From: Candidatus Latescibacterota bacterium
GTDB lineage: Bacteria; Latescibacterota; UBA2968; UBA8231
Length of the DNA: 64,000 nt
Direction: 5' to 3'
NCBI GenBank assembly: GCA_965248265.1
Contig: CBDFJF010000001.1
Location: forward strand, 1,472,001-1,536,000
Both the position numbers and the translations under genes were made by a program. This document shows positions 1-64,000 of the stretch, one piece after another (the first letter of the stretch is position 1; every line of letters starts with the position of its first letter). A model generated the notes under the pieces. That model searched no databases and was not told where the DNA came from. It saw only the letters and a program-made list of their open reading frames with translations.

Positions 1-263
1 ATCGTTTACCATCTCAGCCTCATTACCTCCGAAGCAAGCGATGAACTGTTGCCGAAACGGCGATTACCAGGAGAAGTGCGCCCAGGGAAGAGAGGAAGAT
101 TCCGAAGCCCGGGTCTCCGCCGTATATCACAACGCCGCCGAGAAAGAATCCGGCCGGCAAGGCAATTGTTGCTCGTGACAACCAACGAATCCGATGATCA
201 GTGCGAGTGTGTAGGCACTCCCTTTCATAAGGGGTGTTGTCGGTAGTCTAGTTTCAGAGCGAG

Positions 264-1064
264 CTATATTCCTTCGTCGGCCTCCGCCCACGCACCCTTG
301 CACATGAGTCCGCCGTCACAGTTTACATTGTCGCCGGTCATGAACGAAGCCTTGTCGCTGGCCAGAAAGAGCACAAGGTTGGCGATCTCGGAGGGTTGCC
401 CGATGCGGCCCAACGGATGTCCGGCAGCGATACTCTTTCTCGCCTGCTCTTCCTCCTGCGGGCTCAACCCCTTGAGCGATTCCTGTACCATCGGAGTCTC
501 GATCGTGCCCGGGTTGACCGCCAGAACGCGAATGTTGTCCGCCGCGTATTCAAGCGCCAGCTGCTTGGTCAACGTCAGAATGCCGCCCTTGCTCGCGGCG
601 TAGGCCGCCACGCCCTTCATCGACTGCAGTCCCTGAACGCTGGCCGTGTTGATGATGGCGCCGCCGCCGCGCTTCACGAGTTCGGGTACGCAGTGCTTCG
701 TCATCAGGAAGTAACTCTTCAAGTTGACGGCGATAATCTGGTCCCAGCTCTCTTCAGGCAGTTCGTGGGCAGGCAGATAACTGTCCATCGGTTGAATGCC
801 CACGTTGTTGCACAGCACATCGACGCCACCGAACTCGGATGCAGCCATCTGCACGGCTGATTCGCATTCCGCGTTGACGGTGACATCCGTCTTGCGGAAC
901 AGAAGCTGGTCATGACGGCCGGCGAGCTCTTCTCCTGCACTCTCATCGACATCGAGGCACAGTACCTTGGCCCCGTCTCCGGCGAAAGCATCGCAGATTC
1001 CCCTGCCGATGCCCTTGGCACCGCCGGTAACGATAACGGATTTCCCGTGATGCTCTCCTGGCAT
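264..1064 (-). CDS. SDR family NAD(P)-dependent oxidoreductase
   Basis: TGGAKGIG Rossmann motif, NNVG, YAASK catalytic motif, PGTIET. Confidence 0.93.
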   Translation of the reverse strand: MPGEHHGKSVIVTGGAKGIGRGICDAFAGDGAKVLCLDVDESAGEELAGRHDQLLFRKTDVTVNAECESAVQMAASEFGGVDVLCNNVGIQPMDSYLPAHELPEESWDQIIAVNLKSYFLMTKHCVPELVKRGGGAIINTASVQGLQSMKGVAAYAASKGGILTLTKQLALEYAADNIRVLAVNPGTIETPMVQESLKGLSPQEEEQARKSIAAGHPLGRIGQPSEIANLVLFLASDKASFMTGDNVNCDGGLMCKGAWAEADEGI

Positions 1065-1133
1065 GATTCTACCCTATTCCTTTCGCGGAGCTCGCACCCG
1101 AACTCGTACCATCGTAGGCGAGGATGCTGTACT

Positions 1134-1532
1134 CTACTTTGCGTAATCGGACCGCAAACTCAATACGTGGATCTGAGCATTGACTCCGTAATTCGACCAG
1201 TCGTTCATTACGGCGCGCACGCCGTCGCTGTCGAAATAGGCGGTGGCGTCCGCGATGCTGGCGAACTCCGCTTCGATGAAACGATTCGGAGAGGCTCCGT
1301 GGTAGTTGTCGTAGGAGGCCATGCTCATCAATTCGGGGGGAGCTTTCAAAGCTGGCGCCGCCGACTTCACCCACTCGATGTAGTCTGCTTTCCCACCGAT
1401 GGGATAGTCTACGGTCAGCAGATACTTGATTGCCGCCCGTTGTGATCCGGATTCCGCGTGGGCGTCTTTGACGCCATCGAGGATGACAACCTGGATGGCA
1501 AGAGCAAGCACTGCCCCCGCAGCCATGTACAT
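1134..1532 (-). CDS. Exported small protein with a dimeric alpha/beta-barrel (EthD-like) fold
   Basis: GGGAGGG RBS before ATG at 1532; hydrophobic N-terminus ending AHA; EAEFASIADATAYF resembles the EthD/ABM barrel. Confidence 0.55.
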   Translation of the reverse strand: MYMAAGAVLALAIQVVILDGVKDAHAESGSQRAAIKYLLTVDYPIGGKADYIEWVKSAAPALKAPPELMSMASYDNYHGASPNRFIEAEFASIADATAYFDSDGVRAVMNDWSNYGVNAQIHVLSLRSDYAK

Positions 1533-1633
1533 CAGTTTCGCCCTCCCATAGCGTGTGAATCCGGCACTCGTACTCGGCGGATATTGTCGGTAGTGTAGGG
1601 AGTTTCGCAGGGGTCTCCAAGGCAGATCTCTCG

Positions 1634-2120
1634 TCAACTGGCCCCGATCGCTTCGATCACCTCATCCGTCGACATGACATCGCCGCAGTCGATATCGATA
1701 TCCAGCAGATTGACTTCGTGCATGAGCTCACAACGCTCGCCAACCGCTTCCCTGGGCACGACAACGCGAAAGGCGCTGCAGCCGTCGCGACAAGTGGCGT
1801 ACACGCAGTGACTGGTGCTGACCCCGGTGACGATGAGCGTATCCACGCCGAGCACGGTCAGCATATTCTGGAAATTGGTGCTGTTGAAGACCGAGGCGTA
1901 GGGTTTGTAGATGATTTTCTCGGTCCGGCGCCTGCCCAATCTCGGATCGAGTCCCAAGGTTCGGTCCTTGTCAGGATCGTATTCGGACCACCCCGGTGCC
2001 TTGCGATGCCGAGGTGGGTCCGCGGGATCGTTCGGGGACGTCGTACGGAGCACGGAGTTCCTCTGGCACACGCAGTTCCGGTGTGCCGCTGTTGTAGTCG
2101 GGTGAAAACAGTTCAGACAT
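1634..2120 (-). pseudogene. Isochorismatase-family cysteine hydrolase, internally deleted or frameshifted
   Basis: C-terminal K..SVF and TGVSTSHCVYAT motifs in ORF 1634..2071; the RBS+ATG at 2120 (MSELFSPDY) is in another frame; N-terminal catalytic Asp strand absent. Confidence 0.7.
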
Positions 2121-2242
2121 GGGGGTCTCCCTCCTCGTTGTTCGCGAGCCAGTTCGGCGATCGCCGTCTTCGCGTGCCTTATCTAACTTACTCTCTGTCC
2201 AGCTGCAAGAGTCAGGCAACGATCACTCGGAAAGGACACGAT

Positions 2243-4279
2243 TTGACCTCATCCACGCCTCCAACCAGGGGCACGGAGATTCTCTGGGACACCTACGGTG
2301 TTCCCCACATCTTCGCACCCGACCACGCAAGTCTCTTCTACGCATATGGCTACGCTCAGATGCAGGCACATGCTGAACTCCTCATACGGCTCTACGCACA
2401 GGCCCGTGGTCGCGCCGCTGAATTCTATGGCGAGGAGTACCTGGATGAGGATCGCTGGGTGCGCACGAATGGCATCCCGGAACGCGCCAGGGAATGGGCT
2501 GCTCAACAGAGCCTCGAGTTTGCCCCACTGCTACAGGCATTCGCCGCCGGATTGAATGCCAGGGCAGCCGAGCAGATCGAACTACTCACGGCGGATGCCA
2601 GAGCGGTCCTGCCTCTCACTGTGGATGACATCCTCGCCCACGGCATGCGCGTCATTAACTTCGGCTGGCTCGTCAACGCGGACAGCGTCCAGACCCGGGC
2701 AAACGGCCTGATCAAACCACCTTCGGGGTCCAACGGATGGGCCATCTCCCCGGACAACACCGCTTCCGGCAATGCCATGCTGCTGAGTAATTCCCATCTG
2801 GGATGGGGCGATAAGCACACCTACTTCGAAGTACAGCTGACCGCTCCGGGCGTCACCTCCTACGGCGCCGTCTGGGTCGGCTTCCCCACACTGCGACTGT
2901 GCTTCACCGACCACATCGGCTGGACCCAGACGACGAACAGCCCGAACCTGGCCGATCTCTATCAGCTGACGCTCCATGATGACGGTTATGTGCTGGATGG
3001 AGAAACACGGTCCTTCGAGGTGGAGCATCAGGTCATCAAAGTACAACAGGAGGATGGCAGACTCCGCGAGGAACCGCTGACGATCCGCCACTCGCTACAC
3101 GGTCCCGTGGTTGTCGATCGCGATGATGTGACCGTGGCGGTGCGAGTCACGGGGATGAAGCGACCGCGCATGTTCGAGCAGTTCTGGCGCATGGGACTGG
3201 CGCAAGATCTCGAGCAATTTCAGGACGCCATGCGCCTGCAGCAGCTGCCCCTGTTCAACACCATGTACGCGGATCGCGACGGCCACATCATGTACCTGTA
3301 CAATGCCGCATCGCCGGTTCGTCCCCGGGGGGATCACAGCTTCTGGGCCGGAGTCGTTCCCGGCGACGCTTCCGACCTCATCTGGTCAGAGGCGATCGTG
3401 CCGTACGATGAATTGCCTAAGATCATCGACCCCCCCAGCGGCTGGGTGCAAAACTGCAACGATTCACCCTGGACCTGCACCTACCCGATGGTACTTGAGC
3501 CGGAGATGTCTCCTGCCTATGTCGCGCCGCCACCCAGTCTGGGCCCGCGAGCGCAGCGCAGCATCCGGCTGCTGTCACAGACGGACGAAATCAGTCTCGC
3601 CGATTTGAAGCAGATGAAACTCTCAACGCATGTAGAACTCGCCGATCACTTTGTCGATGACCTGGTGACGGCCGCCAGGCAGCTGGGTGGCGAGAGAGCT
3701 CAGAGAGCCGCCGATATTCTGGCTAAGTGGGACCGCGAGACTGAGAGCCGGAGCGACGGTGCCTTCCTGTTCTACCGTTTCGCGGAAGCAGCTGGCGAAA
3801 ACTTCGATGCCATTGGCGGCTATGAAACCCTCCCCGATCCCCGACAACCATTGACGACACCCCGTGGCTTCGCTGATCCGGTGCGGGCCGTCACCCTCCT
3901 CGATGCAAAGGCGGAGCAGCTGGAGAGTGACTACGGAACCCTCCACGTGCTCTGGGGCGACGTCATCCGTTTGCGCCGCGTCGACCTGGACCTGCCGGGC
4001 AACGGCGCCCCCAGCACGATGGGGGCCATCAGAACAGCTGCCCCGGGGCCCTTCGAGGACGGAACAGCGCAGGTCGAAAGTGGCGACACCTTCTACTTTG
4101 TCATGGAGTTTGCAAACCCACTCAGGGGTGAAGCACTGCTCGGCTACGGCAACTGGTCACTCGAGGGATCGAAGCACGTCACCGACCAGCTGGAGATGGC
4201 ATCGAACAAGCAGATGCGGCCGATCCTACGACAACGTCAGGAAATCGAAGCCGCTTTGAAAAATCACAAGGTGTTTTAG
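2243..4279 (+). CDS. Penicillin/AHL/cephalosporin acylase family Ntn-hydrolase
   Basis: WDTYGVPHIFA, GYAQ, beta-subunit start GSNGWA, NSHL, QNCN; TTG start after AAAGGA RBS. Confidence 0.92.
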   Translation: MTSSTPPTRGTEILWDTYGVPHIFAPDHASLFYAYGYAQMQAHAELLIRLYAQARGRAAEFYGEEYLDEDRWVRTNGIPERAREWAAQQSLEFAPLLQAFAAGLNARAAEQIELLTADARAVLPLTVDDILAHGMRVINFGWLVNADSVQTRANGLIKPPSGSNGWAISPDNTASGNAMLLSNSHLGWGDKHTYFEVQLTAPGVTSYGAVWVGFPTLRLCFTDHIGWTQTTNSPNLADLYQLTLHDDGYVLDGETRSFEVEHQVIKVQQEDGRLREEPLTIRHSLHGPVVVDRDDVTVAVRVTGMKRPRMFEQFWRMGLAQDLEQFQDAMRLQQLPLFNTMYADRDGHIMYLYNAASPVRPRGDHSFWAGVVPGDASDLIWSEAIVPYDELPKIIDPPSGWVQNCNDSPWTCTYPMVLEPEMSPAYVAPPPSLGPRAQRSIRLLSQTDEISLADLKQMKLSTHVELADHFVDDLVTAARQLGGERAQRAADILAKWDRETESRSDGAFLFYRFAEAAGENFDAIGGYETLPDPRQPLTTPRGFADPVRAVTLLDAKAEQLESDYGTLHVLWGDVIRLRRVDLDLPGNGAPSTMGAIRTAAPGPFEDGTAQVESGDTFYFVMEFANPLRGEALLGYGNWSLEGSKHVTDQLEMASNKQMRPILRQRQEIEAALKNHKVF

Positions 4280-4686
4280 TGTCGCTGACGTCTCCTCAGG
4301 AGATCAGCGTTGCTGAAGAACGGCTCGTAGTTCTCGACAAACTCCGCCATTGTTTCCGTCACCGTAGAGGATGATGTGTCGAGGACGATCCGCTTCTGGA
4401 TCAGCGACGCCTCGACTTCCTCCTCGAAACGCTCGAGCACATTGGCGATATCCTTCTCCTGCACGACCTGATGAGTGTGCGGCACCTCTCGCATGCGCCG
4501 GGCGATCACTTCAGCGTTGGCCTTGAACAGCACCAGCACCGTATTCGGCGACAGCTCGCTCGACGGCACGCTGAAGTGATCGTGGAAGTGACTCGTCTTT
4601 TCCAGCAATCGCTCCGCCCACTCCATCACTTCGGCCGCGATGGTCGATTTACCCGCGTACTCACAACCCACGAATACGAGATTCAT
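4276..4686 (-). CDS. Short P-loop nucleoside-monophosphate-kinase-like protein (possibly internally deleted)
   Basis: GCEYAGKST Walker A; IARRM lid-like motif; LDTS; only about 136 aa. Confidence 0.6.
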   Translation of the reverse strand: MNLVFVGCEYAGKSTIAAEVMEWAERLLEKTSHFHDHFSVPSSELSPNTVLVLFKANAEVIARRMREVPHTHQVVQEKDIANVLERFEEEVEASLIQKRIVLDTSSSTVTETMAEFVENYEPFFSNADLLRRRQRH

Positions 4687-4854
4687 GCGTCTCCTCTCAC
4701 GTGCCCTCTCGGTCAAATGTCTGTGTGACAGTCTGATGCTGAGTTGAGCTGTCCGCAAGGCAACCCTTTCTTGCCTTTCCCAAGCAGTTGGATTTGCTTT
4801 GCAGGTCATACGCGTCGCTGAGCAGGTCCGCTGCTGAACCGCTATCCCACCTCT

Positions 4855-6060
4855 ATGACGACACCCGACTCCTTGAGAGGCACTCCGAAGCGTCGCTCTC
4901 CAGTGCGCAAGGCGCTTTACGTTCTCTGGTTGGCCGCCCTCGTGTATAACGGGCTGGTCGGCAGTGTAGCTCTGTACAGCAGCATCTTTTCTCCACTTCT
5001 GATTGAAGATTCGGGCCGCATCACGGTCCAGAATGCCTACTTCGTCAAGGATCGATTGCTCGGCTGGAGAATGATGCCCAACCTCAGCGTTTCCTTGCAG
5101 GATTCCGAGAGCCAGCCGTCCACACCATACTGCACAACAGACGACCAGGGACTCAGAATCACGCCCGCTCGAAACGGCCGCGATACGGTCGTCTTGCTGG
5201 GCGATTCATTCGTGCAGGGCTACTATCTCTTCGATCGCGAGATTATCGGGACGCGTTTGAGCCAGAGAGCCGAGGTCAATGTGGTCAACGCTGGTGTCGG
5301 GGGCTATTCAACCGATCAGGAATACGTCTTGCTTACCCAGGTCCTGGAAGAGGAGCGTCCTTCCTGGGTAGTGCTTCTTTTCTCTGTCAACGATTTGCTC
5401 TATCTGGGCGAGAGCAAGGCGTGGGGCATGACTAAGCCGTATTTCGATGAAGTGGACGGCAAGGTCGACTTCAAGGCCATCCAGTACAACCTCACCAGAG
5501 AAGAAATGGAAGAACTGACGGCTGAAAAGCAGAAAATGGGTTTGGAGGTGGAGGGCTGCTGCATCCCCGATTTTTTCGATCGGGTGGTCGGCCGGGCGCG
5601 GAAAACCTACGGTTTCTTCCCCCGAATTGGTGCCAGCGCGTCCGAACTGCAAAGGCAAATTGCCTCCACACGCCCCGCAACAAGCTACCACTACCAGATC
5701 GCCGACGTCGACTTCTACTACTCCTCACCCGAAGCATACGTCAAGAAATGGGATCTCCTGTTCCAGTTTCTGACCCGTATCAGAGATATCGGTTTCGAAA
5801 AAGACTACCGTTTACTGGTTTTTTTCGTACCTGAGTTGGCTCAGATCGCACGGCCTGAACGGGATCATTTCCGGCCCCAGGATTATTTTAATGACAAGTG
5901 CATAAAAAATGGGATCGACTGCATTGATCCACATCTTCAATTCGTTGAAAAGCAGAGCCAGACCGATCTCTACTTCATGGACGAAGGGCATCTTTCACCG
6001 GCGGGTGCCGACCTGACAGCGCAGATCATCAGTCGCTACCTGCAATCGGTTTCCAACTAG
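4855..6060 (+). CDS. Membrane-anchored SGNH/GDSL hydrolase family protein
   Basis: N-terminal TM helix; LGDSF, NAGVGGY, VND and DEGH blocks. Confidence 0.85.
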   Translation: MTTPDSLRGTPKRRSPVRKALYVLWLAALVYNGLVGSVALYSSIFSPLLIEDSGRITVQNAYFVKDRLLGWRMMPNLSVSLQDSESQPSTPYCTTDDQGLRITPARNGRDTVVLLGDSFVQGYYLFDREIIGTRLSQRAEVNVVNAGVGGYSTDQEYVLLTQVLEEERPSWVVLLFSVNDLLYLGESKAWGMTKPYFDEVDGKVDFKAIQYNLTREEMEELTAEKQKMGLEVEGCCIPDFFDRVVGRARKTYGFFPRIGASASELQRQIASTRPATSYHYQIADVDFYYSSPEAYVKKWDLLFQFLTRIRDIGFEKDYRLLVFFVPELAQIARPERDHFRPQDYFNDKCIKNGIDCIDPHLQFVEKQSQTDLYFMDEGHLSPAGADLTAQIISRYLQSVSN

Positions 6061-6073
6061 TAGTACCTCGCGC

Positions 6074-6937
6074 TTAGCCCTGGCCCTGTTCGACCCGATC
6101 GCGTCGCGTGGTCCTCTCCCCATTCGTGGGTTGTCCCCCCTGGGGAGGTTGGTCAGGTCGGACACCCTCCGGTGGCTCAAACCCGGATCGTTGGCCCGGG
6201 GGGACGTCACCCTGGGTGTCGCCACCCCTTCTCCCTCTGCCACCCCCTGAGCGCTCGGGAAGACTGGCGGGATCGAGAAAACCGGTGCCGGGGTGCAGCT
6301 CACGCCACACGTTCCAGGTCGTGTACACAGAGGGCATTTCGCCTGTCCTCGAACCGGCGTAGTCGCCGGAAATGCTGGTCATGGCGATGTCGCCCTCAAG
6401 ATGATACCAGAGACTCTCCGTCTCCTCGTCGAAGAGCACGAAAGTGTCCTCGTAGAGAATTCCGACAGATGCAAAGGTCAGGATCTGTCCCTCTACCTCG
6501 CGGCTGTACACGGCAGCCAGATTGGCGCGGGGTCAGTAGGCAACAGCGATGTAGTCGTCACCAAAGTGGCCATTGGTTACCTCGATGCCGGTAAGTGCGT
6601 CGAGCGAATAGGCTCGGGCTGAGCCGTTCATGTTCACACCGATAACGACGGAATCGTCGTCGTCCGTCGGGTACCCGGCATCTCCCGGGTACAGCATCCC
6701 TGGATCCGAAACAATGGGAAACGAGCCGATCCCACCGCCTCCAGTAAAGTCGGAAGAGTGCATACCCACCTCATCCCGAGCAAAGGTGAGATCCCACGCC
6801 CTTCCGGTGCGGTCTTCGAAGGTGTCAGGTCCATCTCCGGATGCAAGGACGATCAATTCCTCGGAATGTTGACTGCAACCGATGACCAGTGCGCCAAGAA
6901 CCGCACCGAGGGGAGAGAGCAGGTGACATGACCTCAT
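6074..6937 (-). CDS. DUF3179-family lipoprotein, probable selenoprotein (Sec at TGA 6533-6535)
   Basis: ORFs 6533..6937 and 6074..6511 share a frame and are separated by one TGA; joined sequence reads IAVAY-U-PRANLAAVYSR...LTF...LFDEETESLW; lipobox VIGC. Confidence 0.8.
6496..6532 (-). promoter_or_regulatory. Candidate bacterial SECIS hairpin
   Basis: Directly 3' of UGA: GGCUG-CCGUGUA-CAGCC stem-loop starting 14 nt downstream; CCCCGCG/CGCGAGG can form a lower stem. Confidence 0.5.
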
Positions 6938-6952
6938 CGCTAATTCTCCTTG

Positions 6953-7792
6953 TCAATACGAATACGATATACCCAGTCCCCACGCATGACCGGCGCTCAC
7001 ATTCTCTCCGGCCAACACCGATTCCAGGGAGACCTCCATCCAAAGAGGGCCACGGGCGCGGAATCCCGTGATGAGACCCAGCTTGGTGAAATTCCCTTCG
7101 GAGACCTGCACAAGACCCGGCTCTGCCAATCGGGCATTTCCACTGAGCGTTTTACTGTTCTCCAGGTAGGCCTTGAACGAGAGCCGATTTGAGGGTGTGG
7201 CACCTACCTCTCCGCTGTAGCTGATCTGATTCGAAAAGGGCCCACCGCGAACGCGGTATCCGGCCTCTGTCCCTAGGTAGAGCGGCAAAGGGTAGAATGA
7301 CCGGGCCGCCAGAACTCTTAGCTCAACATCCGCTTCTCCCGTACCCAGCGCCGGGGTGATATCATCGTCGTAGGAGGTGGGGATCTTCACGCTCATATAA
7401 GGGGACAACACGAACGGTTCCCCTACAAGTTCGTACTTGGCGCCGAGCACGACATCACCCAGACCACTCGTGTTTAAACGCAGGACGTTATGGCGAACGT
7501 TGCTGTCCGACCGCAGTGATGACCCACTGAGTTGGGTGATCAAGGTGAGATATTGGGTGAGGCCATATTCGATGTAGAGGAAGCCCTGACTCGCCTGAAA
7601 CTCGGAGCCATAGATCGTGACAGGCTGACGATCGCCGACGTCATCAAACACTTCATCCGAGCGGTAGAAGATGCTGGAGAGTTTGGTGTAGGCGTGACCC
7701 TGCGGTTGCGCCCAGGCGCCAGCCGAGACCAGTCGAGGAATCGCTAATACGACGAGGACTGCTATGAGCTGAAAGAACCTGCGCAGCGTCAT
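6953..7792 (-). CDS. Putative outer-membrane beta-barrel protein
   Basis: Signal peptide (VSA-GAWAQ); GLGDVVLGAKY; amphipathic strands; C-terminal aromatic (SYSY). Confidence 0.7.
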   Translation of the reverse strand: MTLRRFFQLIAVLVVLAIPRLVSAGAWAQPQGHAYTKLSSIFYRSDEVFDDVGDRQPVTIYGSEFQASQGFLYIEYGLTQYLTLITQLSGSSLRSDSNVRHNVLRLNTSGLGDVVLGAKYELVGEPFVLSPYMSVKIPTSYDDDITPALGTGEADVELRVLAARSFYPLPLYLGTEAGYRVRGGPFSNQISYSGEVGATPSNRLSFKAYLENSKTLSGNARLAEPGLVQVSEGNFTKLGLITGFRARGPLWMEVSLESVLAGENVSAGHAWGLGISYSY

Positions 7793-7885
7793 GGAAAGCC
7801 TCCACCGTGTCGACGTTTGTGCGCATCTCACCAACAAGTGTTAGACCCATGAGGGGGGCGAGACGTTTAATCCTGCCCGAGCAAA

Positions 7886-9199
7886 TCAGGTGCGCCGGCC
7901 AGTGTCAAGGTGGGAGACTTGGGGCAGGCCATCGCAGGCGGATCCACTGAGCAGGGAGCCGCGCCCACGGATGACATCCGCTTCGTCGTTGCTGCGGCGA
8001 AGTAGCAGCAGGACCGGCAGGGCCATCATCGTCACCGCGCCCCCGACGATGTAACCGTCTGCCAAACCACGCATCCGTGACAGGTAACCGAGACCGGCTT
8101 GTCCTGACATGCTGGTGGAACTGCCCAGCATGCTGTCGAAAGAAATGACCGTCGCCCGCTGCTCAGCGGGGATGAGCTGATGGAGGTAAGCCTGTCGAAC
8201 GGGAGCCATGACTCCCATCGCGGCCATGACCACGAGGTACAGGCCGACGGCGAGTTCGAACGAGTCGGCGAGGCCGACCCCGACAGCGGCCAGGGATTGC
8301 GCGATCAGTGCCCACATCATCAGCGTCGTTCGCTTGCCGCAGTACCGCGTGAAAAACTCGACCACTGTGTTGCCAGCGATTCCCGCCAGGGCGATAGCGG
8401 CCGCGATAAAACCAGCTACAGCTACCGCCTTCGGGTTGCCGTAGAGCTCAAGGAAGTAGGGTTGCCAGGCGTGGAATCCCCAGGCGATGAAGGTGTAGGG
8501 GATTGCCGACACCAGCATCAGACGCCGGACGCTGGGCTCTGACCAGCCATAGGAGATGCTGGAGGCTGCGATCCGCTTCATATGACCGCCAAGGGCTGAC
8601 AGGGCTACCCGTTGCGGAGTGAAACCGACATCGCGCATGGCTACTAGGGCGATGGCGAAGACGAGGACGAGCAGGGCGGAACGTACGATGAAGGGCAGAG
8701 ACAGATGCACCGATCCCAGCAGCCCGCCGGCGATCGTGCCGGCCAGCATGGCCACACCGGTAACCATCGAACTGCGGGCGAAGACGCGGTCGAGGTCAGC
8801 GTCGAAGTTCGTCGCTTTCAGGGCGTCGACCAGCCAGGCCTCAACGGCGCCGGAGTAGAACGTGAAGCCCAGGCCGAGGACGACGGACATCACAAGGAAG
8901 AGGACGAGGCTTCCTCCAGTGGCTGCTACACCAACGTACCCCAGAGTCCCCAGGAACATGACGACCAGACTCAGCAAGAAGGAAAGTCGGCGTCCACGCG
9001 TGTCGGCGACCACGCCAGTGGGCACCTCGAACAGCGCCATGCTGCCTGTGAAAACGGCATTGGCGAGAAAGACCTCGAGGATGTCGAGTCCGGCGTCGAG
9101 CAGAAAGAGGGTGTTGACACCCCAGATCAGCGATGCCGAAAGCGTGTAGAGGGCGGCGATAAGCAGGTAGATGCGTATGACAGTTCGATGCGATTTCAT
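7886..9199 (-). CDS. MFS transporter
   Basis: FEVPTGVVADTRGRR motif A; about 12 hydrophobic segments. Confidence 0.92.
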   Translation of the reverse strand: MKSHRTVIRIYLLIAALYTLSASLIWGVNTLFLLDAGLDILEVFLANAVFTGSMALFEVPTGVVADTRGRRLSFLLSLVVMFLGTLGYVGVAATGGSLVLFLVMSVVLGLGFTFYSGAVEAWLVDALKATNFDADLDRVFARSSMVTGVAMLAGTIAGGLLGSVHLSLPFIVRSALLVLVFAIALVAMRDVGFTPQRVALSALGGHMKRIAASSISYGWSEPSVRRLMLVSAIPYTFIAWGFHAWQPYFLELYGNPKAVAVAGFIAAAIALAGIAGNTVVEFFTRYCGKRTTLMMWALIAQSLAAVGVGLADSFELAVGLYLVVMAAMGVMAPVRQAYLHQLIPAEQRATVISFDSMLGSSTSMSGQAGLGYLSRMRGLADGYIVGGAVTMMALPVLLLLRRSNDEADVIRGRGSLLSGSACDGLPQVSHLDTGRRT

Positions 9200-9229
9200 A
9201 ATTGACCAGAAGCCTCACCCCCGACGGGC

Positions 9230-9673
9230 TCAGATAAGCAGAGAGCCGGCATTCACGTGCAGTGTGGCGCCATTGATGTAAGTGGAGCGCTCGGACACCA
9301 GGAATAACACCGCGTCCGCTAACTCTCTCGGGGTGCCTTGACGTTTCAGCGTCGACGCTTCGGCGAACTTCCTTTTCTCGTGGTCGCCGAAGCTGTCAGT
9401 GATCGGTGTGTCGATGGTTCCTGGTGCAATAGCGTTGGCCAGAATTCCCTCGAGGGCAAATTCCTGAAGTTCGTCAGCCACATCCGTCTCAACCACCGAA
9501 CACTTGGTCTGAGAATTGTCCTCGACGAGTCTTCGCGTCTTCTCAGCGCCTGCAGCGTCCACATCCGCGATGACGATCCCATTGGCGCCGGCTTCTGCCA
9601 GGACTTCGGCCACGGCGCGGCCGATACCGGACCCTGCTCCCGTGACGATGGCCGTTTTTCCGGAGATATCCAT
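9230..9673 (-). pseudogene. SDR oxidoreductase with in-frame internal deletion
   Basis: TGAGSGIG N-terminus joins at TDVAD/ELQEF directly to the C-terminal NAIAPG...GATLHVNAG; NNAG and YxxxK core missing. Confidence 0.8.
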
Positions 9674-9890
9674 GGAGACGATAAACGGGGTTCTCGAAAG
9701 CACTGACAAGGGGATAGGTGTACGGCGCTTCACACGACACACCCCACCGTCTTGACCAGATCCATTCTCGAAAGCTAGATTGGCAAACTCGCCTGCAGAA
9801 CCTGACAACCAAGCTCCGGGCAATGCAATCACACCCAGCTGCGCCTGCTGCGTAAGATGGAAACCCGCGAGTACTACTTAGTGAGTACCC

Positions 9891-11420
9891 ATGGAATTTG
9901 ATGGATGGTGCAGCCTGTGGCGGCGCCTGCGCGTGGGTCTGAGTCTGCTCTTCGGGCTGCGAGGACACGATTTTCGCGCCGGCCGCAGTTACATGAACCT
10001 GGCCTATGGCCAGCACCCGTGGCCGGTCAGGATACTGCGCATGTGCGGTTGGACACTGGATCAAGTGTTCGGCACCATCCCCGAGGCCCTCACTTCAGTG
10101 ACCTTCGCGGACCGGGTGTCGAAGACGCCGATCTGGCTGGCAAACGGGAATCCGCTGGCCAATCATCCCTGGGAGACTGATGCGCAGGCGCGCTTGCCCG
10201 AGGAGGTACACACAGTCATCATCGGCGCCGGGATGACGGGTGCCAGTTGCGCCTATCACTGGTCCAAACTGGCGGGTGATGAGACCTCCGTAGTGCTTGA
10301 GATGGAGGATCCGGCCTGGGGCGCCAGCGGCCGCAACGAGGGACTGGTGGTGATGGGGCGCTACTTCGCCATGGTACACAATTCGGTGCGGCGTCATCTA
10401 GAGAGAGCGCGACCGCAGCTGAAAGCCGATGAGCGAGGGCAACTCTCATCTCAGTTCGCTGCCGCGTACTGCCGCAGCGCCTACAAAAACGCCGACTTGA
10501 TCGAACAGACGATCCGCGATGAGGGGTTCGAGTGCGAGTACGAGCGCAATGGCTGGATTCAGGCCAATAACCAGGCGGGCCAGCCGGCGTTGCGCGGCTC
10601 GATCGAGGCCGGGACTGAACACGGCTTCGACGACTGGACTTCGCTTACACCGCAGGAGGTGTGGGAGAAGGGGGGAATGAAGGTCGAGGCCCCGGCCGGC
10701 TTTTCTCGGCGGGCAGCGTCTTTCCACCCGGCCAAGTGGGTCTGGTGTCTGTTGCGCAAGGCGATGGAGAAACCGAACCTGCAGCTCTTTTCGCGCACCA
10801 AGGTGACCGGGGTCGAGGAGGATGGTGAGGCCTACTACCTCGTGCACACTGAACGCGGCACCATAAGGACGCAAGCGATCATCAACGCAGTCGAGTCCCA
10901 TACGGCGCTGCTGCACAAGCGCTACGGAGAGTTCATCCACCCTGTGCAGACGCAGGCAGCGTCCGGCGCCGGCGGGCCCGAGAGCATGAAACCGCATGTC
11001 GGGTTGAGCGGAAGACGTGGGTTCTTCGGGCGTCATGGCGACGACGAGGTTTTGGTCGGTTCGGACTCCTCACGCATACCAGCGCACAGGGCCAACTGCA
11101 ACAATCCCTCGCGCTTCCTCACCAAGTTCCTGATGGGAGAGCTACACAAATACTTCGGCCGCAGCCGCGTGCACGTGACCCACGAGTGGAGCGGCACGCC
11201 CGGTTTTACCGATGACGAGTTTCCGGTGGTCGGGCTGTTGGATGGCAAGAGCCAGTACATCATCGGAGGCATGTGCGGGTCGGGAACGGGGGTGTCGTTC
11301 AACGCGGCGCGGCACATCGTCCAGCAGATCCTCGAACTGGACGGGCCCGACGATTATCCGGCAGCATACTTCGCACCCAGCCGTTTGCTGGACCCGGGGA
11401 ACCATCCCTGGCCGGCTTGA
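9891..11420 (+). CDS. FAD-dependent oxidoreductase (DAO / glycine oxidase family)
   Basis: IIGAGMTG, GASGRNEG, FHPAKW, WSG.PGFT.D.FPVVG, GMCGSG. Confidence 0.88.
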   Translation: MEFDGWCSLWRRLRVGLSLLFGLRGHDFRAGRSYMNLAYGQHPWPVRILRMCGWTLDQVFGTIPEALTSVTFADRVSKTPIWLANGNPLANHPWETDAQARLPEEVHTVIIGAGMTGASCAYHWSKLAGDETSVVLEMEDPAWGASGRNEGLVVMGRYFAMVHNSVRRHLERARPQLKADERGQLSSQFAAAYCRSAYKNADLIEQTIRDEGFECEYERNGWIQANNQAGQPALRGSIEAGTEHGFDDWTSLTPQEVWEKGGMKVEAPAGFSRRAASFHPAKWVWCLLRKAMEKPNLQLFSRTKVTGVEEDGEAYYLVHTERGTIRTQAIINAVESHTALLHKRYGEFIHPVQTQAASGAGGPESMKPHVGLSGRRGFFGRHGDDEVLVGSDSSRIPAHRANCNNPSRFLTKFLMGELHKYFGRSRVHVTHEWSGTPGFTDDEFPVVGLLDGKSQYIIGGMCGSGTGVSFNAARHIVQQILELDGPDDYPAAYFAPSRLLDPGNHPWPA

Positions 11421-11551
11421 GGCCATTTAGAGACTGGAGGTCGGACTGGACGGCACTTCCGGACTACGCAGGATCGGACACAATCCCATTGACCTTCTTC
11501 TGGCGATCGATCCACGTCAGGCTTGCTGATTGACAGTCATATGCCTGCTTG

Positions 11552-13033
11552 TTAGGAGCAACAACTGGCGTCCCGTGGCAATCCAATCCTCAAGTGCTGC
11601 GGTCCGGAGGCGTCGGCAGGAATGATAGCTTCCTCTTGTTCTACATCGTTTAAGAGGGCAAAGGAATCGTCGTCAGTGGTCTCGACGGCGACCGAGATCG
11701 TCGCGTCGCGATACTGCAATCCCGAGATCGACATATGTGTGATTGCTGCTGGCGCATAGGGGGAGAAAGCGACGCCCGGTTTGCCGACGCGCAGTCCAAA
11801 CAGGGTAGACAAGACCATCTGAATGTACCCGGTAGCACACCATGTCTGGCGAATGCACGAATTGAATTCTACGGGGTCGTCCGATATGGGCAGAAGCGGG
11901 TGGACATCCGGATAAACGCCGGGATTCTCTTGCAGTCCGCCGTATCGCTCACCCGTGAGCGGATGGTACAACTCGGAAAATTGCACATCTCTACAGGCTT
12001 TCTGAGCCAGTGATTCGAGCTCAAACCACCCCAGGTCTCGCCGTCCGTTGCGAGATGCAGCAAGAACCCACATCGCATTGACTTGTGGCCAGATGGTCCC
12101 GGAATGGCGTCCGAACGAAGTGCCTTCCACGTTGGTGTACCTGTCGTACGTCGGCCACACACAGGGTATGCCGTGTTCCGTTATGTGCGTGTTTTCGAAA
12201 ATTGATTTCGCACGCGTTTCATCGGCAATACCAAAAAGAAGGGTAAAGGCGTGTCCCATGCCTTCCTGCCTGTCGGGATCATCCTTGGCATCGACGAGAT
12301 AGCTGTACGTGCCGCGCTCCGCATTCCAGAAAATCTGGTTGATCGCTTCTTTGAGGCGTTCGGCTTTGACCGACCATTCGGGCTCGACTGGAGACTGGAG
12401 TTCCCCAGCCATCTCGGGCAGCAGGCGATACGCGTTGTAATACAGACAGTTGGTGGACAGTGCCTTCATGGGAAGGCCGTATCCAGTCGGTACTCTGAGT
12501 TCGGGATGATTCACGACCCAATCCAGAATCCCGGGGGAGGGGCTATCGGCAAAGTAGTCCGAAAAAGCTGCCACGCCATCTTGAAAACTGGCCGGGCCGC
12601 GAAACAGACCATCGTCCGAGTCGAACTCCGTCTCTTCGAAGAATCGTATCGAGTTCACGGCAACTTCGAATGCTGTCGACAGGAAGTTGCTGTCATTCGT
12701 GCACAGGTAATGATTCCACGCCGACGTCACCCAGAGGATGGCGTCCCAGTACTGTCCGCCGATGCGCATGCCCCACTTGTCCCGGGTGAGGGCAGACAGC
12801 AGCGTATTCCTGGCCACTTGTGGTGTGAACAAACTTCCGGCGAACCATGAGTTGAAGGCCCCGTCCCGCGTCCAGGGTTTGTTGTATTCGAGTCCCGCAA
12901 GTATGCAGGGTGTCGGGTGCTCATCGAGCTCTCCCTGCCAGGGTTGTATGTTGCCGCGAAAGTCGCCGATGGCGATGCGAAATGCCCTGTCAACGACGGG
13001 ATTGTCTGTTCTCAGCGCGATCGCGTCATTCAT
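11552..13033 (-). CDS. (alpha/alpha)6 glycoside hydrolase (amylo-alpha-1,6-glucosidase / GH63-like)
   Basis: WTRDG, HSGTIWP, FSELYHP..G and QTWCA motifs. Confidence 0.8.
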   Translation of the reverse strand: MNDAIALRTDNPVVDRAFRIAIGDFRGNIQPWQGELDEHPTPCILAGLEYNKPWTRDGAFNSWFAGSLFTPQVARNTLLSALTRDKWGMRIGGQYWDAILWVTSAWNHYLCTNDSNFLSTAFEVAVNSIRFFEETEFDSDDGLFRGPASFQDGVAAFSDYFADSPSPGILDWVVNHPELRVPTGYGLPMKALSTNCLYYNAYRLLPEMAGELQSPVEPEWSVKAERLKEAINQIFWNAERGTYSYLVDAKDDPDRQEGMGHAFTLLFGIADETRAKSIFENTHITEHGIPCVWPTYDRYTNVEGTSFGRHSGTIWPQVNAMWVLAASRNGRRDLGWFELESLAQKACRDVQFSELYHPLTGERYGGLQENPGVYPDVHPLLPISDDPVEFNSCIRQTWCATGYIQMVLSTLFGLRVGKPGVAFSPYAPAAITHMSISGLQYRDATISVAVETTDDDSFALLNDVEQEEAIIPADASGPQHLRIGLPRDASCCS

Positions 13034-13098
13034 AGTATGCTCCAGAAGGGACTCTCAGGTGCCGGAGACCGAGCAAGAACGGACGGGGGTCGGAGACG

Positions 13099-14160
13099 CT
13101 AGCTCTCACGGATGTAGATCGGGTTCGCGAAGGCCTTTCGGTTGTCCCTGGCAAAGCACTCGACGCGAATGTAGGACCTTCCGCCCCTGAATTTCATCTT
13201 GTAGGACCCCTTCACGACCTGCTCGTGTTTGGGCCACAGGTCTTTGACGACCTTGCCGTCCGCAACAATGCGCACGCGTTGCAGCCCCAGACTGTCAACG
13301 CATTCGTAGCGCACCTCGACACTACTGCCCTTCTTGCGCTTGAGGAGGTCGCCCATCTGCGAGCGACCGCATCTCAATTTGATGAAAGGCGCATCCGAAG
13401 CGAAGAAATGGCCAGCCCAAAAGGCCGCCAGCACATTCTTTTTGGTCAACCGGTCCACGAAGACGCCGTTCCATACATCCCCGATAGCCTGGGGCAGGTG
13501 GGCATCAGTGTTGCCCATGCCGCGAACGACCTTCCCCTGGCACAGGTGCTTGTCCCAGAGCCCAACGGCCCACTCATCCGTGATGTCGAAGCAGTCGAAG
13601 ATGTTGTTGGCTCCGTTGATCAGTTCCATGGTGAAGTCGTCGCCCAGCAGATTGAGGGCATCGATCTGCTTTTTGGTGTACCGCCGGTTGGGGAACCAGC
13701 CATTGGGGTGAGGGATAAACGGAAAACCTCCGAGGGCGATGGTCGCGTTGTAGTCTTTGACGAGATCGTGCTTGACGGTGTATTTCCTGTCCAGTCCCAA
13801 AATGCCAAGGTGGTGATGCTGGGTGCCCGGCTCCTGTCCCCACCACATGTTCTTGTAGTTGACGCACTCGACCTTCTGCCTCACTGTCTGGTGGTCGGTC
13901 AGAAAGAAGAAGTCCAACCCGGCTTTCTCCACCCACCCGGCAATCTCGGGAACTGTGCCGATGCCATCGCTGTAGGTCGAGTGGCTGTGACAATCCCCGC
14001 GCCGGACCACGAATCCGGCCAATTTTCGGGTCTGCTCGATGCGCTCCCGCATGGCATCCTTCCAGTAGCCGATGACGGTGTCGGGATAGTTGAGGCGTTT
14101 TTCGACAAGCCTTTTCAACTTGTACTGACGCGCGCGATCCCGGGCAGTTCGACTGGCCAT
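13099..14160 (-). CDS. PHP-domain metallohydrolase (CehA/McbA-like)
   Basis: GDCHSHSTYSDG, TDH, PHP, NTDAH, C-terminal NPIY. Confidence 0.85.
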   Translation of the reverse strand: MASRTARDRARQYKLKRLVEKRLNYPDTVIGYWKDAMRERIEQTRKLAGFVVRRGDCHSHSTYSDGIGTVPEIAGWVEKAGLDFFFLTDHQTVRQKVECVNYKNMWWGQEPGTQHHHLGILGLDRKYTVKHDLVKDYNATIALGGFPFIPHPNGWFPNRRYTKKQIDALNLLGDDFTMELINGANNIFDCFDITDEWAVGLWDKHLCQGKVVRGMGNTDAHLPQAIGDVWNGVFVDRLTKKNVLAAFWAGHFFASDAPFIKLRCGRSQMGDLLKRKKGSSVEVRYECVDSLGLQRVRIVADGKVVKDLWPKHEQVVKGSYKMKFRGGRSYIRVECFARDNRKAFANPIYIRES

Positions 14161-14370
14161 GGTTCGTCCTTTCTTCAGAATTCGGATTTACAATTCACAA
14201 CAGGGGCAAATCCTCCAAAAACAAAACCCGGTCCTGAATCCACGTCAATAGGCACCTGCACGACGAAGTTTCGCGACCCGTCTCGAAGTGGCGGTTGTTG
14301 ATCCTGGACACCAGTCGCGGTTGGCAGTGCGATAGAATACCGGCTGTACGTACCAATTGGAGACCACAAT

Positions 14371-15282
14371 ATGACCACCTCGATGCCGCAGGGCGATACC
14401 CTCGTGCTCACCCCCGAACAACAACGGCAATTCGACGAGGACGGCTTCTTCCTGGTCGAGGACGCGCTCTCACCGAACGAAATCGAGACCCTACTGGGCG
14501 TCACGGACGAGCTCTACGAGCGCTACCGACGCGAGCGCGATCTCGGGCCTTACGAGGCCTTTCAAATGCGCAACATCGTCGCCCAACACCCCTGTTTTCT
14601 CGACCTGATGGAGCATCAAACCATGCTGCCCCTGGTCGTGGATGTGATGGGGTTCAACATCCAACTGCGAACTTCGCACCTGGATGTTCGTCCGCCTCAG
14701 GAGCCTGAGGTCGTTGCCCAAGAACTCGGAGCCAAAGACGGTTTCTTCCCCTGGCACTCCGACCAGCCCGACTACGGATGGCCGAGCGTCGATGGCGTCG
14801 TCCCATATATGGAGATGAAGATCGGCTATTACCTGACCGACCTCACTGAGCACAACAGCGGCGCCATCTGTTTCGTACGGGGAAGCCATCGCGTCTCACC
14901 ATGGATCACCAGCAATGGCGAACAGATCGCCGATCCCGACCGCGTGTTCGAGGCCAACGTGCGTCCGGGAACCGCCTTGGTCTGGCGCACTGCCCTCTAC
15001 CACTGCCTTACTCCGAATTGTTCCGCAAACGCCCGCAGGTGCCTCTACTACGGCTACCACCACCGCTGGATCCGCCCCTCTGATTTTCATCACCAATCGC
15101 CGAAATTGCTGGCCAAACGTACTCCGATTCAACTGCAATTATTGGGAGAACTCGGTACTGGCAAGAAGAACTACGCCGGGGATGATGCCGAGGTCGCGCC
15201 CGTCTCCCGCTACTGGCGTCCGCGGGACGAAGACATCCCGCTCAAGGCCTGGACACAGGAGCAGCTCGCACGGAAAGGCTGA
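14371..15282 (+). CDS. Phytanoyl-CoA dioxygenase (PhyH) family protein, canonical HxD
   Basis: FDEDGF, WHSD, YLTD, GSH, LYH, RR. Confidence 0.9.
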   Translation: MTTSMPQGDTLVLTPEQQRQFDEDGFFLVEDALSPNEIETLLGVTDELYERYRRERDLGPYEAFQMRNIVAQHPCFLDLMEHQTMLPLVVDVMGFNIQLRTSHLDVRPPQEPEVVAQELGAKDGFFPWHSDQPDYGWPSVDGVVPYMEMKIGYYLTDLTEHNSGAICFVRGSHRVSPWITSNGEQIADPDRVFEANVRPGTALVWRTALYHCLTPNCSANARRCLYYGYHHRWIRPSDFHHQSPKLLAKRTPIQLQLLGELGTGKKNYAGDDAEVAPVSRYWRPRDEDIPLKAWTQEQLARKG

Positions 15283-15435
15283 GTTTCCTTAGGCCTCTCC
15301 GTCCAGCAGTCGCTGCACCATCTTCTTGCGGTGCTGTTCCGTGGCCATGGTTGACACCTCAACCGCTGGCGCTTTAGACTTTTGCCTTCCCGTCAAACCA
15401 CACCGAACCAAGAAAAGCTGCAGCAGGAGGAGAAC

Positions 15436-16179
15436 ATGGCACCCAAAGAAAACATTGGCCAGGTCACACAAGCCCGTCGAAACGGCAGAGGCCCGGCCAT
15501 CTGGCTGGCCGGTGACCCGGATGACCTGAAAGAGTGGATGCCGCTGGGGATCGCCGGCATCGTTACGAATACGGTGGTACTGAACCAGCTCATGCCGAAA
15601 TACAAGACGGTAATCGGCCTCATCGACAAGTACCTCGGAATGACCGATAAGCCCGTCGTCGTCGAGATCGATGGTCACTCGATAGAAGAGCTGTTGGAAG
15701 TCGGCAGGGTCTTCACCAAGATGTCCGATAACGTCATCCTCAAGATTCCCTGCGGCGTCCTTGGCCTCAAGGCATTCGCCGCCTTCAAGGAAGAGGGAGT
15801 CGAGACCTATTGCACCACCGTGTTTTCGCTGACCCAGGCTGCCGCGGTTGCCCAGGCCGGCGTCGACCATATCCTTCCGTTCTGCGAACCCGTCAAGGAA
15901 GCCGGTGGGGACCCGACGCTACTCGTTCGAGAGTGTGCCAAGATGTTCAGCGGCTGGGAGCATCGACCGTTCATCCAGGCCGCCCTGGTGCGCTCAGTGG
16001 AGACGGCCCACGCCGCCTTCCGCGACGGCGCCGATGAGCTCGTAACGTTCTGGGGCGTCTACAAGGACATGATGGAGCACCCGTTCACGACCCAGTGGAA
16101 CAAGACCTTCCTGGATGAGTGGGTGACCATGCATGAGAACGGCAACCTCGAAGGAGTACCGGTCACGCTCAAGCACTAA
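15436..16179 (+). CDS. Transaldolase / fructose-6-phosphate aldolase family protein (divergent)
   Basis: GIVTN, ILKIP Schiff-base Lys, TVFSLTQA; AGGAGG RBS. Confidence 0.8.
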   Translation: MAPKENIGQVTQARRNGRGPAIWLAGDPDDLKEWMPLGIAGIVTNTVVLNQLMPKYKTVIGLIDKYLGMTDKPVVVEIDGHSIEELLEVGRVFTKMSDNVILKIPCGVLGLKAFAAFKEEGVETYCTTVFSLTQAAAVAQAGVDHILPFCEPVKEAGGDPTLLVRECAKMFSGWEHRPFIQAALVRSVETAHAAFRDGADELVTFWGVYKDMMEHPFTTQWNKTFLDEWVTMHENGNLEGVPVTLKH

Positions 16180-16216
16180 CTGGTTTGGCGGGCACCCCAC
16201 GGCGGGTGCTCGCTCG

Positions 16217-16415
16217 GTCGAACGTCAGGACGCTGCGCGCCACCTCACCCCTGGCCAACACCTCGATCTCCTCGCGAGGGGGACCGGCGCGAAATCAACT
16301 CGTCCAGTTCCAACCTGCCAGTACGGTACCAGCACCTCATCCTGTCCCGGGTCGTCAAGATCCAGCTATTCGATCACCATCGGGTGTTCGGCTCTTACAG
16401 GACAGCGGCTTTCAT
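16217..16415 (-). pseudogene. Zn-dependent alcohol dehydrogenase remnant (N- and C-termini only)
   Basis: Hand translation: MKAAVL*EPNT..MVIE*LDLDDPGQDEVLV fused to YRTGRLELDELISRR..EEIEVLARGEVARSVLTFD, with stops and frameshifts. Confidence 0.7.
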
Positions 16416-16541
16416 GGATCCTCCATTCAACAGTGGGCGCCGGCTCTACTTGACGATTGCTTCTACTGGCGCCAAACTCGAGGCTTCGGCCATTTCCGGT
16501 CACCCACCTAATCACCTACAAAACGTCAGACCTCAAAACTG

Positions 16542-17459
16542 GTGAATAAGCGCTTCCCCTCAACCATCCTGGCCACCGCAGTCATACCCTGGGATGAAGA
16601 GTACCGTTTTCAGGAAGACCTCTTTCGCCGGCAGGTGCGACTGCTGCGCGACGGACTGACTCCGTACATCTACTTGTTCGGCACGGCTGGCGAAGGCTAC
16701 GCGGTATCTGACAGCCAGTTTGATGCCATTGTCAATGCCTTTCGTGATGAGATGCTGCCTGGAACTCATCCCATGGTCGGCGTCGTCAACCTTTCATTGC
16801 AGACCATCATCGAGCGCATCGAGCGCTGTCGCGCCCGTGACATCCGCACCTTCCAGCTCTCATTGCCCGGTTGGGGTACCCTCACCGACCGCGAAGTTGA
16901 CATCTTCTTCGAGCAGACGTGCGGACGCTTTCCAGATTGTCAGTTCCTGCACTATAACTTGCCCCGTGCCGGGCGTGTCCTTGGCGGAGACGATTACGCG
17001 CGGCTCGCGCCCGCGCATTCCAACCTGGTGGCGGTAAAATTCGGCGGCTCGGGCGACGCTGCCTTCTATTCAGACCTGTTGGGGAAGGCACCGCAGATCC
17101 AGTTTTTCCTCACCGAATTCGGGTATGCCACGGTGCGCGGGCTCGGGCAGGAGTGTGGCTTTCTGATTTCGCTGGCCTCCTGCCACTTCGCACGAGCCCG
17201 AAAGTACTTCGATGCTCGTGGCTCCGAGCTGGAGATGATGGCGCAAGAGCTCCAGCAAGTCGTGAGCGCCATCAGGGACGCGGTCGCAGACCACGGACAC
17301 ATGGACGGCGTCTACGACAAGATGTTCACGAAGATCCACATGCCGGAATTCCCACTCCGGCTATTGCCGCCCTACACGGCAGCCGGCGATCAACAGTTCG
17401 AAGCCTTTCTGGCCGCACTGCCCGAAACCTGGAGAGCCACCGATGGCCCCGAAACGTAA
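16542..17459 (+). CDS. Dihydrodipicolinate synthase / N-acetylneuraminate lyase family aldolase
   Basis: GTAGEG, HYN, VAVK. Confidence 0.85.
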   Translation: MNKRFPSTILATAVIPWDEEYRFQEDLFRRQVRLLRDGLTPYIYLFGTAGEGYAVSDSQFDAIVNAFRDEMLPGTHPMVGVVNLSLQTIIERIERCRARDIRTFQLSLPGWGTLTDREVDIFFEQTCGRFPDCQFLHYNLPRAGRVLGGDDYARLAPAHSNLVAVKFGGSGDAAFYSDLLGKAPQIQFFLTEFGYATVRGLGQECGFLISLASCHFARARKYFDARGSELEMMAQELQQVVSAIRDAVADHGHMDGVYDKMFTKIHMPEFPLRLLPPYTAAGDQQFEAFLAALPETWRATDGPET

Positions 17460-18624
17460 GCCCGTCCTGCGCAAGATCTACAATCAACCATCCTACGTAA
17501 TCCGCACGAAACAGGTCGAAGTCGCCATCTCCCAGCTCGGTGGCTGCATGGCGCCGGTCACCTTCTACCGCGACAGCAGCAAGCCAATCATCCCGCTCGC
17601 CGTCGCGCCCTGGTGGAACGAACCGGTGTTGTCCGACCAGCCGCCCGTTATTCAAGTCCTGCGCGGTGACTTCTTCTGCATGCCCTTCGGCGGCTCGGCC
17701 AACGCCTACCGCGGCCGCAACTACCCTCCGCACGGAGAGACCGCCAATCGTCGCTGGAGTTTCGTCGATCGCCGTAGCTCGAAAAGCGGGGCGACCCTGG
17801 ATTTGAACATGAAGCTGAAATTGCAATCGGGGGAGGTGCACAAAACCTTGGCCCTCGAAGCGGGCAGTAACATCATCTACAGCAGGCACCGGCTATCCGG
17901 CATATCCGGGAACATGACCTACTCGCACCACGCAACCCTGCAGTTTCCCGATCGCCCCGGCAGCGCAAGATTGTCATTCAGCCCCTTCGCGCACGCGTCG
18001 ACCTATCCTCACACGCTCGAGACTCCAGCCGAGGGCTCCTACGCCATCCTCAAGAAGGACTCCGTCATCGAGGACCTGACCAAGGTTCCCCTCATCGACG
18101 GATCGACCACCGACATTACCTCCTACCCCAACCGCCGTGGCTACGAAGACGCCGCCATGGTGTGCGCGGACACGTCGCTCGATTTCAGCTGGTCAGCCGC
18201 CACCTTCGAGCGCGAGCGCTATGTGTGGTTCAACCTGAAGAATCCACGCATCCTGGCCAGCACCATGCTCTGGTTCTCCAACGGCGGCCGCCACTTCCCA
18301 CCTTGGAACGGACGCCACATCAACGTCATGGGCATGGAGGAGGGCACCACCTTCTGGGCCGACGGTATCGCCGCCTCGGAGAAACCGAACGAGTTCTCGA
18401 AACGCGGTATAAAGACGGTTCGGCCGATGCGCCGTGGCGAGCGCCTCGACGTGCCCTGTATCATGGGGGTCGCCAAACTACCTCGCGGTTTCCGGGTCGT
18501 CAGAACCATGCGCCGCGTCGATGATCAGACCATCCGCCTCACCGGAAACAACCGGCTCAAGGTGGACGTCAAGGCGCGGCTCAACTTTCTGGAGACCTCC
18601 ACGCTGGAAGGGCTGATCGAGTAA
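17443..18624 (+). CDS. Galactose mutarotase / aldose epimerase-like protein
   Basis: GDFFCMPFG, PHGE, HHATL, WFSNGGR; beta-rich; overlaps the upstream gene. Confidence 0.6.
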   Translation: MAPKRKPVLRKIYNQPSYVIRTKQVEVAISQLGGCMAPVTFYRDSSKPIIPLAVAPWWNEPVLSDQPPVIQVLRGDFFCMPFGGSANAYRGRNYPPHGETANRRWSFVDRRSSKSGATLDLNMKLKLQSGEVHKTLALEAGSNIIYSRHRLSGISGNMTYSHHATLQFPDRPGSARLSFSPFAHASTYPHTLETPAEGSYAILKKDSVIEDLTKVPLIDGSTTDITSYPNRRGYEDAAMVCADTSLDFSWSAATFERERYVWFNLKNPRILASTMLWFSNGGRHFPPWNGRHINVMGMEEGTTFWADGIAASEKPNEFSKRGIKTVRPMRRGERLDVPCIMGVAKLPRGFRVVRTMRRVDDQTIRLTGNNRLKVDVKARLNFLETSTLEGLIE

Positions 18625-18635
18625 TTCACTCACTC

Positions 18636-19592
18636 ATGATCGTCCTGGCCAGCAAAAATGGTCGCATCGGACTACCCGCTGCTGTCGAAGTGATGTCGCA
18701 GGGCGGCAGCGCCGTCGATGCCGTCGAAGCCGGAACCCGGGTTGTCGAACGTAATCCCGAAGATCCCACCGTCGGGCTGGGAGGCTTGCCGAACGTCCTC
18801 GGAGAAGTACGCCTCGACGCCTCTATCATGGATGGCAGTAACCTGAAAGGCGGCGCCGTCGGCTCGGTACGGCGCCACGTGCACGCGATCACGCTCGCAC
18901 GCCGGCTCATGGAGCGCGGCCCCCATGTGTTTCTGGTAGCTGACGGCGCCGAACGCCTGGCCTCCGATCTTGGCCTCATCGAAGAGGAGCCCCTCACCCA
19001 GCGAGCCGACGCCACCTGGAGGAAGCATCTGCAGAAGCGCTTCCCCGGTCTCGATGTTGATCAGATTGCAGAGCGCAGGGATTTGCTCTCCATTGTCGAC
19101 GAGCTGCAGCTGTCCATGGCCGGCTGGGATGAGATGAAGCAGGTGGCGGGCCCCGGGTCGACGACTCACGGCACCGTCAACTTCCTGGCACAGGACCGCG
19201 ACGGCAACGTGGCCTCGGCCGTCAGCACCAACGGCTGGGCCTGGGGGTATCCCGGTCGCCTCGGTGATTCACCAGTACTCGGCGCCGGTTCCTACGCGGA
19301 CAGTCGCTGGGGCGCTGCTGCCTCGACCGGTACCGGCGAAGTCGTCCTGCGCATGTCGACGTCGCGCAGCATCATCCTCTACATGAAGATGGGGATGGAC
19401 CTGACCAGCGCCGTGCGCGAGGCCATGGTGGACCTGCGCGCCCTCAACGACCCACTCGTCGAACACATCGCCGTCATCGCCCTCAACCGCGATGGCGAGC
19501 ACGTCGGACTCGCCTACCGCAAAGACGAGCGCTACGTCTATCTTACGGACACCATGTCAGAGCCAGCAGAAGTCGACATGGTTTCGCCCTGA
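18636..19592 (+). CDS. Isoaspartyl peptidase / glycosylasparaginase (Ntn) family
   Basis: VGLGG.PN, LDASIMDG, HGTV nucleophile Thr, GRLGDSP. Confidence 0.9.
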   Translation: MIVLASKNGRIGLPAAVEVMSQGGSAVDAVEAGTRVVERNPEDPTVGLGGLPNVLGEVRLDASIMDGSNLKGGAVGSVRRHVHAITLARRLMERGPHVFLVADGAERLASDLGLIEEEPLTQRADATWRKHLQKRFPGLDVDQIAERRDLLSIVDELQLSMAGWDEMKQVAGPGSTTHGTVNFLAQDRDGNVASAVSTNGWAWGYPGRLGDSPVLGAGSYADSRWGAAASTGTGEVVLRMSTSRSIILYMKMGMDLTSAVREAMVDLRALNDPLVEHIAVIALNRDGEHVGLAYRKDERYVYLTDTMSEPAEVDMVSP

Positions 19593-19623
19593 TGAATCAC
19601 CCTGTTGACGGACACTGGTACCG

Positions 19624-20617
19624 GTGACGGCACATCCTCCGATCGCTCGACCGCACGACATCGAGTTCTTTGATCGCGAGCTGGCCTCGTTCGTGCCCGA
19701 TCAGGTATTCGACGCCCATGCCCACCTGTGGGCAGATGACAGCCTGCCGGCTCACCGCAAGCATCCGGCGCTGCCGCCGACCGTCGGCCTGCCCGAGTTT
19801 TCACGCATGCAGCAGGAATTGCACCCGGGCAAACGCGTTGCAGCCAATGTGTTCCATCGCATCACCGAGCCTCAGCATCTCGCCGAAGCCAACGCCTGGA
19901 CCGGCGAGCAGGTCAAGAGTGACCCCGACTACCGCGGGCTGTTCATCTGCATTCCCAAGCAGGATCCCGAATGGGTGCGACAGGAAGTGCGCCGCCTGAA
20001 TCTGACTGGCCTCAAGGTCTACCACGTCTATTCCGGTATAACCCCGACGTGGGACGCACAGATACCGGATTACCTTCCCGAGTCGTACATCCAGATAGCT
20101 CACGATGAGGGGTGGGTGGTGATGCTGCACATGGTGCGCGCGCGCCGCGGCCGATCCGAGCAACATCAAGTGGATCCGCCACTACTGTGAAACCTACCCG
20201 AAGATGAAACTGATCCTGGCCCACTCGGCACGCGGCTTTCAACCCAATCACAACCTCGAGGGCCTGCCGCAACTCACAGGTCTCGACAACCTCTACTTCG
20301 ACACCAGCGGCAATTGCGACCAGATGGCGCACCAGGCCATCATCCGCATCATCGGCCACGACAAGCTCATGTACGGCACCGACCTGCCGGTCAGCCACTT
20401 CCGCGGCCGCTCGGTGCCCGTCGCCGATACCTTTCTCTGGCTCTACGAGGATTCCCCGGTCTGGGGCGAGAAACACATGAAGATCGATCCCGTGCTCATC
20501 GGCCTCGAACATCTGCGCACGGTGAAGTGGGCCTGCTGGTCGGAGCGCCTCAACGACCGCCAGGTCGAAGACATCTTCTGGAACAACGCCGCCCGTCTGT
20601 TCGGGATTGGCACCTGA
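19624..20617 (+). pseudogene. Amidohydrolase (Amidohydro_2) split by a frameshift in a (GC)5 run
   Basis: FDAHAH, GLKVYH then ILAH, YFDTS, YGTD; adding one GC at 20136-20145 restores MVRARAAADPSNIKW into ORF 20204..20617. Confidence 0.8.
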
Positions 20618-20664
20618 ACGCTCGCAAGGGCTGCGCTCCGGCGCCCAAAACGGGCAACGCCCGC

Positions 20665-21444
20665 TTAGTCCCCGATGTACTCTTCCCCCTCAGGGTAGAG
20701 GTGCCGCATTCTGGGAATGTATTTCTTCAACCAGCGGTCGTTGGTATCATCACCACCGGGGTGATTCGCGCACATCCACACCGGTGCATCGATCCCGCTC
20801 TCGGCACACAGCTCCACTACCCGGATCACCAGCAGTTGCACGATGAGGACGGACGTCAAGGTCGATGCCACTCCCACAGCTTGTGAGGCCCCAGGCACGG
20901 TAACGACCTGCTCGTCGGCAGAGGTAAAGGTATCGATGGCGATGTCGACGACCTCGGCGAGGTTCTTGCGGCTCGGATGCCGTGCCGTGAAATCGTCAGG
21001 CGTACTATCGCCGAAGGCTGTGCTGGTGATGCCGATAACGGTGGCGGCGCGTTTCTTGGCTGCTAACGCCAGGTCGATCGTTGCCGCATTCATGCCATAG
21101 TAGTTGCATACGATAACGACATCGTTTGGCCTCACGTCATGGTAGGCCATGGTCGCCCCGCCCATGCCCGGAACCCTTTCCAGACACGGCTGGCCATCGA
21201 AAAGCCCCAGTCCGGGGCCGAATACAATGCTCACACCGGCCAGGCCGCCGGCGCGGTAGAACATTTCCATGGCCGGAATCTGCGAATGCCCTCCAGCGCC
21301 GGCCACGTGGATGATCGCATCCCCCTTGATGGCCTCGACGAGGGCGACGGCGGCTTCTTCAATCTGCCCGACACTCTCACGCGAAATGCGTCCAAACAGT
21401 CCGTCAACATGGTCGAGAAACTCGGTGCATCCTTTGCTGTTCAT
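20665..21444 (-). CDS. SIS-domain sugar isomerase family protein
   Basis: GGHS, EMFYRAGGL, VIGITS, RHPSRKNL. Confidence 0.88.
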   Translation of the reverse strand: MNSKGCTEFLDHVDGLFGRISRESVGQIEEAAVALVEAIKGDAIIHVAGAGGHSQIPAMEMFYRAGGLAGVSIVFGPGLGLFDGQPCLERVPGMGGATMAYHDVRPNDVVIVCNYYGMNAATIDLALAAKKRAATVIGITSTAFGDSTPDDFTARHPSRKNLAEVVDIAIDTFTSADEQVVTVPGASQAVGVASTLTSVLIVQLLVIRVVELCAESGIDAPVWMCANHPGGDDTNDRWLKKYIPRMRHLYPEGEEYIGD

Positions 21445-21482
21445 CGGTGGCCTCCGCTGTTGTTTGCTCTGCAGACCTGCTC

Positions 21483-22742
21483 TCAGAGTGTTGCCGGCAT
21501 CCGACGCCCCGGTGGAGAAAAGAAGAACCCGAGAGCCACTGTCGCCCCCAGCACTCCCACCGGCCAGTAGGGTCCGCCAAGATTGTGCGCCGTCACTGTG
21601 TCCACTGCCAGCCCCAGCACGGGTGCGACGATGACCGCCGCAGCGCGTTTGGCCTGGCTTTCGATAGAAAGCAGTGTTGCCCCCTGCTCTTCCTTGCCGT
21701 GAGCGTCAATGCGGGAAAGCTGCACCGGACGCCACAGGTTCTGGAAGGTGTCCAGCAGCACGAAGGCGAAAATCATGGCGATGGCCAGTTGATGGTATGC
21801 GGCGACGCTCAGGACCACGAACAGGAGGGCATTGACTCCCCATAGCAATCGCGCCGCTCGATCTTCATCCCCTGCCTTGGAGGCGATCAGGTGCGACTTG
21901 CGGCTGGCGAGTCCGGCGATCAGGTAGAGGACGAGATATACCGGACCGACGACGAGCGCCGTTTGCTGAATCTCGCTCAAGCTCCCCGTCGCCACCCAGT
22001 AACCGCCGGCCGCAATCGCCGCCGCTCTCAGCACCGGCTGCAGGTAATCCTTGATGATCTCGTAAATGCCCTGAAAGCCGACGGACTCGGCAACCAGCCT
22101 GCGCAAAGCCCGGCTCGAGAACACCTCTCGGAAGCTGGCTCCCAGGTGGCGCCGCATCTCGCCCAGCGAAGTCTCTCCTGAAACGGTGCCGTCCAATTCC
22201 TCCGGATACCCGAGGAAGTTGATGACACCGATGAGGTAGGGGATGACACTCAGGTAGAAGACGTAGAGGTAGCTTTCGCTCGCGTACACGATTACGGCCG
22301 CCAGGATCACGGAGGCGGCCGAGCCGTACTTGCTCCAGGAGCGGGTATAGCCGTATACCCGCGTGCGCTCATCCGTCCGGCCTTGCCGTCGCAACCACGT
22401 AAAGATCATGGCCTTGTGCGTACCCGAGCGGAAGGCCTCTCCGATAGCGAACAGAAGCATGGCCGCGAACAGCAATGACAGGTTCCCGGCGAGAGCGAAA
22501 ACGACGAAGCTGCCGATGTAGGCGCAGAATGAAATGATCATGGCTCGTCGTCGCCCCCACAGATCAGCGACGGCACCCGAGGGGATTTCGAACAGGTTGA
22601 TCGCCACCTCTCGGAAAGCGACCAGCAGGCCGATCTGGAAGAAGGTCAGGCCTTTTTCGAGAAAAACCAGAATCAGGAACGGTTCGAAGTAGCGCTGGTT
22701 CTTGAGCAGTCCGTACAGACTGAAACGGAAGACCATCGACAT
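21483..22742 (-). CDS. MFS transporter
   Basis: FEIPSGAVADLWGRR, AFRSGTHKA; multiple TM segments. Confidence 0.9.
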   Translation of the reverse strand: MSMVFRFSLYGLLKNQRYFEPFLILVFLEKGLTFFQIGLLVAFREVAINLFEIPSGAVADLWGRRRAMIISFCAYIGSFVVFALAGNLSLLFAAMLLFAIGEAFRSGTHKAMIFTWLRRQGRTDERTRVYGYTRSWSKYGSAASVILAAVIVYASESYLYVFYLSVIPYLIGVINFLGYPEELDGTVSGETSLGEMRRHLGASFREVFSSRALRRLVAESVGFQGIYEIIKDYLQPVLRAAAIAAGGYWVATGSLSEIQQTALVVGPVYLVLYLIAGLASRKSHLIASKAGDEDRAARLLWGVNALLFVVLSVAAYHQLAIAMIFAFVLLDTFQNLWRPVQLSRIDAHGKEEQGATLLSIESQAKRAAAVIVAPVLGLAVDTVTAHNLGGPYWPVGVLGATVALGFFFSPPGRRMPATL

Positions 22743-22750
22743 TCCCACCG

Positions 22751-23902
22751 TCACACCTTCCAGCGTTTCCCGCCCACGCGCTCCAGCGTCTTCCAGTTGA
22801 GCGTCGCACCCATTCCCGCTCCCCCCGGAAACCACAGGTGGCCACCTTCAACACGCTCGGCCGGCTCAACCAGCTCGGCTCGCCAGTCGTTCTCCCAGAC
22901 AGCGTGTTCGAGAGCGTATGCGTTGGGCGATGCGGCCTGGACGTGGGCGCTGGTCAGATTCGACAACGGCCCGAACGGACTGTGGCACGAGGTCCTGACT
23001 CCGCGTCGCGCTGCCCATTGGCCGGCTCTGGCAGCCACCCCGGCGCCACCGCAACGCATCACATCCTGCATGATGATGTCGACGCCACCGACCTCGACCA
23101 GCTCCTCAAACACCGCTTCTCCGTACTCGTCGCCGCCGGCGACCAACGGCAGTTCGACTGATGGACCCAGCTTCTTCAACCCCTCAGCCTTGGGGCGATA
23201 GTGCAACGGGTCTTCCAACCAGGCCACACCCAGCTCCTGCATCTTGCCGGCGACAACCGGCATTGAATCCAGCGAAAACCCGCCATGACAGTCTACCAGA
23301 ATCGAGACCTCAGGCCCGGCTGCATCGCCCATGGCCTTGAGCCGGTCAAGACCAGTCTGCGCCAGCGAGACGGCCTCATCAACGGGCAGACCGCGCCTGA
23401 CCTCGTCGAAGGGATCGACCTTCACGATCGTGAAACCTTCGCTGGCCGCACGTTCGGCAGCGGCTGCGAAATCCCGCGGCGTGCGCGCCCGTGCTACGTG
23501 GTTGAGGAAGCGGTTGACGTTGGCGTACAGCTGCTGGCTCTGCTGCGTTGCGCCGCCCAGCGCCGCCGTCATACTGAGGTCCTGGTACTGACACTGAAAC
23601 TCGATAACGGCAGTGCTCAGTGCGCTCAGTGGCCGGCTGTAGTCGGCGTTGGCGGCGGCCTGCTCGGTGGTGATTCCCAGCAGTTCCGCTACCTGACTGT
23701 CGCGCTCAATCGCGACCCCCCGGAGCTTGCCGAGAAACTGGTCGAAGATGGCAACGCGAGGGTCGTCGGGATTGCTGTTCTGGAATTCTACCACGACGTC
23801 CATCCCGTCCGTGTCCCGGATCATCGCGAACGACCAGCTCTTGACGCTGCTGGCCGGGACCCAGCCGAATTCCACGCTATCAAACTTGACCGGCTTCGTC
23901 AT
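22751..23902 (-). CDS. Mandelate racemase / enolase superfamily dehydratase
   Basis: YANVN, KVDPFD, VDCH, WLEDP, GDE, HSP.GP. Confidence 0.88.
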   Translation of the reverse strand: MTKPVKFDSVEFGWVPASSVKSWSFAMIRDTDGMDVVVEFQNSNPDDPRVAIFDQFLGKLRGVAIERDSQVAELLGITTEQAAANADYSRPLSALSTAVIEFQCQYQDLSMTAALGGATQQSQQLYANVNRFLNHVARARTPRDFAAAAERAASEGFTIVKVDPFDEVRRGLPVDEAVSLAQTGLDRLKAMGDAAGPEVSILVDCHGGFSLDSMPVVAGKMQELGVAWLEDPLHYRPKAEGLKKLGPSVELPLVAGGDEYGEAVFEELVEVGGVDIIMQDVMRCGGAGVAARAGQWAARRGVRTSCHSPFGPLSNLTSAHVQAASPNAYALEHAVWENDWRAELVEPAERVEGGHLWFPGGAGMGATLNWKTLERVGGKRWKV

Positions 23903-24672
23903 GGACAGCTGGTGACCGCGTCCTTGGCGCTCTGATTCTTCTGAGCAAGCGCCGCCTGCAGCACCCCCATCGGTTCGGCGATACAGAGGAAGTGGAAACC
24001 ATCAGCGACGAGTTTGGTTCCGTCCCCGATTCGCCACATGGTCTTGCCCGCTTTTTCACCTGCCTGGCGAATCCTCTCAACGGCTTCCTGCATGCGCCGA
24101 TGATCCATCTGGTTACCGACCCCCAGCTCCATCGACAGGTCATAGGGACCGATGGCGATGGCGGTCGTGATTTCATGAGCGGCGATAGCGTCAGCGCGGT
24201 CCAGCCCCTGTCGTGTTTCGATCTGCGGCAGCACGATGAAGTTATCTTCCACTTCCCGCTTGAAGCTGTCGTAGTCGAAATCCGGGACCCAGTAGTTGCC
24301 GGCTCCGCCTGGTCTTCGCCGGCCGCGTGGTGGCATGTAGATACTGTCGCGCACCTGGTCGAGTTCAGTCACCGACTCGACGGAGGGCAGTAAAAAACCG
24401 CAGGGGCCGCGGTCGATGCTCTGCCGGATCGTCGTATAGTCGCAGTCCGGCGGGCGCAGTAACACGGCGAAATCCGTCATGCGTCCGAGGGCACAGACAC
24501 TGGCCACCAGTTCGTCGCTGTGTGCCCCGTGTTCCCGATCGATGATCAGGTAGTCGAAGCCGGCGCGCTGGAGGTACTCGACCAGCGCGGGAAACAGATG
24601 GTCGGTCGCCAGTGCGCCTGTAGTGATCTCACCTCGTGCTACCTTGTCTTTGAGCTGTTTGGCCGCTTTCAT
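23899..24672 (-). CDS. HpcH/HpaI aldolase family protein
   Basis: IDREHG, PQIET, IGPYDLS. Confidence 0.92.
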   Translation of the reverse strand: MKAAKQLKDKVARGEITTGALATDHLFPALVEYLQRAGFDYLIIDREHGAHSDELVASVCALGRMTDFAVLLRPPDCDYTTIRQSIDRGPCGFLLPSVESVTELDQVRDSIYMPPRGRRRPGGAGNYWVPDFDYDSFKREVEDNFIVLPQIETRQGLDRADAIAAHEITTAIAIGPYDLSMELGVGNQMDHRRMQEAVERIRQAGEKAGKTMWRIGDGTKLVADGFHFLCIAEPMGVLQAALAQKNQSAKDAVTSCP

Positions 24673-24703
24673 TGGCCTTTTTCCTCATCAGTTTTAAGCG
24701 AAT

Positions 24704-24719
24704 CGTGATCTAAATCACA
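24704..24719. promoter_or_regulatory. CRP/FNR-type palindromic operator candidate
   Basis: CGTGA-TCTAAA-TCACA versus CRP consensus TGTGA-N6-TCACA, in a divergent intergenic region. Confidence 0.45.
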
Positions 24720-24857
24720 TCAAGTATGATATCAGCCTCTCGGGTTGTCGAGCAGTGTAAGAATCGCTAGGGATCTGGTCCCTCCGAGTCGATAAGTATC
24801 CTATACCCTTCCACCCAAGGGTGCAGGTCCGCACGAATACTACCCAACAGGAGACCC

Positions 24858-25295
24858 ATGATGAACTACCGCCTAAACTTCATAGCGTTAACGATGTGTG
24901 TAGGAATGCTGTCTCTTGGATGCAGCGACGACGACCCTGCTCCCACCGGACCGAGCGCCACGGCGCTGTCTGCCAGTGATCTGGGCTTCGACTGGACGGG
25001 CCGGGACGAAACGCTGAGCCTCGATTCCTCGACCGGACGCTTTCAGCATTCCAGCACCGCATTTGGTGTAATCGGCGGCGGCACCTGGACGATAGACGCT
25101 GACAGACTGACCCTGAATTATGAACAGGGTGACGACTTCCTGATAAGCGGCATGATAGTCCTCACCGCTTCTCTCAATGGCCAGGATCTCACGCTGATCC
25201 AGTTGTGCGATGAAATCAGTCTCGACGATGCGGACAGTCAACAAGCCAGTGTAGCCAACTGTGAGGCGAACCCGACGAATACCTGGACCAGGTAG
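24858..25295 (+). CDS. Lipoprotein with a lipocalin-like beta-barrel
   Basis: Lipobox LGC; GTWTIDADRLTL. Confidence 0.65.
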   Translation: MMNYRLNFIALTMCVGMLSLGCSDDDPAPTGPSATALSASDLGFDWTGRDETLSLDSSTGRFQHSSTAFGVIGGGTWTIDADRLTLNYEQGDDFLISGMIVLTASLNGQDLTLIQLCDEISLDDADSQQASVANCEANPTNTWTR

Positions 25296-25319
25296 CACAC
25301 GGCACGGGCAGGATCGCGC

Positions 25320-26489
25320 CTATCTGCCGCCGCGTACGTGCGCCAACGCCTCACCGATAAAGCCGAGTTCTTCTTCGCGAAGCAATCCGTAGTTGTAGAA
25401 GATTGCCCCCATGGCACCAGCCTTGGCGGCGGCGACAACACCTTCCGTCAACGGAGCGGCATCACTCTGGCCGCTCTTGTTGATGGAGGCCATGACACCG
25501 CCACCCGGAGCGATCTGCGCCTTCATGGCGTCTACCTCGTCGACGCTGGCCACGGCGCCGGCCAGAGCACGGTCGATGTGAACGTTGATGGCCGGGTCGA
25601 GATCGGCACGCAGCGCGCTGGATTCGGTGGCCAGCGGCGCGTGCAGCTTCGCTCCCGATTGATGTGTCATGTCAGCTACCTGGATCCATAAGTCCGTCGC
25701 GCTGCGGCGTTGGGCATCCAGGTATTGCTTCAGTCTTCCGTCAAATGCGCTCAACATCCAATCGTCATCAGCGGGCAACTCATCCTCAGCTGTGGCCCTG
25801 CGCGCCAGGCGCGGTCGCAACCAGTCGACGACCTCGTTGCGAAAAGCCTCGCCGTCCATGCCGGCATCATTGGCGATCTGAATCGATCCTGGATTGAAGC
25901 AGACCGCCAGCAGTGTCTGACACCGGGCGGTCATCTCGGCTCTGCGTTTGGGCGGCACCGCCATCCCCCGTCGCTCCAGTGACTCGATCAAGAGGATGCC
26001 GGGCTTGAAGCGGTCGAGGATCTCAGAAGTCAGCGCCAGCATGTATTCCTGCACATCCTTCGGACCCAGGCTCAGCCGCATCCGATGCGGCGTGCCAAAG
26101 GCGTCGTGGTTGGCGAACTCGGGATATTTCAGAGACAGATTGGCCTGGAAGGTGTAGACGACCCAGGTCCCCAGCTGCAGGCCATGCTTGCCGATGCCTT
26201 CAACGATGCGGTCGAACCATTCCGGATCAGTCACCTCCTTGCTCACATGTGGCTTCATCCGGGTGTTGTCGTAGCGCGAGAGGTCCGGAAAGAAATAGAT
26301 GGCGCCATCTTCGCCACAATAGACGGGACGCTTGGGATTGTGCGGCAGGAAGTAGGTTGACTGGTGATAGCATGGGGTCAGCATGACCTCCTCACATCCG
26401 GTCGTCGCGAAACGCTCCATGGCGACATCCATTCCCTCGTCGGCCAGATCCCACGGATAGGTGTACAACGAGCCGATGAACTCTGTCAT
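25320..26489 (-). CDS. Hypothetical TIM-barrel (glycoside-hydrolase-like) protein
   Basis: YTYPWDL, YH, C-terminal FYNYGL; GGAGGAG RBS. Confidence 0.6.
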   Translation of the reverse strand: MTEFIGSLYTYPWDLADEGMDVAMERFATTGCEEVMLTPCYHQSTYFLPHNPKRPVYCGEDGAIYFFPDLSRYDNTRMKPHVSKEVTDPEWFDRIVEGIGKHGLQLGTWVVYTFQANLSLKYPEFANHDAFGTPHRMRLSLGPKDVQEYMLALTSEILDRFKPGILLIESLERRGMAVPPKRRAEMTARCQTLLAVCFNPGSIQIANDAGMDGEAFRNEVVDWLRPRLARRATAEDELPADDDWMLSAFDGRLKQYLDAQRRSATDLWIQVADMTHQSGAKLHAPLATESSALRADLDPAINVHIDRALAGAVASVDEVDAMKAQIAPGGGVMASINKSGQSDAAPLTEGVVAAAKAGAMGAIFYNYGLLREEELGFIGEALAHVRGGR

Positions 26490-26504
26490 GTCGTTCTCCT
26501 CCAG

Positions 26505-26963
26505 TTATTCCATCGCCCTGTCGCGTCGCGACAGCCAGCCATCGATCGAATACCGTCCCGCCCCGGTGAGCACGAGGGTCAGAAAAGGCACCAGAAACAG
26601 CAGCGCAAACTCCTTCTTGCCGAAGGGATCGTCCCAATGCACGATGCCAACCGCCACCGCCATCGTGATAACGACGGGAATGGCGGCCATCCGAGTTCCA
26701 AGCCCTACCACTACCAGCGCGGAGCAGATAACTTCGGCGAAGATGGCCAGAGCCAGGCTGAGCGGACCACCGAGACCGATCGGATCCGCCCAGGTCTCGG
26801 ACCGCTCGCCGTAACTGAGCAGTTTGCCCCAGCCGTGCTGCGTCAGCATCAGCAAACCGACGACGACACGCAGCAGCAGCAATCCGATATCGCGCGTGCA
26901 GGCCTGTGGAGCGGTTGCAGCTTGCCAGACCCTGCACGGAAAGCTGGTTGTCGTTTCTTCCAT
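26505..26963 (-). CDS. DoxX family membrane protein
   Basis: LLLRV...HGWGKL, GLGTR.AA, GAGRYSID; the N-terminal part of the listed ORF is antisense to the neighbouring gene. Confidence 0.9.
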   Translation of the reverse strand: MEETTTSFPCRVWQAATAPQACTRDIGLLLLRVVVGLLMLTQHGWGKLLSYGERSETWADPIGLGGPLSLALAIFAEVICSALVVVGLGTRMAAIPVVITMAVAVGIVHWDDPFGKKEFALLFLVPFLTLVLTGAGRYSIDGWLSRRDRAME

Positions 26964-27143
26964 TATGTCACCTTTGTTTGTTTGTCGTAGATCGGTGCTA
27001 TGTAATCGGGAAAGATACCCCACAACGGACTTCAGGCCAGATATGTGGTCGGGACTGACTTCCGTGGGGGTTGTGCGGGCGAATTGAGTCTGATAGACTG
27101 ACTGTGGATTTGACCATGCAACCGACCACGGACAGGGAGCAAG

Positions 27144-28211
27144 ATGGCGAAGACCAGGAAAACAAAGAAACTGCGCATCGCCATCATCGGGGCAGGTGGC
27201 ATCGGCGGCACCCACATGCGCTATCTGGCTGACATGGCCGACGTTGAGATGGTTGCCGTGGCCGACCTCATCGAGGAGAGTGCGCAGCAACGCTGTCAGG
27301 AATTCGATATTCCGAAGGCGTTCACGGACTACAGGAAAATGCTGCGCCAGGTGGAGGCCGACGCCGTCAGCGTCTGCACCCCCAACGGTCAGCACGCCCC
27401 GTGCACGATCGCGGCCCTCAATGCCGGCGCCCATGTGATCGTTGAAAAACCGCTCGCCATGAGCGCGCGTGAAGGCAAAAGGATGCTCGACGCGGCCACA
27501 CGCAACGGTCGCGCTCTGATCATCGGCTTCCAGAACCGGTACGATGCCAGAGTCCAATTCATCAAGCGAGCCGTCGATGAAGGTCAGATGGGCCGCGTCG
27601 TTTTTGCCCGGGTGCAGGCCCTGCGCAGACGAGGGATCCCAAGCTGGGGCGTGTTCGGACGCAAAGACCTGCAAGGCGGTGGTCCCCTCATCGACATCGG
27701 CGTGCACGCCCTCGAGGCCGCCCACTACGCCATGGGATCACCGCAACCCGTCGCCGCGACAGGCAGCACTTACACCTACCTGGGCGACAAGCCGTCTTCG
27801 GTAATCTCCCAATGGCCCAATTGGGATTACAAGAACTACACCGTTGAAGACCTCGCCGTGGGCCAGATCCGCTTCGCCAATGGCGCCACCCTGCACATCG
27901 AATCGAGTTTTGCCGCCCATATCGAGAAAGGCCAGATGGGCTTCACGCTCATGGGAGAGAAAGGTGGAGCCAGCCTGGAGCCACCCTGCCTCTATCGCGA
28001 TTTCAACGATCACATGGTCAGCATCCGCCCCGATTGGTTGCCCAGCGGAACCGCTGCCAACCCCTTTGCCCTCAAGTTGCGCAATTTCGTCGATCACCTG
28101 CTCTACGATAAGCCCACCATGGCCCCGGGTGAGGACGGACTGATGGTGCAGAAGATGCTGGACGGGATCTACGCCTCGGCGGAAAAGGGCCGCGAAGTTA
28201 AGATTTCCTGA
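27144..28211 (+). CDS. Gfo/Idh/MocA family oxidoreductase
   Basis: IIGAGGIG, VEKP, GGGPLIDIGVH. Confidence 0.93.
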   Translation: MAKTRKTKKLRIAIIGAGGIGGTHMRYLADMADVEMVAVADLIEESAQQRCQEFDIPKAFTDYRKMLRQVEADAVSVCTPNGQHAPCTIAALNAGAHVIVEKPLAMSAREGKRMLDAATRNGRALIIGFQNRYDARVQFIKRAVDEGQMGRVVFARVQALRRRGIPSWGVFGRKDLQGGGPLIDIGVHALEAAHYAMGSPQPVAATGSTYTYLGDKPSSVISQWPNWDYKNYTVEDLAVGQIRFANGATLHIESSFAAHIEKGQMGFTLMGEKGGASLEPPCLYRDFNDHMVSIRPDWLPSGTAANPFALKLRNFVDHLLYDKPTMAPGEDGLMVQKMLDGIYASAEKGREVKIS

Positions 28212-28215
28212 GCGG

Positions 28216-29292
28216 TTACCTCGCCTCGCCACCTGGCCGTCCGCGCATGGTGCATCGGATGTGTTTGGCAAATCGCTTCTTGTTGGCCTTTTCCATCCTG
28301 CGACTCTGTGAATTCCGGTTGGCTCTAGCGTACTCGCGCTCCAGCTTTCGGTAGTTGACCAGTCGGTTCTGCTCCAACTCCCCCCGTTTGATCGCCGCCT
28401 GCACCTCACAACCCGGCTCCTTTTCGTGCTTGCAGTCATTGAAGCGACACTGATTGGCAAGCTCTTCCACATCCTGAAAACTTTCGCTGAGACCTTCATC
28501 ATCTCCCCACATCTGCAGCTCCCGCAGGCCCGGCGTGTCGATGAGAAGCCCTCCGGACTGCATGAAGATGAGCTCCCGATGCGTGGTCGTGTGCCGGCCC
28601 CGTCCGTCGATACTTCGTATGGCGCCCGTCTCCATCGCTTCAGCGCCGACAAGGCAATTGACCAGCGTCGACTTGCCCACTCCGGACGAACCGACGAATG
28701 CCGTCGTGGTGCCGGGTTCGAGATAGGACGTCAGGCACTCCACATCGCCCAGCTGTGCGCTGACCGCGTGCACGGGAACTCCCATGGCGATGCCCTCCAC
28801 CTCGGAAACGCGTTCCACCACTGTCCCACACAGGTCTGCTTTGTTCAACACGATGACTGGGCGTGCGCCACTGTCCCACGCCAGTGTCACATAGCGCTCC
28901 AACCGCCGCAGGTTGTAGTTGTCGTCCAGGCCGGTCACCAGAAAGAGGGTATCGACGTTGACGGCGATCAGCCGCTCCTTTTCGGCGGGTGTCTTGCTGG
29001 CGAACCCTCGCGCGAATTTGCTCCGTCGCGGCAGAACCGCCCGGATGATTGCCCTGTCGCCAGCTGCAGGCTCCACGGCCACCCAGTCACCAACCGTGGG
29101 AAAATCGCTCTTGGATATAGCGTCGTGTCTGAAGCGACCGGAAACGACGGCTCGTTGCTCCCCCACCTCAGAAAGGATCACGTACACTTCCCGATGCTCG
29201 AGGGCAACTCGAGCTGGCAACAGGCCTGGTTGTGCAAGGGATTCGAAGTTTTCTTGAAAGAACTGTGTCCAGCCCAATGAATCCAGATTCAT
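28216..29292 (-). CDS. rsgA: Ribosome small subunit-dependent GTPase A (long form)
   Basis: VGDWV OB fold, NKAD, GSSGVGKST, GRHTT, DTPG, C.F.DC.H..EPGC zinc finger. Confidence 0.95.
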   Translation of the reverse strand: MNLDSLGWTQFFQENFESLAQPGLLPARVALEHREVYVILSEVGEQRAVVSGRFRHDAISKSDFPTVGDWVAVEPAAGDRAIIRAVLPRRSKFARGFASKTPAEKERLIAVNVDTLFLVTGLDDNYNLRRLERYVTLAWDSGARPVIVLNKADLCGTVVERVSEVEGIAMGVPVHAVSAQLGDVECLTSYLEPGTTTAFVGSSGVGKSTLVNCLVGAEAMETGAIRSIDGRGRHTTTHRELIFMQSGGLLIDTPGLRELQMWGDDEGLSESFQDVEELANQCRFNDCKHEKEPGCEVQAAIKRGELEQNRLVNYRKLEREYARANRNSQSRRMEKANKKRFAKHIRCTMRGRPGGEAR

Positions 29293-29354
29293 GGTTGCGA
29301 CTCCGTTAGAACAGAATGAGGCTGCGGACGAACCCGTACCGCAGCCTAGTACAC

Positions 29355-29381
29355 AAAAAAGCCGTCCCACCGTGGACGGCT
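29355..29381 (-). terminator. Intrinsic terminator (attenuator) in the rsgA leader
   Basis: AGCCGTCC-ACGGTG-GGACGGCT followed by a T run on the minus strand, upstream of the rsgA start. Confidence 0.85.
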
Positions 29382-29409
29382 GATATCTGAATGATCGATT
29401 AGATAGTCG

Positions 29410-29484
29410 TCAGCAGTCTCCAGGACCAGGTACGAGCACGCGAGTGTCGTCGAAGTGTGTGATTGTCATGTCCCTAACCAACAT
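29410..29484 (-). CDS. Putative rsgA leader peptide MLVRDMTITHFDDTRVLVPGPGDC (24 aa)
   Basis: AAGGAGG RBS 6 nt before ATG; lies between a sigma70 promoter and the terminator. Confidence 0.7.
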   Translation of the reverse strand: MLVRDMTITHFDDTRVLVPGPGDC

Positions 29485-29534
29485 GGCTGCCTCCTTTTTG
29501 GTCCTTTCTCTCTGAGTGTGCGCGGTTTAAATCC

Positions 29535-29563
29535 ATCCTACGGTGGCAGGTGAACAGTAGCAA
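29535..29563 (-). promoter_or_regulatory. Sigma70-type promoter for the leader and rsgA
   Basis: TTGCTA-N17-TAGGAT. Confidence 0.6.
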
Positions 29564-29609
29564 GTAAAAAATTGGCATGCTGGGCCCTGGAGTAATCAGC
29601 CTATTGGGA

Positions 29610-29638
29610 TTGACAAAGCCTGCCGTCAAAGTGATACT
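29610..29638 (+). promoter_or_regulatory. Sigma70-type promoter for the small Cys-rich protein
   Basis: TTGACA-N17-GATACT. Confidence 0.6.
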
Positions 29639-29681
29639 GGCAGGTAGAGATTCTGACCCTGTTACGTGGAGCTGAACCACA

Positions 29682-29933
29682 ATGAAGAAGAACACCTTTC
29701 GAACAGCTGCCTTCGGCACTTTCCTCGGTCTGACCTTGTCATTGGGCCTTGGTTTCGGCACGACAATGTTGAGTGCGGCGGTGATTTCTCCGACAGTTGA
29801 GCAGAGCAAGACCTGCGACAAGCCCGAAGTATGTCCCCTGGAAGACAAGGTGGACTGCCCGAAAACTGCCTCCCCCAAGACTACCCAGACTTCAGCGCCC
29901 ACTCAGTGCCCGTACAGTGGTGCCAAGATCTGA
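29682..29933 (+). CDS. Small exported Cys/Pro-rich protein
   Basis: MKK-type signal peptide, 4 Cys, own promoter, GGAG RBS and terminator. Confidence 0.7.
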   Translation: MKKNTFRTAAFGTFLGLTLSLGLGFGTTMLSAAVISPTVEQSKTCDKPEVCPLEDKVDCPKTASPKTTQTSAPTQCPYSGAKI

Positions 29934-29960
29934 CGCAACCAAACAGTCCGTCATCGAGAG

Positions 29961-29991
29961 GCCCCTGGACCGCTGAGTCCGGGGGCTTTTT
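29961..29991 (+). terminator. Intrinsic terminator
   Basis: GCCCCTGGAC-CGCTGA-GTCCGGGGGC followed by TTTTT. Confidence 0.8.
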
Positions 29992-30140
29992 CGTGATCAG
30001 ACGCAGAGACCATGAGGCCCATTGCACTACTTGAGCCAATGAATATTTTTGTAACAGATTCACGAATTTCGACCGATATTATATATACCCCCTGTGCGAC
30101 TGAACGCGGGTGGAGTGTCACTCGATCAGAGGAACGAACC

Positions 30141-31193
30141 ATGGCTCAATATGAAGATCGCGACGGCGGCGGTGACGGCGACGGCGAAGAGGAGGGCGAA
30201 TCTGAGATTCCGGCGATGCAGAAGATCGGTATCCTCTTCGTCGCCTTGGGTCAGGAGACAGCCGGAGAAGTCATGAAGTTCCTCACGGACTATGAGATCG
30301 AGGAGATCACACAGTCCGTCGCGAATCTTAAAAATGTCAGCGTAGAACAGCAGGACAAGGTGATGGAGGAGTTTGAGCAGCACCTCCTCGCCGGAGAATG
30401 GGTCAGCACAGGAGGCATGGACTTCGCTCGTGGCGCTCTGGAACGCGCCGTCGGGCCCCGAAAAGCCCAGGAAATTCTCGATCGCGTTGCCAGCACCGTT
30501 TCTTCCGGTTTCTATATGCTCAAGAACGTCGCCCCGGAGCAGGTCGCCCCGTTCATCTCGCATGAGCATCCCCAGACCATTGGACTGATCCTATCGCAGT
30601 TAGACCCGGCCCAGGGTGCCGGTATTCTGGCGCAGTTGCCCGAGCGCATGCAGTCCGATGTGGCCTACCGTATCGCGACCATGGAGAACATCACTCCAGC
30701 TATCCTCAAGGAAATTGAAGAGGCCCTCGAAGCCTCGCTGCGCGACATCCTCGGCGGTAATCAGGACGTGGGTGGACCGAAGGTGGTCGCGGATATTCTC
30801 AACCTGACCGGTTCGTCGGTGGAAAAGAACGTCCTGGACCAGATGGATGCGCAGGATCCGGAAGTTGCCGAGTCCGTGCGTAACCTCATGTTCACGTTCG
30901 CCGATATCTCCAAACTCACCGACCGCGAACTACAGGTACTATTGCGCGAGGTCGATCAGAAGGATCTCGTCGTCGCGCTCAAAGCAGCCGAGGAGGAGTT
31001 GAAGGACAAGATCCTCGGCAACATGTCCGAGCGCGTGCGCACCTTCATCACTGAGGAGATGGAGTTTCTCGGCCCGATGCGTCTCAGCGAAGTGGAAGAA
31101 GTGCAGCTGCGCATCGTGCAGCAGGTACGTCAGCTCGAAGAGCAGGGCCAGGTAACCATCGTCCGCGGCGACGCCGACGATTCGTTCGTATAA
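30141..31193 (+). CDS. fliG: Flagellar motor switch protein FliG (orphan copy)
   Basis: EHPQ, GGPK, MFTF, NMSER, GPMRLSEVEEVQ; full N, M and C domains. Confidence 0.93.
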   Translation: MAQYEDRDGGGDGDGEEEGESEIPAMQKIGILFVALGQETAGEVMKFLTDYEIEEITQSVANLKNVSVEQQDKVMEEFEQHLLAGEWVSTGGMDFARGALERAVGPRKAQEILDRVASTVSSGFYMLKNVAPEQVAPFISHEHPQTIGLILSQLDPAQGAGILAQLPERMQSDVAYRIATMENITPAILKEIEEALEASLRDILGGNQDVGGPKVVADILNLTGSSVEKNVLDQMDAQDPEVAESVRNLMFTFADISKLTDRELQVLLREVDQKDLVVALKAAEEELKDKILGNMSERVRTFITEEMEFLGPMRLSEVEEVQLRIVQQVRQLEEQGQVTIVRGDADDSFV

Positions 31194-31213
31194 AACTCCC
31201 GATAGGGAGTTTT
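31192..31213. terminator. Terminator hairpin after fliG
   Basis: AAAACTCCC-GATA-GGGAGTTTT perfect inverted repeat. Confidence 0.7.
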
Positions 31214-31260
31214 CGAGTCCCCTAGCGACTTTCCCTCGCACACCGGAGGGTGTGTGTGAA

Positions 31261-31977
31261 ATGAGAATCCGCCGCTCGCCACTGCCCCTGGCTGCCGGAC
31301 TCATATTCCTGTCCATCCTGGCAGCCTGGCCCAAGGGCGTCGACGATACCTTCACCGACGCCCGCCTGACCATGGTCCGCACCGATCTGGCCGCCCGTGA
31401 CATCGCCGACACCCTGGTGCTGCAGGTGATGGCCGAAATCCCGCGACACGAATTCGTACCTCCGCCCCTCCGGAGCATGGCCTACCAGGATCGCCCCTTG
31501 CCGATCGGCAAGGACCAGACCATTTCGCAACCCTACATAGTCGCCTTCATGACCCAGGCACTCGAACTGGAAGCCGGGGATCGGGTGCTGGAAATCGGTA
31601 CCGGCTCGGGCTACCAGGCGGCCGTGTTGGCGCGACTGGTCGAGCACGTGTACACCATCGAGATAATCCCTTCACTTGGAGATAGCGCCCGCGAGGTACT
31701 ACGACGACGGGGCTACGACAACGTCACCGTTCGCATCGGTGACGGCTACGTCGGCTGGCCGACCGAGGCGCCCTTCGATGCCATAATGGTCACCGCCGCA
31801 CCCGACCACGTGCCGCCAGCCTTGGTGGAGCAATTGGCCGAGGGCGGACACCTGGTGTTACCGGTGGGGGACTATTATCAGGAGTTACTGCGATTGACGA
31901 AGCGCGATGGGAAGATACTTTCCGAATCCCTGTTGCCCGTGCGCTTCGTGCCCATGACGGGACAGGCGCAGGAATAG
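31261..31977 (+). CDS. pcm: Protein-L-isoaspartate O-methyltransferase
   Basis: QTISQPYIVA, VLEIGTGSGYQAA, APFDAI.VTAA, VRFVPM; hydrophobic N-terminus. Confidence 0.95.
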   Translation: MRIRRSPLPLAAGLIFLSILAAWPKGVDDTFTDARLTMVRTDLAARDIADTLVLQVMAEIPRHEFVPPPLRSMAYQDRPLPIGKDQTISQPYIVAFMTQALELEAGDRVLEIGTGSGYQAAVLARLVEHVYTIEIIPSLGDSAREVLRRRGYDNVTVRIGDGYVGWPTEAPFDAIMVTAAPDHVPPALVEQLAEGGHLVLPVGDYYQELLRLTKRDGKILSESLLPVRFVPMTGQAQE

Positions 31978-32111
31978 GCGGCCTGCGGCGGAGCTATTGG
32001 TCCACCAGTGACCTCTGCCCCAGCTGACCATCCCAGAATTCCCGCAAAATCTCCAGCTAGTACGGAATCACCAGTTTGCCTTGCATCTGGTCATCGGCAG
32101 AAATCGGTAGT

Positions 32112-32630
32112 TCAAGGCGTTTGGTCCCACATTATTCGATCCACGGGGAGTTGTCCGTAGTATTGCCACATGATCGCCGGTGACACCAGCTGAACCGCAA
32201 GAACCACCAAGGCTGTGATGCCGAGCACCTTGGGCTTTCGTGTCAGTTGTGTTACCGTGCGAACGAACCGACCCTCTGCCTGGATGCCAGCCCGTACGGC
32301 CAGACGAATAACATCACCGAACACAAGAAGTGTGAATAAGCCTACAACCGCAGCCGTTGCCGCTGAGCCCAGGTAAGAAGAAAGCGCTATCGATGCACTG
32401 ACAGATAGATCCCCAAAAAGCGATGCCCCTTGCTGGTAGGAGTCCATTGTTTCGCGATACATCCATGCGACTACCAGCCTCGTGAGCAGGTACTGTCCCA
32501 ATCCGGCGCAGATCCAAGGAGCACTTTGCCATTGCAGATTTCGCCGGGCCCAGAGAAGACCCCCGACAAGCAATGTTGCAGTGGCCAACAATAGTGCGAA
32601 ATACAGAGAAGCCATCACCGATAGAATCAC
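32112..32630 (-). CDS. Hypothetical membrane protein
   Basis: About 4 hydrophobic helices; AGGAGG RBS before GTG. Confidence 0.55.
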   Translation of the reverse strand: MILSVMASLYFALLLATATLLVGGLLWARRNLQWQSAPWICAGLGQYLLTRLVVAWMYRETMDSYQQGASLFGDLSVSASIALSSYLGSAATAAVVGLFTLLVFGDVIRLAVRAGIQAEGRFVRTVTQLTRKPKVLGITALVVLAVQLVSPAIMWQYYGQLPVDRIMWDQTP

Positions 32631-32753
32631 ATCACACCTCCTGCTATCGTGGCCTCCAAAGGGCTCTCTCTGCCAGGCGCATTTCGTCGGCTCGGAGGGC
32701 GCAGAGGAGTGATCACGCTTGACGTTATTCACGTATTGCGTTACTAATCATGG

Positions 32754-33032
32754 ATGATTATATCATTCAGGTGTTCTGACACGCAAGCACTCGCCAGCGG
32801 ACGGCGAATCGCGCGATTCTCAGGCATTGAGTCCGTTGCCAGGCGGAAACTGCGTCAACTGCAGATCGCAGGTAGACTTGCTGACCTTCGTGTCCCGCCG
32901 GGAAATCGCCTCGAGAAACTCAAGGGGAATCGAGCCGGACAGCACAGTATTCGCGTCAATGACCAGTTTCGAGTCTGCTTCCGCTGGTCAACCGCCGGCG
33001 CGAGTGATGTCGAGATCGTGGACTACCACTAG
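32754..33032 (+). CDS. higB: HigB toxin (RelE/ParE superfamily)
   Basis: DLRVPPGNRLEKLKG, HSIRVNDQFRVCF, VEIVDYH. Confidence 0.95.
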   Translation: MIISFRCSDTQALASGRRIARFSGIESVARRKLRQLQIAGRLADLRVPPGNRLEKLKGNRAGQHSIRVNDQFRVCFRWSTAGASDVEIVDYH

Positions 33033-33041
33033 GGGGAGACT

Positions 33042-33359
33042 ATGCCCAAGTTAAAACCGGTTACGCCTGGAGAACTGCTGCGAGAGGAATTCCTCGTGCC
33101 GATGGGTCTCTCGCAGTATCGCCTGGCCAAGGAGATTGGTGTTCCCGCTCAGCGCATCAGCGAGATCGTAGCAGGCCGGCGAGCCATTACGGCTGATACG
33201 GATCTGCGACTGTGTCGGTTTTTTGGCCTCTCCAATGGTTACTGGCTGAGGGCTCAGGCCGCCCACGATACGGAAGTGGCTGAGGAATCTCTCGCCAAGA
33301 CCCTGGCGAAGATCCAGCCTTGGAGCAAATCGCGACCTGCGGCTGGCCAGATCGCCTGA
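33042..33359 (+). CDS. higA: HigA antitoxin (HTH)
   Basis: TPGELLREEFL, ITADTDLRL, YWLRAQ; follows the toxin. Confidence 0.95.
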   Translation: MPKLKPVTPGELLREEFLVPMGLSQYRLAKEIGVPAQRISEIVAGRRAITADTDLRLCRFFGLSNGYWLRAQAAHDTEVAEESLAKTLAKIQPWSKSRPAAGQIA

Positions 33360-33380
33360 CAGCACGTTGCGTCCCCGCGA

Positions 33381-34451
33381 TCACCCCTCCAGTGGCCGGC
33401 CCCAGGTCTCCATCAGTGGCTTCGGCGGTAAATCCACCGGCTTGCCGAAGTGCACCGACTGGACCACCCCCTCGCAGAACTCCATGTACCTCAAGCCCTC
33501 CTCGAATGACGGATGCACGGGCGTACCCTCGCGTATGGCCTGGATGAACTCGGCATCCGTTGTCTGTTCGCGGATCTCGTCTGGACGAGGTTCCAGTACC
33601 TCCATCTCCTCCATGCCCTCCGTCGCACCCATGATGTCGTCCCCGGGCAGTGTGTAGACGATCGCCCCCTTCGAACCGTAGATCTCGATGCTGTCTTTGG
33701 GTGCCATGGCCGCATCGGATGAGAAGTGGTAGGTACCGGACGCGCCACATTCCAGCTCGACGGCCAGCACCAAGGAATCCGGAACGACGGCATCAATCTC
33801 GCCACCGTCAGCCGTCGGAACGCGGGGAGTGTATGTGTTTGCCCGCGCGAACACCGATGTGGCGGGACCAACCCAGCGATTGAGCACCTCGATCCACAGA
33901 CCCATCGCCAGCATGTGACAACCGCTTACCGCCGGGTCGAGGCGCCAGTGATATCCACCACCACCCATCCCTGAACGCGCGCTCATGCCTGTGATGCGGA
34001 CTTCGTGCACATCGCCGATGTACTCTTTGTCGTTAATCAGTCGACGCATCAGGTTGTCGCCCTTGAGACCGGGCAACGGCGGATAGAGGACGGTTACCCT
34101 GTCGGAGTTTCTGGCAGCCTCTGCCATCGCCAGCGCCTCGGCCAGGTTGCGGGCCATGCGGGCCTGGCACAGCACGTGCTTCCCTCCGGCAAGCGCTGCC
34201 AGGGTTGCGTCGTGATGCAGGACCGGCGGCGTGGCGATGACGACGGCGTCGATGTCAGGGGACTCAGCTATTTCACGCCAGTCCGCTACGGTGCTGCCGA
34301 TGCCGAACTCCTCAGCGATCGCCTGGCTCTTTTCGGGCGTGCGATTCCACACCTGGGTCAGCTCTACTCCCGCTATGGCCTGAAGTCGAGGAATGTTCCG
34401 AGACCTGGCCACTCCGCCGGCACCGATGACGCCGATTCGTATCGTATCCAT
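33381..34451 (-). CDS. Gfo/Idh/MocA family oxidoreductase
   Basis: IGVIGAGG, IATPP, HVLCQARMA. Confidence 0.9.
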   Translation of the reverse strand: MDTIRIGVIGAGGVARSRNIPRLQAIAGVELTQVWNRTPEKSQAIAEEFGIGSTVADWREIAESPDIDAVVIATPPVLHHDATLAALAGGKHVLCQARMARNLAEALAMAEAARNSDRVTVLYPPLPGLKGDNLMRRLINDKEYIGDVHEVRITGMSARSGMGGGGYHWRLDPAVSGCHMLAMGLWIEVLNRWVGPATSVFARANTYTPRVPTADGGEIDAVVPDSLVLAVELECGASGTYHFSSDAAMAPKDSIEIYGSKGAIVYTLPGDDIMGATEGMEEMEVLEPRPDEIREQTTDAEFIQAIREGTPVHPSFEEGLRYMEFCEGVVQSVHFGKPVDLPPKPLMETWGRPLEG

Positions 34452-34478
34452 CCTGTTCTCGTCCGTTTCTTTCAGTTT

Positions 34479-35753
34479 CTACTGTTGAGGCTGATAGAAC
34501 CAATCCTCCGACATCACCCTGACCTTGTTGCCGCGATCGTGGGGGGCCAGCCCCACGTCGACCATCAGCTGGTCATAGTCGACACCGTAGACATCGGCGA
34601 TGACGGCCTTGTCACCAAACACGCACATGCCGTACGTGATCAAGACCTTGCCATCGTGGAAGGCGATCGTCGGCTCATTACAACGCAGCGGACCGGGGGC
34701 ACGATGATAGCGCTTGCGATCCACTGGTTGACTGAATTTACCCAGCACAACTTTCTCGATTACTGGCGGTTCGACCCAGGCCGTGTCATCCAGCGACTCC
34801 AGATTGCGATGATGTTCCCAGGTCTCCCCTTCGTCTTTGCTGATGGCGCAGGACAGTCGATGCCGGTACAGACCGATCGCCAGCTCCCAGGGCGAGATCT
34901 GATTCCAGATCACCAGCAGATCACCGCTGCCTGGCAGCCGCTTCAAATTGCACGGTGCGGCAGAGGCAGCCAGCTTCGACGGAAACGGCTCCGTCCAGGT
35001 CTCGCAGTTGTCGTCCGAATACGCCTGGAAGTAGCGCCCCAGATGCGTTCGCCCCATCATCAGCACCCGTCCATCCTTGAGTTCGACGACGGCCGGCTCC
35101 TCGATCGAGTGGCTGCCCCCGGCGCCGTTCTCGAGCGTCACAAAGGTCTCGTTTCTGCTCCTGGTCCAGCTGACGCCTTCATCATCGGAATAATAGGCAT
35201 AGCCGTAGGCAAGGACCCCACCGGTCCCACCGCTGAAATCCTCTCCGAAGCGGCGGATGATCTTGGGATTGCCCGTCCACGTCGGCTTGATCACCGAGAA
35301 CGCCGGCATCACGATACGGCCGCTGCCCAGGACGATCAGGTTGTCGTGGTTCGTGTGCACGTCGGTGTGGGGAGGATTGATGTCCAACCCCGCGGTCCAG
35401 GTGGCACCACCATCGGCCGACGTATGGAAAGTGTTGACGCTGCGGTTGTCCTCCATGTACCGCGTCACCATCAGACCCAGATCGCCACCCGGAAGCCACA
35501 GCAACTGGGTCTCCAGTGAGCCGACTACATCACCGCCCCCAGTGAGCTTGAGGTTGACGGGGTCCGTCCACGTCTGACCGCCGTCCTCGGAGTAGTTGGC
35601 TTGCAGCGGGCGATCGTCCGCGTGACCGGGCGCCCACACCCACACCAGGCGGCCGTCTTTGAGCGGGACCACACTTCCGTACGATGGACTGTGGCCGACC
35701 TTGTCCAGCTTGATCACTTCGTTGACGGACTCATGGGTTCCCACTGCCGTCAT
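34479..35753 (-). CDS. Sialidase-like BNR/Asp-box beta-propeller protein
   Basis: Asp boxes SEDGGQTW, SADGGATW, SDDEGVSW, SDDNCETW, SKDEGETW. Confidence 0.88.
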   Translation of the reverse strand: MTAVGTHESVNEVIKLDKVGHSPSYGSVVPLKDGRLVWVWAPGHADDRPLQANYSEDGGQTWTDPVNLKLTGGGDVVGSLETQLLWLPGGDLGLMVTRYMEDNRSVNTFHTSADGGATWTAGLDINPPHTDVHTNHDNLIVLGSGRIVMPAFSVIKPTWTGNPKIIRRFGEDFSGGTGGVLAYGYAYYSDDEGVSWTRSRNETFVTLENGAGGSHSIEEPAVVELKDGRVLMMGRTHLGRYFQAYSDDNCETWTEPFPSKLAASAAPCNLKRLPGSGDLLVIWNQISPWELAIGLYRHRLSCAISKDEGETWEHHRNLESLDDTAWVEPPVIEKVVLGKFSQPVDRKRYHRAPGPLRCNEPTIAFHDGKVLITYGMCVFGDKAVIADVYGVDYDQLMVDVGLAPHDRGNKVRVMSEDWFYQPQQ

Positions 35754-37807
35754 TGCGCTGCGGCTTCCTCGCCAAAGTTATCGGAGAACAAGAAGAAATC
35801 GTCGAGGTCGAGGACGGCATCCCGGTTGAGATCGAACAGCGGGGCGGGATCCCGGAAGCTGTCCACGAACAGGAAGAAATCGCCGAAATCGACGCGACCA
35901 TTGCCATCGAAATCCCCCGTCAGAACGCCCTCGATGGGCCCGCTGACAATCGTCGCCGCCGACAGGACAATCTGGCTGTCCACGATTTCCCCTTCGCGGC
36001 TCAGCTCTATCCCCACCACCGTTAGATCGGTGCTGCCGCCGAACTCTTCCAGGATCTCAAACGACAGCACGCCAAGCTCTCCGTTGCCGGAACTTGGGTC
36101 TTCCGCACTGACGCTGAGGCTGACCAAGCCATCTTCGCCGCTTGCCGTGGCGTCGATTGCGGCCAGGAAATCACCAGCTCTGAAACTCCCGTCGAAGTAA
36201 CGCAGTTGACCCGGATCGAATTCTACATCGACGCGCCAGTGATCGATCTCCGGGGCATCGACGATGTGCAGCTCACAGGCGTGAATCTGACCGACTGCGG
36301 CTGGACCGGTAAGACGGCGCTGCTGGTCTCCCGGGAGTAGATCGAAATCGATGGATACTGGACCTAGCGGCGGCGTTCTGTCTTCTACCGTGATGGTGAT
36401 GGTTTCCGAATCGGCACCATCACGCTCGTCGGTCGCTGTGAAGGTGACACTGTACGCGCCCGACTGGTCGAAGCCCGGGGTCCAGTCGAACGTGGCCCCT
36501 GTCAGAGACGCACGCGTGGGCAGATCTTCCGCTGAGAAGCTGACTTCTTCACCATCTGGATCAGTCCCTGACAGGACGAAACTGAGCGTTTCCGCCTCGC
36601 CCACAGTCTGATCTCCGATCGCACTGAGTTCCGGAGGCTGATTCAGATCATTGACCGTGATGGTGATGGTCTCCGAATCCGTGTCCCCTTGCCCGTCGTC
36701 GGCGGTGAAGGTCACGTCGTAGGTACCCGACTGGCTGAGGCTGGGGGTCCAATTGAAGGTGGCTCCGGAGAGCGTCGCCCCAGACGGTGCACCGGAGACC
36801 GTGAAGCTCACATTGTCTCCGTCGGAATCGGTGGCCGTGAGGGTGAAACTCAGAAGAACACCTTCGACCACAGTTTTGTCGCCAATCGCCCCGAGTTGGG
36901 GTGACCGGTTCACATCTTGGACCGTGATAGTGATGTTCTCCGAATCTGTGTTCCCTTGCCCGTCGTCCGCGGTGAAGGTCAAGTTGTAGGTACCCGACTG
37001 ACTGAAGCTGGGGGCCCAATTGAAGGTGGCTCCGGAGAGCGACGAACCAGACGGCGCACCGGAGACCGTGAAGCTCATATTGTCTCCATCAGAATCGGTG
37101 GCCGTGAGGGCGAAACTGAGAAGGAACCCTTCGGCCACAGTTTTGCCGCCAATCGCCCCGAGTTGGGGTGCCTGATTCAGATCATTGACCGTGATGGTGA
37201 TGGTCTCCGAATCGGTGTTCCCTTGCCCGTCGTCCGCGGTGAAGGTCAGGTTGTAAGTGCCCGATTGGCTGAAGCTGGGAGTCCAGCTGAACGTGGCCCC
37301 GGAGAGCGATGCCCCGGACGGCGCACCGGAGACCGTGAAGCTCACATTGTCTCCGTCGGAATCGGTGGCCGTGAGAGTGAAACTCAGAAGGACACCTTCG
37401 GCCACAGTCTTGCCGCCGATCGCAGCCAACACCGGTGCGCTGTTCTGCGCGGCGGGGACGCTGCTGGCATCACCCGGTTTGGATACCAGGGCCGAGTTCC
37501 CCTGCGCTCCGGAAACCCAGGTTCCGTTGGGATCCTGCAACTCAGTGCCGTTCGTGAATCCGTCCCCATCCGAATCCAGCGCCGCCAGCGTGGGTCCCCA
37601 GTCCACGTCGTTCCCGATGAGTCCGGCTTGGACTGCCAGGCCGAAGGCGTTGCGGGTACCACCGCCATTGGGGTTGACGTGGCAGTTGGAACAGCCGTTG
37701 ACGGAGCCGTTCGGAAGCTGGGCCACCCGATGGAAGCGGGCTAGCACACCCCCTGCGGCGAGCAACAGCAACGATGCCGTCAGCACTCCAATTATTGGTC
37801 GTGACAT
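35750..37807 (-). CDS. Secreted multidomain protein: CxxCH/temptin-like domain, 4 cadherin/Ig-like repeats, cohesin-like domain, dockerin/EF-hand tail
   Basis: Signal peptide; CSNCH..GGG.RN.FG...DSDGDG.TN.EL.DP; NxxP...ATD.DGD...WTP repeats; GDFDGNGRVDFGDFFLF and DLNRDAVLDLDDFFLF. Confidence 0.85.
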   Translation of the reverse strand: MSRPIIGVLTASLLLLAAGGVLARFHRVAQLPNGSVNGCSNCHVNPNGGGTRNAFGLAVQAGLIGNDVDWGPTLAALDSDGDGFTNGTELQDPNGTWVSGAQGNSALVSKPGDASSVPAAQNSAPVLAAIGGKTVAEGVLLSFTLTATDSDGDNVSFTVSGAPSGASLSGATFSWTPSFSQSGTYNLTFTADDGQGNTDSETITITVNDLNQAPQLGAIGGKTVAEGFLLSFALTATDSDGDNMSFTVSGAPSGSSLSGATFNWAPSFSQSGTYNLTFTADDGQGNTDSENITITVQDVNRSPQLGAIGDKTVVEGVLLSFTLTATDSDGDNVSFTVSGAPSGATLSGATFNWTPSLSQSGTYDVTFTADDGQGDTDSETITITVNDLNQPPELSAIGDQTVGEAETLSFVLSGTDPDGEEVSFSAEDLPTRASLTGATFDWTPGFDQSGAYSVTFTATDERDGADSETITITVEDRTPPLGPVSIDFDLLPGDQQRRLTGPAAVGQIHACELHIVDAPEIDHWRVDVEFDPGQLRYFDGSFRAGDFLAAIDATASGEDGLVSLSVSAEDPSSGNGELGVLSFEILEEFGGSTDLTVVGIELSREGEIVDSQIVLSAATIVSGPIEGVLTGDFDGNGRVDFGDFFLFVDSFRDPAPLFDLNRDAVLDLDDFFLFSDNFGEEAAAQ
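36377..37444 (-). repeat. Four tandem 267-bp (89-aa) intragenic repeats
   Basis: Unit starts at 37444, 37177, 36910 and 36643; the first three are near-identical in DNA, the fourth diverged. Confidence 0.92.
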
Positions 37808-38027
37808 TCATAGTTCCCCGTATTGCGCACCGTCTAGCTGACCCATAACGATACACCAATGCCGACTCAGACGAAAACAGATCGATTCACCCTCTGACTA
37901 CAGGTCGTAGGCCTGCTTGTGGCCGGGGTGCCGCAGTCGTATGGTACCGTAAACCCTGCAGATTGAATCGGGTTTGAACCCTCGCCCGCCGGACAGACCG
38001 TCCGCGTCCGAGATTGGAGACGTCGCC

Positions 38028-39869
38028 ATGTCAGAGCCCACGTCGCTATCGAGCACAGCCCTCGACGGCCTGGAATCGGGAATGCCACGACAACCGGAAA
38101 CCAAACCAGCCGAGCTCACGTACCATAGACTCTGCGAAGCTTCCGAAGTCGAAGAAGGCGGCAGCAAACCGTTTTCCGTCGACGGTACCCACCTGGCCCT
38201 GTTCAAGTACGAAGGCAGCTTCCACGCCGTCGACAATCGCTGTCCCCACATGGGCTACCCGATGTCGGAAGGCAGTATTCGCGACGGCGTCCTCATCTGT
38301 CACTGGCATCACTGGGAGTTCGACCTCAAGACCGGTGGTTGCTTCCTGACCTCCGGCGACGACCTCAAGGCGTTTCCCGTCGAGGTGAGAGATGACGGCT
38401 GCGTCTACGTCGGACTCTCCCGGGGAGAAAAAGAGGAAGCGCGTCTTCGTCTGATCGAGCGGGGCAAGCGAGCTCTCGAGCAGGGACTCAAGGATCGCAG
38501 CTCCTTCCTGATCGCCAAGGCGGTTACCGCATTGCGTGAGAGCGGCGCCACGCCGCAGGAGATCATCCAGCACGGCCTGTTCTACGGAGCCTACAAATCA
38601 CAGGATGGCTGGTCTTCGGGAGTGACCATCCTCGCCATCGCCGCCAACATGTGGAGTGACGTAGCTCCCAGGGATCACAACCTCTTTCTCGTGCACGGCC
38701 TGACCCAGGTCGCGCGGAAAACGGGAGGCGGCTCCAGACGGCAGCGTTTCCCGTTCCCGAAGGCGAGCGATGAGCCCGACTTGGTGACCCTGAAACGCTG
38801 GTTCAGGCGCTACATCGATTTGCGTTCCAGCGGCCCGGCCGAGCGAATCCTCATCACGCTCCACGACCGCGGCTATCCTCCTGAAGTGATCGCCGATTTC
38901 GTCTTTACTGCGGCTACCGACTTCTACTTTACTGGCGACGGACACGCCCTCGATTTTGCTAACAAGACCTTCGAGGCCCTCGAGGAAGTCAGCTGGAAGG
39001 GCGCCCATGAGATCATGAGGCCGATCGTCGTCGACCTGGTCGGGCGGACCCGGCACGAGGAAACCTCTCGATGGGCGGATGCCGTACCCATCCTCGAAAA
39101 TGTCTTCACACGACTCGACTCGATCTGGGAGGCCAACCAGGCCAACCAACTCGACCTCGACATCTCGGCCTTCGCGCAGGTGTTCCTCCAGGATGAGTTC
39201 GAACCCATCGTCCAGGAGATCGAGAAGAAGCTATGCGACGGTGTCGATCCAAAGGCCATCTGCCGTGCCATGACCTACGCCGGCGCCATCCGGGTTGCCC
39301 GCTTTCATCTCAAGAACGAAGGCGACTGGCACGACGTCGCCAATATCTATTCCTACGCTCACGGACTGTACCGCGCCTTCGCTCTGGCACCGAGCGCGGA
39401 GCTCGTGCGCGGCATCTTCCACGGTGCCGTATTCATGACCTATCTCAAGTGGCTGAACATGCCCTCGGCTCGGGTGCCGAATCCAGGCCAACGCCTGGGG
39501 GAGACCTTCGATTCCGATGACAAAATGCTGGCGCGCCTGCAGGAGTTCGCCGATTTCCAGAAGGTTTTCGAGTCGGAGCTCGTCGTCAACGAATACCTGG
39601 AAGAGGGGCGCGACCTCAACAAGCTGCGTCAGGCACTGGCCCACGTCACCCTGCGTGAAGACGCGGAGCTGCACATGTTCCAGATGCTCGAGGTCGCCTA
39701 CCGCCACTTCGAGTTGAGTGAGGATCCCGAAGAGAAGCGCATGCACATGTTGGCGGCAACCCGGTACATCACCGCCCAGAAAGTCATGAAGGGTATCCTG
39801 TGGTCGACGGAGAATGCCGAGCGGCTGCAGCGAGGCGATCTGCTCAGTGATCGCGACGATGACGATTGA
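38028..39869 (+). CDS. Rieske (2Fe-2S) domain fused to a large uncharacterised helical domain
   Basis: CPH...CHWH Rieske motif; GHALDFANK, REDAELHMFQ. Confidence 0.85.
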   Translation: MSEPTSLSSTALDGLESGMPRQPETKPAELTYHRLCEASEVEEGGSKPFSVDGTHLALFKYEGSFHAVDNRCPHMGYPMSEGSIRDGVLICHWHHWEFDLKTGGCFLTSGDDLKAFPVEVRDDGCVYVGLSRGEKEEARLRLIERGKRALEQGLKDRSSFLIAKAVTALRESGATPQEIIQHGLFYGAYKSQDGWSSGVTILAIAANMWSDVAPRDHNLFLVHGLTQVARKTGGGSRRQRFPFPKASDEPDLVTLKRWFRRYIDLRSSGPAERILITLHDRGYPPEVIADFVFTAATDFYFTGDGHALDFANKTFEALEEVSWKGAHEIMRPIVVDLVGRTRHEETSRWADAVPILENVFTRLDSIWEANQANQLDLDISAFAQVFLQDEFEPIVQEIEKKLCDGVDPKAICRAMTYAGAIRVARFHLKNEGDWHDVANIYSYAHGLYRAFALAPSAELVRGIFHGAVFMTYLKWLNMPSARVPNPGQRLGETFDSDDKMLARLQEFADFQKVFESELVVNEYLEEGRDLNKLRQALAHVTLREDAELHMFQMLEVAYRHFELSEDPEEKRMHMLAATRYITAQKVMKGILWSTENAERLQRGDLLSDRDDDD

Positions 39870-40288
39870 TGGCAGCTGAAGAGTGCCCCTATATCGAAGC
39901 TGGGACCCAGCAGGCTGTGAGCGCCATTGGCGCCCAACAGCTGGCCCTCGACCGGTCGCCGTTCCGCTTCGGGCGGGAATCGCGCGGCAAGGAACACAAA
40001 GGCTGGCTCAGCAATCGCCGGATATTACCTTCCAAGCCGAACAACGAATGCTATATGCATGATTCGGGTTACTTCAGACAGATTTCGCGCGAGCATTTCC
40101 AGATCCGGCAAGGAGAGGATGGAACCTTCTGGCTGACGGACCGTGGAAGCAGCTGCGGGACCTGGGTAAATGGAAGTCGCCTCACCGCCGACTCGGGTGA
40201 GTGCGACCTCAGGAATGGTGACAAGATTGTCGTGGGGACGGCTGAATCGCCGTACATCTACACCTTCGTGGCGAAGACCTCGCACTGA
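39869..40288 (+). CDS. FHA domain protein
   Basis: FGR, ISREH, DRGSSCGTWVNG, GDKI; overlaps the Rieske gene stop (TGATG). Confidence 0.85.
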   Translation: MAAEECPYIEAGTQQAVSAIGAQQLALDRSPFRFGRESRGKEHKGWLSNRRILPSKPNNECYMHDSGYFRQISREHFQIRQGEDGTFWLTDRGSSCGTWVNGSRLTADSGECDLRNGDKIVVGTAESPYIYTFVAKTSH

Positions 40289-40289
40289 A

Positions 40290-40696
40290 AACGGCGATGC
40301 ATCGGTCATCCCGTGGACATGGACGGGGATGGCGACGTCGACGTGGTCATGGCCCTGCGCGGTTCCGATGATCCCACGGCTGTCGGACTGAACCAGATCG
40401 TCTGGTATGAGAATGATGGTGAATCGGAGTCATCATGGTCGAAGCACGTCATCGCCGACGGCGACGGGCAGATGGAAGTGGTGGCGACAGCCTGGGGCGT
40501 CGATGGACGCCTGGCCCTCTTCAAGCACCGGGGTGACCCGAGAGGACCATGGGACATGCAGATTCTCAAGCAGGGCTGGTCGAATGCCAATCAGGTGATC
40601 CTCGTCGACCTGATTGGCAACGGACGACTGGATATCGTTGCCTGCGCCGAACGCGGCAGTAATGAGCTTCGTTGGTGGAAGAATGAGGGCTCTTAG
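40290..40696 (+). pseudogene. FG-GAP/VCBS repeat protein remnant
   Basis: DMDGDGDVDVV, WYEN, DGDGQMEVV, DLIGNGRLDIV; 5' part missing and repeats collapsed. Confidence 0.7.
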
Positions 40697-41556
40697 TTGC
40701 GCCGCAAGCTGACGTCTCCATTGGTACTTCGCAGAGTGATTACCGGACCACCGCCCGTTCCGATCGAGCCGGTGATTCGATTGTTTGCCTGAGTCTCCGT
40801 CGAGGTCACTGAAAAATCCGAACTCGCCCTTCCGTTCGCCGTCTGCGCGTCCAGGCTTCCGTCGAATTCGCCCGGCAGCGAAACCATTACGCCTCCGTTT
40901 ACCGTCGCCGCCGTGAGCGGCATGTCGCTACTTCGCACCGTCACGTTCACACCCCCGTTGACGGCCGAGAACCCTCCCTCTCCAAGAAGCTCCGTCAGGT
41001 CAGCTGACACCGCGCCGTTGACGGTCGCCAGGGTGATGGGTCCGCACGCGCCGCTGACTTCGATCGCACCGTTGGTGGTCTGAACCGACACTTCTTTCTC
41101 CATACCCGTCACTTCGACGGAGCCGTTAACGGCTGTCAACCGGGCAATGAGATCGGCCGGCGCTGTGATGTCGAATTGAACAGACACGTTGACGTTGCTC
41201 GGCGGTTTGGGATAGGACGTGAGTACGACTATCTGGCCGTCACTGTGTTCCGCCGTCACCTCGACATCCTGAAGGAAGTTCTCTGCGGTAGATCGATCAT
41301 ATGCCTCGACCTTCTTGAACGCCTCCACCGTCACCACGTCGCCTTCGATCGCTCGCAACGTTATCTGCCCGTTGATGGTCCCCACGACCAGTTCACTTGC
41401 TGTGGTAGCGTCGACGGTGCGTGACAGCGATTCGCTTTCGGAGACTCGGTTGCTGTCTGAAGAGAGCACGGAATCGCTGCATCCGGGCAGGGCGACGGCG
41501 AGCATTGCCGTCATCGTCAGGGTCAGCCGGTCAAGATTGGTGGGTCGCATGGTCAT
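40693..41556 (-). CDS. DUF4097 / adhesin-like beta-strand repeat lipoprotein
   Basis: Lipobox LPGC; repeated T/V-NG-x-V/I units. Confidence 0.85.
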   Translation of the reverse strand: MTMRPTNLDRLTLTMTAMLAVALPGCSDSVLSSDSNRVSESESLSRTVDATTASELVVGTINGQITLRAIEGDVVTVEAFKKVEAYDRSTAENFLQDVEVTAEHSDGQIVVLTSYPKPPSNVNVSVQFDITAPADLIARLTAVNGSVEVTGMEKEVSVQTTNGAIEVSGACGPITLATVNGAVSADLTELLGEGGFSAVNGGVNVTVRSSDMPLTAATVNGGVMVSLPGEFDGSLDAQTANGRASSDFSVTSTETQANNRITGSIGTGGGPVITLRSTNGDVSLRRN

Positions 41557-41713
41557 CCCTCGAAGTGTCTTGTATAGTCTAGTATTGTAACACAGTAGAG
41601 TCGCAGAAGTGACACCTGGAGCAAAAAAAAGCCGGCTTTGCTCACACTATGCGACCAACGTAGCTTTCCGATGGTCACCCCCACTTAGCAGCTGTCAGAC
41701 CCTGGAGACCATC

Positions 41714-42634
41714 ATGCGAGAAATGAAGGGCTATATCGTACCGATCTTCACCCCGTTCAACCAGGACGGGTCGGTCGATGATGCGGCCATGCGCCACAAC
41801 ATTTCATACCTCATCGACGAGGACATCCACGGCATCACTCTGACCGGATCATTCGGAGAGTTCCCGCTGTTGAGCGTGCAGGAGCGCATCGATCTGTTCG
41901 AGATCGCTGCCGATGAAGGGGCTGGGCGATGCACCATCATTGCCGGCACCTCGGACGCCAGCACGGAAGCCGTGATCGAGATGAGCGAGGCTGCGGCGAA
42001 GAGCGGCTGTGACGGGCTCATGATCGTGCCGCCACCGTACCTGTTGCCCTCGGAACGCGATCTCGCCAACCATTTTAAGCTGATCGCTGATCGCGTCTCG
42101 TTGCCAATCACCATTTACAACAATCCACCGCGTACCGGATTGAGCATGAGCACGGGCCTGCTGCTCGAACTCAGTCAGCTCGAACGTGTGGTATCGGTCA
42201 AACAATCCAGCCAGAACTTCTTCGACCTGCTGGAACTCATCCGGCTGACGGCGGATCAGCCAGACTTCTGGGTAACCAACGGCCAGGAGCACTGGGCTTT
42301 CCCAGCTATGGTGATGGGAGCCCAGGCGGCCTACGGCGTATCACCGTTGCTGATCGGTCGGGAGTGCATCGAGCTCTACAATTGCGCCCAGCGCGACGAT
42401 GTCCAGGGCGGCCGCGCCATCCAATTGAAGGTCAATATCATCCGGGCCGCGTTGCGGCGTTGCGACGGCACCCCGGCCGCCTGTATTCGTGAACTTGCGA
42501 ACATGCGGGGCCTGGCCGGCGGCCATCCACGTGCCCCGATCACCGGGTTGTCAGACGAAGACAAGCGGACTCTGCAGGAGGCAATCGATGCGGTCGGCAT
42601 CACGCCCGTGGCACAGTCGGCCCTGGCGAACTGA
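41714..42634 (+). CDS. Dihydrodipicolinate synthase family aldolase
   Basis: TPF, GSFGEF, YNNP.RTG, VSVKQS. Confidence 0.9.
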   Translation: MREMKGYIVPIFTPFNQDGSVDDAAMRHNISYLIDEDIHGITLTGSFGEFPLLSVQERIDLFEIAADEGAGRCTIIAGTSDASTEAVIEMSEAAAKSGCDGLMIVPPPYLLPSERDLANHFKLIADRVSLPITIYNNPPRTGLSMSTGLLLELSQLERVVSVKQSSQNFFDLLELIRLTADQPDFWVTNGQEHWAFPAMVMGAQAAYGVSPLLIGRECIELYNCAQRDDVQGGRAIQLKVNIIRAALRRCDGTPAACIRELANMRGLAGGHPRAPITGLSDEDKRTLQEAIDAVGITPVAQSALAN

Positions 42635-43608
42635 TGCAATTCCGAACACTCGGACGCACCGGTCTGAGGGTTTCTTTACTCGGTTTTGGCACCGGTGGTC
42701 CACGCAATTTCGGCCAGGACTCCGACGTAACCTTTGAACAACAGAAGGCACTTGTACATTACTGCCTCGATTGCGGCATCAACCTCTTTGACACCGCGCA
42801 GGGCTACGGTGACTCGGAGCTGTTGCTGGCTCGCACCCTGGAGGGCGTACCGCGTGAACGGTACGTGCTGTCGAGCAAGTGGAGCCACACGGAGTGGAAA
42901 TCACCCAGCGGCACGGGTAAACCCGACGGTCCTATCTGGGAGGACCCGGAGAAGGTTGCCGAAGGCGTCGAATCGAGCCTGCAGCGGCTGTCGACTGATC
43001 ATATCGACATCTTCCACCTGCATGGAGTACTTCCCGACCAGAGCGCCATGGTCGCCGATCGCTTCGGTCCGGTCATCCAGCGACTCAAGGAGCAGGGCAA
43101 GATCCGCTTCCTCAGCTTGAGCGAGCGCTTCATATCGGATCCCAAGCACGAGGGATGCGTCGCCGGCATGAAGCGGGATCCTGAACTGTGGGATGTGATC
43201 ATGCTCAAGTACGGGATCCTCAATCAGTGGGCATCACGCGAAGCACTGCCCCTGGCGCAGGAAACGGGCACCGGCGTCATGAACATGGCCGCCGTGCGCA
43301 TCAAGCTCCCCGATCCTGAGAAGCTCGAAGCGCTGATCGCGGATTGGAAGCAGCGCGAACTGATCGACCGTGACAAGGTGCCGGACAAGAGGCCGCTCGA
43401 TTGGTTGATCCGCGACGGGGTCACCTCCGTCGTCGACGCAGCCTACAAGTTCGGCGCAGACCACCCGGCCGTCGCAACCCTGCTGACGGGCACCGTCAAC
43501 ATCGAACACCTCAAGCAGAACATCGCCGCCATTGAGCGGCCGCAACTGCCCGACAGCGACAAACAGAGGATTATTCAGTTGTTCAGCCACATCGCCGAGT
43601 ACGCGTGA
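42634..43608 (+). CDS. Aldo/keto reductase
   Basis: LGRTGLRVS, FDTAQGYG, SLQRL.TDHIDIFHLH. Confidence 0.92.
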   Translation: MQFRTLGRTGLRVSLLGFGTGGPRNFGQDSDVTFEQQKALVHYCLDCGINLFDTAQGYGDSELLLARTLEGVPRERYVLSSKWSHTEWKSPSGTGKPDGPIWEDPEKVAEGVESSLQRLSTDHIDIFHLHGVLPDQSAMVADRFGPVIQRLKEQGKIRFLSLSERFISDPKHEGCVAGMKRDPELWDVIMLKYGILNQWASREALPLAQETGTGVMNMAAVRIKLPDPEKLEALIADWKQRELIDRDKVPDKRPLDWLIRDGVTSVVDAAYKFGADHPAVATLLTGTVNIEHLKQNIAAIERPQLPDSDKQRIIQLFSHIAEYA

Positions 43609-43618
43609 GCAGGACCGC

Positions 43619-44680
43619 ATGCCTCAACCAAAGATTGTCGTTTTCGCCCCGGCCGACGAAGAAAGTCTCGAACGGCTTCAGAACGCCGGCTGTCATCTCA
43701 TCGTAGGCTCGGCCGGCTGGTCCTCCCCGCAAGGCAATAGCGAGGATGAACTCGTCACGATGGCTCAGGATGCGGCCGTGCTGGCGGGAGCCACCATCAA
43801 GAGTGCCCGCATTTCACGTCGTGTGATGGAGTCATCCGACCAGCTGCGCCTCGTCGCCAAGTACTCGGTCGGCGTGGATGACGTCGATGTCGACGCCGCG
43901 ACCCAGTTGGGTGTCCTGGTCACCCATGCCCCCACGGAGGCCAACTGGGGATCGGTCGCCGAACACACCATGGCCACGATGCTGACGCTCTTGAAGAAAC
44001 TCCGCGAACGTGACCGCACCGTGCGCGCCGAAGCATGGCGCGCCCCGGAGCTGACGGCTACCTACGTGGGCCGGCGTGCCGATGGCTATACCGGTATTAC
44101 CATCGGCATCGTCGGACTCGGCCGCGTTGGCGGACGGGTCGCCAAACTGCTGCGCCCGTGGGGTGCGCGCGTCATCGCCGCCGATCCCTACATCGAGGCT
44201 CACCGTTTCGTCGACCACGGAGTCGAACAGGTGGATCTCGAGTCCCTGCTGCGTCAGGCTGACGTCGTCTCCGTGCATGTGACCTTGACCGCCGAAACCC
44301 GGCATTTGATCGGCCGTGAACAGCTCAGTATCATGAAGCCGACGGCCATCCTGCAGAACAACGCTCGGGGACCCATCGTCGATGAGGCAGCACTGGCTGA
44401 TGCCCTGCGCGGCGGCCAGATCGCCGCCGCCGCCCTCGACGTGTTCGAACATGAACCGCTGTTGCCGGACAGCCCGTTGCGCGAGTTGGGTGACAAGGTG
44501 CTGCTGACGCCCCATATGTCCGCCAGCTGCCAGCAGGCGGGTCTGCATGAAGGTTGCCGGTGGGCGGCGGAAGGCATCATCGAGGCGCTGCACGGACGGT
44601 TGCCCGGACACATCGTCAATCCGGAGGCCATCGAACCATGGCGGGCACGGTTCGAAGACCGATCCGCTTGCGACGGCTGA
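43619..44680 (+). CDS. D-isomer-specific 2-hydroxyacid dehydrogenase
   Basis: GIVGLGRVG, NNARG, LDVFEHEP, TPH. Confidence 0.92.
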   Translation: MPQPKIVVFAPADEESLERLQNAGCHLIVGSAGWSSPQGNSEDELVTMAQDAAVLAGATIKSARISRRVMESSDQLRLVAKYSVGVDDVDVDAATQLGVLVTHAPTEANWGSVAEHTMATMLTLLKKLRERDRTVRAEAWRAPELTATYVGRRADGYTGITIGIVGLGRVGGRVAKLLRPWGARVIAADPYIEAHRFVDHGVEQVDLESLLRQADVVSVHVTLTAETRHLIGREQLSIMKPTAILQNNARGPIVDEAALADALRGGQIAAAALDVFEHEPLLPDSPLRELGDKVLLTPHMSASCQQAGLHEGCRWAAEGIIEALHGRLPGHIVNPEAIEPWRARFEDRSACDG

Positions 44681-44699
44681 CCATGCAAGGAAACACCAA

Positions 44700-45863
44700 A
44701 TGAAAATTACCAGGGTGACACCCTACGTCATGTGGGGAGGCGACCGCGGCAAGGGGCCATTTTCTTCCACCATGTGGGGCGGTGGCGCCGGACGTAACTG
44801 GCTGTTCGTCAAAGTCGAGACAGACTCCGGACTGCACGGCTGGGGCGAGGGCTCTCTCGTCAACCAGACCCAGACCATCGCCCAGGCCGTACATCACCTG
44901 GCCGAGGACATCATCGGTCATGACGCCAGCGCCATCGAACGGCACTGGCAGGTCATGTTTCTGCACAACCGCTACCGCGGCGGTGTCGTCCTCAACTCAG
45001 CGCTGAGTGCCATCGATCAGGCGCTGTGGGATATCAAGGGCAAGGCGTTGGGCGTGCCGGTCTATCAGCTGTTGGGTGGCGCCGTGCGCAACCACATCCG
45101 CAGTTACTCGGGGGCCGGTGACGCCGAGCAGGCAGTCCAGCGAGTGAAGGAGGGCTTTACCGCTGTAAAAGGGGGTGCGTGGTACACGGACAAGGACATC
45201 GACGAGAAGCAGGTCGTGCCGCGTTTTCGCGAAGCGGTGGCTGCAATGCGCCAGGCCGTCGGCGCGGACGTCGACATCATGATCGACAATCACGGCCGTT
45301 CCCGCCCTTCGCTGGCGATCCGTCAGATCCGCGCCGTGGAAGAATTCGACCTCCTGTTCTTCGAGGAGCCGGTGCCACCGGACAACGTCGAGAACTACGC
45401 CCTGCTGCGGCAGGCTGGCCTCAAAATCGACATCGCCACCGGTGAACGGCTGCTTAACCGGTGGCAGTACCGTGAACTGATCGAGCGCCAGCTCGTCGAC
45501 GTGATTCAACCCGATGTCTGTCACTGCGGTGGCATATCGGAGTTTCGCCGTATCGCCGCGCTGGCCGAGATCTACCAGATCCAGCTGGCTCCGCACAATC
45601 CCAAAGGCCCTGTCGCCACGGCCGCCAGTGTTCACGCCTGCGCCACGATTCCGAACTTCCTCATTCTCGAGCACGTGCATCGTTGCCCGCTCTTCGAAGA
45701 GATCCAGATCGAACCGATGGTCATGGGCAACGGCGGTTATGATCTGCCGACGCGGCCGGGATTGGGCGTCGATCTCAATGAGGAAGTAATCGCCGCCAAC
45801 CCGCATAAGGACCGGCCGGTGATCCAGGCTTTTCTGGCGGACGGCACCCCCACACACCCGTGA
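44700..45863 (+). CDS. Galactonate dehydratase-like enolase superfamily enzyme
   Basis: WDIKGKALGVPVYQLLGG, DNHGR, FEEP, GER, PHNP.GP. Confidence 0.9.
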   Translation: MKITRVTPYVMWGGDRGKGPFSSTMWGGGAGRNWLFVKVETDSGLHGWGEGSLVNQTQTIAQAVHHLAEDIIGHDASAIERHWQVMFLHNRYRGGVVLNSALSAIDQALWDIKGKALGVPVYQLLGGAVRNHIRSYSGAGDAEQAVQRVKEGFTAVKGGAWYTDKDIDEKQVVPRFREAVAAMRQAVGADVDIMIDNHGRSRPSLAIRQIRAVEEFDLLFFEEPVPPDNVENYALLRQAGLKIDIATGERLLNRWQYRELIERQLVDVIQPDVCHCGGISEFRRIAALAEIYQIQLAPHNPKGPVATAASVHACATIPNFLILEHVHRCPLFEEIQIEPMVMGNGGYDLPTRPGLGVDLNEEVIAANPHKDRPVIQAFLADGTPTHP

Positions 45864-45944
45864 ACCTCCACCACACTGGGTTCGTCGTCCGCGACCGCTA
45901 TCTTGCGCTCGGCTACGGAACATCGTCGTAGATGAAAGGACAAC

Positions 45945-46075
45945 ATGATGCCGACCAAAACTCTCACGATTGACTCACAGGTACATGCCTACGAGCGGGA
46001 TCGTCCCGAACGACCCTGGAGTGGGTCTCTGCCGGGACCCGACGAGGTCACAGGCGACGATATGGTCGCAGCCTT
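45945..46075 (+). pseudogene. N-terminal remnant of an amidohydrolase
   Basis: AAAGGA RBS; MMPTKTLTIDSQVHAYERDRPERPW...TGDDMVAA, then runs into the opposite-strand gene. Confidence 0.7.
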
Positions 46076-47181
46076 TCGTCCGTCACCCCCATGTCCAGCA
46101 ACAGCGTGACTTGCGAGCGTATGAGGTCGAGATAGCCGTAGTCGCCGGTGAGCATGAGGGCGCACTCGGCCGCGACGGTCGCGGCGATGAAGTTGTGATC
46201 GGCCGACCAGCGGCTGTTCCAGCCATACAGACCTCCCCACCACTGTCCCTGTCGCTGTTCGCCGACTCTGCCCGTCGGTCCGACGTTGTCCGGCAGGATG
46301 CCGTCGTTGGCCCGCAGCCGCTCCATCCAGGCGTCGGTGTAGTCGAGAACCCACTGCCTGTACTTATCCTCGCCGGTGTACAGATACGCGTGTGTCACGA
46401 GGCCGGTGGCGGCCAGGTTGTCTGCTACATCCCCATTGAGGATGACTTCGTCGAATAGGTTGACGATTTCGTCACGGCGCTGATCGTCCTCATACCAATC
46501 CTCCTCGAGATCCGCCACCACCGGATGGAGATTCGAGCGCTGCGCGAAACCGGAGATGCCGATGCCGGTCAACCGGTACCAGGGGTCGATCAGTGCCTTC
46601 ACCCGGTCGGCATCCATGTGATGCATGGGGCCAACGCTACTGTGAAACGGTGACCGGATGATCCTGTTTATCGGGTCGTAGTTGGGTGCATGATCGTCCT
46701 CGCCCATGTACATCGCCGCGAACTTCCTGGTGCGGGCGATATTGTCCACATTGGTCGGATCGGCGACGCCCATATCGTAAAGGGCCATGTTGCCCTCACC
46801 CATGTGAAACCAGTCACATGGACCGTTCTGATTGTAGTACTCGTTGTGCAGTTGTCCCTCGAGATTGCGGTGCGGAGGTCCGATAGGATTGACGTCGTCG
46901 AAGCGGCGCGTCGTCGCGTCCCAGGCTCGCAGCGCCCACTCCCACAAGCGCTCATCGCCCCCCATCGAGTACAACAGTCCCCAATTGTGGAAGATCTCGT
47001 ACACGTCATCGACATCCTGTACGTAGTAGACGTTGCCATCCGGATAGCAGTACTTCTCGATGAACAGCTGCGCCGAGCGCTCCATCAGTCCGATCAGGTT
47101 GCGCTCCATGAGCGCCCACGCCGGAGGTGGAGCGATCTTGGTCGCGCGCAGGGTGGGCTGACTCTCGACAGGTGCTGGCAT
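46048..47181 (-). pseudogene. Conserved hypothetical protein, probably 3'-truncated
   Basis: Coding-like 377 aa (DDVYE, DWFHMGEG, PDNVG, WWGG.YGW); last codons are antisense to the amidohydrolase remnant. Confidence 0.6.
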
Positions 47182-47329
47182 GGGACCTCCCTACGGGTTT
47201 GTTGGGCTGCTCTTTTCTCGGCCTCGAGGTGCGCCTCATGAGTATAGGAGAAAGAAGAACACACTTGAAGTTCCACGCCGCGTGACCATACTTTGCGATG
47301 TTGTTGCCATTCACCATTGGAGGAGACTC

Positions 47330-48646
47330 ATGAGCAACGTCCCGATGACGCGACCTGCAGAAGCCAGGGCTGTCCACAGTACGAGGTACTTTCACTCCTC
47401 CACGTTCGTGGAGGTGGAGGATGGGCGCATCCTGCACGCCGCGAATCGGACCTTCACCACGTCCGATGACGGCGGCCTGACCTGGTCGGGGGAATCGCAG
47501 AGGCGAGACAGCGACGGAAACGAAGTCGGTCATGGCGGCACTTCATTGGTGAAGCTGTCCGGCAAAGGCATCGGTCTGGCCGCCATGGTTAAGGGCAAGG
47601 ACGACCCCAGGGCAAACTCGGGTGTCGTGTTCTGGCGGTCGGAGGACGCCGGCGAAACGTGGGAGCCACCCGTGAGGGTCACGCCCCATGGTATAGGCAC
47701 GCACGCGTATCAGGATGTCCTGCTGCGCACTTCGTCAGGGCGCCTCATCCTGCCAGTGTACGTATCCCTGGGCCAGGGTCAGGGACCCGGCGATGTGAAG
47801 CCGCCCAACAATGGCAAGCTGGTCAACAATCAATGGGTCTCCACGAGTGCCCACTTCTTCGACCCCCACTTCAGCGCCTCTCGGGTCTTCTACTCAGACG
47901 ACGACGGCCGGTCATGGCAACCTAACAAAGACGGCGAGCTAATCATTTTGTTAGATTGGTCCACCACGTTCAGTTACAATGGCGAGCCCAGCGTGGCCGA
48001 GGTGTCGCCGGGAACCCTCCTGCTGATGACCCGAACCGGCCTGGGGCGCCACTTCCAGGCCTGGTCCTACGACGATGGCGAGACGTGGACGAGGCTTCAG
48101 CCGAGCCCACTGGCGGCGGGCACGAGCCCCGCGCAGATACGCTCGATCCCGGCGACCGGCCATCTGCTCATGGTGTGGAACCAGGAGAACGAGGAGGAGA
48201 TCAAGTGGGGCTACAACCGCACGCGGCTGTCGTCGGCCGTCAGTCGAAACGGTGGAAGCGTGTGGGAATTCTTCCAGAACATAGAGTCCATTCACGAGCC
48301 CACCCGTGTGGAGCCCGGCCCTGTCCAGGCCCTTCGCCCCGAGGAGTGCCATTTCGAGCCTGGCGTACCAGCGCCAGAGCGTGACGCCCGGCACATCCTC
48401 CAATACGATTTCCACGGCCGCTGGTCCTACCCGTCGGTGTTCGTCATGAAGGACCGAGTCCTCGTCGCGTACACCTACTCCGTTTACGAAGAGCATCCCA
48501 CGGCAGCCCGGCTCGTGCTCAGCAGAGAGCAGGATGGCGCGCCCAACCAGAAGCTGAAGGTGCTGCCCCTGAGCTGGTTCTACGGCGGCAAGGAGCCGGC
48601 GGACAACCCCTCCCTGCCCAGAGCCCACGAGCCGGCCAGCCCGTAA
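47330..48646 (+). CDS. Sialidase-like BNR/Asp-box protein
   Basis: SDDGGLTW, SEDAGETW, SDDDGRSW, SYDDGETW, SYPSV; GGAGGAG RBS. Confidence 0.88.
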   Translation: MSNVPMTRPAEARAVHSTRYFHSSTFVEVEDGRILHAANRTFTTSDDGGLTWSGESQRRDSDGNEVGHGGTSLVKLSGKGIGLAAMVKGKDDPRANSGVVFWRSEDAGETWEPPVRVTPHGIGTHAYQDVLLRTSSGRLILPVYVSLGQGQGPGDVKPPNNGKLVNNQWVSTSAHFFDPHFSASRVFYSDDDGRSWQPNKDGELIILLDWSTTFSYNGEPSVAEVSPGTLLLMTRTGLGRHFQAWSYDDGETWTRLQPSPLAAGTSPAQIRSIPATGHLLMVWNQENEEEIKWGYNRTRLSSAVSRNGGSVWEFFQNIESIHEPTRVEPGPVQALRPEECHFEPGVPAPERDARHILQYDFHGRWSYPSVFVMKDRVLVAYTYSVYEEHPTAARLVLSREQDGAPNQKLKVLPLSWFYGGKEPADNPSLPRAHEPASP

Positions 48647-48725
48647 AAGATCTCCCACCTTCGGATGGCGCCCGTGGGCCAATCTGTGTTGGTTTTCACG
48701 GGATGGAATCATGGAGGAGTCAGCA

Positions 48726-49646
48726 ATGAGCGACTGTCCGTTTGTGATGACCGAGGAAGAGAAGTACGTCTTCGACCTGCGCGGTTACCTCGTCGTGCAC
48801 GACGTCCTTTCGCAGGATGAGATCGAGGCTTGCAATGCGGCCATCGATCACTTCCGCGACGAGATGGTGTTCCTCGACAGGGGGAGCAAGCCTGGTGGAT
48901 CGACGCCGCTTGCTGCCGAAGAGGGCCGTGGCGAGATCTGGGGCATCCTTGGCTGGCCCGCCCCGTATCGCGATCCATTTCGCAAGCTGCTCATTCACCC
49001 TGTGGTGGTCTCACGCCTCAATGCGCTTTGCGGCAAGCGGTTCCGTCTGGACCACGGACCCTGGCTCATCACCGGCCGTAAGGGGACAGATGGACATCGG
49101 CTTCACGGCGGCGGTGAGCCCTTCAGCCCCGCGAACTGGTACCATCAACAAAACGGGGAGATCTGCTGTCGGGCGGTGACCGTGTCCTGGCAGCTCACGG
49201 ACGTGCCCGCCGGAGCCGGTGGATTCTGCTGCATCCCCGGTAGCCACAAGTCCTGCGAGCCGATGCCGGAAGATCTGCCCTCCCTCGACGATGATATGGG
49301 CCTCGTCCTGCAGCCAGAGGTAAGAGCCGGGGGCGTCATTTTTTTTGCCGAGAACACGACTCACGGCACCCTGCCCTGGAAGGCGGAGCACGAGCGGCGA
49401 TCTGTTCTCTACAAGTACACGGAACGGGCCAATGCTCGCGACGTCGGACCGTACTTCACTCCACAGGAGCGCCATGGTAACTGGGTCGACGAGCTGACGC
49501 CGGAGCAACAGGCGCTCCTCTACGGACCCGGGTTGCACACGGCAGGAAAACCACTCCCCTACATCGACTCGGATGGGGAAAAGGTCTGGATCACGAATGT
49601 CCGCAAGGGTCCGGACGTCCGCAAAGGGCCCGGCCCTCTAAACTGA
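48726..49646 (+). CDS. PhyH-family Fe/2OG enzyme with HxG motif
   Basis: FDLRGYL, LHGG, WQLTD, PGSHK, HGTLPW, RRS. Confidence 0.88.
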   Translation: MSDCPFVMTEEEKYVFDLRGYLVVHDVLSQDEIEACNAAIDHFRDEMVFLDRGSKPGGSTPLAAEEGRGEIWGILGWPAPYRDPFRKLLIHPVVVSRLNALCGKRFRLDHGPWLITGRKGTDGHRLHGGGEPFSPANWYHQQNGEICCRAVTVSWQLTDVPAGAGGFCCIPGSHKSCEPMPEDLPSLDDDMGLVLQPEVRAGGVIFFAENTTHGTLPWKAEHERRSVLYKYTERANARDVGPYFTPQERHGNWVDELTPEQQALLYGPGLHTAGKPLPYIDSDGEKVWITNVRKGPDVRKGPGPLN

Positions 49647-49657
49647 CTCGGAGCGTC

Positions 49658-50521
49658 ATGAACGAGAAAGAGAATTACTTCTGGGACCTCAACGGCTACC
49701 TGATCGTCCGCGACGTTCTCTCCCAGGAAGAGATAGACGAGACCAACCGGGCCCTCGATTTCGCCAAGCGCGGCGTTGAGGAACGGACCAAGGACACCGG
49801 GGGAGCCGATGCGCTCGGCGGAACGCAGGCGAGGTGGTACCTGACTGGCGAGAACCTGCTGCAGCTGCCGCACCCGCACTGCCGGCCTTTCCGCAAAATG
49901 CTGGCCCATCCCCAGATCGTGCATCACCTCGTATGCATGTGCGGCAAGGGGGTGCGCCTCGATCATGGTCCCCAGTTCAACAACGCGATCAAAGGCACAC
50001 AGGGTCTGCTCCTTCACGGGGCCGGCCATCCGCACCGTCCTGCCGTGGCCTATCACCATCAGAGCGGCGCTGGCTTCTGCAACGGCGTAACCGTCACCTG
50101 GAATCTGACGGACTGCCCCGCCGCCGGCGGCGGTTTCGCCTGCGTGCCGGGAAGCCACAAATCCAGATTCGAAATGCCCAGGGGCGTCCGGAACTGTGCC
50201 GACGACATGGGCACCGTCGTCCAACCCGAGATCCGCGCCGGCGACGTCCTCTTCTTCATGGATGGCGCCCAGACCCACGGCACTCATCCGTGGCGCAACA
50301 ACCACGAGCGCCGCTCCGTCCTGTTCAAGTACGCTGGGCGGACGGCTATCCGCGGTCACCTGGGATTCGCCCCTCCCGACAGATACTGGGAGAAGGAGAC
50401 CATCGAAGACATGTCGCCAGAAGAGCTCGCCGTGATGTGGGGGCCGTTCTCGGGCGATCAATCGAGGGTACCAGCCCTCGTCTGCGAGGAAGACGGCGCC
50501 GTGCACGTCGAAGGGGGCTGA
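49658..50521 (+). CDS. PhyH-family Fe/2OG enzyme with HxA motif
   Basis: WDLNGYL, LHGA, WNLTD, PGSHK, HGTHPW, RRS. Confidence 0.88.
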   Translation: MNEKENYFWDLNGYLIVRDVLSQEEIDETNRALDFAKRGVEERTKDTGGADALGGTQARWYLTGENLLQLPHPHCRPFRKMLAHPQIVHHLVCMCGKGVRLDHGPQFNNAIKGTQGLLLHGAGHPHRPAVAYHHQSGAGFCNGVTVTWNLTDCPAAGGGFACVPGSHKSRFEMPRGVRNCADDMGTVVQPEIRAGDVLFFMDGAQTHGTHPWRNNHERRSVLFKYAGRTAIRGHLGFAPPDRYWEKETIEDMSPEELAVMWGPFSGDQSRVPALVCEEDGAVHVEGG

Positions 50522-50576
50522 GCCTGTGCGCGATAATACCCAGCCGAACCTGTTGTCGACAACACGAGGAAATGCC

Positions 50577-51716
50577 ATGACCGAACAACCTCTGTACCGA
50601 GTTGGCCTGATCGGCTGCGGCCGCAAGGGAACCGTGCACGCCCGTTCCTATGATCTGGATCCGCGTGCCGCCGTCGTCGCCGGCGCCGACACCGACCAGG
50701 AAAACCTCGACCTCTTCTGCGAGCGCTTCAATGTACCGGGTTACAGCAGCTATGAGGAGATGATCAAAAAGGAAAGCATCGATATCGCCTTACCGATCCT
50801 GCCAGTGGCACCCAATCCAGAGATCGTCATCCGCTGTGCACAATTGGGGGTAAAGGGAATCGGCTGTGAGAAGCCGATGGCTGCTTCGCTGGCTCAGGCC
50901 GATGAGATGGTAGCTCAGTGCCGCGCTCACGACGCCGTGCTGGCCGTCGGAGATCTGGACGTCAACCTGCCCCACTATGCCAGGGCCCGAGAGGTCATCG
51001 ATTCAGGCCTGATCGGTGAAGTGCGGACCATCAGCTTCATGATGGGCAGCGGCGCGCAGCTGTCTGGCGGCCACATCCAGCAGTTCAGCCTTGTCCGCTA
51101 CTTTGCCCGGGGCGCGGACGTCGCCTGGGTCATCGGCTGGGTCAGTGGCGATCCACAGAGCGACTACGACCAGGGCGGCGCCGGCTACATCCGCTTCGTC
51201 AACGGTGTCGAGGCTTTCTCCGACCGGCGAGATACCGCCCGTTATGGCTTTGAGGTTCGTTGCACTGAAGGCACTGTCGTCAGCGATTACCGCCACGTCC
51301 ACATATGGAAGATGTGCGCGGATGAGGGTCCGACCAAAAGAGAGTTCGAACGCGTCGAGGGCGTCGTCCCTGAGGCCGAGCTTTACGAAGGCAGCAAGAC
51401 CTACGATGCGGAGGGCTGGCGGGTTTTCCCCCGAAACAACGCCACGGCGCGAAACCTCATCGACTCCCTCGACAACGGCACGGAGCCACCCGCCAGCGGC
51501 GACAACGGCCGCAAAGCCCTGGAGATCGGCATCGCCTTACGCGAATCTCACCGTCGCGGCCACGTTCCGGTGAGCTGTCCCCTGCCCGACCGCAGCATGC
51601 GCATCGTCCCCAGCGATTCGCGCAACTTCAACAAAAAGCAGACCCGTGATCGCGAAGCCTACATGACCGGATTGCGGGCACAGAAGGTGGACCCGGCAAC
51701 ACTCGAGCAGAAGTAG
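50577..51716 (+). CDS. Gfo/Idh/MocA family oxidoreductase
   Basis: VGLIGCG, CEKPMA. Confidence 0.88.
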   Translation: MTEQPLYRVGLIGCGRKGTVHARSYDLDPRAAVVAGADTDQENLDLFCERFNVPGYSSYEEMIKKESIDIALPILPVAPNPEIVIRCAQLGVKGIGCEKPMAASLAQADEMVAQCRAHDAVLAVGDLDVNLPHYARAREVIDSGLIGEVRTISFMMGSGAQLSGGHIQQFSLVRYFARGADVAWVIGWVSGDPQSDYDQGGAGYIRFVNGVEAFSDRRDTARYGFEVRCTEGTVVSDYRHVHIWKMCADEGPTKREFERVEGVVPEAELYEGSKTYDAEGWRVFPRNNATARNLIDSLDNGTEPPASGDNGRKALEIGIALRESHRRGHVPVSCPLPDRSMRIVPSDSRNFNKKQTRDREAYMTGLRAQKVDPATLEQK

Positions 51717-51726
51717 AGGCGAAAGG

Positions 51727-52110
51727 GTGACCTTCCCCGACTCTCAGCTTCAGAGTGTGATCGAAGACTTCAACGGCGGCATCGGCGTCTACGTGAAGGA
51801 CCTGCCAACTCAGGAAACCTGGGAGCATGCGGCCGACCAGCGATTCACCAATGCCAGCGTCTGCAAGGTCGCGGTCATGATCGAACTCTTCAGACGTGCC
51901 CAGAAGGGATCACTGTCCCTGCTCGACCGCCATCGGCTCGAGCAACCGCCACCGCCGTTGGGTTGGCCCAATCTGAGTTTTATGGAGGACGAACCGGAAC
52001 TGTCGCTGGGTGACTACTGCAGGATAATGATCAACCGCAGCGACAACGCCGCCGCCGATTACCTCATCAGACTACTCACGCCGGCCCGGATTAGCGAGGA
52101 GAGTGTGTAG
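51727..52110 (+). pseudogene. Class A beta-lactamase-like serine hydrolase, 3'-truncated
   Basis: ASVCK (SxxK) and SDN present; no KTG half; only 127 aa. Confidence 0.75.
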
Positions 52111-52238
52111 AGAGCGAACTGACAGTTGTCCGCCGGGCCAACCACCTCCGCCCTACCGGTCAGAATCTCGGCCACCAGAGGCTGGTAGCTCATCCTGATT
52201 GAGTCACCCAGAAGTAGAACCTTCGGTAGATCGTTCAT
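52059..52238 (-). pseudogene. SGNH/GDSL hydrolase N-terminal remnant
   Basis: MNDLPKVLLLGDSIRMSYQP...NCQF; ATGA-coupled to the sulfotransferase; runs into the opposite-strand gene. Confidence 0.72.
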
Positions 52239-52954
52239 CGCTCGCTCTTGTACCCCTGTTCTTCCATCGGTTGATTGAGAAAGTCAAAATGACGCTGCTC
52301 CGGATCCGCTTTCCATCGTCCGACTGAATCCTCCCGGACGACGATACGTGCCAACTGGAATCCAAGAAATTCTTCCAGTCGCTGCAGGGTCTCCTCCTGC
52401 TTAAGCACGAAATCCTCGAAGCGGACGGTGATGACGTTAGCGGGTTCGGGTGTCGCTTTCATTATCTGGTACTGGTAATACCACGATATAGCTCGCTGCT
52501 CGCGGATGTCATCGGTTTCGGGGTAGGAGATCCCGAAATCACGCAGATCGTCTGTCGTGTGACCGCTCAAGATGCTGTCGCGGGGGTCGCGAATCCACTG
52601 AATGAATTTTGCCTCGGGGAACCTGCGTGCTATCCACGGGTAGGCAAGGGTCGTTTCCGGAATTTTCCACCCCTTGTGTTCCGCATCGTCGCTGAGTGTA
52701 CCCCCGAGGTACCCTTCGATGAGCGACTCGAATCGTGGGTCGATGCGGCCATCGAGAAGTTCGGAGAAATCCCACAACAGCTTCCCTTGCCATTTTACGT
52801 ACTCAGCCACAACGCGACAGGCCTCGTACATCTGCGCGGGGGGAACCAGATCGCCGGAGCGATTCAAAAGACGGCCCATGTACACATCACTGGCGTACAG
52901 GGTTTGGGAGATGGCTCGGGTGCCGGAGTGGCCTCGCCCGATGACGATTATCAT
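52235..52954 (-). CDS. Sulfotransferase family protein
   Basis: GRGHSGT (5'PSB), GWKIP, RDPRD..LS (3'PB), RFEDF. Confidence 0.88.
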   Translation of the reverse strand: MIIVIGRGHSGTRAISQTLYASDVYMGRLLNRSGDLVPPAQMYEACRVVAEYVKWQGKLLWDFSELLDGRIDPRFESLIEGYLGGTLSDDAEHKGWKIPETTLAYPWIARRFPEAKFIQWIRDPRDSILSGHTTDDLRDFGISYPETDDIREQRAISWYYQYQIMKATPEPANVITVRFEDFVLKQEETLQRLEEFLGFQLARIVVREDSVGRWKADPEQRHFDFLNQPMEEQGYKSER

Positions 52955-53491
52955 TCAGGAGCCGGCTTGCAGTTCGGATCGGACGAACTCCATGATACGC
53001 TCGAGATCACCGCACACCGGAACCTCATCTGCCAGGCCAGGAATCTCATCACGTGAATCCAGATAGCAGACCACCGGCCGCCGATAAGACACCGCCAGCG
53101 CGACCTCGCTGCTGGTGCCGGCGCTCCCGGGAAGCGCAATGACAACGTCCGAGCTCAGCACATTGATGTGATTGCGGGACAGGACTTCCTCCCCCTGCTT
53201 GCCGCTGAAGACCAGATGGGTGTAAATGGGAATCTCCACCCAGGGGTTGGGATAGCCGGCCTTGGAGCGGGCCGATCCCTCCTCTCCCGGGAGGACACCG
53301 ATGACATGGCCGCGCCGATCGTCCACCTCGCTGAAGGCGCGGCTGACCGCCGTCATCACCCCTCTGCCCCCACCGGTCAGCAGGTGCACTCCTTCGTGAG
53401 CCAGCCAGCGCCCGAGAAGTTGGGCCTTCTCCTCATGAGGATCCCTGCCGGAGCCCATGACACCAATTACTGGAAGCTTCTCTATCGCCAA
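52955..53491 (-). CDS. LOG-family / Moco-carrier-like Rossmann-fold protein
   Basis: GVMGSG, TGGGRGVM, SRN, PGSAGTSSE. Confidence 0.85.
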   Translation of the reverse strand: MAIEKLPVIGVMGSGRDPHEEKAQLLGRWLAHEGVHLLTGGGRGVMTAVSRAFSEVDDRRGHVIGVLPGEEGSARSKAGYPNPWVEIPIYTHLVFSGKQGEEVLSRNHINVLSSDVVIALPGSAGTSSEVALAVSYRRPVVCYLDSRDEIPGLADEVPVCGDLERIMEFVRSELQAGS

Positions 53492-53501
53492 CGCTCTACC
53501 C

Positions 53502-53640
53502 TCATGCTCCCACCAACTCCTTCAGCCTGGTGGGATGCCATGTAAGCACCACATCCGCTCCTGCCTTGCAGGCTTCGTGCGCTGCATCTACATCAAGAGC
53601 TACGGCAGCTCCGGACACGAACATCCGCTTCCCACCACGA
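53502..53640 (-). pseudogene. C-terminal remnant, possibly of a glycerophosphodiester phosphodiesterase
   Basis: AGADVVLTWHPTRLKELV resembles the GDPD terminal G.D.I.TD.P motif. Confidence 0.35.
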
Positions 53641-53664
53641 CCGGGCGTGAGTGCGGGGATTCCA

Positions 53665-54455
53665 TCAGATCGGCACATACGGTTTCTCAAGGAACTGGAG
53701 CTGTCCCGTGACCTTGCCCGTCTGTCCTGGCTCGAGCGTGCCGAAGCAACTCCCATGTCGGTACACGGCCAGTGGCTCCAACCCAGGATGATGGCATTCG
53801 GAGAGCTCAGCTGAATGAACTACTGACAACTGCTGTGAGCCCGCCACGCACGCACAGCCCCCTGAGCGGCCTGGATGTGTGGCTGCCACCGATTCCCCTG
53901 GTTCTGCCCAATGCGCTCTGCCATCGCTGCATGCTCGGCCACCGGACACCACTTCAGCCATCGCTCGAATGGCGCGTCAAGCGAGTTCACGGGCACCCAC
54001 TCCTTGCCAGGGTCACCGACGGGCAGTTCACAATTTGCCTGAAAAGCCCGGCTCCAGCGGTGAATGAGACACAACCACGCCCAGCAGTCGAACCATGTTT
54101 CGCTGGATTGATTGGTTACATCGATCTCAAAGGTCAGACCATCCTCCCCGCTACGAACCCGACAACCGCACGTCCCATCGGCGTTGCCCTCGGCCGCGGC
54201 CACCGGGCTGTCAGCGTATGACACCACGCCGGCACCGCCATCATTCCATTGGACATTGGGCTGATACCCAAACTGACGCGAAGCGTTACCGAAGAATTCC
54301 GTCAACCGAATTGCCCATAGCAACTCGCTGTAGTTCGGGTGTTCGACGATGAGCGTTGGAAGTCTCACATCCGCATCCAACTCGGCAGGTATATCGGACC
54401 GATGCTGACGGAACGATTCAAACGGCGTCACACGGATCATCGTGTCCTCAGTCAC
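53665..54455 (-). pseudogene. Hypothetical protein with a premature TAG (53820) and a frameshift
   Basis: Reading continues FIQLSSPNAIILGWSHWPCTDMG after the TAG, then shifts to FGTLEPGQTGKVTGQLQF. Confidence 0.6.
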
Positions 54456-54458
54456 CGG

Positions 54459-54758
54459 CTAGCTCTTCGGCATTTCGCAAATTTCGACGGTCCCACCATG
54501 AACGACGGTAGGATGCTGCTTCAGCAGGTCAGTCAATTCATCCAGGCTCTCAGCGTCAAAACGCATGTAGCCGCCTATGTTCTGTGTGATATCGGGGACC
54601 TCGCTGTTGCCGATGGTCGTTCGCTGCCCGATGGCGCTGCCGCCTCGGAACAGGCCACTCTCTTTGGCGAGATCAAAAAATCGGTCCCAATCTTCCTCTG
54701 TCCCGCTCGTGGCGCCGGGATCCTTGTTCCCGTGCATGAATGTGATGTACTCCATCAT
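54459..54758 (-). CDS. YciI-like protein
   Basis: FRGGSAIG, IGGYM, HP...GG.VEI. Confidence 0.75.
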   Translation of the reverse strand: MMEYITFMHGNKDPGATSGTEEDWDRFFDLAKESGLFRGGSAIGQRTTIGNSEVPDITQNIGGYMRFDAESLDELTDLLKQHPTVVHGGTVEICEMPKS

Positions 54759-54863
54759 CGGCTCCTTTTTTGGCTATTACCCTGTTCCAGATTCTGCCTG
54801 ATGAATGTATTTCAATCGACGCTTGTGCAGTAGAATGTCCTCACGCAACCGAGACTCCGCATC

Positions 54864-55376
54864 CTATCCGGACGAGCAAGCCAGTCCGTAAAGGTCCTCA
54901 AGAATGTGTCGAGCGGAATCCTCTCCACTGAGATCGTTCCACTCGTGTGGGTCGTCTTCGAGATCGAACAACAGGGGCGGCAGGTCCAGCGCAAACCAGG
55001 CTTTCCAGCGTCCACGACGGATCATCCGCATCGGCACACGAGTCCCATCACAGGCGTAATGCATGCGGCCACTGATCGATGTGGTATAGCCCGCCTTCCG
55101 CAGCACGTGCGCCCACGTCGGCATGTCCGACCGCAACGGAGTTCCCAGCTACCACACGCCATGCTCAGGCGTCAGCTGACCTGTCATGAAACTTGCCCGG
55201 GAAGGGCTGCACATCGGGTAGCAGCAGTAGGCGTTGCGGAAGGAAACGCCAGCTGCCATGAGTCGATCCAGGGCGGGAGTCTGTACAGCAGGATGTCCCA
55301 TGCCCCCAATGCTGTCCGGGGCGTGTTGATCGGACATGATTGTGAGAAAATTGGGTTTCTCAGACGTAGCTGTCAT
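54864..55376 (-). pseudogene. Sulfatase (choline-sulfatase-like) remnant
   Basis: PNFL.IMSDQH, CSPSRAS..TG, in-frame TAG at 55149, GRMH joined directly to C-terminal MIRRGRWK...LFDL..DPHE. Confidence 0.85.
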
Positions 55377-55771
55377 GCTTCGTGGTGCTGCCCGAACGCG
55401 ATGATATGACCGTCCGGATCGCGAACCGCGAACTCCTTCATGTCGTATTCCTCTTGTACACACGGCTCGTATTCGATCACGGCCCCATTGTCCCGGCACT
55501 GCGCGAACAGGGCATCGGCGTCGTTGATCCAGACATAGGCATCCCAGAAACCGCCCTGGTCGCGGTTGGTGGCTACCGCGTCTTCTCCTCCGGCCTGCTT
55601 CAGCATGAAGGTAAATCCGTCGCGGGACGGCATGGCAAACTCTGGCGGATCCCCCCACTGCGGAGGCATGTCAAAGCCCAGGGAACTGTGGTAATACTCC
55701 AGGGATTCCTTGAGATTGCGTACCACGAAATACGGGGCGGTGCCTCTAAACTGTTTTTCTTCGGAGGACAT
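55373..55771 (-). CDS. VOC / glyoxalase family protein
   Basis: YY..SLGF, EFAVRDPDGH. Confidence 0.88.
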   Translation of the reverse strand: MSSEEKQFRGTAPYFVVRNLKESLEYYHSSLGFDMPPQWGDPPEFAMPSRDGFTFMLKQAGGEDAVATNRDQGGFWDAYVWINDADALFAQCRDNGAVIEYEPCVQEEYDMKEFAVRDPDGHIIAFGQHHEA

Positions 55772-55795
55772 AACTGCTTTCCCTTTTTGAAGGTG

Positions 55796-55981
55796 TCAAC
55801 GTCCGAACCTGCGCCAGACATTGAAGATCACGTATCGGATTCCTACGGCGACAACCAGCACCGCGATGATATCACCCCACTGGCCCAGGTCCAACCATCC
55901 GATCAAGAACAGACAGCCGCCAAAGACCAGGGCCGTGGTGATGCCGATGAGCAAACCCAGTACGACGCGTGGCAATGGCAA
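55796..55981 (-). CDS. Small two-TM membrane protein
   Basis: Two hydrophobic helices; fits the gap in a co-oriented gene run. Confidence 0.5.
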   Translation of the reverse strand: MPLPRVVLGLLIGITTALVFGGCLFLIGWLDLGQWGDIIAVLVVAVGIRYVIFNVWRRFGR

Positions 55982-55987
55982 ACCGCG

Positions 55988-56338
55988 TCAGTTGCGCTGC
56001 GGCGGGCGATCATGCCTGGCTTCGTATAATCCGATAGTCCCGCCACCCGGCAGTGTGAAGGAGGTGCTGAGCCCCCATCCTTCGTCGACGATTGGCACAC
56101 ACACGCAGCCGGCTTCCGTCAACGTTTCGACCTGGGCCTCGACATCATCGCACATCAGATAGGCTTCTTGCTTGCTGCCCTCAGCCGCTGGATGAAAAGC
56201 CATTTCTGCGGGGGGTGCGGCGAAAATCAGCCATCCGTCACCGACGTCAATGTTGGGAAACTTCAAGACACTCTTGAAAAACTCGCGATCCTTTTCAGCG
56301 TCCGTGCTGTAAATGACTACATGAAGACCATTAATCAT
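55988..56338 (-). CDS. VOC family protein
   Basis: MINGLHVVIYS, GWLIF, LPGGG.IGLYE; GGAGG RBS. Confidence 0.85.
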   Translation of the reverse strand: MINGLHVVIYSTDAEKDREFFKSVLKFPNIDVGDGWLIFAAPPAEMAFHPAAEGSKQEAYLMCDDVEAQVETLTEAGCVCVPIVDEGWGLSTSFTLPGGGTIGLYEARHDRPPQRN

Positions 56339-56402
56339 GTTTGACCGCCTCCATTGTTTCGTCTCCATGGCAAGCACCCCATCCAGCTTCATGCCGCCAC
56401 GG

Positions 56403-57392
56403 TCAGCTCTCATGAGGCACAACCACGACCATCTTTCCGCCCGCGGTATTGGCATCCATCATGGCGTGAGCATCACGCAGCTGCTCGAACTCCCAGACAG
56501 GACCGCGCTGGACGGCCAATTCCCCGGTCTCGACCAGATCGACGTAGCGCTGCAGTTCCTCAACGGTGATGTCGTCAGCGCCCCCGGAATAGCTGGTAAG
56601 GCGCACGCCGGAAGGAATCTGCTCCATCGGCCGAAAACGCTCGAACTCCCACGCACCTCCGAGAATTCCTGTCATGCATACCACACCTCCGGGACGGACA
56701 CACTGCATCGAGTCGAGAAGGGTCGTGGCGCCAATGAGATCGAGGGCATGGTCGAGGCCTCCTGGGTAGTGGCGCCGGACCTCGTCCACCAACGTTCCGG
56801 AATCGACGAACACATGGTCCGCACCTGCCGCCATCAGGAATTCACGCTTGGCTTCACTTCGACTGGTAGTCACGACTCCCATGCCGGAAGCCTTGGCCAA
56901 AGCGAGGGTTGCAAGGCCGATGGACGACGTGCCGCCCCGGACAAGAATCGTGTCGCCAGGTTTAGCTCCAAGCCCCACATGCAGAGAGCCGTGTGTTGTC
57001 TGGAGCATCTCCGGCAGCACGCCCAGATCCGCCCAATCCAGTGAGGTCTGGAGCGAAAACACATTGAGGACCGGTGCACAGGTCAACTCAGCGTAGGAGC
57101 CATCGAATTCGCGGCCCATCCCGCCCATCATCGCCGCGACCCGCTGACCCTTCTCATACTCGCCGCCTGGGGCAGACTCGACCTCACCGACGCATTCGAT
57201 GCCGAGCACACGGGGCAGCTTGACCGAAGGCGAATCGCCGATGCGCGTGAACCACTCTGAGCGGTTCAAACCGAAAGCGCGCACTCGAATCAGCACCTGT
57301 CCGGCGACAGGGTCGGGCACCGGAAGTTGACGAAGTTGAAAGGCCTCTGGACCACCCGGGGCATCGAGGACCCAGGCACTCATCGTTTTCAT
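56403..57392 (-). CDS. MDR family NADPH:quinone oxidoreductase-like protein
   Basis: AFGLNRSE, VLGIE.VG, GGTSSIG, GKMVV. Confidence 0.9.
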   Translation of the reverse strand: MKTMSAWVLDAPGGPEAFQLRQLPVPDPVAGQVLIRVRAFGLNRSEWFTRIGDSPSVKLPRVLGIECVGEVESAPGGEYEKGQRVAAMMGGMGREFDGSYAELTCAPVLNVFSLQTSLDWADLGVLPEMLQTTHGSLHVGLGAKPGDTILVRGGTSSIGLATLALAKASGMGVVTTSRSEAKREFLMAAGADHVFVDSGTLVDEVRRHYPGGLDHALDLIGATTLLDSMQCVRPGGVVCMTGILGGAWEFERFRPMEQIPSGVRLTSYSGGADDITVEELQRYVDLVETGELAVQRGPVWEFEQLRDAHAMMDANTAGGKMVVVVPHES

Positions 57393-59119
57393 CTCATCGC
57401 CAGTCGAAACGCTGCCATCTCTTCGCCGTTGCGAACCAGCAGAACGTCGCCGGCCAGCACCGGGTGATTCCAGGTCTTGCCTTTGATTGCCGGGAACCGC
57501 GCGAGCTCTGTGAATTGATCGGGGGTGGCGCTGACCAGAGCCAACTCCCCTTTCTCCGACAACACCAGCAGCAGATCCTGGTCGGCCAACAGGAGGAGCT
57601 GGCCATAACCGTAGCGTCCACCCTTCCACTTGCGTTTGCCGTCCTCGACATCGATGCATGCCAGAATGCTGCCGTCGAAGCCGAAGGCATGGCCCTGGTG
57701 AACGACGAAGTCGTTGAAGTAGGGCTTCAACCGAATCGAGGTCCAGCGCTCTTCGATGGTCCATCCCTTTGGTCCGGACGCTACCGCGATGCGGCGAATG
57801 CCGGTTCCGCCAGTTCCCTCACCGGCGCTGATCAGAAGATCACCGTCCGCGATCAGGGCCGGTTGCACGATGCGGGTGTCGCCCGGCCACGAGTGCTCCC
57901 AGAGCAGGGTGCCGTCATCCGGCAAGACGCTGATAGCGCCGGCTCCGCTCATAAAAAGAACCTGAGCGACTCCGTCGATCGTCAACGAATGGGGTGAGCT
58001 GTAACCATCGCCACCGTCCGGCCCGAACCAGCGCGGAGTGCCAGTAGCGAGATCGTAGCCGGCGAGCTTGCCGGCAGCAGCGACGATGATGACGTCATCG
58101 ACTACCAGCGGCGAACCAGCAAGGGCCCAACCTGGAATCTCTACTCCGGAATCGGATGCTGCGTTGCGCGACCACACCACGGCACCATCGTCAGCGTCGA
58201 GGACGTTCAAAATTCCGGTCGCACCAAAGGTGTAGACCCGACCCCCGCTAACGGTAGGCGTCGCGCGCGGACCTGCGCCGGCATTCGCCTCCCAGAACCG
58301 GGCAGCATCACCATGCCTCCACACCGGCTCGCCGGTGATCACACTATAGCAGGCGACGACTTCTTCCTCCCCCCGCTGCTCCTGGGTGTAGAGCAGGTCG
58401 CCGCGAATCGCGAACGAGGACCAGCCGGGACCGATTGGCCGACGCCACAGTTCGACTGGCGGCGACTCAGTCCAGTCTGTCGTGATCCGGACACCGCGGA
58501 TGATGCTGTCGCGGTCGGGTCCGCGAAAGCCGGGCCAGACGACAACCATCTCCGTTGATTCCTCAGCCGACCGAAGCCCCGTTGGCTCGTCGCCGGCCTG
58601 AGCCAGCAACCGCTCCTCGGGAGTCTGCGCCCATCGCCACGCGAAGTCGTTGTCCATGTCTCCGGTAAATCCACCGGTCCGCACCAGCGTCCACATGCCG
58701 CACGCGAGCAGGATGGTGGCCACCATTGCAGCGCGCCGCGGTCCGTCAGCGAGCCGACGGCTGGCTACCGCCCAGACGACGAAGGCCAGGCTCAGCACCG
58801 GAATGGCGTAAACGGCCAACATCATGCCCATCATCGCCGTCGCGATCGACTCGTCGACAAGATAGGAGGTCGCGACAAACGCGACGATCATCAGGGCGAC
58901 GGCAACCCAGCGTTCGCGTCCAGGCGCCCGGCTGAAAAAGCCCCACCATACGATGACAGCCAGCCCGCAGAAGAGCCCACCCATTACCCCGATGGTCAGG
59001 GCCTCGGGCACGATGATTGGAACGACAAACCTGAGCAACCATTGCAACACCACGATGACTACACCGGGCCACAGCCGGAGTGGTTGTCGAGTCGGTTCTT
59101 TGTTGTGCGCGTTATTCAT
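57389..59119 (-). CDS. Membrane-anchored PQQ-like beta-propeller protein
   Basis: Several N-terminal TM helices; WPGFRGP.RD, GPRATP, YSSP, TWNHP. Confidence 0.88.
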   Translation of the reverse strand: MNNAHNKEPTRQPLRLWPGVVIVVLQWLLRFVVPIIVPEALTIGVMGGLFCGLAVIVWWGFFSRAPGRERWVAVALMIVAFVATSYLVDESIATAMMGMMLAVYAIPVLSLAFVVWAVASRRLADGPRRAAMVATILLACGMWTLVRTGGFTGDMDNDFAWRWAQTPEERLLAQAGDEPTGLRSAEESTEMVVVWPGFRGPDRDSIIRGVRITTDWTESPPVELWRRPIGPGWSSFAIRGDLLYTQEQRGEEEVVACYSVITGEPVWRHGDAARFWEANAGAGPRATPTVSGGRVYTFGATGILNVLDADDGAVVWSRNAASDSGVEIPGWALAGSPLVVDDVIIVAAAGKLAGYDLATGTPRWFGPDGGDGYSSPHSLTIDGVAQVLFMSGAGAISVLPDDGTLLWEHSWPGDTRIVQPALIADGDLLISAGEGTGGTGIRRIAVASGPKGWTIEERWTSIRLKPYFNDFVVHQGHAFGFDGSILACIDVEDGKRKWKGGRYGYGQLLLLADQDLLLVLSEKGELALVSATPDQFTELARFPAIKGKTWNHPVLAGDVLLVRNGEEMAAFRLAMR

Positions 59120-59561
59120 GGTTTTCGGGCGGAATAGCTTTGAGGCGACGACCGATCACTGTACCCATCCACGCCATGGGAATGTAGGCGGCTACGAGAT
59201 CGAGAAGTATGAACCACGCAGGCGCGGGGATCACGAATGAGGCTGAAATGCCTCCCGCCAGGAAAGCGGCCCCAACCACATAGGCGTATACGGGCCGGTA
59301 ACCGGCCGCAACAAGTAAGGCGGCAAACGCTCCAACCAATGTCCCGAGTGCGTGGGCAAGAAAGGGAAAGATAAAATGCTTTGCCTCAAATAGGTGCATC
59401 GAAGCACTCAAGCTCTCGACGTCTGCTACGTCGACTCCCAAGGGTGGTGGGACCACGGATGGCCCCAAGGTGACCAGCGACATGTTGACACCGGAGCCTA
59501 CCGCGAGGCCAACAATGACGGCGAGGATGTTGCGCAACACGTCACACTTCCTGTTCAACAC
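59112..59561 (-). CDS. Hypothetical membrane protein
   Basis: Four hydrophobic helices; FPFLAHA.GT, PAWF..LDL..AYIPMAW. Confidence 0.7.
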   Translation of the reverse strand: MLNRKCDVLRNILAVIVGLAVGSGVNMSLVTLGPSVVPPPLGVDVADVESLSASMHLFEAKHFIFPFLAHALGTLVGAFAALLVAAGYRPVYAYVVGAAFLAGGISASFVIPAPAWFILLDLVAAYIPMAWMGTVIGRRLKAIPPENHE

Positions 59562-59632
59562 TTGTTAGATCGGACATGGCTCCCACCTCTTTCATCCAGT
59601 CAGGAGGGCTTTTTGTTAACTCCGCCCAGGGA

Positions 59633-60181
59633 TCATCGCAGCTTCAGCTCGAACATCTGCTCAGCCGCCTCTTCCGTACCTGCATCACACGTAAACCCGC
59701 TCTTCTCCAACACTCGGCGCGACGAAACGTTGCCGCGGGCAACACCACCCACTATCGAACTCACGCCGGACCGGCGACACCATGCAACAAGGCCCTGAAT
59801 CATTTCGCTGGCCAGCCCCTTGCCCCACACCGACTCGGCAAGCAAATATCCCAAACGTAATTCGGCACCCACGGCACGCTCCTGATCTGCTTCGAACAGA
59901 ATGACCAGGCCAACAGACTCTCGTGATGACCGATCCACCACGAGCAACACAGCTCCTTCGTCGTCGCGATCCTGGATCCACTCCTGCGCGCGTTGCGAAG
60001 TATACGATCCTCTCCACGCCTCAGGAAGCGACTGTGTGACTCGGTCGGTTAGCAGGTTGACTACGACATCTGCCAGGTCCTGCGCCACCCAATCGTCATC
60101 AGACAGTGAGTGCCACTCTTTGACGATGAGGCGATCCGTTGAAAAGCAACATGCCTTGCTGATCAATATTCCCCTCTCCAT
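59633..60181 (-). CDS. GNAT (RimJ/RimL-type) N-acetyltransferase
   Basis: LGY.L...WGKGLASE, N.SS.RVLEKSGF. Confidence 0.9.
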   Translation of the reverse strand: MERGILISKACCFSTDRLIVKEWHSLSDDDWVAQDLADVVVNLLTDRVTQSLPEAWRGSYTSQRAQEWIQDRDDEGAVLLVVDRSSRESVGLVILFEADQERAVGAELRLGYLLAESVWGKGLASEMIQGLVAWCRRSGVSSIVGGVARGNVSSRRVLEKSGFTCDAGTEEAAEQMFELKLR

Positions 60182-60241
60182 GTCCTTGCGCAGGCCGCTA
60201 TCGTGGCGAGCTGACTGTGGCCAAGCGTTGACTGATTCTGA

Positions 60242-60691
60242 TCAGTCCGCCTTCACGCTAACGATCCAGCCCCTGCCCTCGGCAAATTTCGAATACCAGA
60301 TCAAGAACCCGGCCACCGCCAGCGGCATCACGATAAACATGGTGATCTCGAAGGGACCGAAGTCCATTGTCGAATCGTCCATGCCAAGGTAAGGGATCAT
60401 TTGCACAATCATGCCAAGCAGCGACACGATAAACAGATAGTACGCCGCTGACTTTCTCAGCAGCAGCAGAATGCCCCCGATCGAGCCTCCGAAAACGGCT
60501 ACCGCGAAGGCTCCGGTGGCCCATGCAGGTCGGCCTTCGATTATCGCGCGCTTCGCCTCGGGCATCGCGGCAACCATCTCTGCATTCATTTGCCCGAAGT
60601 AGTTCATGACACCCATCGCGTTCCAGATCAGCGCGACCGCGCCGATTACCCAGAAACTCCAGTGAGCACCACCAGTGGTTTCGTCGTTCAT
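60242..60691 (-). CDS. Hypothetical four-TM membrane protein
   Basis: FW...VALIWNAMG, PAWATGAFAVAVFGG. Confidence 0.75.
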   Translation of the reverse strand: MNDETTGGAHWSFWVIGAVALIWNAMGVMNYFGQMNAEMVAAMPEAKRAIIEGRPAWATGAFAVAVFGGSIGGILLLLRKSAAYYLFIVSLLGMIVQMIPYLGMDDSTMDFGPFEITMFIVMPLAVAGFLIWYSKFAEGRGWIVSVKAD

Positions 60692-60718
60692 TGCATCCCC
60701 CTGTTGCTTGTTGATTCT

Positions 60719-61006
60719 CTAGTGCGACCTCAATTCGTAGATTCGAATGCTAGCGATAAACGGATTGCTTTGCGCAAGCTTCTCAGCAGCTTCAAAACTC
60801 TCCGCCTCGATAATATTGTAGCCGGTAATGGATTCCATGTCCCATGGAAGATCTCGTGTTCCACTTTTCGATATCTCTCGACCATTGGTGAACCCGCCCT
60901 GGTCAACCTGCTTGTCGGAGATCGATTCAAACCAGGCCATCCAGGCCTGCATGATTTCCGGGGTGGGCTCTTCAAATCCCATGTGCAGGTACATGAACTT
61001 TTTCAC
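60719..61006 (-). CDS. YciI/DGPF-like protein
   Basis: AAGGAG RBS before GTG; MQAWMAWF, ITGYNII.AES. Confidence 0.78.
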   Translation of the reverse strand: MKKFMYLHMGFEEPTPEIMQAWMAWFESISDKQVDQGGFTNGREISKSGTRDLPWDMESITGYNIIEAESFEAAEKLAQSNPFIASIRIYELRSH

Positions 61007-61079
61007 TGCCCTCTCCTTGTGATGGTGTGGCCTGAAAAATTTGCCGGTGTGGTGTCTCTGGCAATATCTGGTCTCACGA

Positions 61080-61378
61080 CTACAACGCCAACATATCGAT
61101 AATCTCTCGACTCGACTCCTCGGGACTCTTCCTGTGATTGAAATGGAGCTGCCTGGCAAGTACATAGTTCGAATCATGCCTGAGCATGAGTGCATTGGCG
61201 TCAAAACCATAGAGCAAATGACGCATGCCACGCCTCTCATCGAGGATTCTCAGTGATACGTCGAGATCAGGTGATGGCAGCACCAATACTACGTGGGGAT
61301 AGGGTCGAAGGAGATCACGGACTTCACCCAGGGTCTGGGTATCCTCGAATAGCGAGTGTCGGCCACCAAAATCTACCC
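61080..61378 (-). pseudogene. C-terminal remnant of a shikimate-kinase-like P-loop protein
   Basis: VDFGGRHSLFED...VVLVLPSPD.D.SL.IL..R...SPEE...EI; N-terminal Walker A absent. Confidence 0.5.
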
Positions 61379-61708
61379 TCTGTCTACGGGCGTGAGAGGT
61401 TCGATGGTTCGGTCAATCTTGGGTCGGGACTGCGTGCGCTCTTCGTTGATATCAACTTCCTCTACAGTCGCAGCCTCTTGCAGATACGACTCAATGATCT
61501 CGACGCTATTCCACCAACACTCGTAACCCCAGACGATGTTCCCATTGTCCAGTCGGATTTTGGGATTGCGAGTGTCTGTGATACTCTGTGGTGGAATTTC
61601 CTGAGCGACAATCTCACCGAATCCCAGGAACCTGACGATACCGTCTTTGGCGTCGAGGATAGCGCCAACTCGCTTGAAGCTTTCGGCCGTAGCATCCTTT
61701 TCAGGCAT
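61373..61708 (-). CDS. Hypothetical protein (NPKIxLDNG-VWGxECWW)
   Basis: 111-aa ORF overlapping the upstream gene's stop. Confidence 0.6.
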   Translation of the reverse strand: MPEKDATAESFKRVGAILDAKDGIVRFLGFGEIVAQEIPPQSITDTRNPKIRLDNGNIVWGYECWWNSVEIIESYLQEAATVEEVDINEERTQSRPKIDRTIEPLTPVDRG

Positions 61709-62684
61709 TGCTGGTAGATTCCAGAGAAATGACCAACTTGCCCATGTGGATGGCTTCTCCGAAACGCTGAATTACATCCGGAACCTCATTCAGCTTATAC
61801 GGGCCATCTATCACCGGCTTGACTTTGCCGGCCTCGAAAAGCTCGTTGAAGTATTCCAGATCTTTGTTCGGCTTGAGACTAAGCACGCGGATGCTCTTGT
61901 TTGTGATTCTTCGGATCATTGGTCCGAGGAAAGCGGTTTGTAAAAGTCGACCCGTACTCCCACCGACCGTGACGTAAGTACCGCGCGGACTGAGCGCGCG
62001 CAGGTACTTGAACACCGACCGGTTGGTCCTGGTATCAAGGATTAGATCGTAACACCGCCCTGATTCGGTGAAATCTTCTATTGTATAGTCAACGACATGG
62101 TCAAAACCCAGGGAACGCATCATATCCAGTTTGCGCGAGTGGTCAACGCCAGTCACTTCCACACCGATTGACATGGCAATCTGTACGCCCAAGGTTCCAA
62201 CGCCGCCGCCCGCACCATTGATCAACAGTTTTTGACCCGGCTGCAGCTGCCCTTCATCACGGAGACCTTGTATAGCTAACATTGCCGCATGCGGTATTGC
62301 CGCTGCGTCGATGAATGTCATGCTGCCAGGTTTCAATGCCAGTGCGTTCTCGTCTGCACAGACATATTCGGCAAAACCGCCGAATCCGCACTCAGACAGG
62401 TCCCCGTACACCTCATCACCTGGTTTGAATCGGTCAACGTTCTCGCCAACTGCCTCGACCCGACCGGCAATGTCAAGACCAGGTATTTTGACCTTGGGTT
62501 TGAGTAATCCGCAAAGAAGGCGAATGTAGAACGGCGTACCTCTCATGAGGCACCAATCCCAGTCATTCATGGCAACCGCTTGAATTCTTATGAGGACTTC
62601 ACCCTCCTCGGGAATCGGTACTGCCACCTCTCTAAGGTGAAGGACACCTCGTGAACCGTATTTTGTAAGTACGATTGCTTTCAC
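61701..62684 (-). CDS. MDR family NAD(P)-dependent oxidoreductase (zinc-independent)
   Basis: GLDIAG.VE.VG, GGFAEY, NGAGGGVGT, GKLVI. Confidence 0.92.
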   Translation of the reverse strand: MKAIVLTKYGSRGVLHLREVAVPIPEEGEVLIRIQAVAMNDWDWCLMRGTPFYIRLLCGLLKPKVKIPGLDIAGRVEAVGENVDRFKPGDEVYGDLSECGFGGFAEYVCADENALALKPGSMTFIDAAAIPHAAMLAIQGLRDEGQLQPGQKLLINGAGGGVGTLGVQIAMSIGVEVTGVDHSRKLDMMRSLGFDHVVDYTIEDFTESGRCYDLILDTRTNRSVFKYLRALSPRGTYVTVGGSTGRLLQTAFLGPMIRRITNKSIRVLSLKPNKDLEYFNELFEAGKVKPVIDGPYKLNEVPDVIQRFGEAIHMGKLVISLESTSNA

Positions 62685-62755
62685 ACTAGTGCCTCGCAGC
62701 GGAAGTTCGTTGCCATAGCTCAACCGGTAACGAACTTGCGCTGCGAGGTACTAGT
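62685..62755. mobile_element. 71-bp MITE-like palindrome
   Basis: 30-bp inverted arms (27/30 matched) bounded by ACTAGT, with an 11-nt loop; fills almost the whole intergenic gap. Confidence 0.6.
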
Positions 62756-62758
62756 TGA

Positions 62759-63721
62759 CTATGGATCCGCACAGTTGTCTCCACCTTGAACGACACCGCT
62801 GAAGTCATACTGGGATGAGAGTGATCGAGAGAAATCGACCTGGTGCTCGACAATGTCCATCCTGACGAGCCCGTTGCCGGTAAATCTGAGTCCAACGATC
62901 TGGCTTCGGTCGTGGGTCGGCACGTAGAGGGTTACCTTGTCTTCGCCCGCGGTGACGGTAGAAAGGCACAAGTTTCTCTCACCGACCGCGTGGTTGCTGT
63001 AGAGAGTCGACTCGGACAAGACAGAGAGTACGCCTCTCGAAATTCTGGCAACTCGAAGAATTCCCCCGATGTGAGGCGTCTGGACCCAGGCCAACTCAAC
63101 TATGCCATCGCCGTCCAGGTCGTAGATCGCGGCGATGTTGAGCCATCGCGACGGTGTGCCGATTTCGTCGACCCAGGCGTACTCACTGAGAGCCCGATCC
63201 TCGATCTTATAGATCATGATACCGGCACCCTTCGATACGTCAGTTCGCACGGTCACAACCTCCAGTTCCCCGTCACTGTCTACGTCTGAGAGCCGCGGCC
63301 GGATGTCTTCGAAGACAAATCGCTCGTCGAGCGTGTGTGTGTATGTGACACCATCTCGCAAGACCACAAGTTGACCGGCTTCAATCCGATCACCCAGGAT
63401 TCCGTGGCCATACCTGTCTGTTGGTTGAGCGTACTGTGCGTAGATAGACCGATCCTTGCTGATGCTGACCTGTGCTTCGGGAAGTTGCTCGAAGCTGGAC
63501 GCCAGGAAGACCAGGTTCTCGTCGTGATCCATCCCGAAATCGCTGTCTTCCTGGTCATCGTGCTCGGCTCGTTCAGAATCCCCCACAGTGGCGGCATCCT
63601 CAGTCCCATCTGGCCCCTGTGGACTGTTTGCTCCGGAATCGGAACAACCACTGAGACACGGCAATAACAGAAGCCCGAGAGACAAGCACCACCGTAAGGA
63701 CAACGCGGAGTGGCCCGTCAT
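62759..63721 (-). CDS. Lipoprotein with FG-GAP-like repeats
   Basis: Lipobox LSGC; PTDRYGHGILGD, DVDSDGELE, DLDGDG, TPHIGG. Confidence 0.78.
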   Translation of the reverse strand: MTGHSALSLRWCLSLGLLLLPCLSGCSDSGANSPQGPDGTEDAATVGDSERAEHDDQEDSDFGMDHDENLVFLASSFEQLPEAQVSISKDRSIYAQYAQPTDRYGHGILGDRIEAGQLVVLRDGVTYTHTLDERFVFEDIRPRLSDVDSDGELEVVTVRTDVSKGAGIMIYKIEDRALSEYAWVDEIGTPSRWLNIAAIYDLDGDGIVELAWVQTPHIGGILRVARISRGVLSVLSESTLYSNHAVGERNLCLSTVTAGEDKVTLYVPTHDRSQIVGLRFTGNGLVRMDIVEHQVDFSRSLSSQYDFSGVVQGGDNCADP

Positions 63722-64000
63722 TGGTTTCCCGGCGTGAATGGCACATGTCGAAGCGATTTGATGGGCGGCAGAGTCAGGGATAGGGCTTGATCCAGCCTCT
63801 CCCATCCACGTTGATGAAAGGGCTCGGTTCGATCTCGCATAGCCTGCGCGGTTTCAAGAGTCGCTGCTCGGGCGTTGGCTGCTTCCGCATCAGAGATGAA
63901 CCCGGCCTTGCACGCCTCGACGAACTCGTCTTCATCCTCGATCTCGACATTCCCAGTGGACCCCATCACCGGGTCTAGCTCCAAGTCGACGTAGGTCCAC
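63718..64000 (-). CDS. DUF402-family protein, partial (runs off the window)
   Basis: YVDLELD...EDEDEF..A...G.I. Confidence 0.7.
   Translation of the reverse strand, partial: WTYVDLELDPVMGSTGNVEIEDEDEFVEACKAGFISDAEAANARAATLETAQAMRDRTEPFHQRGWERLDQALSLTLPPIKSLRHVPFTPGNQ

Follow-up and report, generated by a model that had tools for sequence, protein, structure and literature searches.

Upstream of rsgA in the 64,000-nucleotide stretch of DNA analysed here (the window), we found a promoter-like site, a strong Shine-Dalgarno sequence, a short upstream open reading frame (uORF) and an intrinsic terminator (T1), in that order, followed by rsgA itself (Table 1). We propose, giving the idea about an even chance of being right, that these 270 bases are a ribosome-dependent (leader-peptide) transcription attenuator. 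All the parts that the initial annotation of this DNA had listed were present where it placed them on the minus strand when the sequence was read directly, and the layout it described is real. The leader parts lie within 200 nt, in functional order and on the same strand as rsgA.

A terminator-containing leader precedes rsgA

The protein encoded downstream of the leader matches the NCBIfam model TIGR00157 with 147.2 bits (cutoff 100), the Pfam domain RsgA_GTPase (PF03193) at 1.7e-47, and the solved RsgA/YjeQ/YloQ structures at 3.6e-35 to 1e-20 (for example, 3.6e-35 for 6h4d and 3e-29 for 1t9h); judged by these matches, the regulated gene is a genuine RsgA/YjeQ GTPase. RsgA acts as a checkpoint factor late in 30S assembly. 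We place the start of the gene at ATG 29292 and not at an upstream in-frame GTG (29370), because tblastn matches begin at query residue 1 on an ATG at 31 of 80 homologue loci. The gene is monocistronic, being convergent with a gene for a Gfo/Idh/MocA oxidoreductase downstream and divergent from a small plus-strand gene upstream. The latter starts at 29682, codes for a signal-peptide protein of 83 codons, and has its own promoter (TTGACA-17-GATACT) and an 11-bp terminator. The divergent intergenic region between it and rsgA is 390 nt long.

Table 1. Coordinates of the leader features and of rsgA in the window.
Feature	Coordinates	Strand	Details
Promoter candidate, sigma-70-like	29535..29563	-	TTGCTA 29563-29558, 17-nt spacer, TAGGAT 29540-29535; 8/12 consensus
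Helix P1, 5' strand (predicted)	29486..29505	-	AGGACCA 29505-29499, GAG(G)CAGC 29493-29486; includes the Shine-Dalgarno sequence
Shine-Dalgarno AAGGAGG	29496-29490	-	5 nt 5' of the uORF ATG at 29484
uORF	29410..29484	-	24 sense codons, stop TGA 29412-29410; MLVRDMTITHFDDTRVLVPGPGDC
Helix P1, 3' strand (predicted)	29422..29441	-	GC(G)UGCUC 29441-29434, UGGUCCU 29428-29422; inside the uORF
Candidate antiterminator, 5' strand	29398..29418	-	GAC, GCUGA, UAUCU, AAU; last two uORF codons, stop and 12 nt
Candidate antiterminator, 3' strand	29375..29392	-	AUU, AGAUA, UCAGC, GUC; overlaps the T1 5' arm
Terminator T1	29355..29381	-	stem AGCCGTCC/GGACGGCT 29381-29360, loop ACGGTG, then TTTTTT
Hairpin H2	29319..29347	-	9-bp arms AGGCTGCGG 29347-29339 and CCGCAGCCT 29327-29319; 11-nt loop
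rsgA	28216..29292	-	358 aa; GGAG 8 nt 5' of ATG 29292

Within 29200-29720 the minus strand has no sigma-70-like match of 8/12 or better apart from the promoter candidate. The minus strand of the 64-kb window has 38 matches this good, a density of about one per 1.7 kb per strand. The candidate is no better than this background, and it is absent from a stricter scan with a threshold of 9/12. The initial annotation had named a promoter for rsgA downstream of the terminator as a finding that would speak against attenuation; a consensus scan for the sigma-70 type found no site of at least 8/12 in the interval from T1 to the rsgA ATG (29355-29293). Expression of rsgA therefore appears to require that polymerase reads through T1.

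The combination AAGGAGG-N3-9-ATG occurs once on the two strands of the 64-kb window, at the uORF, compared with a chance expectation of 0.69. The 24-residue peptide had no match in an NCBIfam search and contains no RLR or other R/K-x-R/K (+x+) motif; its end has two prolines and two glycines, and no repeat.

The stem of T1 has eight pairs, six of them G-C, closing a 6-nt loop, with a folding energy of -14.6 kcal/mol. It is among the four strong terminator-like sites that a strict scan found in 64 kb, and a loose scan of the window returned 3 sites, compared with 2.4 ± 1.8 in shuffled sequences. No upstream gene can use T1, because it sits in a divergent intergenic region. The distance from its T run to the rsgA ATG is 62 nt, 29 of which are taken up by a second hairpin, H2. 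At -20.7 kcal/mol H2 is the most stable local structure, and there is no clean T run downstream of it (CATTCTGTTCT). The window has 4 perfect 9-bp inverted repeats, no excess over shuffles (3.1 ± 2.1), and the fold of the whole leader is no better than that of shuffled sequences (z = -0.92; 33 of 200 shuffles were at least equal).

Alternative pairings in the leader RNA

The initial annotation had proposed an antiterminator in which GACGAC-TATCT (29411-29401) pairs with AGATA-TCA-GCCGTC (29388-29375). This pairing exists, but it contains an A.C mismatch and is weak (-4.1 kcal/mol, with the mismatch left open). A better candidate comes from the minimum-energy fold of the nascent transcript, taken as the RNA up to the T1 loop, in which the 5' arm of T1 is taken up by the final codons of the uORF and its stop through the helices GAC/GUC, GCUGA/UCAGC, UAUCU/AGAUA and AAU/AUU. 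The energy of this candidate antiterminator is -11.5 kcal/mol as a hairpin, compared with -14.6 for T1, and -13.6 kcal/mol as a duplex. Positioned at the uORF stop codon, a ribosome would cover exactly the 5' strand of the candidate antiterminator. The minimum-energy fold also contains a bipartite helix, P1, made of AGGACCA/UGGUCCU and GAG(G)CAGC/GC(G)UGCUC, which encloses the Shine-Dalgarno sequence; the energy of the P1 segment is -23.2 kcal/mol. In the window alone neither pairing is above chance: of 1000 shuffles for each helix, 156 did as well as P1 and 134 as well as the antiterminator.

In an equilibrium model T1 was favoured at every ribosome position (P = 0.78-0.99) and without a ribosome (P = 0.986). 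Because T1 wins at equilibrium wherever the ribosome is placed, any switch must be kinetic. We discarded equilibrium modelling as a test of the direction of the switch, because with T1 dominant everywhere it did not tell the two directions apart.

Terminator leaders recur upstream of related RsgA genes

A genome scan with the window's RsgA protein gave 80 loci from many phyla, with 39-55% identity. A full-database protein search also found relatives with 73-92% identity, known only as proteins from metagenome sources (P0003-P0008). In a FastTree phylogeny rooted on E. coli RsgA, which forms a long branch outside the clade of 80 loci, the sister of the window's RsgA is L013 (support 97), a protein from Latescibacterota that has 53% identity and is the nearest relative among the loci compared at the DNA level. 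These two group with Chloroflexota, Acidobacteriota and one Planctomycetota sequence. No comparable leader was found at L013 or in the rest of the window's tree clade (Chloroflexota, Acidobacteriota and Planctomycetota), and the Chloroflexota rsgA genes lie 1-3 nt behind an upstream ORF.

To quantify the association between these genes and terminator leaders, we took as controls the remaining genes of these loci and of the window, considering only genes with an upstream gap of 150-900 nt and applying Fisher tests. Among genes with a divergent neighbour, a same-strand terminator in the upstream gap was found for 5 of 16 RsgA-clade genes and for none of 60 controls (P = 2.4e-4). A uORF with a Shine-Dalgarno sequence and a terminator within 120 nt was found for 10 of 37 RsgA-clade genes and 1 of 125 controls (P = 1.2e-6), and the single control match is a methyltransferase gene at locus L015 that heads a leader-methyltransferase-rsgA operon. 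For the window itself the scoring took a spurious 142-codon ORF to be the neighbour, and it counts as having the terminator but not the combination. RsgA-clade genes are significantly enriched for uORF-plus-terminator leaders.

Leaders of different construction were seen in other lineages. Five Lactobacillaceae loci have a uORF of only five codons; this ORF and its Shine-Dalgarno sequence are paired to a stretch some 90 nt further downstream, after which comes a terminator. In six cyanobacterial loci there is a uORF of 18-34 codons with a Shine-Dalgarno sequence before it. No protein-kinase or epimerase neighbours were found at any of the 12 Bacillota loci scanned. If the housekeeping rsgA copy of Bacillota is located in the prkC operon, as we take it to be, the lack of such neighbours makes these loci accessory copies. 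In Lactiplantibacillus plantarum a second copy is named rsgA2 (lp_1687) (PMC7278804). At four loci the next gene in the same operon codes for an uncharacterised kinase of the APH family. We considered and rejected the idea that these neighbours are known resistance kinases, as their NCBIfam matches (SrkA-like and homoserine-kinase-like) are weak and far below the cutoffs.

A leader family in Zixibacteria and Ignavibacteria

Thirteen loci of Zixibacteria/Ignavibacteria type, which we define here as a family (L003-L007, L009, L011, L015, L016, L018, L020, L022 and L026), have a common leader with a clear promoter, an extended Shine-Dalgarno sequence GAAAGGAGGCG, a uORF of 18-21 codons and one to three terminators. 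Right after the first terminator there is a conserved hairpin, CCGCGG...GUCCGCGG. In a comparison of 13 leaders, every uORF had 18-24 codons (chance about 0.18 each). The distance from its stop codon to the 5' arm of T1 is 25-27 nt in five of these leaders and 38 nt in L018, and it is 29 nt in the window.

In this family the region of the Shine-Dalgarno sequence and spacer forms a helix with uORF codons ~13-16, which covaries and sequesters the Shine-Dalgarno sequence: 83.7% of cells pair, compared with 28-53% when the partner is slid, and double changes occur in 15 cells, compared with 2-7. The observed value was reached by none of 500 shuffles, and the outcome was unchanged when the window was left out. 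A covariance model of the helix region, searched against 568 kb, recovered its 13 training sequences and L015 as a new member (E = 0.0016), where the leader heads the methyltransferase-rsgA operon; the only other matches were three weak ones with E > 4 (L068, L060 and L041). Given its covarying helix, the leader of these loci is a candidate for a new RNA family.

An antiterminator-like pairing appeared in the nascent folds of four of the seven leaders tested (the window, L003, L009 and L016) and was not seen in those of the other three (L011, L018 and L020). The combined P value for duplexes compared with shuffles is 0.004 for all seven leaders and 0.006 without the window.

The peptides themselves vary. 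An RLR motif is encoded in 4 of 14 Zixibacteria/Ignavibacteria leaders (L003, L004, L006 and L007), and the peptide of the "TIT...PGD" type, whose conservation the initial annotation had suggested as a check, is in none of the homologue leaders compared. The uORFs of the near-duplicate leaders L004 and L007 differ by four non-synonymous and no synonymous changes, with frame and length kept, and L022 and L026 are similar; the peptide alters where the RNA helix alters. We therefore rejected a conserved arrest peptide. Because the substitutions mostly change amino acids while frame and length stay constant, the constraint looks to be on the RNA and on ORF length rather than on peptide sequence.

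Relationship of the window's leader to this family

The window's leader resembles this family in having the same gene clade downstream, an identical order of parts, a helix that would sequester the Shine-Dalgarno sequence by pairing into the uORF, a uORF of 18-24 codons, a distance between stop codon and T1 of 25-29 nt (in six leaders including the window; L018, with 38 nt, lies outside this range), and a second GC-rich hairpin directly after T1. It differs in that H2 has no T run, whereas the second hairpin of the other leaders has one, and in that the window's RsgA falls in another clade of the tree.

The initial annotation had looked to related leaders for conservation of the uORF and stems; covariance models trained on the other leaders alone failed to recognise that of the window. 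Model R2, which comprises the Shine-Dalgarno sequence, the uORF and helix P1, gave no leader match in the whole window with default filters, and with filters off in the interval 29200-29700 it scored the window's leader at 3.1 bits (E about 1). Model R3, of the conserved hairpin CCGCGG...GUCCGCGG, did not report H2 (29319-29347) at E ≤ 10. H2 does resemble that hairpin, and the loose pattern GCGG-N7-13-GTCCGC has its sole window match at H2, but this pattern was written post hoc with the window's sequence known, and 3.56 matches are expected by chance per window. We had first taken homology to the Zixibacteria/Ignavibacteria leaders from the layout and from model R1, which gave the window 37 bits with the window in its training set; since R2 and R3 failed, we regard homology as unproven. 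We also discarded a MAFFT alignment (A1) of the long leader regions, in which the window's first AGAAAGGA word was misplaced on the Shine-Dalgarno sequence of the others. The window's leader thus shares architecture and gene clade with the family, but not demonstrably ancestry.

A proposed mechanism and its alternatives

We infer that the uORF is translated, that T1 is functional, and that the candidate antiterminator competes with it in the following direction. Transcription would start near 29528, and the nascent RNA would present a very strong Shine-Dalgarno sequence and the 24-codon uORF. A ribosome that loads promptly and arrives at the UGA would sit on the 5' strand of the antiterminator, covering the final codons, the stop and some 12 nt of what follows. 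The T1 5' arm, located 29 nt downstream of the stop, would stay free, T1 would form, and polymerase would halt before rsgA. If instead the ribosome were missing, late, or stalled earlier in the uORF, the antiterminator strand would pair with the T1 5' arm, P1 would close the Shine-Dalgarno sequence with codons 15-20, and polymerase would read into rsgA. Because the off state needs a ribosome at the UGA, and the on state is the one in which the ribosome is lacking, late or stalled, the gene for this 30S-maturation GTPase would be expected to rise when translation initiation or elongation is impaired. By analogy with other leaders of this kind, antibiotics or translation stress might induce rsgA.

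The main alternatives differ in how much of this they deny. The most sweeping is that a T-run hairpin, a short ORF and a Shine-Dalgarno-like word came together by chance in a 390-nt divergent region and have no regulatory role. The background rates in the window are compatible with this, as the loose terminator scan found 3 sites where shuffles gave 2.4 ± 1.8, AAGGAGG-N3-9-ATG is expected 0.69 times per window, and perfect 9-bp inverted repeats are not in excess. We nevertheless consider chance assembly very improbable: every part lies within 200 nt, in functional order and on the strand of the downstream gene; none of the 60 divergent-neighbour controls has a same-strand upstream terminator; and strong terminator-like sites number only four in 64 kb. 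A terminator that is real but works independently of ribosomes is a more serious candidate, although we still think it unlikely. T1 could then end a separate small-protein or small-RNA unit, or could act as a damper that is constitutive or governed by a trans-acting factor, with rsgA expressed by leaky readthrough or from a promoter invisible to a sigma-70 scan. This would fit with the window's alternative pairings being no better than chance, with the failure of the models of other leaders to find the window's leader, and with H2, the most stable hairpin (-20.7 kcal/mol), having no use in the ribosome model. It fits less well with the 62 nt between the T run and the ATG, which hold no promoter-like match and of which H2 occupies 29, or with a 24-residue peptide that matches no known family; and terminator leaders recur before this gene clade and not before neighbouring control genes, while the conserved distance between stop codon and T1 is hard to explain without ribosomes.

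The remaining alternative keeps the ribosome and reverses the default, as in hflXr and erm leaders: T1 would form unless a drug or the nascent peptide arrests a ribosome within the uORF; only such an arrest would free an antiterminator and turn rsgA on, and without uORF translation the gene would be locked off. Precedent for it comes from the hflXr report (PMC6310831), where mutation of the start codon of the small ORF prevented induction and where RLR is called a hallmark of macrolide-sensing leaders, a motif encoded in 4 of 14 Zixibacteria/Ignavibacteria leaders. The dominance of T1 in the window's leader at equilibrium without a ribosome (P = 0.986) agrees with it too, and the five-codon uORF of the Lactobacillaceae, buried in a long helix, would suit the sensing of arrest in early elongation. 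Against this, the window's uORF has neither RLR nor another +x+ motif; there is no apparent anti-antiterminator, the stretch around the stop codon pairing directly with the T1 5' arm in the nascent fold; and in L003 a ribosome arrested at the RLR would cover, not free, the antiterminator strand. We judge the reversed default to be distinctly unlikely.

If the leader works as we propose, with a completed uORF favouring T1, it would let translation capacity feed back directly on the capacity for ribosome assembly, with no need of a protein regulator. The occurrence of uORF-plus-terminator leaders before the same gene clade in distant phyla, together with the APH-family neighbours, makes it a concrete and testable proposition that some RsgA homologues are induced for stress or rescue instead of serving as housekeeping factors. 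A tentative and somewhat doubtful reading of all the data jointly is that this RsgA subfamily is a stress-inducible 30S accessory factor, a counterpart of HflXr that is present as a second copy in Lactobacillaceae and Bacillaceae, and that uORF-dependent attenuators have repeatedly been placed in control of it, in the lineage of the window as well as in Zixibacteria/Ignavibacteria, Lactobacillaceae and possibly cyanobacteria. What the leaders would sense is how well the cell can begin and complete translation on an extremely strong, briefly exposed Shine-Dalgarno sequence, and a shortage or inhibition of mature 30S subunits would induce the GTPase by which they are matured or rescued.

Comparison with known systems

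In searches of Rfam 15 with the interval 28900-30100 of the window, the best match fell outside the leader and, at 18.7 bits, below its gathering score (60); ten related loci gave no Rfam match at E ≤ 0.1. The initial annotation knew of no characterised attenuator for rsgA, and in the text returned by full-text literature searches of the gene's names with regulation terms we likewise found none, nor any paper uniting rsgA, attenuation and a leader peptide. E. coli rsgA (yjeQ) belongs to the same protein family, but in E. coli K-12 it is 94 nt from the divergent gene orn, and because orn is so close there is no room for such a leader.

The closest parallels in construction are the hflXr/rli80, ABC-F and erm leaders. 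The hflXr/rli80 leader of Listeria has a small ORF with a Shine-Dalgarno sequence, alternative RNA pairings and an intrinsic terminator, and it carries a macrolide-type RLR motif (PMC6310831). The parts in the window are the same, and hflXr, like rsgA, is a gene for a ribosome-associated GTPase. The target there is HflX, which acts on the 50S subunit, whereas here it is a homologue of the 30S factor RsgA; moreover, the default predicted here is readthrough whereas there it is termination, and the window's uORF has no RLR.

In direction, the proposed switch is closer to classical attenuation. In the trp, his and leu attenuators and in the mgtL leader of mgtA, completion of the leader ORF favours the terminator, and an earlier hold-up favours the antiterminator. 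In these systems the decision is kinetic, because the terminator is the more stable hairpin, and in the window it would be so too. The window's uORF differs from the trp, his and leu leaders in having no stretch of regulatory codons that all specify a single amino acid, and it differs from trp in its predicted response to a lack of translation, which leads to termination in the trp attenuator and would lead to readthrough here. Leader-peptide attenuators are known as a kind, and what is probably new is such a leader before rsgA.

A conserved leader family upstream of rsgA

Among the rsgA homologues found in our genome scan (loci numbered L###), 13 from Zixibacteria/Ignavibacteria-type genomes are preceded by members of a conserved leader family (see table). 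These leaders share an extended Shine-Dalgarno sequence, GAAAGGAGGCG, a short upstream ORF (uORF) of 18-21 codons, and a Shine-Dalgarno/uORF helix that covaries. Their terminators are arranged in tandem, and a CCGCGG...GUCCGCGG hairpin is also conserved. Rfam has no entry for this leader, and it might be put forward as an RNA family of its own.

At four of these loci (L003, L015, L009 and L005) there is an extra small ORF, preceded by a strong Shine-Dalgarno, 3' of the terminators and shortly before rsgA, with peptides MLVSVE..., MLDSVEIYEECPR, MSVIE... and MIGDIN.... The residues S-V recur near the start of these second small ORFs, a likeness to the uORFs of Lactobacillaceae and cyanobacteria.

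Features of the window and of the rsgA loci
Feature	Locus	Position	Strand	Remark
Leader family	L003, L004, L005, L006, L007, L009, L011, L016, L018, L020, L022, L026	~160-360 nt upstream of rsgA homologue
Leader family member	L015	1743-1931
Second small ORF	L003	~-135 from rsgA start
Second small ORF	L015	~-148 from rsgA start
Second small ORF	L009	~-103 from rsgA start
Second small ORF	L005	~-103 from rsgA start
APH-family (PF01636) kinase gene	L004	4104-5174
APH-family kinase gene	L007	3885-4964
APH-family kinase gene	L043	2231-3211
APH-family kinase gene	L067	4089-5072
RNA/ribosome-linked gene	L006	4280-5758	as rsgA	3' of rsgA
RNA/ribosome-linked gene	L061	4156-5352	as rsgA	3' of rsgA
RNA/ribosome-linked gene	L011	4706-5662	as rsgA	3' of rsgA
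RNA/ribosome-linked gene	L009	4202-5197	as rsgA	3' of rsgA
RNA/ribosome-linked gene	L042	4114-5382	as rsgA	3' of rsgA
Promoter of 83-codon gene	window	29610-29638		TTGACA-17-GATACT
83-codon gene	window	29682-29987	+	signal-peptide, Cys-containing product of no known family
Terminator of 83-codon gene	window	29960-29987		11 bp
fliG	window	30012-31193	+	all 3 FliG domains
Protein-L-isoaspartate methyltransferase gene	window	31252-31977	+	next after fliG
Cyanobacterial uORF	L025, L031, L061, L065	~-160 to -100 from start
Lactobacillaceae leader	L034	2767-2967
Lactobacillaceae leader	L039	642-842
Lactobacillaceae leader	L052	2708-2908
Lactobacillaceae leader	L057	2781-2981
Lactobacillaceae leader	L059	2763-2963

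Genomic neighbors and relatives

At four loci from two phyla, a same-strand APH-family kinase gene follows the rsgA homologue or overlaps its end; NCBIfam gave these kinases only weak SrkA-like or homoserine-kinase-like matches, below cutoff. The RNA- or ribosome-linked neighbors at five loci are an RtcB ligase (twice), a GNAT acetyltransferase, a TGS-domain Obg-like GTPase, and a DEAD-box helicase. In the window, the 83-codon gene is divergent from the rsgA leader, and the ORFs scanned beside fliG include no further flagellar genes.

The closest relative among the loci compared, L013 (Latescibacterota), has no uORF leader before rsgA. Its region from about -200 to -60 relative to the rsgA start contains a perfect 19-bp inverted repeat (AATGGCTTTGTTTGGAAAT / ATTTCCAAACAAAGCCATT) enclosing an AT-rich, promoter-like stretch; the repeat may be an operator or a mobile-element remnant. 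Members of this bacterial RsgA clade also occur on archaeal MAG contigs (Altiarchaeota and Undinarchaeota; L035, L036 and L071), and these three form a single well-supported group in the tree.

Leaders in cyanobacteria and Lactobacillaceae

Four cyanobacterial rsgA copies have an 18-codon uORF beginning M-T/A-E-S-V with a Shine-Dalgarno ahead of it, and two others (L008 and L010) have a Shine-Dalgarno-preceded uORF of 30-34 codons; no clear intrinsic terminator was seen in any of these six leaders. The Lactobacillaceae copies have uORFs of five codons (MSVIG, MSAVQ, MSVVQ, MSVNN and MSVIR), and a segment about 90 nt downstream pairs with the Shine-Dalgarno and uORF, with a terminator next. Although the downstream gene belongs to the same clade, this design looks different from that of the window's leader.
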